Of a DNA stretch of 64,000 bases, positions 1 through 64,000 are shown piece after piece. The DNA comes from an uncultured virus (IMG/VR IMGVR_UViG_3300021959_000013). Its lineage: Duplodnaviria; Heunggongvirae; Uroviricota; Caudoviricetes. Both the position numbers and the translations under genes were made by a program. The notes below the pieces were generated by a model. That model was not told where the DNA came from. It was given only the letters and a program-made list of their open reading frames with translations, and did not search any database. Every line of letters begins with the position of its first letter. Position 1 is the first letter of the stretch. The stretch is taken from the IMG/VR virus record IMGVR_UViG_3300021959_000013. One strand, given 5' to 3'.

Positions 1-2
1 CT

Positions 3-1388
3 GTTGGAATGAGCCTTTATGATAACCCAGCAGATAATACAACAAGTTTACTATGTGCAGGTTCTTTAAACATAAATTGTGGAGGTAGTGGAGCAGATTT
101 ACATGTAAATACAAATGGTAAGGTTGGTATTGGAACAACGGCTCCAGGGCATCCTTTAAGTGTACGAGCAGCCAATGCTAAGATTACAGCCGAATCTACA
201 GCTGATAGTCAGGTAATTGGATTTCAAGCTAAATATCAAGACCATGCTACTCTATATGGTAGTTTTGAATATCATACTGGAGACGCTCAATTATATATTG
301 ATAACAATTTTACTGGAAATGGTACTAACTATAGCGATATTAATTTCCGAAACAAAGACACGAGTGGAAATTTCCAAACCGCTATAAAAATTAAAGGCGG
401 TAATGCAGGTAACAATGGTTATGTTGGAATTGGAGTAAGTTCTCCTTTAGGAAAATTACATGTAAGAGATGGTTCTGCTCAATCTGGAATATCTCATACT
501 TATATTTATGACGGTTCTGCTATCAGTGTAGAAGCAACTGAACCTGCAATTCAACTAATGGCAGAAGACTCTGGTACTCATGGTGGAAGTCTTTTATGGC
601 GATACGGTAATAACGCTTTTTCTGCAATTGCAAACCCTACAACCGATACACTCGATTTTACATATGGCGTGACAACAGGGAATGATTTTCAGGTACATTC
701 TGGCACTAATTTGTCGAGTTATACGAAAATGATGTCTATACATAACGATGGTAGAGATTTTGACATCACCTCAGACACAGCGAATGACTATACTCCAAGA
801 ATAAACTTATACAGTAAATCATCTGGAGCATATGCTGGAGAAATTAATTTTTACTCTAAACATAATAGTAATGAATGGGTATGCGCTTCAATATTTGCTA
901 CTGGCGCTGCTGGTTACGGAACTGGTAATCCTCCAAATGGTGGAATGAGATTATATATAAGAGGAGCTTATGGCGATACGCATGCGCTCAATGCGGTAGA
1001 CATAGCATCAAATGGCGTTGTTAGTGGAGATTTTAATGATACATCCGATATAGCATTGAAAAAAGACATAGTTTCTTTGAACGCTTCAGACAGTTTGACA
1101 GCAATAAAAGCATTAAATCCTGTATCATTTAAATGGAAGCTAGATGATGAGAAAAGGTCTGGATTTATAGCACAAGAAGTAGAAGAACATTTACCAAATG
1201 ATGTAATAGGAGAAGATTGGAGAGCAGAAGTAAAAGGTGAAGAAGGAGACCCATCTAAGCGTGATGAAGGCTCTAAAGGCAAAGCAGTAAATTCAACAGG
1301 AATATTAGCACATGCAGTCAAAGTCATACAAGAACAACAAGCAGCAATAGAAGATTTACAATCTAGAATAGCTACATTAGAAGGATAA
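3..1388 (+). CDS. Tail fibre/spike protein with C-terminal intramolecular chaperone (peptidase S74-like); probably 5'-partial
   Basis: G(K/Y)VGIG(T/V)xxP fibre repeats; C-terminal SDIALKKDI...LNPVSFKWK...GFIAQEV and terminal coiled coil; frame is open to the window edge. Confidence 0.85.
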   Translation, partial: VGMSLYDNPADNTTSLLCAGSLNINCGGSGADLHVNTNGKVGIGTTAPGHPLSVRAANAKITAESTADSQVIGFQAKYQDHATLYGSFEYHTGDAQLYIDNNFTGNGTNYSDINFRNKDTSGNFQTAIKIKGGNAGNNGYVGIGVSSPLGKLHVRDGSAQSGISHTYIYDGSAISVEATEPAIQLMAEDSGTHGGSLLWRYGNNAFSAIANPTTDTLDFTYGVTTGNDFQVHSGTNLSSYTKMMSIHNDGRDFDITSDTANDYTPRINLYSKSSGAYAGEINFYSKHNSNEWVCASIFATGAAGYGTGNPPNGGMRLYIRGAYGDTHALNAVDIASNGVVSGDFNDTSDIALKKDIVSLNASDSLTAIKALNPVSFKWKLDDEKRSGFIAQEVEEHLPNDVIGEDWRAEVKGEEGDPSKRDEGSKGKAVNSTGILAHAVKVIQEQQAAIEDLQSRIATLEG

Positions 1389-1391
1389 ATT

Positions 1392-3824
1392 ATGGCACTA
1401 ACAAAAATACCAGCAAATATGTTATCAGGTGTAGACCTAGGAGATAGTGTACGAGTAAATTTAGGTACTGATAATGATTTAGCACTTTTCCATACTGGAG
1501 GAAATGGTGTTATTCATAATACTACTGGTGAATTAAGAATTAGAGCAAATAATCTTAAACTTCAAGATTACACTAATGAAGATTTAATGATTGTTGCAAC
1601 TTCAGACGGTTCAGTAGATTTATATCATAATAATCAAAAGAAATTTGAAACATCAGCTACTGGTGCATCAGTAACTGGTAACCTTGCAGTATCAGGTAAT
1701 CTCACAGTAAGTGGAACGACTACCGAATTAGATACAACAAATTTAAATGTCACAGATAAAAACATAACACTTAACTATCATGCTTCCAGTGATACTTCAT
1801 CTAATGCAGATGGTGCTGGTATTACAATTCAAGATGCTGTAAATAGTTCAACCGATGCAACACTTAATTGGTCAGCCTCAAATGATAGATTTGTAATGTC
1901 ACATGGCTTACAAGTGACTTCAGGCGTTGTACAAGTAGCACAATGGTTAACTCATAACAGCACTAACGCCGCTCAAGCTTTTGGTCCAACTGGCGCTTTT
2001 GGTAGTAGTTCTGCAATCGGTAGAGCAGGTGGCGCAAATTATCATATAGGTGGTTCAGCAGTAGGTGATATGTGTATAGCAGCAGAGAGCAGTAAGCGTA
2101 TGCTTTTTGGTACTTCTGCTTCAGGAAATCCCTCACTTAGAATGCTTATTGATTCATCAGGCAATGTTGGAATTGGAACAACTGCTCCAGGCTCATACTT
2201 CGGTGGGAGTAATAATCTAGTCGTTAAACAAGCAAGCGGTGAAGGCGGTATTACAGTGGTTACAGCCGATAATACTACAGGGTACTTACTGTTTGCAGAT
2301 GGAACTTCAGGAAATGCTGCATATCGAGGTCAGGTTGCTTACTCACACAGTTCAGATGTTTTAAATTTAGTTTCATCAGGTACTATGGGTTTCAAAACTG
2401 ATACTAGCAGAGTTACTAAAGCGACCATTAATACTACAGGTCATTTAACATTTAATCCTGTTAGTGCTTTCTCTGGATTAAACAATAGTCTTTTAGGAAG
2501 TTCAAACGGGTACATGTACGCAATGGGTGGAACAGCAGGACTATACTTAGGAGATAACTCAGCTCTTGCTAATGCGATTGGTATAAGAGATGCTAACTAT
2601 ATTGACTTTACTACTAGTGGTCAAAACACTTTAAAATTTGACTTAGATGGTATACATTTTCAAAGAGCTGATGGTCAATCAATAACTGCAAAAGAATCAA
2701 TTATAATGGAAATTGATGAAGATAATAATAGCGCATCTAGAGTATTTCAAGTTAGAGATGGAAGTGGAAGTGTATTATTAAATGTGCATGATGATTATAG
2801 AACAGAAGTTGGTACCTTACAATATGGGACTACAACAGGCGCAGGGTCTACTCAATCAAATGGATTAGGAGCAGCTGCAAATGATTGGGTTGATATTGCA
2901 TCAATTCCTTATGGAAGAAATGTTGGTACAATATTTTTCTGGTGGGATGGAGTGTATTCACCTTCAAGTTCACATCATGGTATGATGGAATTTGAACTTG
3001 CTTCTCACTATGGTACTTCTTATTTTTATGGTTGGGACACACAACTCACACTTACAAGAAGCACTGCTCATAATAGTTTTTATATCAAAGAAGCTAGGAT
3101 TATTACACCTGGTGGTTCAGGAGCAACTGGATATTTTCAAGTAAAATTTGGTGCAGCAACTGGAACACAGGGCACTTTAAGAGTTGGCATGAAATCACGA
3201 GAAGAGTCATGTTCTATAACACCAATGACACCTGCTGTTAATAATAGCAGAAGTGGAACAACACTTGCGTTTTTAGAAATGCAGGCTGACGAATGGTCTG
3301 GAAAGACTGGAAGAGTCGGTCATGCTTTTTCTAAAGATGTTTCAATGAAAGGAAGTTTAAGAGTAGATGGCCAACCGGGTTGTTCTATAAGAGGTACTGG
3401 AGCGTGGCTAAGTCTGACTGGAGCTTCTTGGAATAACTTTATACAAACACCACATGTAATATATAATAGTGGCTCTTGGAATAATACTAATAAAAGATTT
3501 ACAGCGCCGTGTAGTGGTAGGTATCTCGTAACACAAAGTGTTTATGGAAGATGGAATGGTAGTAAAACTCTAGGTGCTGGATATCTTCATGTTGGATTTT
3601 TTATAAATGGTACTTCGAGTGCTTCGAATTTCGGTGGTTCTTTTCCGTATCTGATTCATGGTTATTCTGATACTGGGTCTACTCCTTATTATAACGGACC
3701 AGCCCAAACGTATATAGTAAATTTATCCATGGGCGATTATATTACGCCAGCCTGTTACGCGCATGGAAACAGTAACGAAAGTTACGAACAATATAGATAT
3801 TTTCACGTACAATTACTATCATAG
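1392..3824 (+). CDS. Tail fibre/receptor-binding protein with C1q-like C-terminal domain
   Basis: MALTKI N-terminus, Gly/Ser/Thr-rich repeats, GNVGIGTTAP motif, C-terminal FTAPCSGRYLV motif. Confidence 0.75.
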   Translation: MALTKIPANMLSGVDLGDSVRVNLGTDNDLALFHTGGNGVIHNTTGELRIRANNLKLQDYTNEDLMIVATSDGSVDLYHNNQKKFETSATGASVTGNLAVSGNLTVSGTTTELDTTNLNVTDKNITLNYHASSDTSSNADGAGITIQDAVNSSTDATLNWSASNDRFVMSHGLQVTSGVVQVAQWLTHNSTNAAQAFGPTGAFGSSSAIGRAGGANYHIGGSAVGDMCIAAESSKRMLFGTSASGNPSLRMLIDSSGNVGIGTTAPGSYFGGSNNLVVKQASGEGGITVVTADNTTGYLLFADGTSGNAAYRGQVAYSHSSDVLNLVSSGTMGFKTDTSRVTKATINTTGHLTFNPVSAFSGLNNSLLGSSNGYMYAMGGTAGLYLGDNSALANAIGIRDANYIDFTTSGQNTLKFDLDGIHFQRADGQSITAKESIIMEIDEDNNSASRVFQVRDGSGSVLLNVHDDYRTEVGTLQYGTTTGAGSTQSNGLGAAANDWVDIASIPYGRNVGTIFFWWDGVYSPSSSHHGMMEFELASHYGTSYFYGWDTQLTLTRSTAHNSFYIKEARIITPGGSGATGYFQVKFGAATGTQGTLRVGMKSREESCSITPMTPAVNNSRSGTTLAFLEMQADEWSGKTGRVGHAFSKDVSMKGSLRVDGQPGCSIRGTGAWLSLTGASWNNFIQTPHVIYNSGSWNNTNKRFTAPCSGRYLVTQSVYGRWNGSKTLGAGYLHVGFFINGTSSASNFGGSFPYLIHGYSDTGSTPYYNGPAQTYIVNLSMGDYITPACYAHGNSNESYEQYRYFHVQLLS

Positions 3825-3836
3825 GAGAAAAAAAAG

Positions 3837-4100
3837 ATGGCAGATTATACAATAACATACACAGATTCAGAAGTAAAACTTCTTGAATGTCACGCACTGG
3901 ATATAGACGAGTGGTTAACTAATTTTGGCCAAGCAACAGCAGATAGATTATACGCTGATATGTTACCAAGATTAGTAGAGCATTGTAATGTAAACAGCTT
4001 AACACTGGCAACAGGAAGAGATGCTCAAATTACACAAGCTCTTGACTTAGGCTTAATTACAAAGTTAACCTCGGCCGATGCTCCTTCAGCTGGAGACTAA
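3837..4100 (+). CDS. Small hypothetical protein, possibly fibre-associated
   Basis: AGGAG RBS; directly follows fibre gene. Confidence 0.6.
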   Translation: MADYTITYTDSEVKLLECHALDIDEWLTNFGQATADRLYADMLPRLVEHCNVNSLTLATGRDAQITQALDLGLITKLTSADAPSAGD

Positions 4101-4118
4101 ATTGGAAGGATAAACTCT

Positions 4119-4126
4119 TATAAATA
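4119..4126 (+). promoter_or_regulatory. T4-type late promoter TATAAATA
   Basis: Exact gp55 consensus in the intergenic gap upstream of gp13. Confidence 0.8.
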
Positions 4127-4146
4127 GATTATAATAGGAATAAATA

Positions 4147-5109
4147 ATGGCAAAACCAAATTCAAAAACTACATTTATAGATTACTGCTTAAGAAGTTTG
4201 GGCGCGCCTGTAATAGAAATCAATGTTGATGATGACCAAATAGATGATAGAGTAGACGAAGCTCTTCAATTCTATCAATTTTACCATGCTGATTCTATTG
4301 AAAAAATGCATTTAAAGCATAAAGTAACTAATTCAGAATTAACATTAACAGGTGCAGTTGCTGGTAATTTCTCAGTAGGAGAAAAGATTACTGGTTCAAA
4401 TTCTGGAGCAATTGCTACAATTAAAACAGCAACTGGAAATAAGATTACATACAGCGCTTTAAAAGATTCAAACACGCCATTTAGTACTGAAACAATAACT
4501 GGTGAATCATCAGGTGCAACAGCTGTGATAGCATCTATTGCAAAGGGTGATATCGAAAACGGATACATTACTTTAAATGATTTAGTAAGAGATGTTATAA
4601 GAGTTATGCCTATAAGAGATACAGTATCATCAACTGATATGTTTGATATAAGATATCAAATTCATTTAAATGATATACATTCAGTTGGATTCATGGGTAG
4701 TCTTACTGATTATGTAATGTCACAACAGTTTTTATCGCTTTTAGACCAAGTTATAGATTCAGACGAAAAACATATTAACTTTGAAAGACATAAAAACCAA
4801 TTACGTATTGATATGGATTGGGATAATGAAGTTGAAGTTGATGATTATATTGTTATTGAATGCTATAGAGTAATAGACCCTGATACATATACAGATGTAT
4901 ATAATGATTATTTCTTAAAAAGATATGCAACAGCATTAATCAAAAGACAATGGGGTACAAACTTAATCAAGTTCGAGGGTATGGTAATGCCAGGTGGCGT
5001 AACATTTAATGGACGTCAAATATTTGATGATGCAAACGAAGAAATTACAAGATTAGAGGAAGAAGCTAGATTGAACTGGGAACAGCCAGTCGACTTCATG
5101 ACAGGATAA
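4147..5109 (+). CDS. gp13: Neck protein gp13
   Basis: YCLRSLGAPVIEINVDDDQIDDRVDEALQ and QWGTNLIKFEG..MPGGVTFNG motifs; synteny. Confidence 0.93.
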   Translation: MAKPNSKTTFIDYCLRSLGAPVIEINVDDDQIDDRVDEALQFYQFYHADSIEKMHLKHKVTNSELTLTGAVAGNFSVGEKITGSNSGAIATIKTATGNKITYSALKDSNTPFSTETITGESSGATAVIASIAKGDIENGYITLNDLVRDVIRVMPIRDTVSSTDMFDIRYQIHLNDIHSVGFMGSLTDYVMSQQFLSLLDQVIDSDEKHINFERHKNQLRIDMDWDNEVEVDDYIVIECYRVIDPDTYTDVYNDYFLKRYATALIKRQWGTNLIKFEGMVMPGGVTFNGRQIFDDANEEITRLEEEARLNWEQPVDFMTG

Positions 5110-5112
5110 ACC

Positions 5113-6051
5113 ATGCCGAGAAACGTATACTTTTCTCAGGCCGTCAAAAGTGAACAACACTTATATGAAGACCTGATAATAGAATCCTTAGGAATATATG
5201 GACAAGATGTTTATTACATTCCACGTACAATAGTAAATAGAGACAGTGTTTTAAATGATGACCCTGCGTCAACATTTGATGATGCTTACCTTATGGAAAT
5301 GTATATTGATAATCCAGAAGGCTTTGATGGTGCTGGTGATTTATATAGTAAGTTTGGCTTAGATATAAAAGATGAAGCTACATTTATAGTATCGCGTAGA
5401 AGATGGGATGATAAAGTTGGTACTTTTTCTGCTAATGTAGAAAATCCAAGACCAATGGAAGGAGATTTAATCTTCTTACCAATGACAAATAATTTCTTTG
5501 AAATTAGTTTTGTTGAAGACGAACAACCATTTTATCAATTATCAAACTTACCAGTCTATACTATGAAGTGTTCATTGTTTGAATACAATGACGAAGATTT
5601 CGAAACTGGTATTGTAGATATAGATGACACAGTATCTGTAGAAGGATATCAATTGCCAATAGATGTAACTATTTCTGGTGGAACACATTTCGAAGTTGGT
5701 GAAATTGTAAGACAAACTGTAGATTCAAGTGTCACACCTAATGTAATTGTATTTGGCGAAGTTCAACAAAGAACTAAATCATCAGACATATTAAGTAAAA
5801 TATGGGTATCTAATATTGGAACAACAGGTTCAACAGATGCTAAATCATTTACTCAAGGCGGAACAATAACAGGAGATACATCAACTTATAGTGGTATTAT
5901 TGCTAAAGTATATAGCGATGTCACAGATATCACAGGCAACTCTTGGTCAACAGATGAACAAGCTCAAAACGTAGAATTTGAAATAGATGCAGATGGATTT
6001 ATTGATTTCTCAGAATCAAATCCATTTGGCGACCCATCGGAGACTTACTAA
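5113..6051 (+). CDS. gp14: Neck protein gp14
   Basis: EQHLYEDLIIES..YGQDVYYIPR, PMEGDLIF, FSESNPFG; synteny. Confidence 0.93.
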   Translation: MPRNVYFSQAVKSEQHLYEDLIIESLGIYGQDVYYIPRTIVNRDSVLNDDPASTFDDAYLMEMYIDNPEGFDGAGDLYSKFGLDIKDEATFIVSRRRWDDKVGTFSANVENPRPMEGDLIFLPMTNNFFEISFVEDEQPFYQLSNLPVYTMKCSLFEYNDEDFETGIVDIDDTVSVEGYQLPIDVTISGGTHFEVGEIVRQTVDSSVTPNVIVFGEVQQRTKSSDILSKIWVSNIGTTGSTDAKSFTQGGTITGDTSTYSGIIAKVYSDVTDITGNSWSTDEQAQNVEFEIDADGFIDFSESNPFGDPSETY

Positions 6052-6794
6052 TGTTTGGAGACCATTTCTATCATTCAACAATGAGAAAATCAGTGGCTGT
6101 ATTTGGTACACTATTTAATAATATTCAAGTAGTAAGAAAAAAAGCTGATGGCAGTACTATAAACCAGATAAGAGTTCCTCTTGCTTATGGTCCTAAAGAA
6201 AAATATTTAGCTCGTATCGATAGCAGCGCTACTTCATCGATGGGCATTAAATTACCAAGAATGGCGTTTGATATAACAGGTATTACATTAGACACTACTC
6301 AAAAAATGGCTAAGAGAAATATCATATCGGAAACACATGGGTCAGATATTACTAAAAAGAAAACAATAAAGCATTATACTTCTTATGATATTGGTATGTC
6401 ATTATATATTTTAGCTAAAAATCAAGATGATGGACTACAAATTGTTGAACAAATATTGCCGTATTTTCAACCAGAATATAATGTTACCATTACACCAGTT
6501 GAAGGATTTAATTATAAACAAGATGTTTCTGTTATACTTGGCGGTATTAGTATTGATGACCAATACGAGGGAGACTTTACTGAAAGAAGAGTACTTACTT
6601 ATCAATTAGATTTTACAATGAAAATGAAATTCTTTGGGCCAACAGCTGACCAAAAAATTATACGTGAAGTTAATTTAGACTTCCATGAAAAAGATAATGT
6701 CAGCAGAACGTTCGAGGAAATGGACTTTACTGTTGGTGGTTCAGATACTGCAGATAGTTTTACAGTAACTGAAACTAAAACTGAAGGTGGATAA
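6051..6794 (+). CDS. gp15: Tail sheath stabiliser/terminator gp15
   Basis: FYH...FGTLFNNI, VPLAYGPKEK, QIVEQILPYFQP. Confidence 0.93.
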   Translation: MFGDHFYHSTMRKSVAVFGTLFNNIQVVRKKADGSTINQIRVPLAYGPKEKYLARIDSSATSSMGIKLPRMAFDITGITLDTTQKMAKRNIISETHGSDITKKKTIKHYTSYDIGMSLYILAKNQDDGLQIVEQILPYFQPEYNVTITPVEGFNYKQDVSVILGGISIDDQYEGDFTERRVLTYQLDFTMKMKFFGPTADQKIIREVNLDFHEKDNVSRTFEEMDFTVGGSDTADSFTVTETKTEGG

Positions 6795-7201
6795 TGGATA
6801 AAAAAGAAAAGATGGCTGCAAATCTACAAAAGAATTTGCCAGCTACTAAAAATAGACCTATCAAAATAGATAAAGATATTAAAGATGATTATGAGTTTTC
6901 GCGTAAAACTTATAAAGACTTAATATATACTGGTACTCGTTCAATGGATGTACTTGCTGAATTAGCAAGAGAATCTGAACATCCAAGAGCGTTTGAAGTA
7001 CTTGCTCAAACAATAAAAAATATCGGTGATACTACTGAAAAGCTTATGTCTTTACAAAAGAAAAAGAAAGATTTAACAGCTGATGAAACTGAGAAACAAA
7101 AAAATGTGACGAATAATAATATGTTTGTAGGTAGTACAACAGACTTACAAAGACTTTTATTAGATAGAGATAATGTGATTGATGCAAAAGTTAAAGAATA
7201 A
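6794..7201 (+). CDS. gp16: Terminase small subunit gp16
   Basis: DDYEFSR, ESEHPRAFEV, NNMFVGSTTDLQ. Confidence 0.93.
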   Translation: MDKKEKMAANLQKNLPATKNRPIKIDKDIKDDYEFSRKTYKDLIYTGTRSMDVLAELARESEHPRAFEVLAQTIKNIGDTTEKLMSLQKKKKDLTADETEKQKNVTNNNMFVGSTTDLQRLLLDRDNVIDAKVKE

Positions 7202-8795
7202 TGAGTTTGGTTATCTAGGCAATCCGTCTGTAAAAAGAGATGGTGTTGAAACTGAATTTACAAAAGATGACATTCTAGAATATCAAAGATGTATGAGAGA
7301 CCCAGCATATTTTGCTAGGACATATATTAAAATTATAAATCTAGACGAAGGATTAGTTCCATTTAATTTATATCCTTATCAAGAAAACATGTTTAAACAT
7401 TTTAATGATAATAGATTTAGTATAGTATTAGCATGTAGACAAAGTGGTAAATCAATATCTTCAGTTGTATATCTCTTATGGTATGCAGTGTTTCATCCAG
7501 AAAAAACAATTGCAATATTAGCAAATAAAGGAGCAGTTGCAAGAGAAATGCTCGCGCGTATCACGCTAGCGTTAGAAAATTTACCATTCTTTTTACAGCC
7601 AGGATGTAAGGCTTTAAATAAAGGTAGTATAGAATTTAGTAATAATAGTAAGATAATAGCTTCAGCTACTTCTGGTAGTTCAATAAGAGGTTTATCTATT
7701 AACTTACTATTCCTTGATGAGTTTGCATTTGTAGAAAATGACGCACAATTTTATACATCAACTTATCCTGTAGTATCTGCTGGTAAAGATACTCAGATTA
7801 TTATTACATCTACAGCAAATGGAATAGGTAATATATACCATAAACTATGGGAAGGTGCAGTACAAAAAACAAATGAGTTTAAACCGTTTAGAGTAGATTG
7901 GTGGGATGTTCCAGGAAGAGATGATAAATGGAAAGAAACTACTGTATCTAATACTTCTGAGTTACAGTTCGAACAAGAGTTTGGTAATACCTTTCATGGA
8001 AGAGGCAATACATTAATTAGTGCTAATCATTTATTAGCTCAAGTAAGTGTTGACCCAGAGTTTTTTAAAGAAAACGTTTACATATATAAACAGCCAATTG
8101 AAGGCCACGAGTATGTAATGACTGTTGATGTATCTAAAGGCAGAAATCAAGATTATAGTACATTTACAATAATTGATGTAAGTGAACAGCCATTTGAACA
8201 GGTTGCAGTATTTAGAGATAACAATATATCTCCAATGCTATTGCCAGATATTATATACAAGTACGCAAATACATATAATGAAGCTTATGTAGTTGTTGAA
8301 AGTAATGACCAAGGTGGAGTTGTTTGTAATGGTTTATATTATGATTTAGAATACGAAAACATGTTTGTAGAATCAAGTATTAAAGCAAATGCTCTTGGTG
8401 CTACTATGACTCGAAGAGTTAAACGTATTGGTTGTTCAAGCATAAAAGACTTAATAGAACAAGGTAAGCTTAAAATAAATGATGCTAATACAATAGTTGA
8501 AATGAGTACCTTTGTAAGTAAAGGAAATAGTTACATGGCCCAAGCTCCAAATCATGACGATTTAATGATGAACTTAGTTCTTTTTGCTTGGTTTACTACA
8601 ACTGATGTATTTCAAGCTTTGACAAATATTGATATGAAAGATATGTTATATAGAGAAAGGTTGGCTGCAATACAAGACGATATGTTACCATTTGGTTTTC
8701 TTGAGAGTGGGAACTACGAAAAGGATAAATATACTAAAGACGATGATGGAAACATTTGGTTCGAACAAGAATGGACAGGAAATGCAAAATTTTAA
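7179..8795 (+). CDS. gp17: Terminase large subunit gp17
   Basis: Walker A RQSGKS, Walker B FLDEFAF, nuclease DVSKG and HDDLMM. Confidence 0.97.
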   Translation: MMQKLKNNEFGYLGNPSVKRDGVETEFTKDDILEYQRCMRDPAYFARTYIKIINLDEGLVPFNLYPYQENMFKHFNDNRFSIVLACRQSGKSISSVVYLLWYAVFHPEKTIAILANKGAVAREMLARITLALENLPFFLQPGCKALNKGSIEFSNNSKIIASATSGSSIRGLSINLLFLDEFAFVENDAQFYTSTYPVVSAGKDTQIIITSTANGIGNIYHKLWEGAVQKTNEFKPFRVDWWDVPGRDDKWKETTVSNTSELQFEQEFGNTFHGRGNTLISANHLLAQVSVDPEFFKENVYIYKQPIEGHEYVMTVDVSKGRNQDYSTFTIIDVSEQPFEQVAVFRDNNISPMLLPDIIYKYANTYNEAYVVVESNDQGGVVCNGLYYDLEYENMFVESSIKANALGATMTRRVKRIGCSSIKDLIEQGKLKINDANTIVEMSTFVSKGNSYMAQAPNHDDLMMNLVLFAWFTTTDVFQALTNIDMKDMLYRERLAAIQDDMLPFGFLESGNYEKDKYTKDDDGNIWFEQEWTGNAKF

Positions 8796-9957
8796 CGAAT
8801 TTACAGCTGAAAAAACAGTAATAACAGAGGAAGAGAAAAGTTATAGGTATGTATATCTATGGTACGATGACCCTGAAGACCCTGATGACCCAGAAGCTAC
8901 TGCAGATGATTTTATAAAAGAAGGAGATTCTGTAGGTTTAAAGGGATTTAAAGTTGATGTACAAGGTGCTTATTCTGATTTAGAAGATGGAGTAAGGTAT
9001 ATCTACGATGGTATGACTGATAAAAAAGAAAGAAAGTTTAGAATAGATGAAAACACACTAGTATTTGTAAGAGCTCCAGTTACTAAAAGAAAAGCTTGGT
9101 CAGACTTTTTAACTCAGTTAGAAAGAGCTGGTGTTGTATGTGTTAACACTCGTGCATGTATGGAGATAACATCTGATAAATATAGAACAAGTTTATATCT
9201 TGCTGAAGCAGAACTAGCTCAGCCTAAAACAGTTTTAGTTCATCATCCAGAAAAAGCAATACCTGCTATGGAAAGACTTGGTGCTAAATATCCAGTTATT
9301 CTTAAAACACTTACAGGTTCATTAGGCATTGGTGTTATTAAAGTAGATTCAGAAAGTTCATTGCATTCAACTGTACAGTTATTATATAAACTAGACCCAA
9401 ACATGGGTGTATTACTACAAGAAATGATTAAAGACTTTACATTTGATATACGTGCTCATGTTATCGGTGGTAAATTCCATGGAGCAATTAAAAGACCTGT
9501 AGTAGCAAAAGACTTTAGAAGTAATGTATCACTTGGTTCTAAGCCTGCTCCTATAGAGCTAACTGATTTAGAAATAGAACATGTTGAAAAAGCAGCTAAA
9601 GCTGTTGATGGATTATGGGTAGGTGTAGATATATTCCCATCTAAAGATAGAAATAAAATACCACCAATGTTTATTGAGATTAATTCAACACCAGGCACAA
9701 AAGGATATAGAAAAGCTACTGGAGAAAACCTAGCTAAAAATATCTTAATAAAATTTAAAAATAGGGATTATTGGCTCAAACCTAATACATATAAATCAAT
9801 GTTTGAAGATAAAATACAAGCAGACAGTATGGAGTTTGAGGGAGATGTTGTAAAATGGTCTAAAGACGGTATACAATATGAACATGATATAATTGGTATA
9901 TCAGATAAAAATCCTATAATAGAATATAATTCTATCGAAGTTGAGTTGCTTCGTTAG
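8782..9957 (+). CDS. RimK-like ATP-grasp ligase with capsid-targeting-like N-terminus
   Basis: DKYRTSL, YPVILKTLTGSLGIGV, LLQE, FRSNVSLG, GVDI, EINSTPG; start MQNFNEFTAE at 8782 after AGGA. Confidence 0.85.
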   Translation: MQNFNEFTAEKTVITEEEKSYRYVYLWYDDPEDPDDPEATADDFIKEGDSVGLKGFKVDVQGAYSDLEDGVRYIYDGMTDKKERKFRIDENTLVFVRAPVTKRKAWSDFLTQLERAGVVCVNTRACMEITSDKYRTSLYLAEAELAQPKTVLVHHPEKAIPAMERLGAKYPVILKTLTGSLGIGVIKVDSESSLHSTVQLLYKLDPNMGVLLQEMIKDFTFDIRAHVIGGKFHGAIKRPVVAKDFRSNVSLGSKPAPIELTDLEIEHVEKAAKAVDGLWVGVDIFPSKDRNKIPPMFIEINSTPGTKGYRKATGENLAKNILIKFKNRDYWLKPNTYKSMFEDKIQADSMEFEGDVVKWSKDGIQYEHDIIGISDKNPIIEYNSIEVELLR

Positions 9958-9969
9958 AAAACAAATTGT

Positions 9970-9977
9970 TATAAATA
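9970..9977 (+). promoter_or_regulatory. Late promoter TATAAATA (gp18)
   Basis: Exact consensus, intergenic. Confidence 0.8.
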
Positions 9978-10038
9978 AGTATGTATTGAATATTCTTATT
10001 ATGACACATATTAACTAACTCAAATAGAGGACAAAGCG

Positions 10039-11751
10039 ATGGCATTTCAAGTATCACCAGGCGTCGAGGTAAAAGAAATTGACGCAACGAATGTAGTTCC
10101 AGCCGTATCAACCAGCATTGGTGGATTCGCAGGCGCATTCAACTGGGGTCCAGTGGAGCAAATAGTAACAGTAGGTTCTGAACAAGAACTTGCAGCGACT
10201 TTTGGAGCTCCAGACGATTCCACAGCTAAACACTTCTTAGTAGCAGCATCTTTCTTAAAGTATGGTAATGCACTAAAAGTGGTTCGAGTAGCTTCCGGTC
10301 ATAAGAACGCGACCGCACAAGGTACAGGACAGCTGATAAAAAATGATGAAGATTATGCGAATAATTATGGAGCGGGTCAGCTAAATTTGGGGTTATGGGC
10401 AGCTAAACATCCAGGCGTACTGGGTAATAGCTTAAAGGTATCAATGGTTTCAGCAGGAAGTTCACCGTTTAGCGGATGGGCTTATGCTAGTAATTTTGAT
10501 GCTGCACCAGGTACATCTACATCAGCAGCTGCAGTCGGCGTTTCAAACGACGAATTGCATATTGCAGTTATAGATGAAGACGGAGCTATCTCCGGAACAG
10601 CTGGGACAGTATTAGAAACATTTGGGTTTGTATCACAAGCTTCAGATGCTAAAAAAGACGATGGTACCTCTCTTTATTACGTTGATGTTATTACTACTCA
10701 ATCTAACTATATTCGTTGGATTGACCATGATAGCACTAACTTAGATGAAGCCGGATTTACCCTAGCAGCAGCGAAAGCAGCCAACACAGATAGTGAAGGT
10801 GCTAACCAATTTAAGTCTCATAGCTCAGCAATTGAACATTCACTAACAGGTGGATTAGACGATAACGCACCAACAGTTGGAGAAATAGCAGCAGGATTCG
10901 ATCTTTTATCCGATGCAGAAACTGTAGATGTTAACTTACTTTTTGCAGCAGCAGACGCCGATGGCGCTGAAGCAATTGCAGAAGATTTAATATCAATAGT
11001 AAATGCAAGGAAAGATTGTATGGCATTTATATCTCCACCACTAGAAGACACTGTTAACAACGCTACTCCAGCAGCAAGTGTAAAAGCTTTTGCTGATGGT
11101 TTAACATCAACATCTTATGCTTCATGTGATTCAACAGCATTATATGTATATGACAAATATAACGACAAATACAGATATATAGCTGCTTCAGGACACATGG
11201 CAGGACTTTGCGCAAATACTGATTCAGTAGCTGATGCATGGTTCTCACCAGCAGGTGTAAACAGGGGTCAACTTTTAGGAGTAACTAAATTAGCATTTAA
11301 TCCTAAGAAAGCAGACAGAGATTCTTTATATAAAGCAAGAGTCAATCCTATAGTATCATTACCTGGACAAGGTACTTTACTATTTGGAGACAAAACTTTA
11401 TTAAGTAGACCTTCAGCATTCGATAGAATAAATGTACGTAGACTCTTTATCGCATTAGAAAAAGCGGTTAGCACAGCAGCTAAAGCGCAACTATTCGAAT
11501 TTAACGACGAATTTACAAGAGCACAGTTCAGAAACTTAGTTGAACCGTTCTTAAGAGACGTCAAAGGTAGACGTGGACTTTCAGACTTTTCAGTAGTTTG
11601 TGATACCACTAACAACACTAGCTCAGTAATTGATGGTAATAAATTTGTAGCTGATATCTTTATCAAGCCTGCAAGAAGTATTAACTTTATAACATTGAGC
11701 TTCGTAGCAACTAGGTCCGGAGTAGAATTCTCCGAGATCTCAGGTTCATAG
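10039..11751 (+). CDS. gp18: Tail sheath protein gp18
   Basis: SPGVEVKEID, WFSPAG.NRG, FDRINVRRLF, FEFNDEFTR. Confidence 0.97.
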   Translation: MAFQVSPGVEVKEIDATNVVPAVSTSIGGFAGAFNWGPVEQIVTVGSEQELAATFGAPDDSTAKHFLVAASFLKYGNALKVVRVASGHKNATAQGTGQLIKNDEDYANNYGAGQLNLGLWAAKHPGVLGNSLKVSMVSAGSSPFSGWAYASNFDAAPGTSTSAAAVGVSNDELHIAVIDEDGAISGTAGTVLETFGFVSQASDAKKDDGTSLYYVDVITTQSNYIRWIDHDSTNLDEAGFTLAAAKAANTDSEGANQFKSHSSAIEHSLTGGLDDNAPTVGEIAAGFDLLSDAETVDVNLLFAAADADGAEAIAEDLISIVNARKDCMAFISPPLEDTVNNATPAASVKAFADGLTSTSYASCDSTALYVYDKYNDKYRYIAASGHMAGLCANTDSVADAWFSPAGVNRGQLLGVTKLAFNPKKADRDSLYKARVNPIVSLPGQGTLLFGDKTLLSRPSAFDRINVRRLFIALEKAVSTAAKAQLFEFNDEFTRAQFRNLVEPFLRDVKGRRGLSDFSVVCDTTNNTSSVIDGNKFVADIFIKPARSINFITLSFVATRSGVEFSEISGS

Positions 11752-11761
11752 GAGATAAGAC

Positions 11762-12289
11762 ATGGCAATATTAGGCGTAGACGATTTTAAATCAAAATTA
11801 GTAGGCGGTGGAGCAAGGTCTAACCTTTTCAAGGTGACTATGAACTATCCAAGTTATGCACAAGGCGATGTTGAACAAACATCTTTCATGTGTAAAACGG
11901 CTCAAATGCCTGCATCAATTATAGCACCTATCCCTGTATTATTCAGAGGTAGAACATTGCAAATAGCTGGTGATAGAACATTCGACCCTTGGACAATTAC
12001 TGTAATCAACGATGTTGATTTCACAGTTCGTAACGCTATGGAACGTTGGATGAATGGTATTAATGGACATAACGAAAACACAGGATTATCTAATCCTACT
12101 GACTATCAATCAGACGCAATTGTTGAACAATTGAATAAGGCTGGAGAAGTTACAAAGAAATATGACTTTAGAGGTCTATTTCCAACTAACATTTCTGAGA
12201 TAGAAGTAAGTTATGATTCAGAAAATACTATAGAAGAGTTCACTGTTGAATTCCAGGTTCAATACTGGGAATCAGACACTACTTCGTAG
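11762..12289 (+). CDS. gp19: Tail tube protein gp19
   Basis: GGGARSNLF, FRGR..IAGDRTF..W, IEEFTVEFQ. Confidence 0.96.
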   Translation: MAILGVDDFKSKLVGGGARSNLFKVTMNYPSYAQGDVEQTSFMCKTAQMPASIIAPIPVLFRGRTLQIAGDRTFDPWTITVINDVDFTVRNAMERWMNGINGHNENTGLSNPTDYQSDAIVEQLNKAGEVTKKYDFRGLFPTNISEIEVSYDSENTIEEFTVEFQVQYWESDTTS

Positions 12290-12292
12290 GTA

Positions 12293-12300
12293 TATAAATA
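12293..12300 (+). promoter_or_regulatory. Late promoter TATAAATA (gp20)
   Basis: Exact consensus, followed by a GAGGGGA/TCCCCTC hairpin at 12310-12330. Confidence 0.75.
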
Positions 12301-12351
12301 ATATTAAACGAGGGGATTTAATGTCCCCTCCGATAATATTGAGGTAAATGT

Positions 12352-13854
12352 ATGGCTGAATTATTTGGCTTTGAAATAAATAGAAAGAGTTCTAAAGTAA
12401 AAGAACTACCTTCATTCGTTCCTAAGACGGACGAGGATGGCTCGGGTGTAATTCAAGCGGGCGGTCATTTTGGCGCTTACATCGATATGGATGGCGACAA
12501 GTTCAAAAATGAAGTCGACTTGATACTAAAATACAGAGATATAGCATCACAACCAGAATGCGATGCCGCTGTTGAGGATATAATAAATGAATCAATAGTA
12601 GGTAATAATGATGAAGCTCCAGTTAATTTAGTATTAGATGAATTAGATATATCAGATAAAATGAAAGAGGCTGTTAAATTTGAATTTGATACAGTCCTTA
12701 AATTGTTAAACTTTAACGCGTATGCTCATGATATATATCGTAAATGGTATATTGATGGAAGGCTACCGTATCATATTATAATAGATAAAAGCTCGCCTAA
12801 AAAAGGTATTCAAGAACTGCGATATATCGACCCTACCAAATTAAGAAAGGTAAAAGAGGTTGAAGAAAAGCAGGACCCTAAAACAGGTGCTAAGATTATA
12901 GAGAAAAGCGATGAATTCTTTTTATTCCAAGACAAGTTAATGTCTGGAGCAGAACAAGGATTGAAAATATATCCTGATGCAATTGCATACTGTACATCTG
13001 GTCAAATGGACCCAGGTAGAAAAAGAATATTATCGTATTTACATAAAGCTTTAAAACCAGTGAATCAACTGAGAATGATGGAAGATTCACTAGTTATATA
13101 CAGAATATCACGTGCCCCAGAACGTAGGATATTTTATATTGATGTTGGTAATTTACCTAAAGGTAAAGCCGAGGAATACTTAAGAGGTATCATGAATCAA
13201 TATAGAAATAAGTTGGTATATGACGCATCGACTGGTGATATCAAAGACGATAAAAAACATATGAGTATGTTAGAAGACTTTTTCCTACCAAGAAGAGAAG
13301 GTGGAAGAGGTACTGAAATCACCACGCTACCAGGCGGCGAAAACTTAGGACAAATAGATGATATTATATACTTCCAAAAGAAATTATATAAGTCACTTAA
13401 TGTTCCAGTTAATAGATTAGAACAAGAGGCTCAGTTTACACTAGGTAGAAGTAGTGAAATAACAAGAGATGAAGTAAAGTTTAAGAAGTTCATAGACAGA
13501 TTAAGAAAAAGATTTTCTGATTTGTTTATGCAGTTATTAAAAACTCAATTATTACTCAAAGGTATTATTACTGAGAGCGATTGGAAAGATTGGAAAGAAA
13601 GTATTGCCTTTGACTATATTGAAGATAACTACTTTTCTGAACTTAAACAATCAGAAATGTTGAGAGAAAGATTTGAAATGTTAGGAAACTTAGATGAATA
13701 TGTAGGTAAATACATTTCTAATGAATGGATACGTAAAAACGTATTACGTCAGACTGATGATGAAATTGAAGAAATTCAAAAACAAATCGATCAAGAGACT
13801 AAAGATGGAGATAACGATGCTCCTGATGGAGACGACCCTCGTTGGGACGGATAA
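12352..13854 (+). CDS. gp20: Portal protein gp20
   Basis: IYRISRAPERRIFYIDVGNLPK, MLEDFFLPRREGGRGTEITTLPGG. Confidence 0.98.
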   Translation: MAELFGFEINRKSSKVKELPSFVPKTDEDGSGVIQAGGHFGAYIDMDGDKFKNEVDLILKYRDIASQPECDAAVEDIINESIVGNNDEAPVNLVLDELDISDKMKEAVKFEFDTVLKLLNFNAYAHDIYRKWYIDGRLPYHIIIDKSSPKKGIQELRYIDPTKLRKVKEVEEKQDPKTGAKIIEKSDEFFLFQDKLMSGAEQGLKIYPDAIAYCTSGQMDPGRKRILSYLHKALKPVNQLRMMEDSLVIYRISRAPERRIFYIDVGNLPKGKAEEYLRGIMNQYRNKLVYDASTGDIKDDKKHMSMLEDFFLPRREGGRGTEITTLPGGENLGQIDDIIYFQKKLYKSLNVPVNRLEQEAQFTLGRSSEITRDEVKFKKFIDRLRKRFSDLFMQLLKTQLLLKGIITESDWKDWKESIAFDYIEDNYFSELKQSEMLRERFEMLGNLDEYVGKYISNEWIRKNVLRQTDDEIEEIQKQIDQETKDGDNDAPDGDDPRWDG

Positions 13855-13857
13855 TTT

Positions 13858-13865
13858 TATAAATA
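13858..13865 (+). promoter_or_regulatory. Late promoter TATAAATA
   Basis: Exact consensus upstream of prohead core gene. Confidence 0.75.
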
Positions 13866-13884
13866 TATAAACAAGGATAAACAA

Positions 13885-14088
13885 ATGAATGTAAATGAAT
13901 TGATTAAGAATCTACAAGATGGAGATAACGTTTCAGCAAATAGACAGTTTAATACTGTAATGGCTGACAAAATGACAGCTGCTCTTGATGCTAAGAAAAT
14001 AGAAATTGCATCAGGAATGATTCAGCGTAAAACTTCAGAAGAAGAAGTTTCTGCAGTAGCTGAAGAACAAACAACTGAAGAGGAGTAA
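13885..14088 (+). CDS. Prohead core protein (gp67-like)
   Basis: Small protein with acidic tail between gp20 and gp21. Confidence 0.65.
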   Translation: MNVNELIKNLQDGDNVSANRQFNTVMADKMTAALDAKKIEIASGMIQRKTSEEEVSAVAEEQTTEEE

Positions 14089-14112
14089 TATCCTCTAATA
14101 CTAGGTATTTAA

Positions 14113-14769
14113 ATGAAATTAATAACAGAGTACGTAGAACAAAATATAGAAACGATTTGTGAACAAAAGAAAGATGGTAGTAAAGACTATTTCATCGAAG
14201 GTGTGTTCATGCAATCGAATAAAAAGAACAGAAACGGTCGTATTTACGAAAAAGCTTCATTAGAAAAAGCTGTAGAAAAATACGTCGTTGAACAAGTTAA
14301 GCAAGGAAGAGCTGTTGGAGAGTTAAATCATCCAGAAGGACCAACAGTAAACCTTGACAAAGTTTCACACAAAATCACTGATTTGCATTGGCAAGGAAAT
14401 GATGTTGTAGGAAAGGCATCAATATTAAAGACACCTATGGGAAAAATAGTCGAAGGACTACTCGAAGGTGGAGTTAAGCTTGGTGTTTCAAGTCGTGGTA
14501 TGGGAAGTCTTGTACAGAAGAATGGCGCTAGTTACGTGGGGGACGACTTTATGTTGGCCACAGTAGATATCGTTCAAGACCCAAGCGCTCCAAGTGCATT
14601 TGTAAATGGAGTGATGGAAGGTGTTGAATGGGTATGGGATAACGGCCTTATTCGTCAACAAGATATTGAAGCAATTGAGACTGAAATTAAACGCGCTCCT
14701 CGCAAGGATTTGCAAGAAGCTGAAATAAGAGCGTTTAAAAATTTCCTCTCTAAATTAAATCTAAAATAG
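14113..14769 (+). CDS. gp21: Prohead protease gp21
   Basis: KNRNGRIY, GELNHP, GVSSRGMGS, DIVQDPSAP. Confidence 0.97.
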   Translation: MKLITEYVEQNIETICEQKKDGSKDYFIEGVFMQSNKKNRNGRIYEKASLEKAVEKYVVEQVKQGRAVGELNHPEGPTVNLDKVSHKITDLHWQGNDVVGKASILKTPMGKIVEGLLEGGVKLGVSSRGMGSLVQKNGASYVGDDFMLATVDIVQDPSAPSAFVNGVMEGVEWVWDNGLIRQQDIEAIETEIKRAPRKDLQEAEIRAFKNFLSKLNLK

Positions 14770-14781
14770 GAGAAAACTATT

Positions 14782-15930
14782 ATGTCAGACGACAGAAATC
14801 AGTCAGAAGAAGTAGTAGAATCTGTTGAAGAAGAGCAAGTAGATGCTCTCGTTGAAAATGAAATTTTAGACGAGGAATCTCTTGAAGAAACTTATGGCAA
14901 AGGCAAGAAAAAAGTCAATGCTATGAAATATAACTCTAAAGAAGAACCAGTAGAAGAAGAGGAAGAAGAAGACGAAGAGGAAGTCAAAGAAGACGCGCCT
15001 CAAGTTGAAATTCCAAAAACTAAAGCTGGAGTTATTCAAGCAACAGTTGATATGCTTAAGAAGGCTAAATCAGAAGACGCAAAAAAACTTTATTCAAAGT
15101 TAGTGACTATCGATAGTGAACCTGAATCAATCAAGTCAGAAAAGGATGCAGAAAAAGCTGTATCAGGCAAAATGCCGGAACCTAAAGCAAAAGCTAAGGT
15201 TGAGGCTATTGACTTTTCAGATGACATTGATGCAATCATTAAAGAAGAAGCAACTTTATCTGAAGGATTCCGCGGAAAAGCATCTGCAATATTCGAAGCA
15301 GTACTTACTAGTAAGTTAAGCGAAGAAGTTGACAGGCTTGAAGCAGAATATGCGCAAAATTTAGAAGAAGAAGTTAGCGAAGTTCATTCTTCACTAGTAG
15401 AAAAGGTAGATTCATACCTTAACTATGTAGTTGAAGGTTGGATGGAAGATAACGAACTCCAAGTACAAGAAGGTCTTAGGACTGAAATTGCTGAAGAGTT
15501 TATGACTTCACTACAATCAGTGTTCAAAGAACACTACATCGAAGTACCAGAAGGTAAAGAAGACCTCGTTGATGACCTTAGCGAACAAGTTTCTGAATTA
15601 GAAAGTACTTTAAACAAAACCACAGATGATAATATCGAATTACATGCTAAAGTTCAAGACTTTGAAAAACAAGCTGTAGTAAGAGAACAATCATTAGGGC
15701 TTGCTGATACTGAAGCTGAGAAATTAGCATCATTAGTAGAAGATATCGATTTTGATAGCAAAGAAACTTTCGAAATGAAAGTTAAAACTGTTAAAGAATC
15801 ATACTTCAAAAATGAAACTAACGAAACAGTTGATGAGGTTGACAGTTTATTAGGAGATGGAGCAGTCGAATCAGACGTTTCAGATGCTATGAGCAGATAC
15901 TCAGCAGCTATAACAAACTTTAATAATTAA
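14782..15930 (+). CDS. gp22: Prohead scaffold gp22
   Basis: Acidic coiled coil; KVDSYLNYVVEGW, FKEHYIEVPE; synteny. Confidence 0.93.
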   Translation: MSDDRNQSEEVVESVEEEQVDALVENEILDEESLEETYGKGKKKVNAMKYNSKEEPVEEEEEEDEEEVKEDAPQVEIPKTKAGVIQATVDMLKKAKSEDAKKLYSKLVTIDSEPESIKSEKDAEKAVSGKMPEPKAKAKVEAIDFSDDIDAIIKEEATLSEGFRGKASAIFEAVLTSKLSEEVDRLEAEYAQNLEEEVSEVHSSLVEKVDSYLNYVVEGWMEDNELQVQEGLRTEIAEEFMTSLQSVFKEHYIEVPEGKEDLVDDLSEQVSELESTLNKTTDDNIELHAKVQDFEKQAVVREQSLGLADTEAEKLASLVEDIDFDSKETFEMKVKTVKESYFKNETNETVDEVDSLLGDGAVESDVSDAMSRYSAAITNFNN

Positions 15931-15941
15931 GGAAAACAAAA

Positions 15942-17273
15942 ATGTTTAATGCAGATAAAAACTTAATGGAAAAATGGAGTTCAGTTCTCGACCACGAGTC
16001 AGTCTCCCCTATCCAGGATAACTACAAGAAAGCTGTCACAGCTAGATTGTTAGAAAACCAAGAAGTTGCCTTACAAGAAGAAAGAGTTCAAGCACAAGGA
16101 AATTATATTTCTGAAGCAGCAGCTGCCAATAATATTGGTGCTGGTAATATTGGTTCATTTGACCCAGTATTAATCTCTCTCGTACGTAGAGCAATGCCAA
16201 ACCTTATTGCTTATGATATCGCTGGCGTTCAGCCAATGAGTGGACCAACAGGTCTTATCTTTGCAATGAAATCAAAATACTCAACTCAGGGCGGAACAGA
16301 GGCTTTATTTAATGAAGCTGATACTGACTTCTCTGGAACAGGTACACATCAAGCTGAACCAACAGGTTTAGGTGGTGCAACAGACGCAGATACAGACGGA
16401 AGTATTGCTGATACCGCTGCTGGCGATATCACTAACACATTCGGTACTGGTCTTGCTACATCAGCGGCAGAAAGATTAGGAGTTGGCGAGTCCGGCGACG
16501 GTTCTTTCGGTGAGATGGCTTTTTCAATTGAGAAATCAACTGTCACAGCTAAATCAAGAGCTTTAAAAGCTGAATACACAATGGAATTAGCACAAGACCT
16601 TAAAGCAGTTCATGGATTGGACGCTGAAGGCGAACTTGCTAATATCCTATCAGCTGAAATATTGGCTGAAATCAACAGAGAAGTTGTTAGAACAATTTTA
16701 ACAAAAGCTAAAATTGGTGCTTTACAAACTTCTACTGCTGTAAGTGGTATTTTTGATGTTAACACAGACTCAGACGGAAGATGGATGGTAGAGAGATTTA
16801 AAGGTCTCATCATGCAGATTGAAAGAGAATGTAATGTTATCGCTAAAGAAACAAGAAGAGGAAAAGGTAACTTTATTATCTGTTCTTCAGACGTTGCTTC
16901 AGCTTTAGCTGCTGCAGGTATGTTGGATTATACTCCAGCTTTAGCTGCTAACTTAAATGTTGATGACACAGGTAATACTTTTGCTGGTGTTCTTAACGGA
17001 AGAGTTAAAGTCTATATCGACCCTTATGCAACTATTGACTTTGTATGTGTAGGTTATAGAGGAACAAACCCGTATGACGCAGGTATGTTCTACTGTCCTT
17101 ACGTACCATTAACAATGGTTAAAGCAGTTGGTGAGAATGACTTCCAACCTAGAATGGGATTCAAAACAAGATACGGTATGGTTGCAAATCCATTCGTAGC
17201 TGCTGACGGCACCGGTACAGACCGTGCTAACCAGTACTTCAGAATCTTCAGAGTTGACGACATTATGGTGTAA
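15942..17273 (+). CDS. gp23: Major capsid protein gp23
   Basis: LVRRAMPNLIAYDIAGVQPMSGPTGLIFAM, KAEYTMELAQDLKAVHGLDAE, YCPYVPL. Confidence 0.98.
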   Translation: MFNADKNLMEKWSSVLDHESVSPIQDNYKKAVTARLLENQEVALQEERVQAQGNYISEAAAANNIGAGNIGSFDPVLISLVRRAMPNLIAYDIAGVQPMSGPTGLIFAMKSKYSTQGGTEALFNEADTDFSGTGTHQAEPTGLGGATDADTDGSIADTAAGDITNTFGTGLATSAAERLGVGESGDGSFGEMAFSIEKSTVTAKSRALKAEYTMELAQDLKAVHGLDAEGELANILSAEILAEINREVVRTILTKAKIGALQTSTAVSGIFDVNTDSDGRWMVERFKGLIMQIERECNVIAKETRRGKGNFIICSSDVASALAAAGMLDYTPALAANLNVDDTGNTFAGVLNGRVKVYIDPYATIDFVCVGYRGTNPYDAGMFYCPYVPLTMVKAVGENDFQPRMGFKTRYGMVANPFVAADGTGTDRANQYFRIFRVDDIMV

Positions 17274-17304
17274 ACCGTAGTTAGTTAAATCTAATTCGAC
17301 TAAA

Positions 17305-17329
17305 GGGTTTCTTCGGAGACCCTTTTTTT
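17305..17329 (+). terminator. Rho-independent terminator after gp23
   Basis: GGGTTTC-TTCG-GAGACCC stem (cUUCGg loop) followed by T7. Confidence 0.92.
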
Positions 17330-17385
17330 ATGTGTATATATAATAGGTACACTAAAGTACAGACACATACACACAGGAGAAAAAT

Positions 17386-17601
17386 ATGTCAAACGGAAAA
17401 TCAGGCTTTGAAATAAGAGCCGACTTACTACACCAAGCTCAAGGTTTATTAGAGCAAAACATCCAGAGAAAAGTCGATGCAATTTATATGCATAACGATA
17501 ATCATCCAGATGATAAGAAACCTTTACCAGCCGCTTCAATTAGCGCAGGCGATGTGATAGCAATTGCTGGTGAATTAAACGAATTTGTTAATAGTAAGTA
17601 A
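17386..17601 (+). CDS. Hypothetical protein
   Basis: AGGAG RBS, 71 aa ORF. Confidence 0.7.
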   Translation: MSNGKSGFEIRADLLHQAQGLLEQNIQRKVDAIYMHNDNHPDDKKPLPAASISAGDVIAIAGELNEFVNSK

Positions 17602-17609
17602 TAAACTCG

Positions 17610-17617
17610 TATAAATA
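17610..17617 (+). promoter_or_regulatory. Late promoter TATAAATA (gp3)
   Basis: Exact consensus 5 nt before ATG. Confidence 0.75.
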
Positions 17618-17622
17618 GATAT

Positions 17623-18093
17623 ATGGCAACTTTAACTACAAACAAGAATTTTTTGAGTCCAGTAGGATTTCAATTTAAAATTTCCAGCAACCTTTATCCT
17701 AATCTAGAATATTTTGCTGTTGCAGCTACGTTGCCAGGTCTTAATATGACACAGGCAGAACAGAGTTATCGTGGTGTTAACTTATCGTTTACTGGAGATA
17801 GACTTCAGTTTGATGATTTATCGCTACGTATTAATATAACTGAAAACCTTGATAACTATATTGAGACATTTGATTGGATGCATAAGTTAGTTCAGCAAAA
17901 AGACGCTGAAGACTTAAAAGTAGACGCAACTCTTCTTATACTTACATCACACAATAATGTAGTAAAGGAAGTAGAGTTTAAAGGAGTATTCCCAACAAGC
18001 ATGGAACCTATACAATTTGACGCACAAGCAGAAAGCGTTGAGTTTGTACAAATGGAAGTCAGCTTTGGTTATACTTACTTTGAATTTAAATAA
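17623..18093 (+). CDS. gp3: Tail completion/tube terminator gp3-like
   Basis: NFLSPVGFQF, PNLEYF, DATLLILTSHNN, FPTS; synteny after gp23. Confidence 0.85.
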   Translation: MATLTTNKNFLSPVGFQFKISSNLYPNLEYFAVAATLPGLNMTQAEQSYRGVNLSFTGDRLQFDDLSLRINITENLDNYIETFDWMHKLVQQKDAEDLKVDATLLILTSHNNVVKEVEFKGVFPTSMEPIQFDAQAESVEFVQMEVSFGYTYFEFK

Positions 18094-18096
18094 ACG

Positions 18097-18125
18097 TTTA
18101 CAAAAGCATAAAAGTATGGTATAAT
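18097..18125 (+). promoter_or_regulatory. Sigma70-type early/middle promoter (uvsY)
   Basis: TTTACA-N17-TATAAT with ATGG before the -10. Confidence 0.85.
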
Positions 18126-18133
18126 ATAATAGT

Positions 18134-18580
18134 ATGAATAATTTGCAACAAATATTAGAAATGTGGAAGACAGACTCGGTAATAGATGAAATGAATCTAG
18201 ACGAAACATCGAGAGATTCCGCTAAACTCCACGGTAAATACCTAGAACTTCTTTCAGTAAATCGTATGAAGCTCAAAAAAGCTGAACTTGAATTTAAAGT
18301 TATACTTAAAGACAAGTGGCTGCACCTTAACGGTAAAATGAGTAAAGTCGAGATTGACGAAAAAGGTTGGGACTATGACCCACTTAATGGAATAACTGTA
18401 TTAAAAGGAGACATGGATTATTACTATAATGCTGACCCTGTAATACAAGAACATCAAGCAAAGATACATTACCTCGAAGAAGTTTGCAGTACTTTAAAAG
18501 AGATATTAGAAAACGTTAAATGGCGACATCAAAATATAAAGAATATGATTGAATGGAGAAAGTTTACTAGCGGAGCCTAA
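18134..18580 (+). CDS. uvsY: Recombination mediator UvsY
   Basis: WKTDSVID, LHGKYL, IKNMIEWRKFTSG; precedes uvsW. Confidence 0.88.
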   Translation: MNNLQQILEMWKTDSVIDEMNLDETSRDSAKLHGKYLELLSVNRMKLKKAELEFKVILKDKWLHLNGKMSKVEIDEKGWDYDPLNGITVLKGDMDYYYNADPVIQEHQAKIHYLEEVCSTLKEILENVKWRHQNIKNMIEWRKFTSGA

Positions 18581-20076
18581 TGGATACTGTAACGATTCAA
18601 AAGAAGAATGAAGTCTTCTTAAATGTACAATGTGACCCCTCAATAGAAATGGAACTATCAGAACATTTTCAGTTCTTTGTTCCAGGCTATAAATTTATGC
18701 CAGCTTACAGAAATAGAATGTGGGATGGTAAAATCAGATTATTTGATTCCAGAAAGAAAACATTATACACAGGATTGCACAAATATTTGCGTGAGTTTTG
18801 TGAAGTAAGAGATTATACCCTAGAAGTTGTAGATTCACCTACCTATGGTGCACTCGAGTCCGCCCTCAGCCCTGACATAAATGGGCTATTATCACAAATG
18901 TCCCTTTCTGTGAACGGAGCTGATATAATACCCCGCCCATATCAGTTGGAGGGACTCTCGCACACGCTTTCTCAGGAAAAATCCTTATTACTATCACCTA
19001 CTGCTTCTGGGAAGAGTTTAATCATATATTTAGCTATAAGATATTACCTAGATGTTTTTGAAGGTAATGTTTTGCTTATAGTACCTACGACATCATTGGT
19101 AGAGCAAATGTATTCTGATTTCGGAGACTATTCTTCGAAGGATACTTGGTCTCATGCCGATAATTGTCATAGAATATATTCAGGTAGAGAAAAACACAAC
19201 GTAAATCAAAGAGTTATTATATCAACTTGGCAGTCAGTTTATAAATTACCACAATCTTGGTTTGCCGGGTTTGGGATGGTGATAGGAGATGAAGCACATA
19301 ATTTTAAAGCTAAGTCATTAACAAATATATTAGAGAAATGTACTGAAGCAAAATATCGTATTGGTACTACTGGAACATTAGATGGAACTCAAACTCATCA
19401 GCTTGTATTGGAAGGATTGTTTGGTCCAGTATATCAAGTAACTACTACAAAAGAGTTAATGGATAATGACGATTTAAGTCAATTAGATATAAATATACTT
19501 ATATTGAAATACAAAGAAGAATACTGTAAGCAGATAGTTAAGGAGAAATATCAGCAAGAGTTAGATTTTATAGTAAGATACGAACCAAGAAATACTTTTA
19601 TAAGTAATTTAGCTTTAGACCAAAAAGGAAATACATTGATACTCTTTAATTATGTGGATAAACATGGTAAACCATTGCACACATTGTTGCAAGGTAAAAT
19701 GCCAAAAGATAGAAAACTGTTTTACGTATCAGGAGAAACAGATGTCGATACAAGAGAGTCAGTCCGTGAGATTACCGAGAAAGAGAAAGACGCGATTATT
19801 GTCGCAAGTATCGGGACTTTTTCTACTGGGATTAATATACGTAATCTTCATAATATTATATTTGCCTCTCCAAGCAAAAGTCAAATTAGAGTCCTACAAT
19901 CAATCGGGAGAGGATTAAGGAAGAGTGAAGATGGACAAGATACAAAGATATATGATATAGCAGATGACTTACACTGGAAAAATCAAAAGAATTATACCCT
20001 ACAACATGCAGCTGAAAGAATTAAAATCTATTCTAAAGAACGGTTTAACTACAAAATGTTTGATATAAATATATAA
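18580..20076 (+). CDS. uvsW: SF2 helicase UvsW
   Basis: WDGKIRLF, SPTASGKS, DEAH, QSIGRGLR. Confidence 0.95.
   Translation: MDTVTIQKKNEVFLNVQCDPSIEMELSEHFQFFVPGYKFMPAYRNRMWDGKIRLFDSRKKTLYTGLHKYLREFCEVRDYTLEVVDSPTYGALESALSPDINGLLSQMSLSVNGADIIPRPYQLEGLSHTLSQEKSLLLSPTASGKSLIIYLAIRYYLDVFEGNVLLIVPTTSLVEQMYSDFGDYSSKDTWSHADNCHRIYSGREKHNVNQRVIISTWQSVYKLPQSWFAGFGMVIGDEAHNFKAKSLTNILEKCTEAKYRIGTTGTLDGTQTHQLVLEGLFGPVYQVTTTKELMDNDDLSQLDINILILKYKEEYCKQIVKEKYQQELDFIVRYEPRNTFISNLALDQKGNTLILFNYVDKHGKPLHTLLQGKMPKDRKLFYVSGETDVDTRESVREITEKEKDAIIVASIGTFSTGINIRNLHNIIFASPSKSQIRVLQSIGRGLRKSEDGQDTKIYDIADDLHWKNQKNYTLQHAAERIKIYSKERFNYKMFDINI
20064..20071 (+). promoter_or_regulatory. Late promoter TATAAATA
   Basis: Within the 3' end of uvsW, 6 nt before the next ATG. 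Confidence 0.6.
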
Positions 20077-20077
20077 T

Positions 20078-20476
20078 ATGGAAGGACTAAATATAAGACA
20101 CTTTAAACTCATGAATGGCGAAGAGATAATTGGTCTCGTTGCTCTTAAGAATGATGATAATTTTATAATTGAAAGACCAGTAAGACTGAATCCTAGCATG
20201 TTAGGTGGAGTTCAGTTTGTAGCTTGGTTTCCTTTCAGCGATGCTAAACAATTTAAAGTTTTTAAGAGTTCAATTTTACAACATGTTCCTGTAGCAGAGT
20301 CTATAAAAGAAACATATGTGAACTTTTCTCTTAAAATGGATAAACCAATTCAAACAGTTCAGACTAAATCAGACCAAGAGCTCTTAGACGAATACGAGAG
20401 TCGACTTGCTTCTGGTACTGACCTATTTGATGAAGAACCACTCAATGAGCTGGATAAGAAGAGAACATTACATTAA
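20078..20476 (+). CDS. Conserved T4-like hypothetical protein (Sm-like N-terminus)
   Basis: KLMNGEEIIG motif; lies between uvsW and gp55. Confidence 0.7.
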   Translation: MEGLNIRHFKLMNGEEIIGLVALKNDDNFIIERPVRLNPSMLGGVQFVAWFPFSDAKQFKVFKSSILQHVPVAESIKETYVNFSLKMDKPIQTVQTKSDQELLDEYESRLASGTDLFDEEPLNELDKKRTLH

Positions 20477-20509
20477 TATAGTATCCTCTACCGCTCCGGG
20501 TGTTAATAT

Positions 20510-20538
20510 ATTATACCATAAAAACAGGCAAATGTAAA
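20510..20538 (-). promoter_or_regulatory. Minus-strand sigma70-type promoter (antisense)
   Basis: Reverse complement reads TTTACA-tttgcctgtttttatgg-TATAAT (17-nt spacer). Confidence 0.8.
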
Positions 20539-20584
20539 CGTTTATTTTCACTTTTTGTGAAATAAATTTAAATTAAATTATTCC

Positions 20585-20613
20585 TTTACATTTACGCCAA
20601 AGTATGGTATAAT
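20585..20613 (+). promoter_or_regulatory. Sigma70-type promoter (gp55)
   Basis: TTTACA-N17-TATAAT. Confidence 0.85.
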
Positions 20614-20635
20614 AGTATATTATGGAGAAAATATT

Positions 20636-21211
20636 ATGACTAAGGTCAAACCAAAAGATAAACCACATTACGTTAACAATCGAGAATTCTCTGAAGCAGT
20701 CATGGATTATGCTATTGAAGCACGTGATTGTAGACAAAAAGAGAAGAAAGTTCCTACAGTTCCTGATTACATTGCTAAATGTTTCATTAGAATATCTGAA
20801 GGACTGTCTCACAGACCGAACTTCGTTCGGTACACTTATAGAGAAGAAATGGTTATGGATGCCGTTGAAAATTGCTTAAGAGCAATTGGTAACTATAACA
20901 TTGAAACTGCTACAAGGACTGGAAAGCCGAATGCATTTAGTTATTTTACTCAAATATGCTACTTTGCATTTATTCGTAGAATTACCAAAGAAAAGAAACA
21001 ACAAGATATCAAATTTAAATTCATTGAGAAGATGGGTATAGAAGATTTTGTTCAAATGGGTATGGATAGCGAAGGAGCTGAACAAACTATGGCTTATGTT
21101 GATACATTAAGACAAAGAATTGGTACTATACGTACAAAGGATGAAGCCATTAAGAAATTTGCAAAAGAGGAGAAGAAGCGAGAGAAAGAAAAACTTGAGC
21201 TGTTTATGTAA
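20636..21211 (+). CDS. gp55: Late sigma factor gp55
   Basis: HYVNNREF, GLSHRPNF..YTYREEMVMD, NAFSYFTQICYFAFIRRI. Confidence 0.96.
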   Translation: MTKVKPKDKPHYVNNREFSEAVMDYAIEARDCRQKEKKVPTVPDYIAKCFIRISEGLSHRPNFVRYTYREEMVMDAVENCLRAIGNYNIETATRTGKPNAFSYFTQICYFAFIRRITKEKKQQDIKFKFIEKMGIEDFVQMGMDSEGAEQTMAYVDTLRQRIGTIRTKDEAIKKFAKEEKKREKEKLELFM

Positions 21212-21414
21212 TGAAAAAAGTAAGTACAAAACAAAACCAAAGACATATACGTCTTATGAAAAAAAGAACAAGAAAGTCTGAAATAAGAAAAGAGCGAAGA
21301 GAAGAAGTAATGGCTCAAATGCTTATAATCAAACAATCACATAAAAGAATAGCAAGAACTCAGAGAAAAATGAGTAAACTTGCAAAACAAGCAGCTGCAT
21401 CTAGAGCACTATGA
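21211..21414 (+). CDS. Small basic hypothetical protein
   Basis: Overlaps both neighbours (translational coupling). Confidence 0.6.
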   Translation: MKKVSTKQNQRHIRLMKKRTRKSEIRKERREEVMAQMLIIKQSHKRIARTQRKMSKLAKQAAASRAL

Positions 21415-22472
21415 AAATAGCTATTTTAAATGACACACATTGTGGTGTCAGAAACAGCAGTGATATATTCTTAAACTATCAAGAGCGCTTTTATGAAGAG
21501 GTATTTTTTCCTTATCTAAAAGAACACGACATTAAACAGATATTGCATTTAGGAGACTATTATGAACACCGTAAGTTCGTTAATTTCAAAGCTCTTAATC
21601 AAAATCGTAAACATTTTCTTGAGCCTTTGCGTGACGCTGGTATTACTATGGATATCATTCCTGGTAATCATGATGTTTATTTTAAGAATACTAATGAGCT
21701 ATGTTCCCTTAAAGAACTCTTAGGTTATTTTACATCTAACGTAAACATCGTAATGAAGCCGACTGTATTGGACTATGATGGTCTTGGCGTTGCAGTTATA
21801 CCTTGGATTAATAACTCAAACTATCAAGAGTATGTAGATTTTGCTTTAAATTGCAAAGCCCCGATATTAGGAGCTCATTTGGAATTGAAAGGATTCGATT
21901 TAATGGCAGGGATGCCTAATCCACATGGTATGAATGCAGATATCTTTTCTAGATTTGAAATGGTTTTGTCAGGACATTTCCACACTAAATCAAGTCAAGG
22001 CAACGTAACGTATCTTGGTTCTCAAATGGAGTTTACTTGGGCCGATGTTGATGACCCTAAGTTCTTTCATGTGCTTGATACTGAAACAAGAGAAATAGAG
22101 GCAGTAAGAAATCCAATAACTATATTCAAAAAAGTTATATACGATGATGCTAAAGTAGATTATGACAAAGTTGATGTAAGTCAATATGAGAAACATTTCA
22201 TTAAACTGATTGTTATAAATAAAAATGACTTGTATATGTTTGACAAATTTGTCGATAGATTACAGAATATAGAAACATATGAACTTAAGATTGCAGAATC
22301 TTTTGAAGAGTATCTAGGAGAAAGCGTTGAAGACGAAAAAATCTCTCTTGAAGATACTAATCAACTTTTAGATTCATATGTTGAAGCTGTAGATACTGAC
22401 TTAGATAAAGAACATATCAAAATTGAATTGAGAAAGCTTTATACAGAAGCACAGAACCTAGAGGTTGTATGA
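21411..22472 (+). CDS. gp47: Recombination endonuclease gp47 (Mre11/SbcD-like)
   Basis: DTHCG, HLGD, GNHD, SGHFH metallophosphoesterase motifs. Confidence 0.96.
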   Translation: MKIAILNDTHCGVRNSSDIFLNYQERFYEEVFFPYLKEHDIKQILHLGDYYEHRKFVNFKALNQNRKHFLEPLRDAGITMDIIPGNHDVYFKNTNELCSLKELLGYFTSNVNIVMKPTVLDYDGLGVAVIPWINNSNYQEYVDFALNCKAPILGAHLELKGFDLMAGMPNPHGMNADIFSRFEMVLSGHFHTKSSQGNVTYLGSQMEFTWADVDDPKFFHVLDTETREIEAVRNPITIFKKVIYDDAKVDYDKVDVSQYEKHFIKLIVINKNDLYMFDKFVDRLQNIETYELKIAESFEEYLGESVEDEKISLEDTNQLLDSYVEAVDTDLDKEHIKIELRKLYTEAQNLEVV

Positions 22473-24184
22473 TACATTTTAAATCATGTGAATGGAAGAA
22501 TTTCCTATCCACCGGTAGTGACCCTATCAAAATCCAACTAGATAAAACACCTACAACATTAATTGTTGGCCAAAATGGCGCAGGTAAATCTACTTTACTT
22601 GACGCTCTTTCGTTTGGTTTATTTGGTAAGCCACATAGAGATATAAAGAAAGACCAAATGATTAATAGTATCAATAAAAAAGGTACTATCGTAACAGTTG
22701 AAATGACTATTGGAAGTCATGAGTTTAAAATTATAAGAGGAATCAAACCAGGTAAGTTTGAAATCTATCAGAACGGCAATCTTATTAATCAAGCATCTAA
22801 TGCAAGAGATTATCAGAAGTTCTTAGAACAGAATATCTTAAAACTTAATCATAAATCTTTTCACCAGGTAGTTGTACTTGGTTCATCTTCGTTTATACCA
22901 TTCATGCAATTACCAGTATGGTCAAGAAGAAATATTATAGAAGACCTATTAGATATTAACATCTTTTCAAAGATGAATATGCTATTAAAGGAAAGAAACT
23001 CTAAAATAAAAGAAGAACTTACTGATGTCAATCATCAAATCGATATCTTTAAAACTAAGATGGACTCTCAAGGTAAGTATATCAAAGATTTGCAAGAGTT
23101 AAATGATGACCAAATACAGAACAAAAGAGATTCTATTGATATACACAAAGAAGATATTAATAAGCTATTTGACGAAAGTAAAATTCTTGGAAAGAATCTT
23201 ACAGCTTCGATATCAGCTGAAGAGAAACATAGTACTGAAATTGTAAAGAAAATGTCTCAACTAGATTCATATGATATGTCATTTAATGATAAGATAAAAG
23301 GATTAGTTGAAGAAAGCAGATTCTATGAAGACAATGATACATGTCCAACATGCGACCAGGATATAGATAAAGAACTGAAAACTCAAAAGATAGAATCAGT
23401 TAAATCTAAAGCTCAAGAAATACAAAAGGCTAAAGGCGACTTAAGCAAGAACATAGCTGATATGAAAACTGAACAACAAGCAGTATCAAATAGCTTGAAT
23501 ACACTTCGTCAGAAACAACAAAAGATAAATAGTAATAATGACGCAATAGCTTTAATCCAAAAGGAAGTTAATAAGGTCCAAAAAGAAATCGATAATCTCC
23601 AAGGGCAAACAGGAGACGTATCAAAAGCTAAAAAAGACTTAACTGAATTAAGAAAGAGTAAAGATAAGTCAACTGAAAAGAAGCTTGAGTATGTAGAAGA
23701 AAGAACTTATAATGAAGTCATAGGAGAAATGCTAAAAGATACTGGTATTAAAACTAAAGTTATTAAGCAATATTTACCAGTGATGAACAGGTTAATTAAT
23801 CAGTATTTACAGATACTTGATTTCTTTGTATCGTTCCATTTAGATGAAAACTTCAATGAAACAATAAGGTCTAGGCATCGTGACTCATTTAATTATGCAT
23901 CATTCTCAGAAGGCGAGAAACAAAGAATAGATTTATCTCTTCTTTTTACCTGGAGACAGATAGCTAAAATGAAGAACAGTGCAGCATCGAATCTACTTAT
24001 ATTGGATGAAACATTCGATTCAAGTCTAGATATAGATGGCATCGATAATCTTACAAGAATACTCGATACTCTTGAAGATGGAAGCAATGTATTTATTATA
24101 TCTCACAAAGGTGATGTATTAGAGAACAAATTTAGAAGTAAAATTGAGTTCTTTAAAGAAAGAAATTTCTCAAAAATCAAGTGA
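22469..24184 (+). CDS. gp46: Recombination ATPase gp46 (Rad50/SbcC-like)
   Basis: GQNGAGKS, CPTC zinc hook, FSEGEKQR, ILDETFD. Confidence 0.97.
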   Translation: MIHFKSCEWKNFLSTGSDPIKIQLDKTPTTLIVGQNGAGKSTLLDALSFGLFGKPHRDIKKDQMINSINKKGTIVTVEMTIGSHEFKIIRGIKPGKFEIYQNGNLINQASNARDYQKFLEQNILKLNHKSFHQVVVLGSSSFIPFMQLPVWSRRNIIEDLLDINIFSKMNMLLKERNSKIKEELTDVNHQIDIFKTKMDSQGKYIKDLQELNDDQIQNKRDSIDIHKEDINKLFDESKILGKNLTASISAEEKHSTEIVKKMSQLDSYDMSFNDKIKGLVEESRFYEDNDTCPTCDQDIDKELKTQKIESVKSKAQEIQKAKGDLSKNIADMKTEQQAVSNSLNTLRQKQQKINSNNDAIALIQKEVNKVQKEIDNLQGQTGDVSKAKKDLTELRKSKDKSTEKKLEYVEERTYNEVIGEMLKDTGIKTKVIKQYLPVMNRLINQYLQILDFFVSFHLDENFNETIRSRHRDSFNYASFSEGEKQRIDLSLLFTWRQIAKMKNSAASNLLILDETFDSSLDIDGIDNLTRILDTLEDGSNVFIISHKGDVLENKFRSKIEFFKERNFSKIK

Positions 24185-24260
24185 GGGGCTATAGCTCAGT
24201 TGGGAGAGCGCCTGGTTTGCAACCAGGAGGTCGTGGGTTCGATTCCCTCTAGCTCCACCA
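24185..24260 (+). tRNA. tRNA-Ala (anticodon TGC), CCA encoded
   Basis: GGGGCTA/TAGCTCC acceptor stem with G3:U70; anticodon arm CCTGG-TTTGCAA-CCAGG; TTCGATT T-loop; 76 nt. Confidence 0.96.
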
Positions 24261-24317
24261 TATGTGAAAATAATTAGCACTCTTAACACCTTTTAAAAAT
24301 TATTTTCACCAAAGTCG

Positions 24318-24346
24318 TTTACATTTGCAGAGAACTATGGTATAAT
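24318..24346 (+). promoter_or_regulatory. Sigma70-type promoter
   Basis: TTTACA-N17-TATAAT; 12-bp inverted repeat upstream (24264-24275/24298-24309). Confidence 0.85.
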
Positions 24347-24379
24347 ATACATATTAAATCAAAAAGATAAGGAACCTCG

Positions 24380-26605
24380 ATGATTAAACACAAAAGCACC
24401 CTCGCAAAACTAATGGCTAGAGAAAACATTACTGTGCAATACGGTAATTATCAAACAGCCTGGTTTGACATTAAAAACAGAGTACTTGGATTACCTATGT
24501 GGAAAGACATGGGTAAAGACGTAAGTGATTTACTTATTGGACATGAAGTTGGCCATGCATTGTTTACACCATTCGAAGGTTGGCATGATAGCCCTGAAAA
24601 GCTAGAAGGCTGTCCTCGTTCTTATATTAATGTTGTTGAAGATGCTCGTATCGAAAGACATATAAAAGAAGCATACGTTGGTTTAGTAGGTCCTATGCAA
24701 AGAGGATATAGGAAACTATTTGATGATGGTTTCTTCGGTGACACAGCGTCCCTCGAGTGGGATAACGTAAAGTTGATTGATAAAATCAATTTGAATGCTA
24801 AAGTAGGGAATCTGCTTGATGTACCTTTTTCTGATGAAGAGCAAGTGTATATGGATAGAGCTATGAAAACAGTAACGTTCGAAGATGTTACTAATCTTGT
24901 AAGAGATATATTACAATATACTAAAGATAACCAAGAAGAGTTATTAAATCCACCTGAGCTTCCAGAGATTGATTTACCAGAAGATAGCGAAGAAGAGCAA
25001 GAAGAACAACAACCTCAAATAGGTCATGATGATATGCAAAGTTCAGAAGACCAAGAAGATGCTCAAGCAGAATCAAAGCAAAAAAGCAATCAATCACAAC
25101 AACCAACTGAAGATAAAGAAGTCGAAGAAGATAAAGACGCTGAAAGTAAAGGTAGTGTTGAAGAAGATATATCAGAAACTGATGAAATATTCAGAAGAAA
25201 AGAACATACTCTTTTAGATACTGATGAATATGGTAACCAAGTTTTAATTGGTAATGATTTTAATAAAGAAGTTGCTAAAAGAATTGTTATACCTTATGCT
25301 CAACTAGCAAAAGAAAGAAAAGCAAAAATTGCTGAAAATTTTACATATCTAAATGACGTAGTCAAAATGGATGAAGATGATTATTGGTATGATAAAAGAG
25401 AACAACCTCTTACGTATGATGAAACATTAGCTAACTATAATTCATACATTAAAGAAGTTAAAAAGAATGTCAACTTTGCAGTTAAAGAATTTGAAATGAG
25501 AAAAGCTGGATATAGATACACAAGAGCTCAGACAGCAAAAACAGGTTCTATCGATGTTAACAGATTATGGTCTTATAAAACTAATGATGATATATTTGCT
25601 AGAGTCACAAAATTAGCTGATGCTAAAAATCATGGAATGTTCATGTTAATCGATTTTTCAGGTTCAATGAATGATATTATGGGAGATGTTCTTGAGCAAC
25701 TTATCCATTGCATAGTGTTTTGCAAAACAGTCAATATACCTTTTGATGTTTATGGTTTTACAAATCAAAACGTTTCACTCGGTGGCGGATGGAATGGAGA
25801 TAGAAATGTATTTCCAATCGATTCTGAAGTTGACCACGGTGGATTATCACTACCTCAACTTATTACTTCAACTCTTAAAAAGAAAGATTACGAAGAAGCA
25901 TTACAATCACTATATGTAAGAATGGAATTCTGCAAAGATGACTACACATATAGAGAAAGATTAGTTATCAGTAGAAACGAAGAGTATGGTTCTACCCCAC
26001 TGAATGAGGCTCTAATACACAGTCACAAAATGATTGATGGATTCAAAAGGGCTAATAATGTGGACAACATGAACCTAGTCGTAATATCTGATGGTGATGC
26101 AAATGGATTAAGAATTGCTAAAGACAGAGATATGAAAATTGAAAGAACTATATCTGATAGATGGGGCGGTGCTATAATAAACATTATGGGCAAAAATGTT
26201 AAGCTAAAAGATACAAGAAGAGAAGGAACTAAAAACCTTTTAGAAAACTTACAAAAACAGTTTGGCCTTACAACGATAGGATTTTTCCTAGCTGATAATG
26301 GACATAACTTTAAATACAAAATATCTGATTGCGATACTTCAGCTGATATGTGGAATAATGGCATGAAAAAATACAATAGAGAATACGCAAAAAACAAATG
26401 CGTTACGTTTAAAGACGAGCTTGGATACAATGAATTATACATTGTAAAATCTTGGAAAGGAGCATTATCTACTGACGCTACTGAATTCGAAGTTAATGAA
26501 GACGCTTCAAAGGGTCAATTAACTTCAGCATTTAAGAAATACAGTAAGTCTAAAAAGCTTAACAAAACACTATTAACGAACTTCGGTAAGGCGGTAGCAG
26601 AATGA
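24380..26605 (+). CDS. Metallopeptidase-like plus vWA domain protein (CobT-like partner of MoxR ATPase)
   Basis: HEVGH, NVVEDARIE, acidic linker, MIDAS DFSGSM, STPL, ISDGDA. Confidence 0.85.
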   Translation: MIKHKSTLAKLMARENITVQYGNYQTAWFDIKNRVLGLPMWKDMGKDVSDLLIGHEVGHALFTPFEGWHDSPEKLEGCPRSYINVVEDARIERHIKEAYVGLVGPMQRGYRKLFDDGFFGDTASLEWDNVKLIDKINLNAKVGNLLDVPFSDEEQVYMDRAMKTVTFEDVTNLVRDILQYTKDNQEELLNPPELPEIDLPEDSEEEQEEQQPQIGHDDMQSSEDQEDAQAESKQKSNQSQQPTEDKEVEEDKDAESKGSVEEDISETDEIFRRKEHTLLDTDEYGNQVLIGNDFNKEVAKRIVIPYAQLAKERKAKIAENFTYLNDVVKMDEDDYWYDKREQPLTYDETLANYNSYIKEVKKNVNFAVKEFEMRKAGYRYTRAQTAKTGSIDVNRLWSYKTNDDIFARVTKLADAKNHGMFMLIDFSGSMNDIMGDVLEQLIHCIVFCKTVNIPFDVYGFTNQNVSLGGGWNGDRNVFPIDSEVDHGGLSLPQLITSTLKKKDYEEALQSLYVRMEFCKDDYTYRERLVISRNEEYGSTPLNEALIHSHKMIDGFKRANNVDNMNLVVISDGDANGLRIAKDRDMKIERTISDRWGGAIINIMGKNVKLKDTRREGTKNLLENLQKQFGLTTIGFFLADNGHNFKYKISDCDTSADMWNNGMKKYNREYAKNKCVTFKDELGYNELYIVKSWKGALSTDATEFEVNEDASKGQLTSAFKKYSKSKKLNKTLLTNFGKAVAE

Positions 26606-26651
26606 ACAACACTATTCTGCAAAGTATTTCACCTAAAAGTGAAAATAAACC

Positions 26652-26680
26652 TTTACAAACACGTCGAACTATGGTATAAT
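26652..26680 (+). promoter_or_regulatory. Sigma70-type promoter
   Basis: TTTACA-N17-TATAAT. Confidence 0.85.
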
Positions 26681-26714
26681 ATACATATATAAATTGATAA
26701 GGAGAAACTATATT

Positions 26715-27866
26715 ATGAATAACTTGAAAAAATCTACCCAGATAATTCTCAAAGAACTTGCTACCAGATACCCTGATAGTACTGAGTTCAGAAAAAACGC
26801 AATTGTTGAAGTCGGAAAAGAGTTCGGCTATACCGGTAAGGATTGGGACCCTTTAATGCAAAAAAATAACAGAGTCAAAATTGGTACATACAATTTAGCT
26901 GGACTTATTGAACCATTGAGAGAAACAATGATATTAAATTCAGTGGTTAAAATGCCACAATCAGCTGCTCAAATGCAGTCAATAGTAAACGAAGAAAAAA
27001 CCTTCGCTAAAACAGATAAATCATTCGTACCTTGGGGAGCATTTTCTGACATTGTAAAAATTGTCAAATCAAATATGTTCTACCCAACATACATTTCTGG
27101 TCTTTCAGGTAATGGTAAAACGTTTATGGTAGAACAAGCTTGCGCTAAAGTAGGCAAAGAGTTTATCAGAGTTCAAATCAATCCTGAAACAGACGAGGAT
27201 GATTTACTTGGTGGCTTTAGACTTATCGATGGAGAAACAGTTTTCTCTAAAGGTCCAGTTCTTAAAGCAATGGAAAATGGAGCTATCCTCTTACTTGATG
27301 AGATTGATAGAGCAACAAACAAAATTATGTGCTTACAAGGAATCCTTGAAGGCAAACCAGTACTTGTTAAAAAGACTGGCGAAATTGTAGAGCCTGCAGA
27401 AGGTTTCAATGTAATCGCAACAGCTAATACTAAAGGTAAAGGTTCAGAAGATGGTAGGTTCACAGCAGCTTCAATCATTGATGACGCTTTCCTTGAAAGG
27501 TTTACAATATCAGTTGACCAACAGTTCCCATCTCTTAACATAGAGAAAAAGATTGTTATAAAACACATGGAAAAATTCAATTGTATCGACATGGACTTTG
27601 CTGATAAGCTAGTTCTTTGGGCTGATATTATTAGAAAAACTTTCTATGATGATGGTGTCGACGAAGTTATTTCAACTAGAAGACTATGTCACATTGTACA
27701 AACATTCTCTATCTTTCAGAAAAGAGACAAAGCAATTGACTTATGTATTTCAAGATTTGATTCTGATACTAAAGAAGCTTTTCTTGACTTATACAGTAAA
27801 GTAGATGCTGATGAAATTGTCGAAGAGACAGGAGATATTAATGCTGAAGAAACTTATGAAGTCTAA
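26715..27866 (+). CDS. CobS/MoxR-like AAA+ ATPase
   Basis: GLSGNGKT, LLLDEID, TANTKGKG, AFLERF, ISTRRL; RBS favours ATG at 26715. Confidence 0.9.
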   Translation: MNNLKKSTQIILKELATRYPDSTEFRKNAIVEVGKEFGYTGKDWDPLMQKNNRVKIGTYNLAGLIEPLRETMILNSVVKMPQSAAQMQSIVNEEKTFAKTDKSFVPWGAFSDIVKIVKSNMFYPTYISGLSGNGKTFMVEQACAKVGKEFIRVQINPETDEDDLLGGFRLIDGETVFSKGPVLKAMENGAILLLDEIDRATNKIMCLQGILEGKPVLVKKTGEIVEPAEGFNVIATANTKGKGSEDGRFTAASIIDDAFLERFTISVDQQFPSLNIEKKIVIKHMEKFNCIDMDFADKLVLWADIIRKTFYDDGVDEVISTRRLCHIVQTFSIFQKRDKAIDLCISRFDSDTKEAFLDLYSKVDADEIVEETGDINAEETYEV

Positions 27867-28137
27867 TCAAATTGATTACAAATTTAACGAAGGAGCTCTT
27901 GTTGAAGAGCTCAAGAGTTATATAGACAAAACTTATGGCGGTCACTATTCAAAGAATCAGTTTCAATCAACTGAATTCATTATTGATTGTGGACATGGCA
28001 TGGGTTTTGCTTTAGGAAACGTACTTAAGTACGCTCAAAGGTATGGTAAAAAAGAAGGACATAACAGAGCTGACCTTCTCAAGATTTTGCACTATGCTAT
28101 AATCGCTCTGGATTGCCATGATAAAAATGAAAACTAA
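27841..28137 (+). CDS. DUF3310-like protein (putative nucleotide kinase family)
   Basis: HYS...STEFI...GFALGNVLKYAQRYGKK...DLLKILHY. Confidence 0.7.
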   Translation: MLKKLMKSNQIDYKFNEGALVEELKSYIDKTYGGHYSKNQFQSTEFIIDCGHGMGFALGNVLKYAQRYGKKEGHNRADLLKILHYAIIALDCHDKNEN

Positions 28138-28140
28138 TCG

Positions 28141-28169
28141 TTTACATTACAATGAAAGTATGGTATAAT
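28141..28169 (+). promoter_or_regulatory. Sigma70-type promoter (gp45)
   Basis: TTTACA-N17-TATAAT. Confidence 0.85.
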
Positions 28170-28189
28170 AGTTATATAATGGAGAAAAT

Positions 28190-28861
28190 ATGAACTTATC
28201 TAACGACACCTTGAATGTGTTAAAAAACTTCGCAACAATAAATCCAAATATTGTTTTCAAACCAGGACAAAAACTGAAGACTATTTCAGAGTCCAAAACT
28301 ATTCTAGCTTCTGCTGAAATAGTTGAAGACTTTCCTAAAGAATTCGGAGTCTATGACTTAAACGAATTCTTATCAGTCTTAAGTCTTATTGATAATCCTA
28401 CATTAGAGTTTGAAGATAAAGCAGTATTGGTACAAGGTAGTGGACAAAAGATAAGATATTTCTTTTCTGAAAGCGATATCCTAACCACTCCTCAAAAAGA
28501 TATTCAGATGCCAGAACCAGAACTTGGAGTTAATATCGAAGAAGATAAACTAAATCAGATTCGTAAAGCTGCTGCTGTTCTTGGTCATACTGAACTAGCT
28601 ATAACAGGTAATGATGGAGTCATTACAGCTTCTGTACTTGATACAAGAGACTCGACTTCAAACCTATTTGAAATAGAGCTAGATAGAGACAATTCATGTA
28701 AAAATGGATTTAACTTCGTGGTAAGTATACCCAACTTGAAATTGCTACCAGGCGATTACTTTGTAAGCATAAGCTCAAAGCTAATCTCTAACTGGACTAA
28801 TAGTAATTATCCTGTTGATTATTTTATCGCTCTTGAGAAAAACTCAAGCTACGATGTATAA
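28190..28861 (+). CDS. gp45: Sliding clamp gp45
   Basis: LKNFATIN, FGVYDLNEFLS, NLKLLPGDY, YFIALE. Confidence 0.95.
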   Translation: MNLSNDTLNVLKNFATINPNIVFKPGQKLKTISESKTILASAEIVEDFPKEFGVYDLNEFLSVLSLIDNPTLEFEDKAVLVQGSGQKIRYFFSESDILTTPQKDIQMPEPELGVNIEEDKLNQIRKAAAVLGHTELAITGNDGVITASVLDTRDSTSNLFEIELDRDNSCKNGFNFVVSIPNLKLLPGDYFVSISSKLISNWTNSNYPVDYFIALEKNSSYDV

Positions 28862-28864
28862 ATA
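28857..28864 (+). promoter_or_regulatory. Late promoter TATAAATA
   Basis: Exact consensus overlapping the gp45 stop. Confidence 0.6.
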
Positions 28865-28934
28865 CATTGTAGGAATGGAAGATGCCGCATGGGGCGGGTC
28901 TTTTAATTTTCGTAAATATGCATAGGAGAAAATT

Positions 28935-29204
28935 ATGTCAGAAGATGTAAATACAAACGTCGAAACTGGAACAGAAGAGCAACCAGCTGGAGCTCAACTT
29001 AGTCTACAAGACATCTCAACAATGGTACAAGTAATTGACCTTTGTTCTAAAAGAGGTGGTTTTGAAGGTCCTGAGTTGGAAGCAGTAGGTGGTCTTAGGT
29101 CTAGAATCGTAGCGTTTCTAGAAGAAGCTTCAAAAGGTCAAGAAACGCCAGAAGGCGCGGTACCTGAAGTAGCTGCTACTGAAGACGATTCGTCAGAGTC
29201 GTAA
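28935..29204 (+). CDS. Hypothetical acidic protein
   Basis: AGGAG RBS; IDLCSKRGGFEG.EL..VG motif. Confidence 0.7.
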   Translation: MSEDVNTNVETGTEEQPAGAQLSLQDISTMVQVIDLCSKRGGFEGPELEAVGGLRSRIVAFLEEASKGQETPEGAVPEVAATEDDSSES

Positions 29205-29211
29205 ACCAGAC

Positions 29212-29240
29212 GAGGGGTGAAACTCCCCTCACATTTTATT
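29212..29240 (+). terminator. Possible terminator hairpin
   Basis: GAGGGG-N7-CCCCTC followed by AT-rich tail. Confidence 0.5.
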
Positions 29241-29255
29241 ATTAAGGAATACATT

Positions 29256-29513
29256 ATGAACAACAATGAACAAGCCGAATTGCTCAAGGCTTTACAAAAA
29301 GGGCAAGTCACAGTCACATTTAGAAAAATAGATACAGGCGAAATAAGAATTATGCCTTGTACTCTTAATCCAGAAATGCTTAAAGCAAATGGAGTTAAAA
29401 CAGAAATCAGCTACACATCTAATGAGATGGAAGCTTTTCCAGTATGGTCATTAGACAAAAATGCATGGAGGTCTTTTAGGTTAGATACTGTAGAAGGTTG
29501 GGAGGTACTATAA
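29256..29513 (+). CDS. SH3/WYL-like small protein
   Basis: VTFRK..GEIR.MPCTL...VW..DKNAWRSFR motif. Confidence 0.65.
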   Translation: MNNNEQAELLKALQKGQVTVTFRKIDTGEIRIMPCTLNPEMLKANGVKTEISYTSNEMEAFPVWSLDKNAWRSFRLDTVEGWEVL

Positions 29514-30448
29514 TGGAAGAGTTCCTATGGGTCGAAAAGTATCGCCCAAGAAAAGTAGAGGAATGCGTACTATCACAAGACCTTAAAAAGATATTTCAAA
29601 ACGTTTTAGACAAAGGCGAACTTCAAAATATGATGTTCACTGGTACAGCTGGTACAGGAAAGACCACAGTTGCTAGAGCACTTTGTAACGAACTCGACCT
29701 AGATTATATAATCATTAATGGTTCAGAAGAATCAGGTATCGATACTCTAAGAAACAAAATCAAACAATTCGCTTCGTCTGTTTCCTTATCAGGCGGCCTC
29801 AAAGTCGTCATCTTGGACGAAGCGGATTACCTTAATCCACAATCAACGCAACCAGCTTTGCGTGGATTTATCGAAGAGTTTTCAGCTAACTGTAGGTTTA
29901 TACTTACATGTAATTTTAAGAATCGTATAATCGAACCATTACATTCAAGAACCAGTGTTATTGAATTCGCAATGCCAAAGAAAGAGAAAGAAGCTCTTGC
30001 TGGTCAGTTTATGCAAAGGGTTCAACAAATACTATCAGTTGAAAGTATAAACTCAGAACCAGCTGTTATTGCTGAACTGATTATGAAATACTTTCCAGAT
30101 TTCAGAAGAACACTTAATGAACTACAAAGATATTCAAACTTTGGTAAAATCGATAGTGGCATATTAGTTAATGCTAATGATATTGCTCTTGATACTCTTA
30201 TGAATGCTCTTAAAATAAAAGACTTTCGTAAAATGAGACAATGGGTTGCTGATAATATCGATGTAGAACCAGCATCAATGTTTCGTAAAGTATACGATAA
30301 CATGAATGAATATGTAGAACCACAATCAATACCGCAACTGGTACTTATTTTGGCTGATTATCAATACAAAAACAGTTTTGTTGCTGACCATGAACTAAAT
30401 ATGGTTGCATGTTTAACTGAAGTAATGGCAGGAGTCAAATTCAAATGA
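29513..30448 (+). CDS. gp44: Clamp loader ATPase gp44
   Basis: LWVEKYRP, GTAGTGKTT, ILDEADYL, YFPDFRR. Confidence 0.96.
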   Translation: MEEFLWVEKYRPRKVEECVLSQDLKKIFQNVLDKGELQNMMFTGTAGTGKTTVARALCNELDLDYIIINGSEESGIDTLRNKIKQFASSVSLSGGLKVVILDEADYLNPQSTQPALRGFIEEFSANCRFILTCNFKNRIIEPLHSRTSVIEFAMPKKEKEALAGQFMQRVQQILSVESINSEPAVIAELIMKYFPDFRRTLNELQRYSNFGKIDSGILVNANDIALDTLMNALKIKDFRKMRQWVADNIDVEPASMFRKVYDNMNEYVEPQSIPQLVLILADYQYKNSFVADHELNMVACLTEVMAGVKFK

Positions 30449-30654
30449 AGACATTTAACAACATACCATTTGGTGGTAAAATAATAGAAGAAGAAACAAC
30501 TCCAAATAACTGGGATATAGTGACAGTACATTACGAAGGATTTCTAGAAAAGAAGTATAGAGCTGTAAAGTATAATGACCAAAAGGTTATCATATCTGAA
30601 AGAACCTTTAATACAAAAGAAATGGCAGAAGCTTATATTGCGCAACAATCATGA
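30445..30654 (+). CDS. Hypothetical protein between gp44 and gp62
   Basis: ATGA overlaps at both ends. Confidence 0.65.
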   Translation: MKTFNNIPFGGKIIEEETTPNNWDIVTVHYEGFLEKKYRAVKYNDQKVIISERTFNTKEMAEAYIAQQS

Positions 30655-31028
30655 ATCCTTTCGAATATTTAAAAGCAATCAATGAAACCAAGAAAGATAT
30701 TATGGTCGACGATATTGCTGAAAAGGAATACAATCCTTTCATCATAAATCGCGGTCTTTCTTTCTTTAAAGATACTATATTGTATGCTAATGAAATGAAT
30801 ATCCATCATCACCTAGACCATCGCGTTCAGTTTGATTTTCTTATAAATATAATTAGAAAGAAGAAAAGATGGTCTAAATGGATTAAGGCCAGTGATATTG
30901 ACCATCTTGAACTCATCAAAGAAAATTATGGGTATAGTGATGAAAAAGCTAAATCAGCGTTATCTCTAATTAATGATGAACAAATTGAACAATTGAAACA
31001 AAGGATATATAAAGGTGGAAAACGATAA
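30651..31028 (+). CDS. gp62: Clamp loader small subunit gp62
   Basis: YNPFIINRGLS, ANEMN, KKRWSKW, YGYS.EKA. Confidence 0.93.
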   Translation: MNPFEYLKAINETKKDIMVDDIAEKEYNPFIINRGLSFFKDTILYANEMNIHHHLDHRVQFDFLINIIRKKKRWSKWIKASDIDHLELIKENYGYSDEKAKSALSLINDEQIEQLKQRIYKGGKR

Positions 31029-31455
31029 CACTCAAATACAAATAAAAGATTGGACTCCAGGCAGTATGCTTGAAGTCTCTCTTAGAGAACCAGATGACTT
31101 TTTAAAGATACGAGAAACGCTAACGCGTATAGGTGTAGCTTCTCGTAAAGACCAGAAGTTATTTCAATCTTGCCATATTTTACATAAGCAAGGTAGATAT
31201 TTTATAGTTCATTTTAAAGAACTATTTTTGCTAGATGGAAAGCCATCTAGTTTATTAGAGAACGATGTGCAAAGACGAAATACAATCGCAACATTACTCG
31301 CCGACTGGGGTTTAGTAACGATTATGAAGCCGGAGATGGCTAAAGAATTAGCACCATTGAGACAGATAAAGGTGATTCCTTTTAAGGAAAAAACTCAATG
31401 GGAACTATGCCCTAAGTATAACATAGGGAATTCCAACAATGGAGAAAAGAATTAA
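31015..31455 (+). CDS. regA: Translational repressor RegA
   Basis: DDFLKIRETLTRIGVAS, QSCHILHKQGRYFIVHFKELF. Confidence 0.97.
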   Translation: MENDNTQIQIKDWTPGSMLEVSLREPDDFLKIRETLTRIGVASRKDQKLFQSCHILHKQGRYFIVHFKELFLLDGKPSSLLENDVQRRNTIATLLADWGLVTIMKPEMAKELAPLRQIKVIPFKEKTQWELCPKYNIGNSNNGEKN

Positions 31456-31528
31456 TAGAGCCTGGAAACTATTTCATAAATTTATGAAATCAGGTAGATT
31501 AAACAAAGTAGTAAAACACTACTTATAA
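31439..31528 (+). CDS. Small basic ORF (29 aa, MEKRINRAWKLF...)
   Basis: Translated by hand; overlaps regA end and fills the gap. Confidence 0.4.
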   Translation: MEKRINRAWKLFHKFMKSGRLNKVVKHYL

Positions 31529-31560
31529 ACAAAATTTATTTAAACTAGCATTTAAGCTTG

Positions 31561-31568
31561 TATAAATA
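31561..31568 (+). promoter_or_regulatory. Late promoter TATAAATA (hsp20)
   Basis: Exact consensus. Confidence 0.7.
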
Positions 31569-31577
31569 TATCTGAAA

Positions 31578-31633
31578 GAGTGCGGTATTGGACCGGCTCT
31601 AACAAACCTTGCTATATATAGGAGGAACTAAAA
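31578..31633 (+). promoter_or_regulatory. ROSE-like RNA thermometer in hsp20 leader
   Basis: CCTTGCT (31607-13) pairs with SD AGGAGG (31620-25) with a bulged G; additional 5' hairpin. Confidence 0.7.
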
Positions 31634-32089
31634 ATGGTAAGAAATACTTTGAACGTACCACGTTCACTATTCGTCGGATTCGATACTTTATTTGAAGACC
31701 TGGAAAGGATTCATCAAAGTGCGAGGTCCGGAACTGATAACTATCCACCACATAACGTTGTGAAAATAGACGATGAGAAATTTCTCATTGAGCTAGCAAT
31801 TGCTGGATTTAAAGAAAAGGATATATCCTTGGAACTTAAAGATGGCATATTGAAAATCAAGGGAGAGGTGGAATCGGTATCGCGTGAATACGCGTATAAA
31901 GGTATATCGTCCCGCAAATTCGAGAAATCATTTCGACTCTCAGAATTTGTTGTAATAGACGGTGCTGATTTGAAAGATGGAATACTTGTAGTGTATGCTA
32001 GAGTAGAACTTCCGGAAGAGAAGCGTCCTAGAAAGATCGAATTAGGGTCTGCTGGGGCATCAAAGAAGAAAGAATATCTCGTTGAATAG
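31634..32089 (+). CDS. hsp20: Small heat-shock protein Hsp20/IbpA-like
   Basis: FVGFD, NYPPHN, IELAIAGF, KGISSRKF, LKDGIL. Confidence 0.95.
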   Translation: MVRNTLNVPRSLFVGFDTLFEDLERIHQSARSGTDNYPPHNVVKIDDEKFLIELAIAGFKEKDISLELKDGILKIKGEVESVSREYAYKGISSRKFEKSFRLSEFVVIDGADLKDGILVVYARVELPEEKRPRKIELGSAGASKKKEYLVE

Positions 32090-32152
32090 AGATATACTGG
32101 CGAGCAGCGAAACTCAGTAGATATGTACACAACACATTTACTGGAGAACAAC

Positions 32153-32293
32153 ATGAAACATATAACTCATTTTATTGACAAATATGAAGACGTTGCCGAG
32201 GCCTTAAAAACTACTATCTTTGCTGTTATTATTACGGGGTTAATTTTAGGATTAGCACCAATGTTAATGGTAATGCAATATAACAGTATTTAA
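32153..32293 (+). CDS. Small membrane protein (46 aa)
   Basis: GGAG RBS; MKHITHFIDKYEDVAEALK followed by a hydrophobic segment. Confidence 0.55.
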   Translation: MKHITHFIDKYEDVAEALKTTIFAVIITGLILGLAPMLMVMQYNSI

Positions 32294-32315
32294 GACCAAA
32301 TTGACTAAATCATGC

Positions 32316-32348
32316 GGGGAGTAAGAAATTGCTCCCCAATCTTTAATT
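32316..32348 (+). terminator. Terminator-like hairpin
   Basis: GGGGAGTAA-GAAA-TTGCTCCCC then AT-rich tail. Confidence 0.65.
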
Positions 32349-32369
32349 GAAAATAAATGCAAATAAACC

Positions 32370-32398
32370 TTTACATTTAAACTAAACTATGGTATAAT
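32370..32398 (+). promoter_or_regulatory. Sigma70-type promoter (gp43)
   Basis: TTTACA-N17-TATAAT. Confidence 0.85.
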
Positions 32399-32404
32399 AT
32401 ACAT

Positions 32405-34936
32405 ATGATGAAATTCTATACTAATGTGTCTCGATATGGCAATATGATTCTTTTACGAGGATATGACCATGGAAGACGAATTGAAAAGAAAGTCAAATAC
32501 GAACCAATCCTTTTTACATCTACTAATCTTCCTACTAAGTGGAAATCACTTGATGGAAATCCTGTTGGTGTAGCAAATGCTGGTAAAAGATTCGAGTCTA
32601 TGAGGACTGCAAACGAATATGTACAAGCAAACAAAGGAGTGTCTGGTAAGAAAATATACGGAAACACAAAGTACGTTCCAGCATTCATTAATGATTACTA
32701 TCCTGGTAATATTGAATTCGATAGAAACAAAATCAATGTATCAACAATCGATATTGAAGTTGCTTCTGACGACGGATTCCCTGAGCCTGAAAAAGCTGAC
32801 CATAAGATTACCGCAATTTGTATGAAAAACAATATTGGTAATACTTACTATGTCTGGGGCTTAGGTGATTATGATACTGACAAATCTTATATGAAAGACC
32901 ACATGGTTGTATATCGTAAGTTTGACCGTGAAGATGATTTACTTATTAACTTTATTACTCACTGGTCATCTCAACAATATTGTCCTGACGTCGTCACTGG
33001 TTGGAATTCAAGGTTCTTTGATATTCCATATCTTGTAAATAGAATCAATCGTATGCTTGGAGAAGCTTATGTCAAAAGACTTAGTCCTTGGGGAATGATT
33101 GATAGACAAGACGTAACTAAGATGGGAAGGACTCAAACTGCTTATGAACTTAAAGGTATATCTCAACTTGATTACCTTGACCTATTTAAGAAGTTTGGCT
33201 ATTCGTATGGTCCACAAGAATCATACAAACTCGACAACATTGCTCATGTCGTGCTTGGAGAAAAGAAACTATCTTACGATGAGTATTCGAATCTCCATAC
33301 TCTTTACAAACACAATCATCAAAAGTTTATCGATTATAATATTAAAGACGTTGAGCTTGTCGATAAAATCGAAGATAAACTTGGATTGATTACTCTTTGC
33401 ATGACGATGGCTTATAAAGCTGGAGTTAACTATAACGATACATTTGGTACTACAATGATATGGGATACGATTATCTATCGAAGATTATTCGCTAACAATA
33501 TTGCTATACCATTTGTTGAAGATAAAACTAAATCAAACTATCCAGGTGGCTTTGTTAAAGACCCACAAGTAGGAATACATGATAATGTTGTTTCGTTTGA
33601 CTTAAACTCTCTTTATCCTTCAATCATTATGCAATACAATATGTCGCCAGAAACAATTGCAAATGGAGAGATTACTCAGTTCGATATCGATGATGCAATC
33701 ACTTCGCATAAAATGTCTTCTAATAGAGGTAAAGCTCTTGCAGCAAATGGTCAATATTTCAATGTAGATAAGCCAGGCATAATCCCATTCATCATCGATG
33801 AAATGTACAAAGAGCGTGTAGGGATTAAAAAAGAAATGATTAACGCTCAAAAACAAAAAGAACAGGTAGATAAAAATGACAAACAAAAACTATATCAAAT
33901 CGAAAGAGACATTGCAATCGCAGAAAACAGACAAATGGCCATTAAGATTTTACTCAATAGTCTTTATGGCGCTCTTGGCAATCGTTATTTCAGATTCTTT
34001 GACCAGAGGATTGCTGAAGCCATTACCCTTACCGGACAACTTACAATTCGATGGGCCGAATTTTCACTTAACACCTATCTTAACAGAGTGCTTAAACCTG
34101 CAAAATGGAAAGACTATGTTATTGCCATCGACACGGACTCGTTGTATGTATGCCTAGATGATTTTGTACAGAAGTTTAAACCTGAAAACAAAATCGATTT
34201 CCTAGACAAAATTGCCAGTGAAGCATTAGAACCTGAGCTTGCAAAGTCATACGACCAACTGTATAAATATCTTGGCGGTGTAGATAATCGTATGGTTATG
34301 AAACGTGAAGCAATCGCTGACCGTGCGCTTTGGACTGCAAAGAAAAGATATATTATGAATGTACATGATAACGAAGGTGTAAGATATAAAGAACCAAAGC
34401 TTAAAATTATGGGTATTGAAGCCATTAAGTCTTCTACACCTGAACCATGTCGTGACGCTCTTAAAAATATATTCAAAGTCATTATGAAAGAAGATGAAAG
34501 AACAGTACAAGAAGCTATTGAACAGTTCAAAAACTATTTCAAAACTCTTGACCCTGACCAAATCGCATTTCCTCGTGGAGTAACTCAAGTTAAGAAGTTT
34601 CAAGATAGAAATTCGTTGTATAAAAAAGGTACACCCATTCACGTTCGTGGCTCGATACTCTATAACAAACTGATTGAAGACATGCAACTTAAAAAGAAAT
34701 ACGAGCTCATTAACAACGGCGAGAAGATTAAGTTCTTATATCTTCGCCAACCAAATTCAATTCATGAAAATGTTATTGCTTTTCCATCCTACCTCCCAGA
34801 GGAGTTTGGCTTAAGGAAATACATAGACCATGAGACTCAATTTCAAAAAACATTCCTTGACCCTATTGAACCAGTCTTGGAAGCAGTAGGTTGGTCTTCG
34901 AAAGAAGTAGCAAACCTTGAGGATTTTTTTGGATAA
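32405..34936 (+). CDS. gp43: Family B DNA polymerase gp43
   Basis: DIEV exonuclease, SFDLNSLYPS, KILLNSLYG, IDTDS, KKRY; C-terminal NLEDFFG. Confidence 0.98.
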   Translation: MMKFYTNVSRYGNMILLRGYDHGRRIEKKVKYEPILFTSTNLPTKWKSLDGNPVGVANAGKRFESMRTANEYVQANKGVSGKKIYGNTKYVPAFINDYYPGNIEFDRNKINVSTIDIEVASDDGFPEPEKADHKITAICMKNNIGNTYYVWGLGDYDTDKSYMKDHMVVYRKFDREDDLLINFITHWSSQQYCPDVVTGWNSRFFDIPYLVNRINRMLGEAYVKRLSPWGMIDRQDVTKMGRTQTAYELKGISQLDYLDLFKKFGYSYGPQESYKLDNIAHVVLGEKKLSYDEYSNLHTLYKHNHQKFIDYNIKDVELVDKIEDKLGLITLCMTMAYKAGVNYNDTFGTTMIWDTIIYRRLFANNIAIPFVEDKTKSNYPGGFVKDPQVGIHDNVVSFDLNSLYPSIIMQYNMSPETIANGEITQFDIDDAITSHKMSSNRGKALAANGQYFNVDKPGIIPFIIDEMYKERVGIKKEMINAQKQKEQVDKNDKQKLYQIERDIAIAENRQMAIKILLNSLYGALGNRYFRFFDQRIAEAITLTGQLTIRWAEFSLNTYLNRVLKPAKWKDYVIAIDTDSLYVCLDDFVQKFKPENKIDFLDKIASEALEPELAKSYDQLYKYLGGVDNRMVMKREAIADRALWTAKKRYIMNVHDNEGVRYKEPKLKIMGIEAIKSSTPEPCRDALKNIFKVIMKEDERTVQEAIEQFKNYFKTLDPDQIAFPRGVTQVKKFQDRNSLYKKGTPIHVRGSILYNKLIEDMQLKKKYELINNGEKIKFLYLRQPNSIHENVIAFPSYLPEEFGLRKYIDHETQFQKTFLDPIEPVLEAVGWSSKEVANLEDFFG

Positions 34937-34941
34937 AAACG

Positions 34942-34970
34942 TTTACATTTACGTAAAAATGTGGTATAAT
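34942..34970 (+). promoter_or_regulatory. Sigma70-type promoter
   Basis: TTTACA-N17-TATAAT. Confidence 0.85.
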
Positions 34971-34990
34971 AGACTAATATGGAGAAAAAT

Positions 34991-35269
34991 ATGAAATTAG
35001 TAAGACTATCCTCAGGAGAGGAAGTTATCGGTAAAGTAGTAGAGAATGAAGATTCAATTACAATCACAGATGGATATTCACTTATTCCAGCTGGAGAAGG
35101 TAAGATTGGATTCATGCCGTTTATGGCTTATACAAAAGCTAAAGATGGTATTACTATTGATAACAAATTTGTGCTATTCATCGTTGACCCAGTTGACCAA
35201 ATCGTTGACCAGGTAAGAGAGATGGACAGTGGAATACAAGTAGCATCAAGTAAAATAGTAGGTGTATAA
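34991..35269 (+). CDS. Hypothetical Sm-like protein
   Basis: MKLVRLSSGEEVIG; GGAG RBS before 34991 (alternative start 34979). Confidence 0.7.
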   Translation: MKLVRLSSGEEVIGKVVENEDSITITDGYSLIPAGEGKIGFMPFMAYTKAKDGITIDNKFVLFIVDPVDQIVDQVREMDSGIQVASSKIVGV

Positions 35270-35676
35270 TGAATTGGGTAAAAGATATTCAAGACATGCA
35301 ATACAAGTATGGTGTAAAGAAATGGATGCACGATAATCAAGATGATGCAAAAAAGCTACGTAGCTATTTAGAATTCAGGATTAAATTCATAAGAGAAGAA
35401 CTTATGGAAACTGAAGCAGCATTAACTAACGACGATGCAGAAGAAATCGTCGATGGTCTTATCGATATTTGTGTAGTTGCTATTGGTACTCTTGACGCAT
35501 TTGGCGTCGACCCATACAAAGCTTGGGATGAAGTACTTAAAGCAAACTTAAATAAAACAGTAGGAGTAAAACCTGAAAGACCCAATCCACTAGGATTGCC
35601 GGACCTAATCAAACCAGAAGGTTGGGAAGGTCCAAGTCATGAAGGAAATCATGGTAAGTTTAACAATATTCGATAG
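35269..35676 (+). CDS. All-alpha NTP pyrophosphohydrolase (MazG/PRA-PH-like)
   Basis: EELME..EEIVDGLID, V.KAN..K, DLIKPEGW. Confidence 0.85.
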   Translation: MNWVKDIQDMQYKYGVKKWMHDNQDDAKKLRSYLEFRIKFIREELMETEAALTNDDAEEIVDGLIDICVVAIGTLDAFGVDPYKAWDEVLKANLNKTVGVKPERPNPLGLPDLIKPEGWEGPSHEGNHGKFNNIR

Positions 35677-36568
35677 TATATACGACAACAAAACAGATAA
35701 GCGTATGGATTACAATAGTTTCGACGAGTTCGAGGCTATTCTCTATAAGCTTTCTGAGTCGACTAAATATCCTACAAAGAAAGATGCTCCGCTTTTAAGT
35801 CCTGCAATATATCAAACTGGTACTACTCGTGCAAATGATAATGTCGTAGGTTGGGCTGGCTTTGGTATTCTTGATATTGATGATTATAGCGGTGATATGA
35901 AAGATATTGAATCAAAGTATGATAAGTATCGTTATGTATGTTATTCAACAGCATCATCTACAGTTGAGTCACCAAAGTTTAGACTTGTCTTTCCATTAAC
36001 TGATGTCGTTAACAAAGAAGACATTAAGCATTTTTGGTATGCTTTAAATAAAGAGATTGGTGATATTGCCGATGCTCAAACCAAAGACCTAAGCAGAATG
36101 TATTATGTTCCTGCTAAATATAAAAACAGTTTTAACTTCATATTCTCTCATGATGGAGATACTATGGACCCACATAAACTTATGGAACAATATCCATACG
36201 TTAAACCTAATCAAACAATGTTCGATCGATTTCCTGAAGCAATACAAAAAGCTTTGCTTGAAAGAAAAAGAAACGAATTAAACAATACAAATTATACATG
36301 GACATCATATCGTGATTGTCCCTTTGTTAATAAGAAACAAGTTGATGAATATAAAGTAATCAATGGAACTGGCTGGTATGCAAAAATGTATCAAATCATG
36401 TTAACAACAGCTGGCAATGCTCATAGTAAAGGATATCCAATTACACCAAAAGAAATCGAATATATCTGTAGAGATTTAGATACTGATACAGGTGGTTGGT
36501 ATAATAAAAGAGATTTAGAAAAAGAAGCTGCACGAGCTATCGAATTCGTGTTTAAAAATAACATATAG
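35651..36568 (+). CDS. Putative archaeo-eukaryotic-type primase/PrimPol
   Basis: LDIDD, YSTASS...PKFRLVFPL, KDLSRMYYVP; helical C-terminal domain. Confidence 0.7.
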   Translation: MVSLTIFDSIYDNKTDKRMDYNSFDEFEAILYKLSESTKYPTKKDAPLLSPAIYQTGTTRANDNVVGWAGFGILDIDDYSGDMKDIESKYDKYRYVCYSTASSTVESPKFRLVFPLTDVVNKEDIKHFWYALNKEIGDIADAQTKDLSRMYYVPAKYKNSFNFIFSHDGDTMDPHKLMEQYPYVKPNQTMFDRFPEAIQKALLERKRNELNNTNYTWTSYRDCPFVNKKQVDEYKVINGTGWYAKMYQIMLTTAGNAHSKGYPITPKEIEYICRDLDTDTGGWYNKRDLEKEAARAIEFVFKNNI

Positions 36569-36576
36569 GAGTTAAT

Positions 36577-36771
36577 ATGACAGAAAGAGAAGTATACCAT
36601 CAATATCAAAAAGGTAATAGAATGGCAAAGGTATATAAAACAAAACTAGGGTTTGAAGTTGATTTAATTGAAGGCACTGATTTTCATGCAACAAGAAAAG
36701 TCCACAATCATTCAGAAAGATATGCTGAGAATACAGCAGAAAATTGGGTAGAAGGTATTATTAATGAATAA
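36577..36771 (+). CDS. Hypothetical protein
   Basis: GGAG RBS; HSERYAENTAENWV. Confidence 0.65.
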   Translation: MTEREVYHQYQKGNRMAKVYKTKLGFEVDLIEGTDFHATRKVHNHSERYAENTAENWVEGIINE

Positions 36772-37285
36772 AAATACGCACCCGTTTAAAGCGTTTTTAT
36801 ATGGCATGGGATTTGGAGCGTTGTTAATGTTTATATTGTTACTACCAGGCCAATTAAAAGCAAGTGATGCTAACAATGATATTTATTGTATGGCTCAAAA
36901 CATATACTTTGAAGCTGGCAATCAGCCATTAGCTGGAAAAGTTGCAGTAGCTCATGTAGTACTTAATAGATTAGAACATATGAATTATCCAACTTCAATT
37001 TGTGGAGTTATATACCAAGCAAAATTAAAACAAAATTGGAAAGGTAATATGGTGCCAATACTGCATCAATGCCAATTCAGTTGGTACTGTGATGGAAAAT
37101 CTGACGACCCAGTAGATAGTCCAACATGGTTAAAATCTCTACACATTGCGAGAGATGTAATACAAGGAGCTTATCCGGATATTACAGAGGGGTCAACACA
37201 TTATCATAACGATAGTGTTTATCCTTATTGGGCTGAATCGCTAAATGAAACAGTCTATATTAATAATCACATATTCTACAAATAG
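36764..37285 (+). CDS. SleB/Hydrolase_2 cell wall hydrolase with N-terminal TM segment
   Basis: CMAQNIYFEA, VAHVVLNR, CQFSWYCDG, HYH, HIFY. Confidence 0.92.
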   Translation: MNKNTHPFKAFLYGMGFGALLMFILLLPGQLKASDANNDIYCMAQNIYFEAGNQPLAGKVAVAHVVLNRLEHMNYPTSICGVIYQAKLKQNWKGNMVPILHQCQFSWYCDGKSDDPVDSPTWLKSLHIARDVIQGAYPDITEGSTHYHNDSVYPYWAESLNETVYINNHIFYK

Positions 37286-37294
37286 GAGAGAAAT

Positions 37295-37705
37295 ATGCAT
37301 TTCATGAAAATAATGAAAACGGTGTTGGTCACAAGAGCAACAGATTTTAACAGCAGAAGCGACAGACCAGAATTTTGGTGGTTTACTTTATATGCAACTA
37401 TAGTGGCAGGACTGCTTATGTTAGTCGATAACTTTGTCATCGGTAAAACATTCTTTAGTATTGTTGACCCATTTAGTGATAATCATGAAAGTGGAATATT
37501 AGTATTTCTATTTTTAATTGGAACACTAATTCAAAGTATATCTTTAACAGCAAGAAGATTACATGATAGAGGTCATAGTGGTTGGTGGCAATTATTGTTT
37601 GTCGTACCAGGACTAAACTTTATACCTTTATATTGGTCAGTAAGACAAGCTAAAGATGTGCCAGAAGCGCTTAAATACAAAAACCCATACGGAAAAAGAA
37701 CATGA
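37295..37705 (+). CDS. DUF805/YhaH-like inner membrane protein
   Basis: RS.RPEFWWF, RRLHDRGHSGWW. Confidence 0.88.
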   Translation: MHFMKIMKTVLVTRATDFNSRSDRPEFWWFTLYATIVAGLLMLVDNFVIGKTFFSIVDPFSDNHESGILVFLFLIGTLIQSISLTARRLHDRGHSGWWQLLFVVPGLNFIPLYWSVRQAKDVPEALKYKNPYGKRT

Positions 37706-37965
37706 AAATGATAGGAAACAATGTACTTATCAGTGAAGTGCAAAAAGATAATACATCAGCTGGCGGTATTATACTTACCGATACAATTGACAAAGCAAGT
37801 AAACCAGGACTAGTTTTAGCTGTAAGTACAGAAGCTCTTGGTCCATTAATGTCAGGCCAAAGAGTATTTTTAGATTGGTCAAAATCAATGCCAGTAAATG
37901 TCGATGGAAAGGCTGCTGTTATTATTGATGCTGAACATATAAAAGCAATTATATCAGAAGAATAA
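37702..37965 (+). CDS. GroES-like co-chaperonin
   Basis: TSAGGIIL mobile loop, G.VLAV. Confidence 0.85.
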   Translation: MKMIGNNVLISEVQKDNTSAGGIILTDTIDKASKPGLVLAVSTEALGPLMSGQRVFLDWSKSMPVNVDGKAAVIIDAEHIKAIISEE

Positions 37966-37967
37966 TT

Positions 37968-38387
37968 ATGGTAACTAAAAAAGAAAAGATGGGTGACATA
38001 GGCGAAAAGCTTGTGTTTGAGTATTACAATGGTACACAAAGTACGTATAAGTATGATAGTGAAAAGGATGGAATGATTGGTAAAGAAACTGCAGAAGTTA
38101 AGACGCAAAATCGACATCCATTTGGTTATTTTACAGTTAACACTGCTTGGAAAAACCAAGCCAAGAAATGTAAATCTGTTGACCGTCTTTTCTTTGTTGA
38201 GTATGATAATTCTCCTGACGCAATGTTATGGGAATGTACTGATAGAGAAGACACTACAATGATAACAACTAAGAATGGCAGAAAAATGGAAGGTTGGCCA
38301 ATTAGTAAAATGAAACTTATAACAACCTTTCCAGGCAAAGGCGATGAACTACGTAAACATACAAGTAGTAAAATATTTAAAAAATAA
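37968..38387 (+). CDS. Putative PD-(D/E)XK nuclease
   Basis: GDIGE...KDG...AEVKTQ motif. Confidence 0.55.
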   Translation: MVTKKEKMGDIGEKLVFEYYNGTQSTYKYDSEKDGMIGKETAEVKTQNRHPFGYFTVNTAWKNQAKKCKSVDRLFFVEYDNSPDAMLWECTDREDTTMITTKNGRKMEGWPISKMKLITTFPGKGDELRKHTSSKIFKK

Positions 38388-38390
38388 ACC

Positions 38391-38419
38391 TTTACATTTA
38401 TGCCAAAGTATGGTATAAT
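38391..38419 (+). promoter_or_regulatory. Sigma70-type promoter heading the DNA-modification cluster
   Basis: TTTACA-N17-TATAAT. Confidence 0.85.
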
Positions 38420-38448
38420 AGATATATTAAATAAATTATGGAGACATT

Positions 38449-38781
38449 ATGAAAGAAAGCTTAAGAGTCCTGCAAGAATGCGCAGAACTACAAACTAAAA
38501 AATCTCAAGACTATCAAAGTTCTGAATCAACAGTAGTACAAGCAATGCATTATAGACGTGGCATTGATACGATTCATGATATTATTCTTGGTAAAATGAT
38601 GAGAGCAACTTCATTGCTTGAATCAGCTGATGACCCAAACTTCGAAAGCATTGAAGATACTTACAAAGACATGATTAACTATTGTTCTTTTGCAGTTGCT
38701 TATGCTCGTGGTAAAATGGAAGGTCAAGACCCGCAAAGAGATATGTTTAATAACAAGGTGACAAATGTATCAAGTGAATAG
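38449..38781 (+). CDS. DUF1599/nucleotide-modification-associated all-alpha protein
   Basis: KKSQDY...K..R...ESIEDT..DMINY pattern. Confidence 0.7.
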   Translation: MKESLRVLQECAELQTKKSQDYQSSESTVVQAMHYRRGIDTIHDIILGKMMRATSLLESADDPNFESIEDTYKDMINYCSFAVAYARGKMEGQDPQRDMFNNKVTNVSSE

Positions 38782-39451
38782 TACAGCAGATATTGCAGAA
38801 GTATTTAAGAAACATCTTAAAGCTGGTAACTTTGTTAAAGACAAAACTGGTGTAGATACTATAGAAGTTATTGGTGCTTCTTTTGTTGCTGATAAACCAG
38901 CAATATTTGGTACACCAAATCAAGATTATATTCAAGCCGAACTAGATTGGTATGAATCATGTTCTACTAATATAACAGATATCTATCCTGAAGGAGATAA
39001 AGAACCACCTCAAGCTTGGCAGTATACTGCTAATGTTCATGGTGAAATCAATTCTAATTATGGTCATCTTATATTCAGTAAAACATACCATAGACAATAC
39101 AATCAAGTTCTTAAAGAATTAAGCGAGGTTAATCCAGATTCTCGTAGAGCATCAATGATATATCAAAGACCAAGTATATGGCGTGAATATAAAGAAAATG
39201 GTAAGAATGATTTTATCTGTACTAATGCAGTGACTTATTATATTCGTGACGGATACTTACACGCTGCAGTTCAAATGAGAAGCAATGATGTTATGTTTGG
39301 ATATAGAAATGATTATGCTTGGCAAAGATATGTACAAGAAAAACTACAAAAAGATTTATATTTCAGTGGTGTTCATATCGAACTTGGTCATATGTATTGG
39401 CAAGTACAAAACCTTCATGTTTATGAGAGGCATTTCGATCTTGTTAAGTAA
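38765..39451 (+). CDS. dCMP hydroxymethylase (T4 gp42-like, thymidylate synthase fold)
   Basis: DSRRA, DFICTN (catalytic Cys), MRSNDVMFGYRNDYAWQ with the Asp that selects cytosine, NLHVYERHF. Confidence 0.88.
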   Translation: MYQVNSTADIAEVFKKHLKAGNFVKDKTGVDTIEVIGASFVADKPAIFGTPNQDYIQAELDWYESCSTNITDIYPEGDKEPPQAWQYTANVHGEINSNYGHLIFSKTYHRQYNQVLKELSEVNPDSRRASMIYQRPSIWREYKENGKNDFICTNAVTYYIRDGYLHAAVQMRSNDVMFGYRNDYAWQRYVQEKLQKDLYFSGVHIELGHMYWQVQNLHVYERHFDLVK

Positions 39452-39881
39452 GTGGGATAAAAGATTTCTTGATATAGCTAAATCTGTATCAACCTGGAGT
39501 AAAGACCCAAGTAGAAAAATTGGAGCTATCGCTGTAAGAAATAGAAAAATATTGTCTACAGGATATAATGGGTTTCCTAAAGGTATAGAAGATACTGAAG
39601 AAAGATACAATAAGAGAGAAATTAAGTATCAATATGTTGTACATGCTGAAATGAACTGTATATATAATGCAGCAGAAAATGGTATATCATTAAAAGATTC
39701 TACATTATACATTTATGGTTTACCAGTATGTGGAGATTGTTCATTGGGAATAATACAAGCAGGAGTATTAAGAGTTGTTGCAGTCTCTCAAGCTACTCCA
39801 GATAGATGGAAAACTGCAATAGGCAAAACAGATGAAATATTTAAAGAGGCAGGAGTAGAATATGAATTCACAGAAGTTTGA
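39423..39881 (+). CDS. dCMP deaminase (start uncertain: 39423 ATG or 39441 TTG)
   Basis: WSKDPS, GYNGFP, HAEMN, PVCGDC. Confidence 0.92.
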   Translation: MRGISILLSKWDKRFLDIAKSVSTWSKDPSRKIGAIAVRNRKILSTGYNGFPKGIEDTEERYNKREIKYQYVVHAEMNCIYNAAENGISLKDSTLYIYGLPVCGDCSLGIIQAGVLRVVAVSQATPDRWKTAIGKTDEIFKEAGVEYEFTEV

Positions 39882-40167
39882 CGAAAAAGAACTACAAAAT
39901 TCAAAGCGTATATTTAAGAGTGCAACTCCTAAGTATACAATTGATTGGTATATTAAATGGGTAGCATCAGCTATTCTTTTAATTGCTATGGCAAGCAGGT
40001 CTAATCCTGAACTTGCTCTCTATGACCAAACGTTTTCCTTAGTTGGAACATTCGGTTGGTTAATAGTAGCTCTTATCTGGAAAGATAGAGCATTGATAAT
40101 TTTAAACACAGCAGCAGTCATTATCCTCGGAAGTGGTCTGATAAGTGTTATAACTAATAGTATATAG
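39862..40167 (+). CDS. Small membrane protein (about 3 TM)
   Basis: WYIKWVAS, WKDRALIILN; hydrophobic segments. Confidence 0.7.
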   Translation: MNSQKFDEKELQNSKRIFKSATPKYTIDWYIKWVASAILLIAMASRSNPELALYDQTFSLVGTFGWLIVALIWKDRALIILNTAAVIILGSGLISVITNSI

Positions 40168-40229
40168 TGAGCTACTCTGGTACGCCAGTCAAATTTCTCA
40201 CTCAAATAAACTGATATAAGGAGAATAAT

Positions 40230-41522
40230 ATGTCAAAAATAAAAGCCGGAATCATCGGCGTTGGAAGTTGCGCAAAATCTTTAGTAGAAGGAGTGCAATA
40301 TTATAATGAAAATCCTGAAGACAAAATAGGTCTAATGTACGAAGATATCGGAGGATATTCAGTACATGACATCGAGTTTGTTATAGGATTTGATATCGAT
40401 AAAAGGAAAGTAAATAAGAAACTAGCAAGAGCTTTAAGAGCTCAGCCTAATTGCGCTATGGACCATGTCGATAAAATTACTACTACATCAAATAGTTCAT
40501 GCGTAGATAAAGATGCAATGGTCTATTCAGCTCCAGAGATGGACGGAATAGCTCCACACATGCACGATTATCCAGATGAAGTTACGTTTGTAAATGGAGC
40601 TGTACCAGCAGAATCTTTTGAAAGGTCTGTTGAATTATTACAGTATCATGATGTAGATGTATTAATTAACTATTTGCCAGTAGGTTCAGAAGAAGCTTCT
40701 AAATACTGGATTGATGTTGCTTTAGAAGCAGGAATACATTTCGTAAATTGTATACCAACATTAATCTCAACAGAAGATGCTATGGTAACTGAACAAAGAT
40801 TCATAGATGCAGGACTAACAATTGTTGGTTCAGATATGAGGTCAGCCTGGGGAGCTTCAAGAATGTCAGAAGTTCTACAAGGTGCTATGTTAGATTCAGG
40901 TCTAATGGTAACACAACATATTCAAATGAATATGGCTGCTGGTTCTACACAAGGACAAGAGCATATAAGAACAGGAAGAACAGCAAATACTGATTTTCTT
41001 AATATGGCAAAACAATATAGATTACATAACAAACATGTATCAAAAGAAAATGTTTTAAAAGGACAGAACAGTGTAAGAGGAGAATCAACTGCAGGTATGA
41101 CATTATTTGCTGGACCATCTCTTACTGTTCAACAAAAACCAGGTGGAGATTATATCTCGTCTGATAATAAAATAGCAAACTTTGATATGGTTGCTTATGG
41201 ATTTGCAGGCGCAAGATATGAAATGTCAGCTAGACTTTCAGTTCAGGACTCTCCAAACTCTGGTGGAGTTGTTGTTTCAGCAATTAGATTTTGTAAGGTA
41301 GCTTCAGAGATGGGCATTGTAGGATATTTAAGAGGACCATCAGCATGGACTCAAAAGACTCCTCCATTACAGCTTAAAACTCAAGATGCCAAATTTGAAT
41401 GTGATGCTTTAGCTAGGAGAGTATTGACAGATATAACTACTCCTCAGCTCAAAGAAAATAGACCGAAGGCAAAAAATCTGCCTCACACCTTCCAAGATGC
41501 GAAGAACGATTATGAAAATTAA
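40230..41522 (+). CDS. ino1: Myo-inositol-1-phosphate synthase (bacterial Ino1 type)
   Basis: GVGSCAKSLVEGVQYY, DVLINYLPVGSEEA, FVNCIP, TDFLNM, DNKIA, QDSPNSGG, KTPP. Confidence 0.9.
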   Translation: MSKIKAGIIGVGSCAKSLVEGVQYYNENPEDKIGLMYEDIGGYSVHDIEFVIGFDIDKRKVNKKLARALRAQPNCAMDHVDKITTTSNSSCVDKDAMVYSAPEMDGIAPHMHDYPDEVTFVNGAVPAESFERSVELLQYHDVDVLINYLPVGSEEASKYWIDVALEAGIHFVNCIPTLISTEDAMVTEQRFIDAGLTIVGSDMRSAWGASRMSEVLQGAMLDSGLMVTQHIQMNMAAGSTQGQEHIRTGRTANTDFLNMAKQYRLHNKHVSKENVLKGQNSVRGESTAGMTLFAGPSLTVQQKPGGDYISSDNKIANFDMVAYGFAGARYEMSARLSVQDSPNSGGVVVSAIRFCKVASEMGIVGYLRGPSAWTQKTPPLQLKTQDAKFECDALARRVLTDITTPQLKENRPKAKNLPHTFQDAKNDYEN

Positions 41523-41925
41523 TTCGTTTGATATCGACGGAGTAATCTATTTTGGTGAAGGCACCACAGGCGTAAGACCCGGTAAAGATGACATCATCAT
41601 TACTGGGCGGCCTTTCACTGATAGAGAAGCTACTGTAAAAATGCTAGAGTCAAGAGGTATATACAATACTCTTTATATGAATCCTTTAAAAAGAAAATTG
41701 CCTAATCCTAATGTCACACATGGAATAAAAGATAATCCATTGTATGGAAGAAAAGCATCAGGCATCTTTAAAGGTCAAATGATTAATATGTTAAAAGACT
41801 TGGGAGTAGAAATAGAAATGCATTTTGAAGATGACCCAATTCAAATTAAAGAAATCAAAAAAAGATGTCCTAATATTTCTATTGTACATTTAAAAAGAGA
41901 TAACGAGGAACGTGTCAAGTACTAA
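41512..41925 (+). CDS. HAD-superfamily phosphatase
   Basis: FDIDGV motif I, ITGR motif II, conserved K, FEDD motif IV. Confidence 0.85.
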   Translation: MKINSFDIDGVIYFGEGTTGVRPGKDDIIITGRPFTDREATVKMLESRGIYNTLYMNPLKRKLPNPNVTHGIKDNPLYGRKASGIFKGQMINMLKDLGVEIEMHFEDDPIQIKEIKKRCPNISIVHLKRDNEERVKY

Positions 41926-42976
41926 ATATAATTACGACTGGTCGAATTACGATAAAGAACTCATGAAAGAGTTCAATTGGTTTCTATATAAAGTAAACCA
42001 AAGGTCAGCAATTCAACTTGGTTATAGCGATGAACAATACGAATCAGTAAATCGTCATGGCAAAAATGATTTTGGACTTGGAGAAGACGTAGAGTATTTT
42101 CATCCAACAATTACATTAGATGACCGTATGAGATTCATAGGTCAAGAGATTGCAAGTTTAGATACGTCAATAATGAATATTGTTGGCAATACTTTTATAT
42201 CTCATTTCTATGGAGGAAGAGGAGTTCATTTTCTTGCTTCAGGAGAAGACAATGTCTTTGTTGATTTCGATAAGATAGCTGATAATGACCAAGAGTATAT
42301 TCAATTTGTTCGTAATAATTTAGATAAAGCTATTCAAAACAAGCAACCAATTTGGGGAACAACAGAGTTGCATACATCTATTCAAACATCAGCTAGAAAC
42401 TTTTGTCGTCAAAAATACAATGACAAAGATAGAAAGTTTCATGCAGTTGATGTTTGTGAATGGGTATCTTCGTTTAGAGATACTGGATTCTTAGAAAGAA
42501 TGCAACAATGTAATCATATGTCAGAAATATATACTCTCTTAAGAGAACAACCTGGCATTGGACATTACTATGGATTTCACGGAGCTGCTTCATCATCTGT
42601 ATTACCACAAATGAAGTATCATCATGACCAAAGATTTGTTTCACCTGGACCAGGAGCAGTATATACAATACAACTTATGTGGCCAGATGCTCCAAAGAAA
42701 TTATATGATGAAGCAATATACTACATGAGAGAAAATTCAGATGAAATAGGATTAACAAAGAATGTCGTATTTCATCCTAAAGCTTTTAATATAAATAAGA
42801 AGGACGGTACAAAATTGTTTCAATACGAACAAGATTCTCTTAAATACTACGGAACTGAAGTGTTGTCATGTCAGTTTGGTGTATACCTACAGATAAGAGA
42901 AGACGAACGAGCATGCGCGCGTAGACGTGTCGCACGAGTACAGAAGACGAATAATCTTACTGAATTCTTTGAATAA
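41912..42976 (+). CDS. aGPT-Pplase/amino-acid:DNA transferase-like (HhH fold) DNA hypermodification protein
   Basis: PGIGHYYGF HhH-like hairpin, PGPGA, E.LSCQFGVY resemble clade-1 aGPT-Pplase; C-terminal NLTEFFE. Confidence 0.6.
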   Translation: MSSTKYNYDWSNYDKELMKEFNWFLYKVNQRSAIQLGYSDEQYESVNRHGKNDFGLGEDVEYFHPTITLDDRMRFIGQEIASLDTSIMNIVGNTFISHFYGGRGVHFLASGEDNVFVDFDKIADNDQEYIQFVRNNLDKAIQNKQPIWGTTELHTSIQTSARNFCRQKYNDKDRKFHAVDVCEWVSSFRDTGFLERMQQCNHMSEIYTLLREQPGIGHYYGFHGAASSSVLPQMKYHHDQRFVSPGPGAVYTIQLMWPDAPKKLYDEAIYYMRENSDEIGLTKNVVFHPKAFNINKKDGTKLFQYEQDSLKYYGTEVLSCQFGVYLQIREDERACARRRVARVQKTNNLTEFFE

Positions 42977-42981
42977 AAACG

Positions 42982-43010
42982 TTTACATTTGCGCCAAAGT
43001 ATGGTATAAT
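42982..43010 (+). promoter_or_regulatory. Sigma70-type promoter
   Basis: TTTACA-N17-TATAAT, 7 nt before ATG. Confidence 0.85.
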
Positions 43011-43017
43011 ATATCTA

Positions 43018-43998
43018 ATGAAAAATATAATTAATTGTCCATTTATTCCTATAGCCAAAAGGCCAGGCTCTCATAGAGGAGCTGCAGGAGTAATGTATGG
43101 CGATATGATAAAGGAGAAATATGGAAACTGCGATGTCAACTATGGTGGAGAAATTCAAGACCACAATGATTATGATAACCTTTGGGTCTATCACGGCACT
43201 GATTGGTCTGGTGGAATTAATATGTTTGGTGGCGTATATGGTTTTCCTTATGTTAAGAACACTGTCAACTTTTCTAAGTTCAAAGGCAGAGTCTTTTCAA
43301 TTGGAATCGACTTCCCGCCGTATCACGAAATGGTTAAATCAAAACTGGAATCAGCTAAGAAAGAGGTTCAACCGGAATGGCATGAGGTAGACCTTAAAAA
43401 TCTAGAACGCATGTACAATGAAGCCGAAAGAATTGACTATCCTAATCCAACTAATAAAATAGTTATTGGTGATAGTCATTCCATTTGCATGTATCGACCA
43501 GGTTGGACAGTAAACAGTGTTCCATTCAAAACTTTAAATGGAGCTATAAATGATGGATTTGATAAATATATTCCATTTGATTACGAAGAGATAGAATGTT
43601 ACTTTGGTAATATAGATATAAGACATCACGTAATCAGATTAGGACAAAAGATAGAAGATTTAGCTGATAGGTATATTGAAGAAGCAAATAAATATAATGC
43701 AAAGATATATGAGTTGCTTCCAATAGAAGATGTCAGTAGAAGAATACCACAATCAGGATATTATAAAGGACAACCATTTTACGGTTCTTGGTCAGAAAGA
43801 AATGATGCAAGAAATAAATTTAACGATTATATAGAGAAAGAATACGGCATCAAAAGATGGACCGGTCATCTCTTTAATAAAGAAGGTAAGCTCGATTTTA
43901 AATACATGGAGAAACCACAATCAATACATTTATCCAGAGAGTTCTATCCATATTGGAATGGAATAGAAGCAGCAGGATTAGAGGAGTTTTTTGCATGA
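43018..43998 (+). CDS. Hypothetical protein with SGNH-hydrolase-like C-terminal domain
   Basis: IGDSHS, YFGNID, SIHLS; C-terminal GLEEFFA. Confidence 0.6.
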   Translation: MKNIINCPFIPIAKRPGSHRGAAGVMYGDMIKEKYGNCDVNYGGEIQDHNDYDNLWVYHGTDWSGGINMFGGVYGFPYVKNTVNFSKFKGRVFSIGIDFPPYHEMVKSKLESAKKEVQPEWHEVDLKNLERMYNEAERIDYPNPTNKIVIGDSHSICMYRPGWTVNSVPFKTLNGAINDGFDKYIPFDYEEIECYFGNIDIRHHVIRLGQKIEDLADRYIEEANKYNAKIYELLPIEDVSRRIPQSGYYKGQPFYGSWSERNDARNKFNDYIEKEYGIKRWTGHLFNKEGKLDFKYMEKPQSIHLSREFYPYWNGIEAAGLEEFFA

Positions 43999-45182
43999 GT
44001 TATGCGAGTATAGTACCACTTATAGGTGGAGAAACAATAGCAATGGAGAATGTCTTTAAAGAGAAGCCAAAGTATTTTCTTACTTTTGACGGCTTTCAAG
44101 ATAATGAATCTCACTTAAACAATTATTACAAACATGAGGTCCCATATTTGAACCTCTCAGAGGGAGCGAGTTACACAGAAAAAGTTGATGTGATTAATAC
44201 AGTGTGCCCATGTGCGGGGCTTAGTTCCCTTAGTCCCTCTGCTTCAAGCACTAATCCAATGAACGAATGGATGTATAAATCAGCTGAATATGTACTTGGT
44301 GAAGTACAACCGAAAGTCTTTTGGGGAGAGAATGCTCCAAGGCTTGCAAGTAAGATGGGAGAACCTGTAGTAAAGAGATTACGAAAGATAGCAGAGAAGA
44401 ATGGTTATACAATGAGTATCTTTAAAACAAAATCTATATTACATGGATTAAGTCAAGTAAGAGATCGCACATTTTACTTCTTTTGGAAAGGAGACGAAGT
44501 CCCACTCTTTGAGTACATATATGAACAACCTACAACAATTGCTGATGATATAAGAGCAGTCAAAAGATGTGATAATGACCCAATGAGTCAGATACTTTGC
44601 AATGACGCTATCCCATCAGAGAATCCATACTATAAATACGTACTAGAAGTATTAGAAGGTGGAATCACGCATAAAGAGTTTCAAGATAAAATTGAAAAAA
44701 CTACTAATCCTATGGATTATATAGAAGAAAGAACAACTTATAAAGAAGTTGCAAAATGGATGAGAGAACATGGATATGATAATGTCGCAAAGAAATGTGA
44801 TAGACAATACCATAAGCTCAAGTCAGGTGGTAACATAATGAGAAAAACTACTGAGATTCCTAAAGATAAAATAGGAGCCTTTGTAGGTCATATGCCAACA
44901 TGCTTAACACATCCAGACGAAGACCGATATTTAACAGTAAGAGAAGCTTTATCGCTTATGAAGTTACCATTTAACTTTATACTGTTAAATCCTAAAAGGT
45001 CGTTGAACCACATATGTCAAAATGTACCAGTGACTACAGCTGAGCATCCTGCTCGAATGGTTCAAAAATATTTAAACAATCAGCTTGAGATGGTAGACAC
45101 AAAGTTCTTAGTTCAGGATAATAAAAAAAGAACCTATAATTTTGAAAAAAACAGTTTACAACTCACTGATTTTATGGTATAA
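43995..45182 (+). CDS. DNA cytosine-5 methyltransferase-fold protein
   Basis: CPCAGLS (IV), GENAP (VI), SQVRDRTF (VIII), RYLTVRE (IX), QNVP (X); motif I altered to SIVPLIGG; GAGGAG RBS before 43995. Confidence 0.8.
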   Translation: MSYASIVPLIGGETIAMENVFKEKPKYFLTFDGFQDNESHLNNYYKHEVPYLNLSEGASYTEKVDVINTVCPCAGLSSLSPSASSTNPMNEWMYKSAEYVLGEVQPKVFWGENAPRLASKMGEPVVKRLRKIAEKNGYTMSIFKTKSILHGLSQVRDRTFYFFWKGDEVPLFEYIYEQPTTIADDIRAVKRCDNDPMSQILCNDAIPSENPYYKYVLEVLEGGITHKEFQDKIEKTTNPMDYIEERTTYKEVAKWMREHGYDNVAKKCDRQYHKLKSGGNIMRKTTEIPKDKIGAFVGHMPTCLTHPDEDRYLTVREALSLMKLPFNFILLNPKRSLNHICQNVPVTTAEHPARMVQKYLNNQLEMVDTKFLVQDNKKRTYNFEKNSLQLTDFMV

Positions 45183-45183
45183 T
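45155..45183 (+). promoter_or_regulatory. Sigma70-type promoter (bS21/uvsX) embedded in the MTase 3' end
   Basis: TTTACA-N17-TATAAT. Confidence 0.8.
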
Positions 45184-45212
45184 AGTACTATAGAATTTAA
45201 TAAAGGAGAACT

Positions 45213-45479
45213 ATGCCAAGTATAGATTTAACACCTAGGAAGAATCGTAATCCTAGAGACAAAAGACCAGCAAAAGAAATGCCTTTTGATGTTGGTCTTA
45301 GAAGATTCAAAAAAGCCTGTGATAATGCAGGTATCGTACAAGAGGTACGCAAAAGAGAGTTTTATGAAAAACCTGCAGCCAAAAGAAAAAGAAAAATGGC
45401 TGAAGCTGTTTCAAGAAGTCGTAAACAACAAAGAATGCTAGACGCATTTAATAGGCCATCAAAGGCCAGGAGAAGATAA
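45213..45479 (+). CDS. rpsU: Ribosomal protein bS21 homologue
   Basis: [10 protein letters not shown]...[20 protein letters not shown]. Confidence 0.92.
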
Positions 45480-45480
45480 T

Positions 45481-46533
45481 ATGTCTATAATGGATAAATT
45501 AAAAAAGAATAGTAAAATTAAAGATACATCTATTCTATCTGATTCAGTATTATTTGCTGAAAAAGATATAACTGTCACTAATGTTCCAATGGTTAACGTT
45601 GCGCTATCAGGTGATATCGATGGAGGATTAACTTCAGGACTTACAGTTCTTGCTGGCCCTTCAAAACATTTTAAAACTTCATTTGCTTTATTGATGGGTG
45701 CAGCCTATCTTAAACAACATGAAGATGCAGTAATGCTATTTTATGATTCAGAGTTTGGTTCACCCCAATCTTATTTCGAATCATTTGGCATTGATACCGA
45801 AAGAGTATTGCATACACCAGTCCAAAATGTCGAACAACTTAAGTTCGATTTGGTAGGCCAACTTGAGAATATCGAAAGAGGAGATAAAGTAATTGTTGTT
45901 ATTGATTCAATTGGAAACTTAGCCTCTAAGAAAGAGTTGGAAGATGCCCTCAACGAAAAGTCAGTCGCTGATATGTCGAGAGCTAAAGCATTAAAGGGAC
46001 TATTCAGAATGATTACTCCTTATCTAACCATGAAGAATGTTCCTTTACTTGCTGTTAATCATACCTATCAAGAAATTGGATTGTTTCCTAAAGCAGTTGT
46101 TTCAGGTGGTACAGGTATCTATTACTCATCAGACAATATATGGATTATTGGAAGACGTCAAGAGAAAAAAGGTACAGAAATACAAGGGTATCATTTTGTA
46201 ATCAATGTAGAGAAATCAAGGTTTGTAAAAGAAAAATCTAAAGTACCAATCTCAGTAACATGGGAAGGTGGAATTGCTCCATACTCAGGATTACTAGATG
46301 TTGCAATGGCTGGTGGATACGTAGTTAAACCAAATGTTGGTTGGTATGCTCAAGTCGATATGAAGACAGGAGAAATACTAGAACCTAAAGTAAGAGAAAA
46401 AGATACTCTTAAGAAAAAGTTCTGGGACCCAATCTTTGAAAATACAGACTTTAAAGAATTTGTCAAAACATATTACTCTATTGGACATAGACCAATGGTT
46501 GATATTGACCTTGATATTGATACGGAAGAGTAA
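45481..46533 (+). CDS. uvsX: RecA-like recombinase UvsX
   Basis: AGPSKHFKT, YDSEFG, DSIGNLASKKE, NHTY. Confidence 0.96.
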   Translation: MSIMDKLKKNSKIKDTSILSDSVLFAEKDITVTNVPMVNVALSGDIDGGLTSGLTVLAGPSKHFKTSFALLMGAAYLKQHEDAVMLFYDSEFGSPQSYFESFGIDTERVLHTPVQNVEQLKFDLVGQLENIERGDKVIVVIDSIGNLASKKELEDALNEKSVADMSRAKALKGLFRMITPYLTMKNVPLLAVNHTYQEIGLFPKAVVSGGTGIYYSSDNIWIIGRRQEKKGTEIQGYHFVINVEKSRFVKEKSKVPISVTWEGGIAPYSGLLDVAMAGGYVVKPNVGWYAQVDMKTGEILEPKVREKDTLKKKFWDPIFENTDFKEFVKTYYSIGHRPMVDIDLDIDTEE

Positions 46534-46868
46534 TGTATAACATAAATCAAAATGACTACTCAATTGTAGAGAATGAAACAAGCGCGTTTCAAGGTGTCAA
46601 ACTTAAGACAGGCACTTGGAAGAATGTTATAGTCATATATGGACAAGTTGGCGTCAAAGAAGATACAGCTTTAGATATGGCAACATTAAGCTTTAACTTT
46701 ACAGTACAGGACCCAGCAGATTTTAGTGTAGACGAACTTGAAAAAGATGAATCATTTAAGAATTACTTAGGCTCAGTACTACAATATATAATAACAGATA
46801 GTTTAGAACATGGAGGACATATTGGAGAACCAACTACCGACACACATACTGAATCACCTTCTACATAA
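46533..46868 (+). CDS. Hypothetical protein (gp40-like position)
   Basis: Lies between uvsX and gp41 as T4 gp40 does. Confidence 0.55.
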   Translation: MYNINQNDYSIVENETSAFQGVKLKTGTWKNVIVIYGQVGVKEDTALDMATLSFNFTVQDPADFSVDELEKDESFKNYLGSVLQYIITDSLEHGGHIGEPTTDTHTESPST

Positions 46869-48207
46869 CGAAGAGTTTTGCAGAAGAGTAGTACCTTATT
46901 TAAAGAATGAGTATTTTGAAGGTACGCACAAAACTGTGTTTGACCTTATAGTCCAATTTGTAAGCAAACATAATAAATTACCAACATCAAAAATCTTAGA
47001 GCTTGAGTTAAAGAAAATACAAGCTCCTGAAGATATATTAAATAATGCTCAAAGATTAGTCACAGAAATTATCGATAAATCTGATATCGATACTGATTAC
47101 CTAATTACTGAAGCAGAAAAGTGGTGTAAAGAAAGAGCTGTTTATAATGCTATTATGGATTCAATAGGAATCATTGATGGTAAAGATAAAGAAAGAAGTG
47201 AAGGTGCTATACCTGAAATACTATCTGAAGCTCTTGGTGTTTCGTTTGATGAACAAATTGGTCATGATTATATTGATGATAGCGAACAAAGGTTTGATTT
47301 TTATAATCGTAAAGAAGACAGAATACCGTTTGACTTAGATTACTTTAATAAAATAACAAAAGGTGGTCTGCCTAATAAGACACTTAACATTGCCTTAGCC
47401 GGAACAGGCGTAGGTAAGTCATTATTCATGTGTCATTGCGCAGCAGGAGTACTTAATCAAGGAAAGAATGTATTGTACATAACAATGGAAATGGCTGAAG
47501 AAAGAATCGCTGAAAGAATTGATGCGAATCTCATGAACCTTCCAATCGAATCTCTTGGGTCATTACCTAAAAATGTATTCGATGATAAGATTGGAAAAAT
47601 TGCAAAATCATCTGTAGGTAAACTTATAGTGAAAGAATATCCTACTGGTTCTGCACACACTGGTCATTTCAGAGCTTTACTTAATGAGCTTAAACTCAAA
47701 AAGACATTTAAGCCTGATATGATATATATTGACTATTTAAATATTTGTGCCTCAAGCCGCATGCGTGGCATGGGTGGAAGTATAAATAGTTATACTTATA
47801 TTAAAGCCATAGCCGAAGAACTTCGGGGATTGGCTGTGGAATTCAATGTTCCAATAGTATCGGCAACACAGACCACGAGGTCTGGTTTCAGTAATACTGA
47901 TGTCGGTCTTGAAGATACATCTGAATCGTTTGGTTTGCCAGCAACGGCTGATTTAATGTTTGCTCTTATTTCAACAGAGGAACTAGAAGAATTAGGTCAA
48001 TTGCTAGTAAAACAATTGAAGAATAGATATAACGACCCAACCAAGTACAAGAGATTTGTAGTTGGTGTGGACCGTTCCCGCATGAAACTATATGATGTAG
48101 AGGAATCGGCTCAATCAGACATTATGACAGAAATGGTGCCAGATAAGCCGATAAATAAGTTTGGTGAACGCGAAAGTAATGACTCGTTTGCTGACTTCAA
48201 ACTATAG
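46810..48207 (+). CDS. gp41: Replicative helicase gp41 (possible TTG start at 46822)
   Basis: AGTGVGKS, IVKEYPTG, IDYLNI, SATQTTR, SESFGLP, KQLKNRY. Confidence 0.96.
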   Translation: MEDILENQLPTHILNHLLHNEEFCRRVVPYLKNEYFEGTHKTVFDLIVQFVSKHNKLPTSKILELELKKIQAPEDILNNAQRLVTEIIDKSDIDTDYLITEAEKWCKERAVYNAIMDSIGIIDGKDKERSEGAIPEILSEALGVSFDEQIGHDYIDDSEQRFDFYNRKEDRIPFDLDYFNKITKGGLPNKTLNIALAGTGVGKSLFMCHCAAGVLNQGKNVLYITMEMAEERIAERIDANLMNLPIESLGSLPKNVFDDKIGKIAKSSVGKLIVKEYPTGSAHTGHFRALLNELKLKKTFKPDMIYIDYLNICASSRMRGMGGSINSYTYIKAIAEELRGLAVEFNVPIVSATQTTRSGFSNTDVGLEDTSESFGLPATADLMFALISTEELEELGQLLVKQLKNRYNDPTKYKRFVVGVDRSRMKLYDVEESAQSDIMTEMVPDKPINKFGERESNDSFADFKL

Positions 48208-48219
48208 ACGGAGAACTAT

Positions 48220-48402
48220 ATGAACATGTTAAATACAGCAAAAGCATGGTTAATGGCAAGATGGGCAGAACGTACATCTTGGGACGGCGGACTTATTGTC
48301 GGCTTATCATTATCATACCTATTACTAGGTGGCTTAGTTGACTTAGTAGCTTGGGTAGCCCTTGCTTACGGTGTATACACTTTTATAGCAAAAGAAGTAT
48401 AA
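48220..48402 (+). CDS. Small membrane protein
   Basis: ERTSWDG followed by hydrophobic helices; GGAG RBS. Confidence 0.7.
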   Translation: MNMLNTAKAWLMARWAERTSWDGGLIVGLSLSYLLLGGLVDLVAWVALAYGVYTFIAKEV

Positions 48403-48425
48403 CACTCCTTTAGTAATGATTATCA

Positions 48426-48456
48426 TGGGGGAGCCATCACAGCTCCCCACCTTTTC
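48426..48456 (+). terminator. Terminator-like hairpin
   Basis: GGGGAGC-N7-GCTCCCC followed by ACCTTTT. Confidence 0.65.
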
Positions 48457-48508
48457 TCTCACATCAACACTTTCTCACAATTATTTTCAAAAAAAGTGAA
48501 AATAATCG

Positions 48509-48537
48509 TTTACATTTGCTTAAAAGTATGGTATAAT
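48509..48537 (+). promoter_or_regulatory. Sigma70-type promoter
   Basis: TTTACA-N17-TATAAT with upstream GTGAAAATAA. Confidence 0.85.
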
Positions 48538-48572
48538 ATATCTATATTTAAAAATAAGATAAGGAGTTAAAT

Positions 48573-48794
48573 ATGACATCATTACAAAAAATCAAACAAG
48601 AAGTCCAAGCTATGGGCACAGGTTCAATTCTTAGAGAATTGGAAGGTGGCATGAGACCAGGACTTTGCGAATCATTCGATATGAGAGTAGCTTTCACTGA
48701 TAGAAATAAAGTGATTGACCAACTAGTAGAGAAAAGAAGTCATGAACTTCATATGAAAACTGTACTAGAACTTAAAACAGGAGTAAGAGTATGA
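48573..48794 (+). CDS. Hypothetical (putative early) protein
   Basis: AAGGAG RBS downstream of promoter. Confidence 0.7.
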   Translation: MTSLQKIKQEVQAMGTGSILRELEGGMRPGLCESFDMRVAFTDRNKVIDQLVEKRSHELHMKTVLELKTGVRV

Positions 48795-48997
48795 TATTAT
48801 CACTAACACACATTGCTACAAATATACCTGTAGACATTGAATTGGATTTAGTCGAATTAGCTTGGGCTAAAGATAAAAATCCAAAAACTTTAAACGAATC
48901 CTGGGAAAAACTTTGTGAATCAGTTTTGCAAAGAACTGGCCATGATATCCAAGGCAATTTTGAACTTGAAACTTTAGGCGGGAGGCCAATACATTAA
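48791..48997 (+). CDS. Hypothetical protein
   Basis: ATGA overlap, GGAG RBS. Confidence 0.65.
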   Translation: MILSLTHIATNIPVDIELDLVELAWAKDKNPKTLNESWEKLCESVLQRTGHDIQGNFELETLGGRPIH

Positions 48998-48998
48998 T

Positions 48999-49301
48999 AT
49001 GAAAAATCCAAGAACAACTAGTTACGTAATGACAGTACACACAGGAAGCGCAGGCGATATGCTTGAACTTCAAAGACTCAGAAAAACCATAAGCACCGTA
49101 AATTTACATGCTAAAGAAAACGAAAAGATTTCTTACATGAATCCAAGAGGAGCTAAGTTTCCTAGGTATTATGTAAAGTGCCAAGGTCGTGGTCCAAGAG
49201 CTATACATGCAATTGCTGATGGTTCATACGCAAGAAAATACGATCAGTCTTTACCGTTAAGACATGCTGAAAAAATGGATGTATATGTCTATCAAAGATA
49301 A
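48999..49301 (+). CDS. Hypothetical protein
   Basis: GGAGG RBS; YVKCQGRGPR motif. Confidence 0.65.
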   Translation: MKNPRTTSYVMTVHTGSAGDMLELQRLRKTISTVNLHAKENEKISYMNPRGAKFPRYYVKCQGRGPRAIHAIADGSYARKYDQSLPLRHAEKMDVYVYQR

Positions 49302-49440
49302 AGCTTATAAAATAACAGCTAAGAAAAATCAAAAGGTTGTGGCAGAATATCTCTATGAACTAGAGGAATCTGCTGCAGCTTTTGCCAGTAAAATGAAAGA
49401 AAAGGGATATCAAGTTTGGGTTGAAAAGGTATACCTATAA
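49285..49440 (+). CDS. Small hypothetical protein (51 aa, MSIKDKAYK...)
   Basis: Translated by hand; stop overlaps the next ATG. Confidence 0.55.
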   Translation: MSIKDKAYKITAKKNQKVVAEYLYELEESAAAFASKMKEKGYQVWVEKVYL

Positions 49441-49616
49441 TGGAATATCTTTTAGTCGGAATATGTATATCTTTCTGTGCGTATCAATCTTGGCAACTTG
49501 GTATACGTGAAGGCGCTGAAAGAACAATCAAAAAATTACATGAAGAAAAAATCATTAGTGTAAAAACTAATGGTAATATTGTACCCAATCCATTTTATAT
49601 CGAAACTGACTCATAG
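49440..49616 (+). CDS. Small N-terminally anchored protein (58 aa, MEYLLVGIC...)
   Basis: Translated by hand; TAATG overlap. Confidence 0.55.
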   Translation: MEYLLVGICISFCAYQSWQLGIREGAERTIKKLHEEKIISVKTNGNIVPNPFYIETDS

Positions 49617-49621
49617 AATCT

Positions 49622-49629
49622 TATAAATA
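49622..49629 (+). promoter_or_regulatory. Late promoter TATAAATA heading the internal-protein block
   Basis: Exact consensus 5 nt before ATG. Confidence 0.8.
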
Positions 49630-49634
49630 GATTT

Positions 49635-50609
49635 ATGAAACGATTTAAATCCTTTTTAGAAGAGCAATTACAGTTTACTATGTTAACACATAGTGATTTA
49701 ACAAAGTATGTTAAAAAAGGTAATTCAGAAAGATTAGATACGTTCATAGACAAAATCAAAAATAAAAAAGAATTTCTTACTACTAAAGGTGAAGTTGTTA
49801 TTAAAGACAAAGCTCCTGATAGAGAAGAATTTTTAAAGCCAGGATTTAAATTTAAATTTAATACTACTAAAGGAAATATACAATATCCGGGAGAATTCTT
49901 AAAGACTCCTGAATTTGGTGGTAAAGGTAAAGGTTTTGGCACAGCTGCAGAGGATAGATATTTAGCCTCATTTAGAACTGAACTAGAAAGAGTAATGGAT
50001 GAACAAGAAGACGGAGCTCTTGATATGTTAGTCGGTGGTAGGAAAGTAGTAGTATCAGGCGTTGGACAACCAAAAGGAACTCCAAAAGCTGACTTCTTTT
50101 TACTTGACGACATGGGAGAAGAAGTTGCGTGGTTATCGCATAAAGCTGGTTCAAAATCAAATGACTTTCAACAATACGGTGGATTGACACCTAGAGGTAC
50201 AAAAGGAGCATTTGAAAGAAGTAAACAAGTTAATTCATTTATTGAGAAATTAAAAGAATTATATCCAGAAGGAATGAAAAGTGGAGATTCTGTTAAAAGA
50301 GATATAGACCTTAATGGAGATGGAAAAGATATAGTACGTAAATCAATATATGGAATAGATTATGGTGGTAAACCTGGTCTTAATAATATTGATGAATTCC
50401 ATCAAGGAGAAATGAAGCTTTCTAAAAAAGGAAAGTTTTGGACAATTACATCAAACCATCAAGCTGAAAATGGATTTGTACCAAGAGATGATTATAAAGC
50501 TATATTTTATGCAAGATATTCTAGTGACATGAATCATTTTGGTATACAAAGTTGTAGAGCAGGAATCTTTACATCTACAAGACCAGCTAAAAAAACGGAA
50601 TTTGTATAA
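49635..50609 (+). CDS. Putative virion-internal protein, possibly PD-(D/E)XK-like
   Basis: MKRFKSFLEE N-terminus; PKAD...SHK motif. Confidence 0.55.
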   Translation: MKRFKSFLEEQLQFTMLTHSDLTKYVKKGNSERLDTFIDKIKNKKEFLTTKGEVVIKDKAPDREEFLKPGFKFKFNTTKGNIQYPGEFLKTPEFGGKGKGFGTAAEDRYLASFRTELERVMDEQEDGALDMLVGGRKVVVSGVGQPKGTPKADFFLLDDMGEEVAWLSHKAGSKSNDFQQYGGLTPRGTKGAFERSKQVNSFIEKLKELYPEGMKSGDSVKRDIDLNGDGKDIVRKSIYGIDYGGKPGLNNIDEFHQGEMKLSKKGKFWTITSNHQAENGFVPRDDYKAIFYARYSSDMNHFGIQSCRAGIFTSTRPAKKTEFV

Positions 50610-51850
50610 TGAAACGATTAACTACATACTTATCTGAGGCCGCAGGAAAGAATACTCATATGACACATATTGAGGATTTGATTCTTGACGGCGGAGTTAA
50701 GGGGGCTCGCCAAGCTATCAACGCACTAAGAAGCATGCGTGATATGTTGAGTGGTAATGCTAAAGCACCTATAGACATTACTGTTAAGTGGGACGGAGCC
50801 CCCGCCGTATTCTGTGGAGAAGACCCAAGGGATGGACAATTCTTTGTAGCTAAAAAAGGAATTTTTAACGCTGAACCTAAAGTATATAAGTCACATGCTG
50901 ATATAAAAGCTGATACTAGCGGTGACTTATCTAAAAAATTAATAATGGCTTTTGATAACTTAAAAGACCTTGGCATCAAAGATGTTATACAAGGCGACTT
51001 TATGTTTGACGAAAGCGATTTGAAGAAGGAGACAATCAATGGAATTAAACATATTACTTTCCATCCTAATACTATCCTTTATGCTGTTCCTCTCGATACG
51101 CAATTAGCAAAGGAAATAGAAAGAGCAAAGATAGGTATTATATGGCATACATCATATAGTGGCAAATCATTTGAAACAATGAAAGCTGAATTTGGTAGAG
51201 ATATAGTTGGTAAATTAAGAAGAACAAAAGATGTTTGGATGGATGATGCAACACTTAAAGATGTATCAGGTACAGCAACATTAACATCGTCTGAAACTGC
51301 AATGCTAAATTCTAATCTATCAAATGCAGGTAAGATATTTCAAAAGATTGCGTCTAAATCATTAAAAGAAATAGAACAAAACAAAGAATTAAACCTAGTT
51401 ATTAATGTATATAACAATAGAGAAGTAAGAAAAGGGCAGAGAATTACTAATACAGCTAAACATGCTAAAGGTTTAATAATGTTTGTTAATGATAGATATG
51501 CAAAACAGATTGATAAAAGAACTTCTGATGCAGGTAAACAAGTACAAATAGATAAGAGAGATGAATTGCTTGAATTCTTTAGTAAAAGTAATTTAGACCA
51601 ATTAAAATTAATATTTGATTTACACAATTATGTTACAGATAGCAAATTAATTATTATAAATAAACTAAACGAACTCAATAATATGGGTACGTTTGTAAAA
51701 ACTAAATCCGGATTTAAAGTCACCGGCGTTGAAGGCTTTGTGGCTATAGATCGAATGGAAGGTGGAGCTGTTAAATTAGTAGACAGATTAGAATTTTCTA
51801 CTAATAATTTCAGCAAAGATATTATAAAAGGCTGGGACAATCCAGGCTAA
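50609..51850 (+). CDS. Ligase-like nucleotidyltransferase, putative virion-internal
   Basis: MKRLTTYLSE; TVKWDG, QGDFMF, EGFV, VKLV resemble ligase motifs I/III/IV/V. Confidence 0.6.
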   Translation: MKRLTTYLSEAAGKNTHMTHIEDLILDGGVKGARQAINALRSMRDMLSGNAKAPIDITVKWDGAPAVFCGEDPRDGQFFVAKKGIFNAEPKVYKSHADIKADTSGDLSKKLIMAFDNLKDLGIKDVIQGDFMFDESDLKKETINGIKHITFHPNTILYAVPLDTQLAKEIERAKIGIIWHTSYSGKSFETMKAEFGRDIVGKLRRTKDVWMDDATLKDVSGTATLTSSETAMLNSNLSNAGKIFQKIASKSLKEIEQNKELNLVINVYNNREVRKGQRITNTAKHAKGLIMFVNDRYAKQIDKRTSDAGKQVQIDKRDELLEFFSKSNLDQLKLIFDLHNYVTDSKLIIINKLNELNNMGTFVKTKSGFKVTGVEGFVAIDRMEGGAVKLVDRLEFSTNNFSKDIIKGWDNPG

Positions 51851-51869
51851 ATGGGAACCAAGGGTATAA

Positions 51870-53246
51870 ATGTCAATAAAATCATTCAGTGATTATTTAA
51901 CTGAAAGCACAAAAGAAATTTCGTTCGTTTTTGGACGATTCAATCCTCCGACTATAGGTCATGAGAAATTATTTGATGCAGCTAAAAAGCATTCAAGAGG
52001 CGGCAATTATCGTGTATACGCGTCGCGTACAGTAGATGCTAAAAAGAACCCACTCCAATTTAAAGATAAAGTAAAATTCATACGTAAAATGTTTCCTAAA
52101 CATGCGCGTAGTGTAATGGCTGACAAAGATGTTCGTACAGTACTGGATATAGCAGTGAAATTGTACGACCAAGGGTTTACCAAAGTAACTATGGTTGCAG
52201 GTAGCGATCGAGTAAAAGAGTTTGATATACTCTTAAACAAATACAACGGTAAAGATTCTAGACACGGATTTTATAATTTTGAAGGTGCTATACATGTAGT
52301 AAGTGCAGGTGAAAGAGACCCCGATGCCGAGGGAGCATCTGGAATGTCTGCCACAAAAATGCGAATGACCGCTCAACAAAATGACCTAGCTGGTTTTGCG
52401 AAAGGATTACCAGCTGGGTTTGCAGCAAACGATGTATTTAACGCTGTAAGAAAAGGCATGGGACTAAAGTTAGAAAATACTTTTAGACAACATGTTGACT
52501 TACCAGTTGTTTCTCAAAGAAGAGAAGAATATGTTGGTGGCGAATTATTTCAAGAAGGTGATATTGTTAATGTAAAAGGACAAAATACCATTGGCGAAAT
52601 ACTTGTATGTGGTTCAAACTATGTTATAGTAGAATCAGAACTTGGTAAGAATAGACATTGGATTGATGATATAGAATTAGCTGAATACAACGAACTTGGT
52701 ACAGATGCTACAACAGCTCGTTATCTTAAAGATACTCCACTTAGTGGTAATATCCCATTAGCTCCTCATTCAAAAGATGCAGAAGCTTTACAAAAAGCAA
52801 ATAAAAAAGGTGCAATAACTGCACAAGCTAAATATCATACAGGTCTATCTAAATCTACAATAGCAAAAAGAAAAGCTCATTTTAATAAAAAATCAACTGA
52901 GCCAGCTCCTGGAGATGCAAGAGCTAAAACAAAACCATCTAAGCATACTAAAAAGTTTAAACAGATGTTTGGCGAAATGGCCGACCATTTAACGTTCGAA
53001 GATTACGTAATAGAAGCAAAAGGCGCTGATGCAGCATTAAAGAAAAAAGCTGATAAGTCAGGTATGCCATTAGCGATATTAAAGAAAGTATTTCAAAGAG
53101 GAGTTGCAGCTTGGAAGACAGGTCATAGACCTGGAACAAATGCAGTTCAATGGGGATTAGCAAGAGTTAATTCATTCACAACAAAATCAAGTGGAACTTG
53201 GGGAAAGGCCGATAAAGATTTGGCTGCAAAAGTAAGAGGAAAATAA
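51870..53246 (+). CDS. Cytidylyltransferase-like (HxGH family) multidomain protein
   Basis: FGRFNPPTIGH, AGSDR, MSATKMR; extra C-terminal domains. Confidence 0.8.
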   Translation: MSIKSFSDYLTESTKEISFVFGRFNPPTIGHEKLFDAAKKHSRGGNYRVYASRTVDAKKNPLQFKDKVKFIRKMFPKHARSVMADKDVRTVLDIAVKLYDQGFTKVTMVAGSDRVKEFDILLNKYNGKDSRHGFYNFEGAIHVVSAGERDPDAEGASGMSATKMRMTAQQNDLAGFAKGLPAGFAANDVFNAVRKGMGLKLENTFRQHVDLPVVSQRREEYVGGELFQEGDIVNVKGQNTIGEILVCGSNYVIVESELGKNRHWIDDIELAEYNELGTDATTARYLKDTPLSGNIPLAPHSKDAEALQKANKKGAITAQAKYHTGLSKSTIAKRKAHFNKKSTEPAPGDARAKTKPSKHTKKFKQMFGEMADHLTFEDYVIEAKGADAALKKKADKSGMPLAILKKVFQRGVAAWKTGHRPGTNAVQWGLARVNSFTTKSSGTWGKADKDLAAKVRGK

Positions 53247-53248
53247 AA

Positions 53249-53482
53249 ATGAAAACATTTAGAGAAATAAGGGAAGCTAAAGTAAAGCAAATCAAGCTTG
53301 ATTTCGATGTAGGTGACCCAAGAGAATTTGCGCCGGATTGGCAAGAAGAAGGAGTGTTCCTAGTCAATTGGAATAAAAGAAAAATGGAAATGACTGTTGA
53401 AGGAGAGCCAAAAGCTTTAATGAAATGGTTAACCGGTACATATGGTTACAGCTCAGCTGAAGCTAAGAGGGCTATGAAATGA
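53249..53482 (+). CDS. Putative internal head protein
   Basis: MKTFREIREA N-terminus. Confidence 0.6.
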   Translation: MKTFREIREAKVKQIKLDFDVGDPREFAPDWQEEGVFLVNWNKRKMEMTVEGEPKALMKWLTGTYGYSSAEAKRAMK

Positions 53483-54165
53483 TGAAATTTAAACAACTCA
53501 GAGAAAAATATATAGAAGAAGCTTCATTCTCATCAAGTCTAATAAAAAGAGCTGTTAAAATAGCTAAAGATATGGGTGGGAATATGACTGGTGCTTATAA
53601 AAAAATCGAAAGAATGAAAAAAGGTTTAGGCGACCACCCAGATGTCGAAAATGCATTAAGACTTGCTAACGAATCTGTTAGTGAAGGTACAATGGCTATT
53701 GGTATTAAAGATAGAGACCCAAAAGAAAGAGCAAAAGCTCAAGCACAACTTTCAAGCATGTTAAAAAAAGATGGTAATAAAAAAGTAGGTTCTAAAGAAG
53801 GTAAAAAGTTTGATGAAGTATTAGATACTTACATATTATCAGACGATTTATTAGCAGATGAATTTGCAAATCCAAAAAACAAAAATATGAAAATAATAGA
53901 TTTGCTAAACAAACATGCTAAAAGACTTAGAGTTGATTTTTCAGAATCTCTTGAAGAAGGTTTTATGAAAAAGATGTCGCAAATACAGATAAAAAGAAAG
54001 TATGGAAGAGTAATCAAAAGAGCTTTATCAAAAGGCAGCCTTGAACTTCCATCAGATGCAGAAGAAGCTTTGTATATGTACGCATTCGATAACGGAGAAA
54101 TAAAAACAGATGACCCTGATGAATTTACTGACTGGTTAGATGACAATTTAGAGGACTTTTCATAA
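53479..54165 (+). CDS. Putative internal head protein
   Basis: MKFKQLRE; internal ESVSEG and ESLEEG linkers. Confidence 0.6.
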   Translation: MMKFKQLREKYIEEASFSSSLIKRAVKIAKDMGGNMTGAYKKIERMKKGLGDHPDVENALRLANESVSEGTMAIGIKDRDPKERAKAQAQLSSMLKKDGNKKVGSKEGKKFDEVLDTYILSDDLLADEFANPKNKNMKIIDLLNKHAKRLRVDFSESLEEGFMKKMSQIQIKRKYGRVIKRALSKGSLELPSDAEEALYMYAFDNGEIKTDDPDEFTDWLDDNLEDFS

Positions 54166-55124
54166 TGATAAAGTTTAAAGAACTAAGAAAACTAAACGAA
54201 GTTAATGGCCAAGAAGGTCCAGTACTTAGAATGAGCTATAAGCCTCAACGTCAAAGCAGAAAATTACCAAGTCATTCTACTATTACTAAATCAGATTTAT
54301 ATGATGATGTTATATACAATAGTAAGAATTGGGAAATAACTGCTAATACTAATTCATTAGCAATAAGAATGCCAAACCCTAAAGGTCATGAAAAAGATAG
54401 AAAAGATTGGATGGACTTAATAAATTCAGCAAAAGGAGATACTTCTAATATGATTAGAGGTGGTGGTCTTACTCAGTCAGAAGTTGATGAACTTATAAGA
54501 GATATGAAAAAAGCAGCTAAAGATTTTGGACCAACTAAAATGGTAGTGCAAGAACATGAAATATATGTATCACATAAAACACCAGGAAAAATGAAAGTAG
54601 TAAAAGGTCTTATGTCTATGCTTAAAGCTCTTGATGAGTTTGGTATGAGAAACCATGTAAGCGTTGCAAGTAAAGATGGCGTATTAACTCGTATACAAGA
54701 TGCTGGTCAATATAATTATAATGAATCTGTTAACGTTAACGAAGAAACATTTAAGTTAGTTGATATGTCAAAAAAGACAGCAGCTATAGCGGATAAACTT
54801 GCTAAAAAAATCGGACTAGATACTGATTTTGAAGGTGGAGTTACAGGCGTAGAACTAACTGTAAAAGGTTCTAAAAAGAAAGTAGAAAAATGGCTACAAT
54901 CATTACCAACAGAAAGTGTTAATGAAGGTAGGTATACAGCTGATGATGGCGGAGCATTTGATTCTTTAAGAATCGCAAAATATCTTGCTCATCAAGATGG
55001 TAAAAAATGGAAAGGATTACCTTATGGTACTTTATCAAGCTATATAGATGATGGCATGGAAATGCTTAAACGAAACAAATCAAAGGCAAGAGAGATATTA
55101 TCTCAGCCAACACCGAGGGATTAA
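54165..55124 (+). CDS. Putative internal head protein
   Basis: MIKFKELRKLNE; internal ESVNVNEE and ESVNEG. Confidence 0.6.
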   Translation: MIKFKELRKLNEVNGQEGPVLRMSYKPQRQSRKLPSHSTITKSDLYDDVIYNSKNWEITANTNSLAIRMPNPKGHEKDRKDWMDLINSAKGDTSNMIRGGGLTQSEVDELIRDMKKAAKDFGPTKMVVQEHEIYVSHKTPGKMKVVKGLMSMLKALDEFGMRNHVSVASKDGVLTRIQDAGQYNYNESVNVNEETFKLVDMSKKTAAIADKLAKKIGLDTDFEGGVTGVELTVKGSKKKVEKWLQSLPTESVNEGRYTADDGGAFDSLRIAKYLAHQDGKKWKGLPYGTLSSYIDDGMEMLKRNKSKAREILSQPTPRD

Positions 55125-55126
55125 TC

Positions 55127-55672
55127 ATGAAAGGATGGAAAGAAACATACACTAATATAGTATTAGATGAAAAATTAGGCAGAAAAACAGTAAGACTTGT
55201 TAAAGATTTAGAAAAAGCTATTGATAAAACAGGCGACTTAATTAAACAATTACCTGAAGAACTGGAAGTTATTAATGGAGATTATAGTGAATCTTACGGA
55301 GAATTAAATTCAGGACAAAATTCTTTAGAATACGGAATACGTCATCTAGAAGGCGATTTAAAAAGTTTAGACAGCTTGTCTGGTGTAGACGAAGAAATAG
55401 TCAACGAAAGACTTAAGTATCATTCTAAAAGTCCAGCTGAGCTTAAAGGTTCTGAATTCGATAGAAAACAAGAAATTAAAAACATTAAAAAAATGTTAAA
55501 AATGATTGAAAAAGCTCATGATTTTCATTCAAAATTTCAATATAATAATAGAGCAGCTGGTGAGCCCGCTAAAATTACAGATGGTTTGTTTGCTTCAGAA
55601 AGTGCATTGTATAATTACATGATTGATATTGAAGATGGTAAGTGGGATGGAAAGGTAGACTTAGAAGACTAA
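55127..55672 (+). CDS. Hypothetical/putative internal protein
   Basis: MKGWKE...VLDE; internal EIVNE. Confidence 0.55.
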   Translation: MKGWKETYTNIVLDEKLGRKTVRLVKDLEKAIDKTGDLIKQLPEELEVINGDYSESYGELNSGQNSLEYGIRHLEGDLKSLDSLSGVDEEIVNERLKYHSKSPAELKGSEFDRKQEIKNIKKMLKMIEKAHDFHSKFQYNNRAAGEPAKITDGLFASESALYNYMIDIEDGKWDGKVDLED

Positions 55673-55851
55673 TGAAAACATTCTACGATTACTACACAGA
55701 AAAGCTAGAGAAAGATGCTGATATGGAAGAACATAGACAGATATCTGTATTTAATCCTCAAGCTCCAGGCAAATGCAGAAGATTACTCAAACGTTGGGGT
55801 AAGGTTAATAAAAGAAGTAAAGCAAAGACACAAAGAAAACTAGGTACATGA
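55672..55851 (+). CDS. Putative internal head protein
   Basis: MKTFYDYYTE at 55672. Confidence 0.55.
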   Translation: MKTFYDYYTEKLEKDADMEEHRQISVFNPQAPGKCRRLLKRWGKVNKRSKAKTQRKLGT

Positions 55852-56072
55852 AGAATTTTAAAGAGTATGCTAAAATAGAAGAAGGTTCATTAGTAATGGA
55901 TGATTCTGCTATATTAGATTCTATATGGAATGAAGTCAAAAAACAGTTAGAAAAGGATTTAAAAAAAGGTAATGTAGAAAGAACTAACTTAATAGCAAGA
56001 TGGGCAAAGTTTAAAGTAACTAAATCCGGCCAAGCAAGAGGGAGGTCTTTTAGATATGACCTTAAAAAATAA
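55848..56072 (+). CDS. Putative internal head protein
   Basis: MKNFKEYAKIEE. Confidence 0.6.
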   Translation: MKNFKEYAKIEEGSLVMDDSAILDSIWNEVKKQLEKDLKKGNVERTNLIARWAKFKVTKSGQARGRSFRYDLKK

Positions 56073-56073
56073 T

Positions 56074-56580
56074 ATGAAAACATTTAAAGAACACGCAGAA
56101 ATAAAAGAGTTTAGAAGTTCAGGAGGATTTGATGACATTGCATCACTTCGTATGATGGATGGACAAATAATGATTCAAGAATTTATTTATGATGTTCTTA
56201 AAGTAATATGGGCCTGTACTAAACTAATAGTAAAAATAATGCTTAAAGGCAGTGAAGGTCTTTATTATGGCGCTAAATGGTCTATATCAGGTTTATATGG
56301 TAGATATAATAAGCTAGCAAAAGCAACTAGAAAAGCTGAAAAAGCTATGAAAAAAGCTAAATCAGCAGAAGATTTAAGAGCAGCAAAGGTACATTATATT
56401 GACGCAAGACTTAGACTTCAAACAGAAAGAGACATGATTGATGAGTTATCAAAAGAAGAAAAAGCAATATATAAAGCAGATATTGCAAAGATAACTAAAT
56501 CATTTGATAAGATTAGTAAGACTATAACAAAGATTGAAAAAAATCCAGATATGAAAATTAAAGATAAGAGGTTAAAGTGA
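56074..56580 (+). CDS. Putative internal head protein
   Basis: MKTFKEHAEIKE at 56074. Confidence 0.6.
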   Translation: MKTFKEHAEIKEFRSSGGFDDIASLRMMDGQIMIQEFIYDVLKVIWACTKLIVKIMLKGSEGLYYGAKWSISGLYGRYNKLAKATRKAEKAMKKAKSAEDLRAAKVHYIDARLRLQTERDMIDELSKEEKAIYKADIAKITKSFDKISKTITKIEKNPDMKIKDKRLK

Positions 56581-56927
56581 TATCATTTAAGACATTTCTA
56601 GATGAAAAAGGTCCAGGGCTTTGGGCTAACATTCGTAAAAGAAAAGCAAGTGGAAAACGAATGCGTAAGAAAGGAGAGAAAGGTGCTCCTACAGCAGCTG
56701 CAATGAAATCAGCATCAGAAGGTTCAGGTAAAAAAGAAACTTGGGAAGATGGATATAAAAGAAGAGTTGTACAAACATCTAGTCCTGAGCATAAAGAAAA
56801 AGGTTTTAATTGGAGAATCAAAGGTAAAGATAGAGATGAAGTAACGATTAAGTTATATAAGTCTAAGCCAGATTTTAAAGAGTATACAAAACAAATGAAA
56901 AGAGTAGCTGGCCATGAGTTTGGTTAA
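56577..56927 (+). CDS. Basic putative internal protein
   Basis: MISFKTFLDE; GLWANIRKR..GKRMRKKGEKGAP. Confidence 0.6.
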   Translation: MISFKTFLDEKGPGLWANIRKRKASGKRMRKKGEKGAPTAAAMKSASEGSGKKETWEDGYKRRVVQTSSPEHKEKGFNWRIKGKDRDEVTIKLYKSKPDFKEYTKQMKRVAGHEFG

Positions 56928-57285
56928 TTTTAAAGAGTTCACAACAACGTTCGGTTTATACGAAGAAACTGGTCAACATGTACCTTTAGAACAACCAATG
57001 ATTGAAGGACCTGAATTAAATAAACCTAAAAGGTCTGGTGGTCCAAGCAAATACGTTGTATACGTAAAGAATCCAAAAACAGGTAATGTAATGAAGATTA
57101 ATTTTGGAGATAAGAAGGGTGGTTTATCATCAAAGATAAATGACCGTGATGCTGCAAGAAACTTTGCTTCAAGACATAACTGTGATACAAAGACTGATAA
57201 AACGAAAGCGGGTTATTGGGCTTGTAGATTACCTAAGTACGCTAAAGACTTAGGATTAAAAGGTGGAGGTAATTACTTTTGGTAG
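56914..57285 (+). CDS. Conserved hypothetical protein
   Basis: VNFKEF N-terminus; KYVVYVKNP..NFGD..FASRHNC..AGYWAC. Confidence 0.65.
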   Translation: MSLVNFKEFTTTFGLYEETGQHVPLEQPMIEGPELNKPKRSGGPSKYVVYVKNPKTGNVMKINFGDKKGGLSSKINDRDAARNFASRHNCDTKTDKTKAGYWACRLPKYAKDLGLKGGGNYFW

Positions 57286-57551
57286 ACCTACCTTTTGCAT
57301 CCGAAGAAATAATTGGCGGTGAGATAAGAGAATTCTTCCTCGATCGAGATGATGAAGAATATGTTTGGCATCGTGACCATGAACCGCGTGAAGTTGAAAT
57401 ACTCGAGGGTGAGGGATGGCGTTTTCAATATGAAAACTGTTTGCCATATTTGTTAGAACCTGGAATGATTTTTGATATTCCAAAAGGAGAATATCATAGA
57501 TTAATTAAGGGATATAATAACCTTAAATGTAGGATAATCAAGAATGGATAA
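57279..57551 (+). CDS. Cupin-like protein
   Basis: WHRDHE...EG.GW...IPKGEYHRLIKG; GGAGG RBS. Confidence 0.65.
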   Translation: MVDLPFASEEIIGGEIREFFLDRDDEEYVWHRDHEPREVEILEGEGWRFQYENCLPYLLEPGMIFDIPKGEYHRLIKGYNNLKCRIIKNG

Positions 57552-57855
57552 AGATTTGCAACAAGTATATACAGTCCAGTCTCAAAGGTTGGATAGAATT
57601 GAAGAGAAATTAGACCAAATGGCTCAGGCGATAGTAGCGCTTGCGAGAGCTGAGGAAAAGATTTCGACTCTGGCTGAATTTAATAAGCAGCAGTCAGAAC
57701 AGATACAAAGTCTTATAAATAGAATAGACCGAGTGGAGCAATTAGTGAATAGCAATGCAAGCACGGTTAATGTAATAAATAGAATATTCTGGGTTATATT
57801 AGTTGGTTTAATATCAGCAATAACTTGGGAATATATAATTCATTTAAGCAATTAA
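57544..57855 (+). CDS. Coiled-coil protein with C-terminal TM segment
   Basis: RLDRIEEKLD coiled coil and IFWVILVGLISAITW. Confidence 0.65.
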   Translation: MDKDLQQVYTVQSQRLDRIEEKLDQMAQAIVALARAEEKISTLAEFNKQQSEQIQSLINRIDRVEQLVNSNASTVNVINRIFWVILVGLISAITWEYIIHLSN

Positions 57856-57867
57856 CGGAGAATAAAA

Positions 57868-59226
57868 ATGAACAACATGTTTAACGATGATATAACAACA
57901 AGCATTGCTAGCACAGTAAGAGATGTACTTGAAGGCAAGCCAGCTGTTATTAAGGAGGAAGTAAAATATCCTCACGATATGTTTCACCCAAAAACAGGTG
58001 AAAAAGAAGTAGCTAATAACGAAAAAGAGCATAAAGCTTTAGACGCTAAAGGTTATACACATAAAAAAAATGAAGTAGCACAACCACAAAAACCATCTGG
58101 TAAACTAGGACAAGATTCTGGTGAAAAAGACTTTGCTGATAAACATAAAGGCAAGAAAGTCGGAGAAAAGGAAGACGGTACTGTAGTTAAAGAAGCAACT
58201 ATTAGTGTTAGCGAAAAGCTAAAGAAAAGCGGTAAAGATACTTTAGATGTAGATTATATCGGTGATGATAGATTAACTAAAGAACTTGAAAAAAAGTTCA
58301 AAGTAAAAATCAAATCAACAGGTAACACTACAGCTGATATAACAGGCGATAGAAAAAACATTATTAACCTATTAAAATCAGATGCTTATCTTATGGATGA
58401 AGATGAAATCGAAGATACATTTCCATCATTAGCTGAAGAAGTTCAACCTGAAGAAGACGAAGCTAAATTAAAAGAATCAGAAAAGCAAGCAGCTTATCAA
58501 AAAGTATTTAAAGCAGGACTTAAAAAGTTTGGCGCAAGCGGTATTGGCGATATGGATGATGCTAAGAAGAAAGAATTCTTTAATTGGGTTGATAAGAACT
58601 ATAAGTCTAAAGCAGAAGAAATTAAAGCTAAAGGAAAAGACGAAGAAGACGTAAATGAAGCTATGTCACAGAAAGATATGGAAAAACGTCTAAAGCTTAT
58701 CAAAAAGGCTGTTGAGAAAATCAATAGACAAAACCTAAGAAATGCTAAAGCAGACGCTATGAAGATGATGAAGCAATCTGGAATGTTTGATGAAGATGCA
58801 TCTGACGAAGAAGAGGTTGATGAACTTACTGATAAACAAAAGAAACTTCCAGCTGGTTTACAAAAAGCTATTAAAGCAAAAGAAAAGGAAGAAGTAAAAG
58901 AAGACGTCAGAGACATGAAAAACTATAAAGATAGAGATCGTAAAGGTCATGAAGCTTATATGAGTATTCAAGTTGTTAAAGGTAATACTAGCAATAAGTT
59001 TGATGATGACTTCGGTTTTTCTAAAGCTGAGATGGTTATGATGGATAAACTTATTAGCAAAATCAAGAATATGCATGTATCTAGTTTTGATGGTGGTTCT
59101 TCAGGGCCAGCTTCTTTAGAGTTCTACGGTGACGAAGCTTCTCTTAAGAAATTTATAGCAGATAAAAATGTACAAAAGATTGTTAAGAAATATAAAGGTA
59201 AAGTATCAGGACCAAATAAGGCTTAA
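57868..59226 (+). CDS. Large charged modular hypothetical protein, probably virion-internal
   Basis: Lys/Glu-rich modules separated by VKE/VNE/LKE-type linkers. Confidence 0.6.
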   Translation: MNNMFNDDITTSIASTVRDVLEGKPAVIKEEVKYPHDMFHPKTGEKEVANNEKEHKALDAKGYTHKKNEVAQPQKPSGKLGQDSGEKDFADKHKGKKVGEKEDGTVVKEATISVSEKLKKSGKDTLDVDYIGDDRLTKELEKKFKVKIKSTGNTTADITGDRKNIINLLKSDAYLMDEDEIEDTFPSLAEEVQPEEDEAKLKESEKQAAYQKVFKAGLKKFGASGIGDMDDAKKKEFFNWVDKNYKSKAEEIKAKGKDEEDVNEAMSQKDMEKRLKLIKKAVEKINRQNLRNAKADAMKMMKQSGMFDEDASDEEEVDELTDKQKKLPAGLQKAIKAKEKEEVKEDVRDMKNYKDRDRKGHEAYMSIQVVKGNTSNKFDDDFGFSKAEMVMMDKLISKIKNMHVSSFDGGSSGPASLEFYGDEASLKKFIADKNVQKIVKKYKGKVSGPNKA

Positions 59227-59246
59227 TTATCTCTTATAGATAATAT

Positions 59247-59618
59247 ATGATGAAAATATTTGACGAATTGACAGACAAAAACTTTAAACTTTTTGCAGCG
59301 CAACAATATAACAATCCGGAATGTACGGATGTTGAAGAATTTAAGAATGACCTTTCAAGATTTAAGTATCTTAAAAGGCTACTTACAAGATATGAAGAAC
59401 ATGGCGAATTACAAGAGAGACTAATACTCAATCACATCATAGTTCTTTATAACGTATTTGGTATACAATCTTGTAATAAAATGATGTGGTTTAAGATAGA
59501 AAAAGAACACTATCAATATATTAAACCATTTTTAGTTTATCTTCACTATCTACCAGAGGATGAAAAGGTTGAAGTTGTAATGGACCCTAATATTGTAGAG
59601 GTATTAAGAGAACTATAA
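59247..59618 (+). CDS. Conserved T4-like hypothetical protein
   Basis: YNNPEC..EEF..DL.RFKYLKRL, LILNHIIVLYNVFG. Confidence 0.75.
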   Translation: MMKIFDELTDKNFKLFAAQQYNNPECTDVEEFKNDLSRFKYLKRLLTRYEEHGELQERLILNHIIVLYNVFGIQSCNKMMWFKIEKEHYQYIKPFLVYLHYLPEDEKVEVVMDPNIVEVLREL

Positions 59619-60211
59619 TGGGAATTATATCAAGAGCAGGAGATTTATTTTACGCATTTCGATTTTTGAAATTGCTCGTTACTCCGTTCGAGAAAACGAA
59701 AGCTTTTGAACTTGGTATAATAGACGAAAAAGGTAAAGTACTTAAGAAAGCATCAAAAAGAACTAAGCCAGAAGAAAAATCTGCTTATACTGTTTTTCAC
59801 AGACTCGTATTTAATCTTAAAAGGCTCGTAGGTAAAGTACCTGGCGGAAGGTCTGTAGTAGCACGTTATGGAGCTGCTCTTTTCCTTATAAGAGAACACA
59901 CTGGAATGTCAGAAAAGAAAATGCTAGAGACATTAGAAAAAGTATTAGAAATCGATATTGATTCAAATGAACTAAATGAAAGTACATGGTATCAAGATGA
60001 TGACTTTAATCTTTTTCCAGGTAATTATATACTAACAGAAGATATAGCATCGATTACAACAGGTGAAGTTATTGCTCTAAAAAATCAAAGAGTTGTAGTA
60101 AAAGAATTACAAGCACCAATTGGAAGCTTCTCGAATATAAATATCTATAGGGTCAAACATTCAAAGACGAATCAAGACCTTTATATAACTAATAGGGATA
60201 TATGCAGATGA
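59618..60211 (+). CDS. Conserved T4-like hypothetical protein
   Basis: RFLKLLVTPF...AFELGIIDEKG, YTVFHRLVFNLKR. Confidence 0.75.
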   Translation: MGIISRAGDLFYAFRFLKLLVTPFEKTKAFELGIIDEKGKVLKKASKRTKPEEKSAYTVFHRLVFNLKRLVGKVPGGRSVVARYGAALFLIREHTGMSEKKMLETLEKVLEIDIDSNELNESTWYQDDDFNLFPGNYILTEDIASITTGEVIALKNQRVVVKELQAPIGSFSNINIYRVKHSKTNQDLYITNRDICR

Positions 60212-60687
60212 TGACATTTAAGGAACATGCTCAGTTAGATGAAGCATTTCCACTTGCAGGTCTTATAGGTGCAGCACGTATAATAAGTTTTGGATTAACA
60301 AGAGCTGGTATAAACGTTGCTAAAATAGTGGCGCCTTTTCCTTTTGGTGGAATAAAAGGTGCAATAGGCGGAACCGTATTAGGAAGCATAGCTGCTAAAT
60401 ATGGCTGGGATAGTATTATAGAAACTCAAGCCCTTGGAACGCGATTAGTAATGGATATAGCAAAAGCTTTTGGTGGAAATATTTCAGCTGCAGTAGCTGC
60501 AGCAATATTTGAAAAGGTATTAATTATTGGAACTACAGTAACTTTAGGAGCTTTATTATTAGTATTAGTACCAGCGAAAACTCGTAAGAAAGTATCAAGA
60601 TCGATAAAAAGTTTTAAGAAAAAGACTTTAAAAATGTCAGATATAAAAGCTATAGGTAAAAAAATAAGAAATGAAAAGAACATTTAA
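60208..60687 (+). CDS. Hydrophobic putative internal protein
   Basis: MMTFKEHAQLDEA followed by Gly/Ala-rich hydrophobic helices. Confidence 0.6.
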   Translation: MMTFKEHAQLDEAFPLAGLIGAARIISFGLTRAGINVAKIVAPFPFGGIKGAIGGTVLGSIAAKYGWDSIIETQALGTRLVMDIAKAFGGNISAAVAAAIFEKVLIIGTTVTLGALLLVLVPAKTRKKVSRSIKSFKKKTLKMSDIKAIGKKIRNEKNI

Positions 60688-60904
60688 AGAATTTGAATCA
60701 ATGTGGGAAGACGCAGCAGCAAATTCTGTAGGCGGTGGTGGTGTATCAATGCCAGCAGATGCAATGGGTAAAGCAGCTCATAAAAAACATAAGAAAAGAG
60801 TTTACGATGGTAGAACTAAAGAAGGTAAAGCCTTTGTTAGAAGAATACTAGATAGAAGAAATAAGAAAATGCTGAAAGGGAGCAAGATAGATGAAAACGT
60901 TTAA
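60671..60904 (+). CDS. Putative internal protein
   Basis: MKRTFKEFESMWED; DGRTKE motif. Confidence 0.6.
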   Translation: MKRTFKEFESMWEDAAANSVGGGGVSMPADAMGKAAHKKHKKRVYDGRTKEGKAFVRRILDRRNKKMLKGSKIDENV

Positions 60905-61184
60905 TGAGTTTAAAAAAGAATTAAGTGAAGCTTATAAGTTTGATAAAAACGACTTTAGGTACTGGAGACCTGGTGGAATGGAACTTAAGCTTAGAAATGG
61001 CGCATACGGATATGACGTTGAACAGGCATTTAAAAAGGCTGGATATGATGTATATGGTAGAGATGTAGATATTAATAGAGATTCTATTAAATTTAACTCA
61101 TACAGTAAGCATTGGGGAACAGATGATAAAAAAATACGTAAAGTAGTATTAGATGTTCTTGGTGTAGATATCGAAAAATTATAA
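60891..61184 (+). CDS. Putative internal protein
   Basis: MKTFNEFKKELSEA. Confidence 0.6.
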   Translation: MKTFNEFKKELSEAYKFDKNDFRYWRPGGMELKLRNGAYGYDVEQAFKKAGYDVYGRDVDINRDSIKFNSYSKHWGTDDKKIRKVVLDVLGVDIEKL

Positions 61185-61185
61185 T

Positions 61186-61428
61186 ATGAAAGATTTTGTT
61201 ATTAACATGTGGGAAAAAATCAAATGGTTTTTAAGACTATTCCAGAAACGATATACAATTCATGTATCATTCGATAATCAATGGGGTAATGGCGACGACC
61301 AAACTTACGTACATGTAAGAAAAATAATCAAAGCAAATTTTAAAGAATTAAAGTTTAGAACTGATGATAAAAGAACGGTGCATATAAAAGGTATGCAAGG
61401 TTTAAGATATAAGATAGAGGACGAATAA
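61186..61428 (+). CDS. Hypothetical protein
   Basis: Tightly packed ORF. Confidence 0.6.
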
Positions 61429-61643
61429 TGATTGAAAAAATAATTTCAGAACAGTTAGGTGTTGAAATAGATACAGTGACTGATGATAAAAACCTAATGA
61501 ATGACCTAGGCGCAGATTCATTAGATACAGTACAATTAGTAATGGATATTGAAGAAGAATTTGATATAGAAATTACTGATGAAGATGCCGAATCACTACA
61601 TACAGTAGGCGATATTAGAAAATATATAGAGGACAATACATAA
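61428..61643 (+). CDS. acpP: Acyl carrier protein
   Basis: [36 protein letters not shown]; phosphopantetheine Ser in DSL. Confidence 0.93.
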
Positions 61644-62026
61644 TGAATCAAATGATGATTGGATTAGTACTTATTCTTGGACTAGGAGGTTTTTATCTAT
61701 ATAATGAAAATCAAACTCTTACACAGAATAATATCAAATTAGAAGCAGCTGTTGAAGAACAAAAACAAACAATGGCTATAATGAAAGAGCAATACGAAAA
61801 ACAAGGTAAAGCTCTTATGAACATGAGTAGAGTAAATGCTCAAATAGAAGCTGATAAAGCTGAATATTTGGCTATATTTTCTAGACATAATTTAGATGTA
61901 CTTGCACTAAAGAAGCCTGGACTCATGGAAAAAAGATTTAATGATGCAAGTGAAAAAGTAATGGAGGGACTTGAAGATGATACTAAAGAATTATATAACC
62001 TTAGTAATCCTACTATTAATAACTAG
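61643..62026 (+). CDS. Putative inner-membrane spanin (Rz-like)
   Basis: N-terminal TM, coiled coil, KKPGL.E motif; overlaps a lipoprotein gene. Confidence 0.65.
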   Translation: MNQMMIGLVLILGLGGFYLYNENQTLTQNNIKLEAAVEEQKQTMAIMKEQYEKQGKALMNMSRVNAQIEADKAEYLAIFSRHNLDVLALKKPGLMEKRFNDASEKVMEGLEDDTKELYNLSNPTINN

Positions 62027-62489
62027 TGGTTGTTCTTTATTAGGAACAAAACAACTAGAGGTCGTATCTAAACCTGTACAAATAGATATCATGCAACCAG
62101 ATTTGCCAAGGACTGTTGATTTAACAGCGCCAAAATGGTATGTTGTATCTGAAGCAAGAATAACAAATCCATGTAAAAAAATAGAAGATAAGAGACCAAA
62201 AACATGTGACTTATCTGAAAGAGAAAATCCTGATTGGCCAGAAGGTTATACATATCTGGATAGATTCCTTGATGAAATGAAGGAACAAAATAATGGTGAA
62301 GTAGTTTTTGTAGCTACATCAGTTGGTGACTATAAAGTTATGGCTGAAGATATGCAAGAACTTAAAAGATACATAAAACAATTAGGTGAAGTCGTTATAT
62401 ATTATAGAAACGTTACGATGCCTAACGGTGAGAAAGGTGTCGGAGTTGGAGTACAAACTCCTGAAAATGTAGCCGAAATAAGAGGCTAA
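61977..62489 (+). CDS. Putative outer-membrane spanin lipoprotein (Rz1-like)
   Basis: Signal peptide with lipobox ITSGC, Pro-rich segment, C-terminal helix. Confidence 0.65.
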   Translation: MILKNYITLVILLLITSGCSLLGTKQLEVVSKPVQIDIMQPDLPRTVDLTAPKWYVVSEARITNPCKKIEDKRPKTCDLSERENPDWPEGYTYLDRFLDEMKEQNNGEVVFVATSVGDYKVMAEDMQELKRYIKQLGEVVIYYRNVTMPNGEKGVGVGVQTPENVAEIRG

Positions 62490-62505
62490 AAACTTAAAAT
62501 AAACG

Positions 62506-62534
62506 TTTACAAATCGCACGATTTGTGGTATAAT
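62506..62534 (+). promoter_or_regulatory. Sigma70-type promoter (nrdA)
   Basis: TTTACA-N17-TATAAT. Confidence 0.85.
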
Positions 62535-62544
62535 ATATAATATA

Positions 62545-64000
62545 ATGAATACAACTACTATAAATGTCACTAAACGAGATGGGTCAATAAAACCATTCGA
62601 TTTAGATAAAGTTCATAAAGTTTTAGAATGGGCAGTTGAAGATATATCAGGCGTATCAATGTCTGAAATAGAACTTAAAGCTAACATACAACTATATGAC
62701 AAAATTGCAGCTTATGATATCCATGAGCTTTTAATCAAATCAGCCGCTGAATTAATTTCAGAGCATACACCAAACTATCAATTCGTAGCAGCTCGTCTTA
62801 TATCTTATAAGATGAGAAAAGAAGCTTATGGAGAATACACACCTCCACCATTAACTCAAATCATAGAAGAAAACATAGAGTTAGGAGTATATGATAATGA
62901 GATTGTTAATATATATTCTGAAGATGAAATTGTAGAGCTTGATGCTTATATTAAACATGAAAGAGATGATACATTCACATACGCAGGAATGGAACAATTT
63001 CGTGGTAAGTATCTTGTTCAAGATAGAAGAACAAAGAAAATATACGAAACTCCACAAATACTTTATATGATGATATCAATGACTCTCTTTGGTAAGTATA
63101 AAGAGAATAGATTAAAATATGTTAAGGACTACTATGATGCAATATCTCAATTCTATATATCACTACCTACTCCAATCATGGCAGGGGTTAGAACACCGAC
63201 TCGACAATTCAGTTCTTGCGTCCTTATTGAATCAGGAGATTCCCTTGACTCTATTAATGCTACTGCTACTTCTATTGTTAGATACATAAGTAAAAAGGCA
63301 GGTATAGGAATAGGCGCCGGCTCAATAAGAGCAAATGGTGCAAAAGTTGGAGATGGTTCAGTAGTACATACTGGATTGATTCCATTCTTAAAATATTTCC
63401 AATCAGCTGTAAAATCCTGCTCTCAGGGAGGTGTAAGAGGAGGAGCTGCAACTGTATATCTGCCCTTATGGCATCATGAATTTGAAGACCTAGTAGTACT
63501 TAAAAACAATAAAGGTACAGAAGAAAATCGTGTAAGACACATGGATTATGCGTTTCAATTTAATAAGCTTATGTATCAAAGGTTACTTGAAGGCGGTAAT
63601 ATAACTTTCTTTGACCCAAATGATGTACCTGGTTTATATGAATCATTCTTTGTTGACCAAGAAAAATTCCAAGAGTTATATGAAAAATACGAAAGAGCTC
63701 ATAGTGTAAGAAAGAAATCTTTACCAGCACTTGATGTATTTCAAATGTTTTTAACTGAAAGAAAAGATACTGGTAGAATATACCTTATGAATGTAGACCA
63801 TGCTAATGACCACGGTTCATTTATAGCAGAAAAAGCTCCAATCAGAATGAGTAATCTTTGTTGTGAAATTGACTTACCAACAACTCCTTTAAACGGTCCT
63901 GATGATAAAGATGGAGAAATATCTTTATGCACATTATCAGCTATCAATTGGGGACTTATAAACGAGCCACATGAATTTGAAAAATATTGTGACTTAAGTG
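62545..64000 (+). CDS. nrdA: Class Ia ribonucleotide reductase alpha subunit (3'-partial; absent from ORF track)
   Basis: Translated by hand: MNTTTINVTKRDG ATP cone, LPTPIMAGVRTPTRQFSSCVLI, SQGGVRGGAA, SNLCCEI, LCTLSAIN. Confidence 0.96.
   Translation, partial: MNTTTINVTKRDGSIKPFDLDKVHKVLEWAVEDISGVSMSEIELKANIQLYDKIAAYDIHELLIKSAAELISEHTPNYQFVAARLISYKMRKEAYGEYTPPPLTQIIEENIELGVYDNEIVNIYSEDEIVELDAYIKHERDDTFTYAGMEQFRGKYLVQDRRTKKIYETPQILYMMISMTLFGKYKENRLKYVKDYYDAISQFYISLPTPIMAGVRTPTRQFSSCVLIESGDSLDSINATATSIVRYISKKAGIGIGAGSIRANGAKVGDGSVVHTGLIPFLKYFQSAVKSCSQGGVRGGAATVYLPLWHHEFEDLVVLKNNKGTEENRVRHMDYAFQFNKLMYQRLLEGGNITFFDPNDVPGLYESFFVDQEKFQELYEKYERAHSVRKKSLPALDVFQMFLTERKDTGRIYLMNVDHANDHGSFIAEKAPIRMSNLCCEIDLPTTPLNGPDDKDGEISLCTLSAINWGLINEPHEFEKYCDLS

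Follow-up and report, generated by a model that had tools for sequence, protein, structure and literature searches.

A virus-linked family of C5-methyltransferase-fold proteins with altered cofactor motifs, tied to dCMP hydroxymethylase and possibly acting on hydroxymethylcytosine in phage DNA

The window analysed here, a stretch of 64,000 nucleotides from an uncultured virus (IMG/VR record IMGVR_UViG_3300021959_000013), encodes a protein with the fold and the catalytic residues of cytosine C5-methyltransferases and with a rebuilt cofactor pocket. Judged from the aligned homologs, the altered motif I together with an altered motif X is a conserved trait of a large virus-linked family, whose genes are tied to phage dCMP hydroxymethylase. 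From the fold, the motifs and the gene linkage we infer the loss of SAM use, the substrate, the chemistry and its purpose: the family protein probably acts without SAM on hydroxymethylcytosine (hmC) in new phage DNA, by whatever reaction, and the most likely chemistry, proposed only tentatively, would be the stripping of unsugared hydroxymethyl groups from hmC. The fold is already known, and the family with its reaction is apparently undescribed, since neither was found in print by a search that covered few subscription papers.

The window belongs to a T4-like phage and carries homologs of gp23, gp20, gp45, gp44, regA, the family B polymerase, uvsX and gp41. The relevant features are the following.

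38449..38781, plus strand: Nmad1/DUF1599 protein, putative dCTP pyrophosphatase
38765..39451, plus strand: dCMP hydroxymethylase, T4 gp42 ortholog (E 4e-67 to 1b49, signature residues kept)
39285..39881, plus strand: dCMP-type deaminase, given as the longest reading frame (Pfam match begins at residue 56; the true start is probably later)
40230..41522, plus strand: inositol-1-phosphate-synthase-like gene of the swappable module
41497..41925, plus strand: small phosphatase-like protein of the swappable module (weak PHROG polynucleotide kinase match)
41912..42976, plus strand: aGPT-Pplase/5-hmdU-kinase helical-domain protein of the swappable module, E316 and C320 conserved
42982..43010, plus strand: promoter-like site TTTACA-N17-TATAAT ahead of the 326-aa gene and the family gene
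43018..43998, plus strand: 326-aa protein with conserved GDSH, GNID and H304 (SGNH-like by eye, no Pfam match)
43995..45182, plus strand: C5-methyltransferase-fold protein with rebuilt cofactor pocket, intact reading frame, 395 aa
44007..44030, plus strand: motif I variant SIVPLIGG (residues 5-12), in register with DLFAGIGG
44205..44213, plus strand: catalytic motif IV, C71-P72-C73 (C73 in 132 of 133 homologs)
45015..45029, plus strand: motif X variant CQNVP (residues 341-345; Q in 130 of 133)
45155..45183, plus strand: second promoter-like copy, overlapping codons of the clamp-type tail
45162..45182, plus strand: C-terminal LTDFMV tail, resembling the polymerase tail LEDFFG

The Pfam model PF00145 covers the 43995-45182 protein from residue 59 onward only (E 2.4e-14). 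Its AlphaFold model, obtained with a 138-row alignment, has a pLDDT of 95.9 and superposes over residues 1-363 on M.HaeIII and M.HhaI with Z of 25.7 and 25.2, respectively (rmsd 3.0-3.3, 278-292 residues aligned), and all 50 of the 50 fold matches listed are C5-methylases or DNMT2-type enzymes. In this predicted two-domain structure the motifs PC, EN and QxRxR, described as intact in the initial annotation, are indeed present as C71-P72-C73 (motif IV), E112-N113 (motif VI) and Q154-V-R156-D-R158 (motif VIII). Motif I, which is FxGxGG in SAM-dependent C5 methyltransferases, reads V-P-L-I-G-G within S5-I-V-P-L-I-G-G12, and motif X, GN[SAG][VI] in those enzymes, reads C341-Q342-N343-V344 in two agreeing alignments, with C341-Q342 in place of GN; because both of these defining cofactor motifs fail, the protein is not filed here as a SAM-dependent methyltransferase. 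The motif register was set by joint alignment of eight family or sister proteins with six canonical enzymes, in which SIVPLIGG falls on DLFAGIGG, so that the second Gly of FxGxGG corresponds to Leu9. The motif X change was absent from the initial annotation and was found on follow-up; Gln342 occupies the site of an Asn in canonical enzymes and of Arg350 in the phage enzyme CmoX. In M.HhaI the sites of Leu9 and Gln342 have roles in SAM binding. The acidic ribose-binding residue of motif II falls on T30 by eye and strand register and on D32 in a MAFFT alignment; the T30 site is Ser or Thr in 130 of 133 homologs and D32, an Asp in the window protein, is kept in only 27 of 133, so neither is a conserved acid. 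When the family was compared by profile with Dcm alone, motifs IV-VIII were aligned and nothing else.

The search with the 43995-45182 protein returned 2554 matches (764 representatives at 50% identity). Conservation was assessed in 133 sequences, namely 131 of the 151 family sequences (20 were left out for length) and two cultured homologs. The catalytic residues are practically invariant (C73 in 132/133; E112, R156 and R158 in 133/133), and so are the altered cofactor residues: P8 and G11 occur in all 129 rows with a residue there and L9 in 126 of them, Q342 in 130/133 and N343 in 126/133. The altered motif I, initially noted in the single protein, proved wider than claimed, as [IV]PL[IV]GG was found in 151 of 151 loci (clusters at 90% identity), which had been fetched with patterns from motifs other than motif I. 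Decay of a single gene is ruled out by this family-wide invariance. N37 is kept in 124/133 homologs, position 31 is aromatic in 125/133 and D55, a probable adenine contact, is kept in 95/133; the alignment shows no conserved basic residues for a phosphate near positions 30-34.

The likeness to C5 methyltransferases (PF00145; M.HhaI, M.HaeIII, E. coli Dcm) extends in the model over the whole fold (Z about 25) and includes motifs IV, VI, VIII and IX, the motif order and the variable region between VIII and IX. The family differs from them in PLIGG for FxGxGG and CQNV for GN[SA]V, in the absence of a conserved acid where strand 2 ends, in a clamp-type tail, in the tie to hydroxymethylase and in its occurrence, which is limited to viral contigs and a few metagenome bins. 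Among 185,579 prokaryote genomes scanned only 14 family loci were detected, all metagenome bins by title; a phage-type hydroxymethylase adjoins the gene in 10 of them, one has an unparsed synthase match and three have none in view. The ESM Atlas matches to the family are PF00145-labelled viral clusters only. In a FastTree phylogeny of 28 sequences the 21 family rows formed one group adjoining phage G gp301, and, with a small outgroup, the split between family plus gp301 and six canonical enzymes had a support of 0.999 and the branch linking phage G to the canonical side 0.996. Tandem family pairs with 29-45% identity and all motifs intact were seen in three loci (L089:9968-12401, L090:9962-12375 and L257:10001-12423).

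The premise of the initial annotation that cytosine C5 is occupied in this phage is supported by the 38765-39451 protein, which matches T4 dCMP hydroxymethylase, shares 52-55% identity with T-even gp42 and keeps Asp143, Cys146, Asp169 and Asp177 (ThyA numbering), the hydroxymethylase signature at positions 143, 146, 169 and 177 as set out in section 28 of PMC13326640. A 5-hydroxy-dCMP synthase identity was rejected, the diagnostic Asn at 169 being absent. On these genes the phage would make hmdCMP and its new DNA would carry hmC. With the T-even hmC pathway (gp42, gp56, alpha- and beta-glucosyltransferases) the window shares the gp42 ortholog and the slot beside polymerase and uvsX, whereas T-even phages are without the family gene. 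The Nmad1/DUF1599 gene is replaced in relatives by a dATP/dGTP diphosphohydrolase-family gene.

The linkage was evaluated in the window together with 364 loci, 365 sequences that form 76 clusters at 70%, and a synthase is present within the locus in 53 of the 76 clusters. The hydroxymethylase signature was carried by 165 of 170 synthase matches near the family gene, the other five being three canonical second copies, one partial match and one S-TIM61 enzyme, as scored with a profile that was built from these same neighbours and is therefore less sensitive to canonical synthases. When 13 records from clusters with no synthase in view were searched in full, six proved to have the signature and one an edge fragment; in G007 (30% complete) the sole synthase was a canonical one, and five records (9-22% complete) gave no match. 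All nine records that are at least 90% complete have the signature, and seven of the nine encode a separate dTMP synthase (one of them by score only; the ThyX search covered seven of the nine), which makes hydroxymethylase plus deaminase as a dTMP route only an unlikely explanation. In the reverse direction, the family gene is present in 24 of 27 hydroxymethylase-anchored loci that extend at least 8 kb downstream (31 of 62 unfiltered). Among cultured phages a gp42-like gene was present in 782 records and the family gene, by a tblastn search that missed phage G, in 6; at large scale the link is one-way, and hmC phages do not need the family gene. Near the hydroxymethylase some loci show further genes. 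A SIS isomerase, a ribulose-phosphate epimerase and a nucleotidyltransferase-kinase adjoin an Asp169 hydroxymethylase in L259, L257, L316 and L162, where hmC, and not 5-hydroxycytosine, may be the base that receives a pentose. In 13 clusters (L347:7586-7960 and relatives) the gene after the deaminase encodes 125 aa and weakly matches uracil-DNA-glycosylase (E 0.004).

Between the hydroxymethylase and the family gene lies a swappable module, and in the window the stop of its last, 326-aa gene overlaps the start of the family gene. In 82 loci with the whole interval the inositol kit was found in 17, glycosyltransferase-labelled genes in 60 and neither in 5; of these labels, those of AGT (PF11440) and TAGT (PF20691) are secure, those of the 420-, 483- and 368-aa families are weak, with Pfam scores below cut-off, and a 370-aa family that adjoins UDP-galactopyranose mutase is only putatively a glycosyltransferase. 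Overall the kit occurs in 26 of 151 loci, close relatives of the window protein (L032, 86% identity; L051, 77%) have non-inositol modules, and the smallest loci consist of hydroxymethylase, deaminase, TAGT and the family gene. Since the sugar module varies, the substrate of the family protein must, on this comparison of loci, be common to all, that is, C or hmC and not a sugar or inositol. According to these data the earlier idea of a repurposed hmC-derivatising enzyme survives in part: the favoured reading is that the protein works on hmC DNA, given the rebuilt cofactor half and the hydroxymethylase linkage, while coupling of inositol by the 43995-45182 protein is unsupported and, the kit being present in only 17 of 82 intervals and the 86% and 77% relatives carrying other modules, was set aside as very unlikely. 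For any inositol transfer the 41912-42976 protein would be the better candidate, as its E316 and C320 are kept in at least 90% of 28 homologs and amino-acid:DNA transferases use a Cys/Glu pair (PMC8989533). Those transferases are like the proposed activity in that, without help from SAM, a Cys attacks a 5-hydroxymethylated pyrimidine of DNA at C6; they have an unrelated fold, act on phosphorylated hmU and are resembled by the 41912-42976 protein, not by the 43995-45182 protein. The four-gene inositol kit (40230-43998) replaces glycosyltransferases also in the distant loci L114, L118, L123, L127, L128 and L132, and its gene content points to a putative inositol-bearing base.

Several cultured phages carry the family gene or its sister. 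In XG4 one cluster contains hydroxymethylase, phosphatase, nucleotidyltransferase-kinase, two GT-like genes and the family gene. S-TIM61 encodes the family gene together with a deaminase, an alpha-glucosyltransferase, ThyX and a synthase annotated as ThyA (L001:5772-6605) in which Asp replaces Asn177 and residue 143 is Cys; this enzyme, encoded alongside ThyX, probably modifies dCMP. The S-TIM5 synthase is identical to it, and with Cys rather than Asp at the hydroxymethylase-marking position the enzyme may make 5-methyl-dCMP. Bacillus phage G gp301, annotated as a DNA cytosine methyltransferase, is the best viral structure match (TM 0.76; profile match E 2e-45), has Gln in motif X and is the sister protein in the small tree; it differs from the family PLIGG and CQNV in its own motif I AFIFGGS and motif X AQGV, and appears by eye to keep Glu at the motif II acid. 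It is encoded 13 kb from an Asp-type hydroxymethylase, and the interval L463:14304-29495 (gp301-gp319) includes two alpha-glucosyltransferases, a deaminase and this hydroxymethylase, which carries a thymidylate synthase annotation; together they would make up a full hmC-glucosylation kit. The set of Asp-type synthase, deaminase, glucosyltransferase and family gene recurs in the unrelated S-TIM61, and in phage G with the sister protein.

The S-TIM5 cytosines that follow purines are reportedly all methylated, and a pattern so strictly tied to context requires that some step act on DNA. The reported pattern cuts both ways and supports eraser and methylation alike: writing of 5mC at R-C would leave the Asp177 synthase and the glucosyltransferase unexplained, and the alternative is DNA built with hmC that is cleared where no sugar was added. 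R-C depletion as a methylation footprint was found neither in the window nor in S-TIM61 (GC 1.12 and 1.06, AC 0.90 and 0.87, respectively) and is uninformative.

The C-terminal tail pattern is common in the family (104 of 154 proteins) and in polymerases (37 of 50) and rare among other reading frames (33 of 1992), and by this resemblance LTDFMV is a probable sliding-clamp-binding peptide. Promoter-like sites, defined by a pattern drawn from three of them, number 13 in the window (18097-62534) where 0.02 are expected, and precede the polymerase, clamp and Nmad1-hydroxymethylase genes and the 326-aa gene; the bases at 45155-45183 may serve both as such a site and as tail codons. The clamp-type tail and the promoter placement fit a putative action on the phage's own new DNA. 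Most of the promoter-like copies fit TTTACA-N11-TATGGTATAAT and stand before replication and modification genes, and two copies at 20510-20613 diverge, pointing apart. A phage-encoded ribosomal protein S21 (PF01165, 45213-45479) directly follows the family gene, and a RimK-like ATP-grasp gene (8692-9957) lies between terminase and tail sheath.

A scheme consistent with these observations would start from an hmdCMP pool, from which hmC would enter new DNA, part of it then being decorated by the swappable module. The family protein would ride the sliding clamp, flip a C-type base (E112, R156, R158) and add C73 to C6 of the flipped base, like all C5-methylases, while the substitutions in its cofactor site (Gly to Leu9, Ala to Pro8, Asn to Gln342) would prevent the customary binding of SAM. 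Canonical C5-methylases can release the hydroxymethyl group of hmC as formaldehyde via the catalytic Cys, as described in PMC11347137, and by analogy kept catalysis, a closed SAM site and a Gln beside C5 is how a dedicated eraser would be expected to look. An all-hmC nucleotide pool and an eraser could together give a patterned genome of sugar-hmC and plain C, and the reported purine-context "methylation" of S-TIM5 could then be glucosyl-hmC left by the eraser, not 5mC.

Removal of the hydroxymethyl group is favoured by the fixation of motifs I and X in a new state family-wide with invariant catalytic residues, by hydroxymethylase linkage in both directions (165/170, 9/9 and 24/27), by the separate dTMP synthases of 7/9 near-complete records, with which the hydroxymethylase is not merely a thymine route, and by the comparable hmC kits of the unrelated cultured phages S-TIM61, XG4 and, with its sister protein, phage G; with an hmC pool, the bare C after pyrimidines reported for S-TIM5 would also require an eraser. 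However, D55 (95/133) and the aromatic residue 31 (125/133) fit an adenine-bearing cofactor that still binds, the motif II acid may be D32, a position where the phage G sister seems to retain Glu, the S-TIM synthase product may be 5-methyl-dCMP, which eraser chemistry could not remove, methylation explains the reported S-TIM5 pattern as simply, the 782 gp42-like cultured records against 6 with the family gene make the protein dispensable for hmC phages, and G007 (30% complete) shows a canonical synthase only. The doubtful but serious alternative, raised already in the initial annotation as methylation of residual C, is a working methyltransferase with an unusual site for SAM or a SAM analogue, which would methylate C that escaped hydroxymethylation, perhaps in R-C context. 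It agrees with the family gene being the sole PF00145 match in five of five genomes (S-TIM61, XG4 and three near-complete records), with the reported methylation of S-TIM5 at every C after a purine, with the partly retained probable adenine contacts and with the two divergent tandem copies of three loci (29-45% identity), which suggest sequence specificity; in addition, phage C5-methylases often favour GpC, as stated in PMC8256090. The C5-MT/TET/GT system of that source was also checked, and a TET/JBP dioxygenase was matched in none of 5 records, where the control was also matchless. CmoX of Synechococcus phage S-B43 (PDB 8YF3), the best single-sequence PDB match although a weak one (E 0.052), is likewise a phage protein of C5-methylase fold; one residue of its motif X is changed, its chemistry is unusual, and it shows that a motif X change can accompany a SAM analogue. 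It acts on plain C with carboxy-SAM (PMC12783734), has its own motif I, TFAGGGG, and Arg350 where the family has Gln342; the CmoX SPPC motif and motif X Arg are absent from the window protein, which has VCPC and Gln342. Methylation leaves unexplained the tie to Asp-type synthases and the fixation of both the motif I Gly and the motif X Asn as larger residues, the S-TIM61 alpha-glucosyltransferase and ThyX suit hmC DNA better than plain 5mC, and no SAM-analogue synthase, CmoA included, was among the 62 common neighbour families (family representatives) scanned.

Other reactions of the kept catalytic half are less probable. The protein might, though this is unlikely, cap bare hmC as a transferase, dehydrating it to an exocyclic methylene and adding a common small nucleophile (amino acid, thiol or amine) seated in the old methionine sub-site; M.HhaI couples thiols to hmC, and the new polar invariants N37, D/E38, Q342 and N343 could hold a small ligand. 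Amino-acid:DNA transferases use such chemistry on hmU (PMC8989533). Against capping, no ligand-supplying gene travels with the family, its inositol version has the kit in only 17/82 intervals and 26/151 loci, and the reported bare C after pyrimidines in S-TIM5 would be left unexplained. Still more improbable is one-carbon or redox chemistry on DNA, in which the protein, holding a nicotinamide cofactor in its Rossmann site, would write hydroxymethyl onto residual C from formaldehyde or methylene-THF, reduce hmC to 5mC or oxidise hmC. The Rossmann site with a non-acidic strand 2 end and kept adenine contacts could take another cofactor, and hmC writing would feed any sugar module; but conserved basic phosphate-binding residues near positions 30-34 are lacking, the fold matches listed (50/50) are C5-methylases or DNMT2-type enzymes, and an enzyme writing hmC on DNA would make the nucleotide-level one unnecessary. 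A non-catalytic helper that binds hmC DNA or flips bases would account for the clamp-type tail and the loss of canonical cofactor motifs, and is highly improbable in view of C73 in 132/133 and E112, R156 and R158 in 133/133 homologs.

In summary, this family accounts for thousands of environmental phage proteins that are annotated as cytosine methylases (2554 matches; 764 representatives), and if it does not methylate, those annotations and the methylomes predicted from them are wrong. The three cultured carriers (S-TIM5, XG4 and phage G) make the question of the reaction cheap to settle. An enzyme that removes or caps hmC would be useful for 5hmC sequencing and editing. It is conceivable, though far from assured, that these proteins are natural and widespread DNA dehydroxymethylases, derived from C5-methylases and tethered to the clamp, which would break the C-C bond of hmC in new DNA; if true, one-step removal or capping of hmC on DNA would be a new reaction in phage-host conflict.
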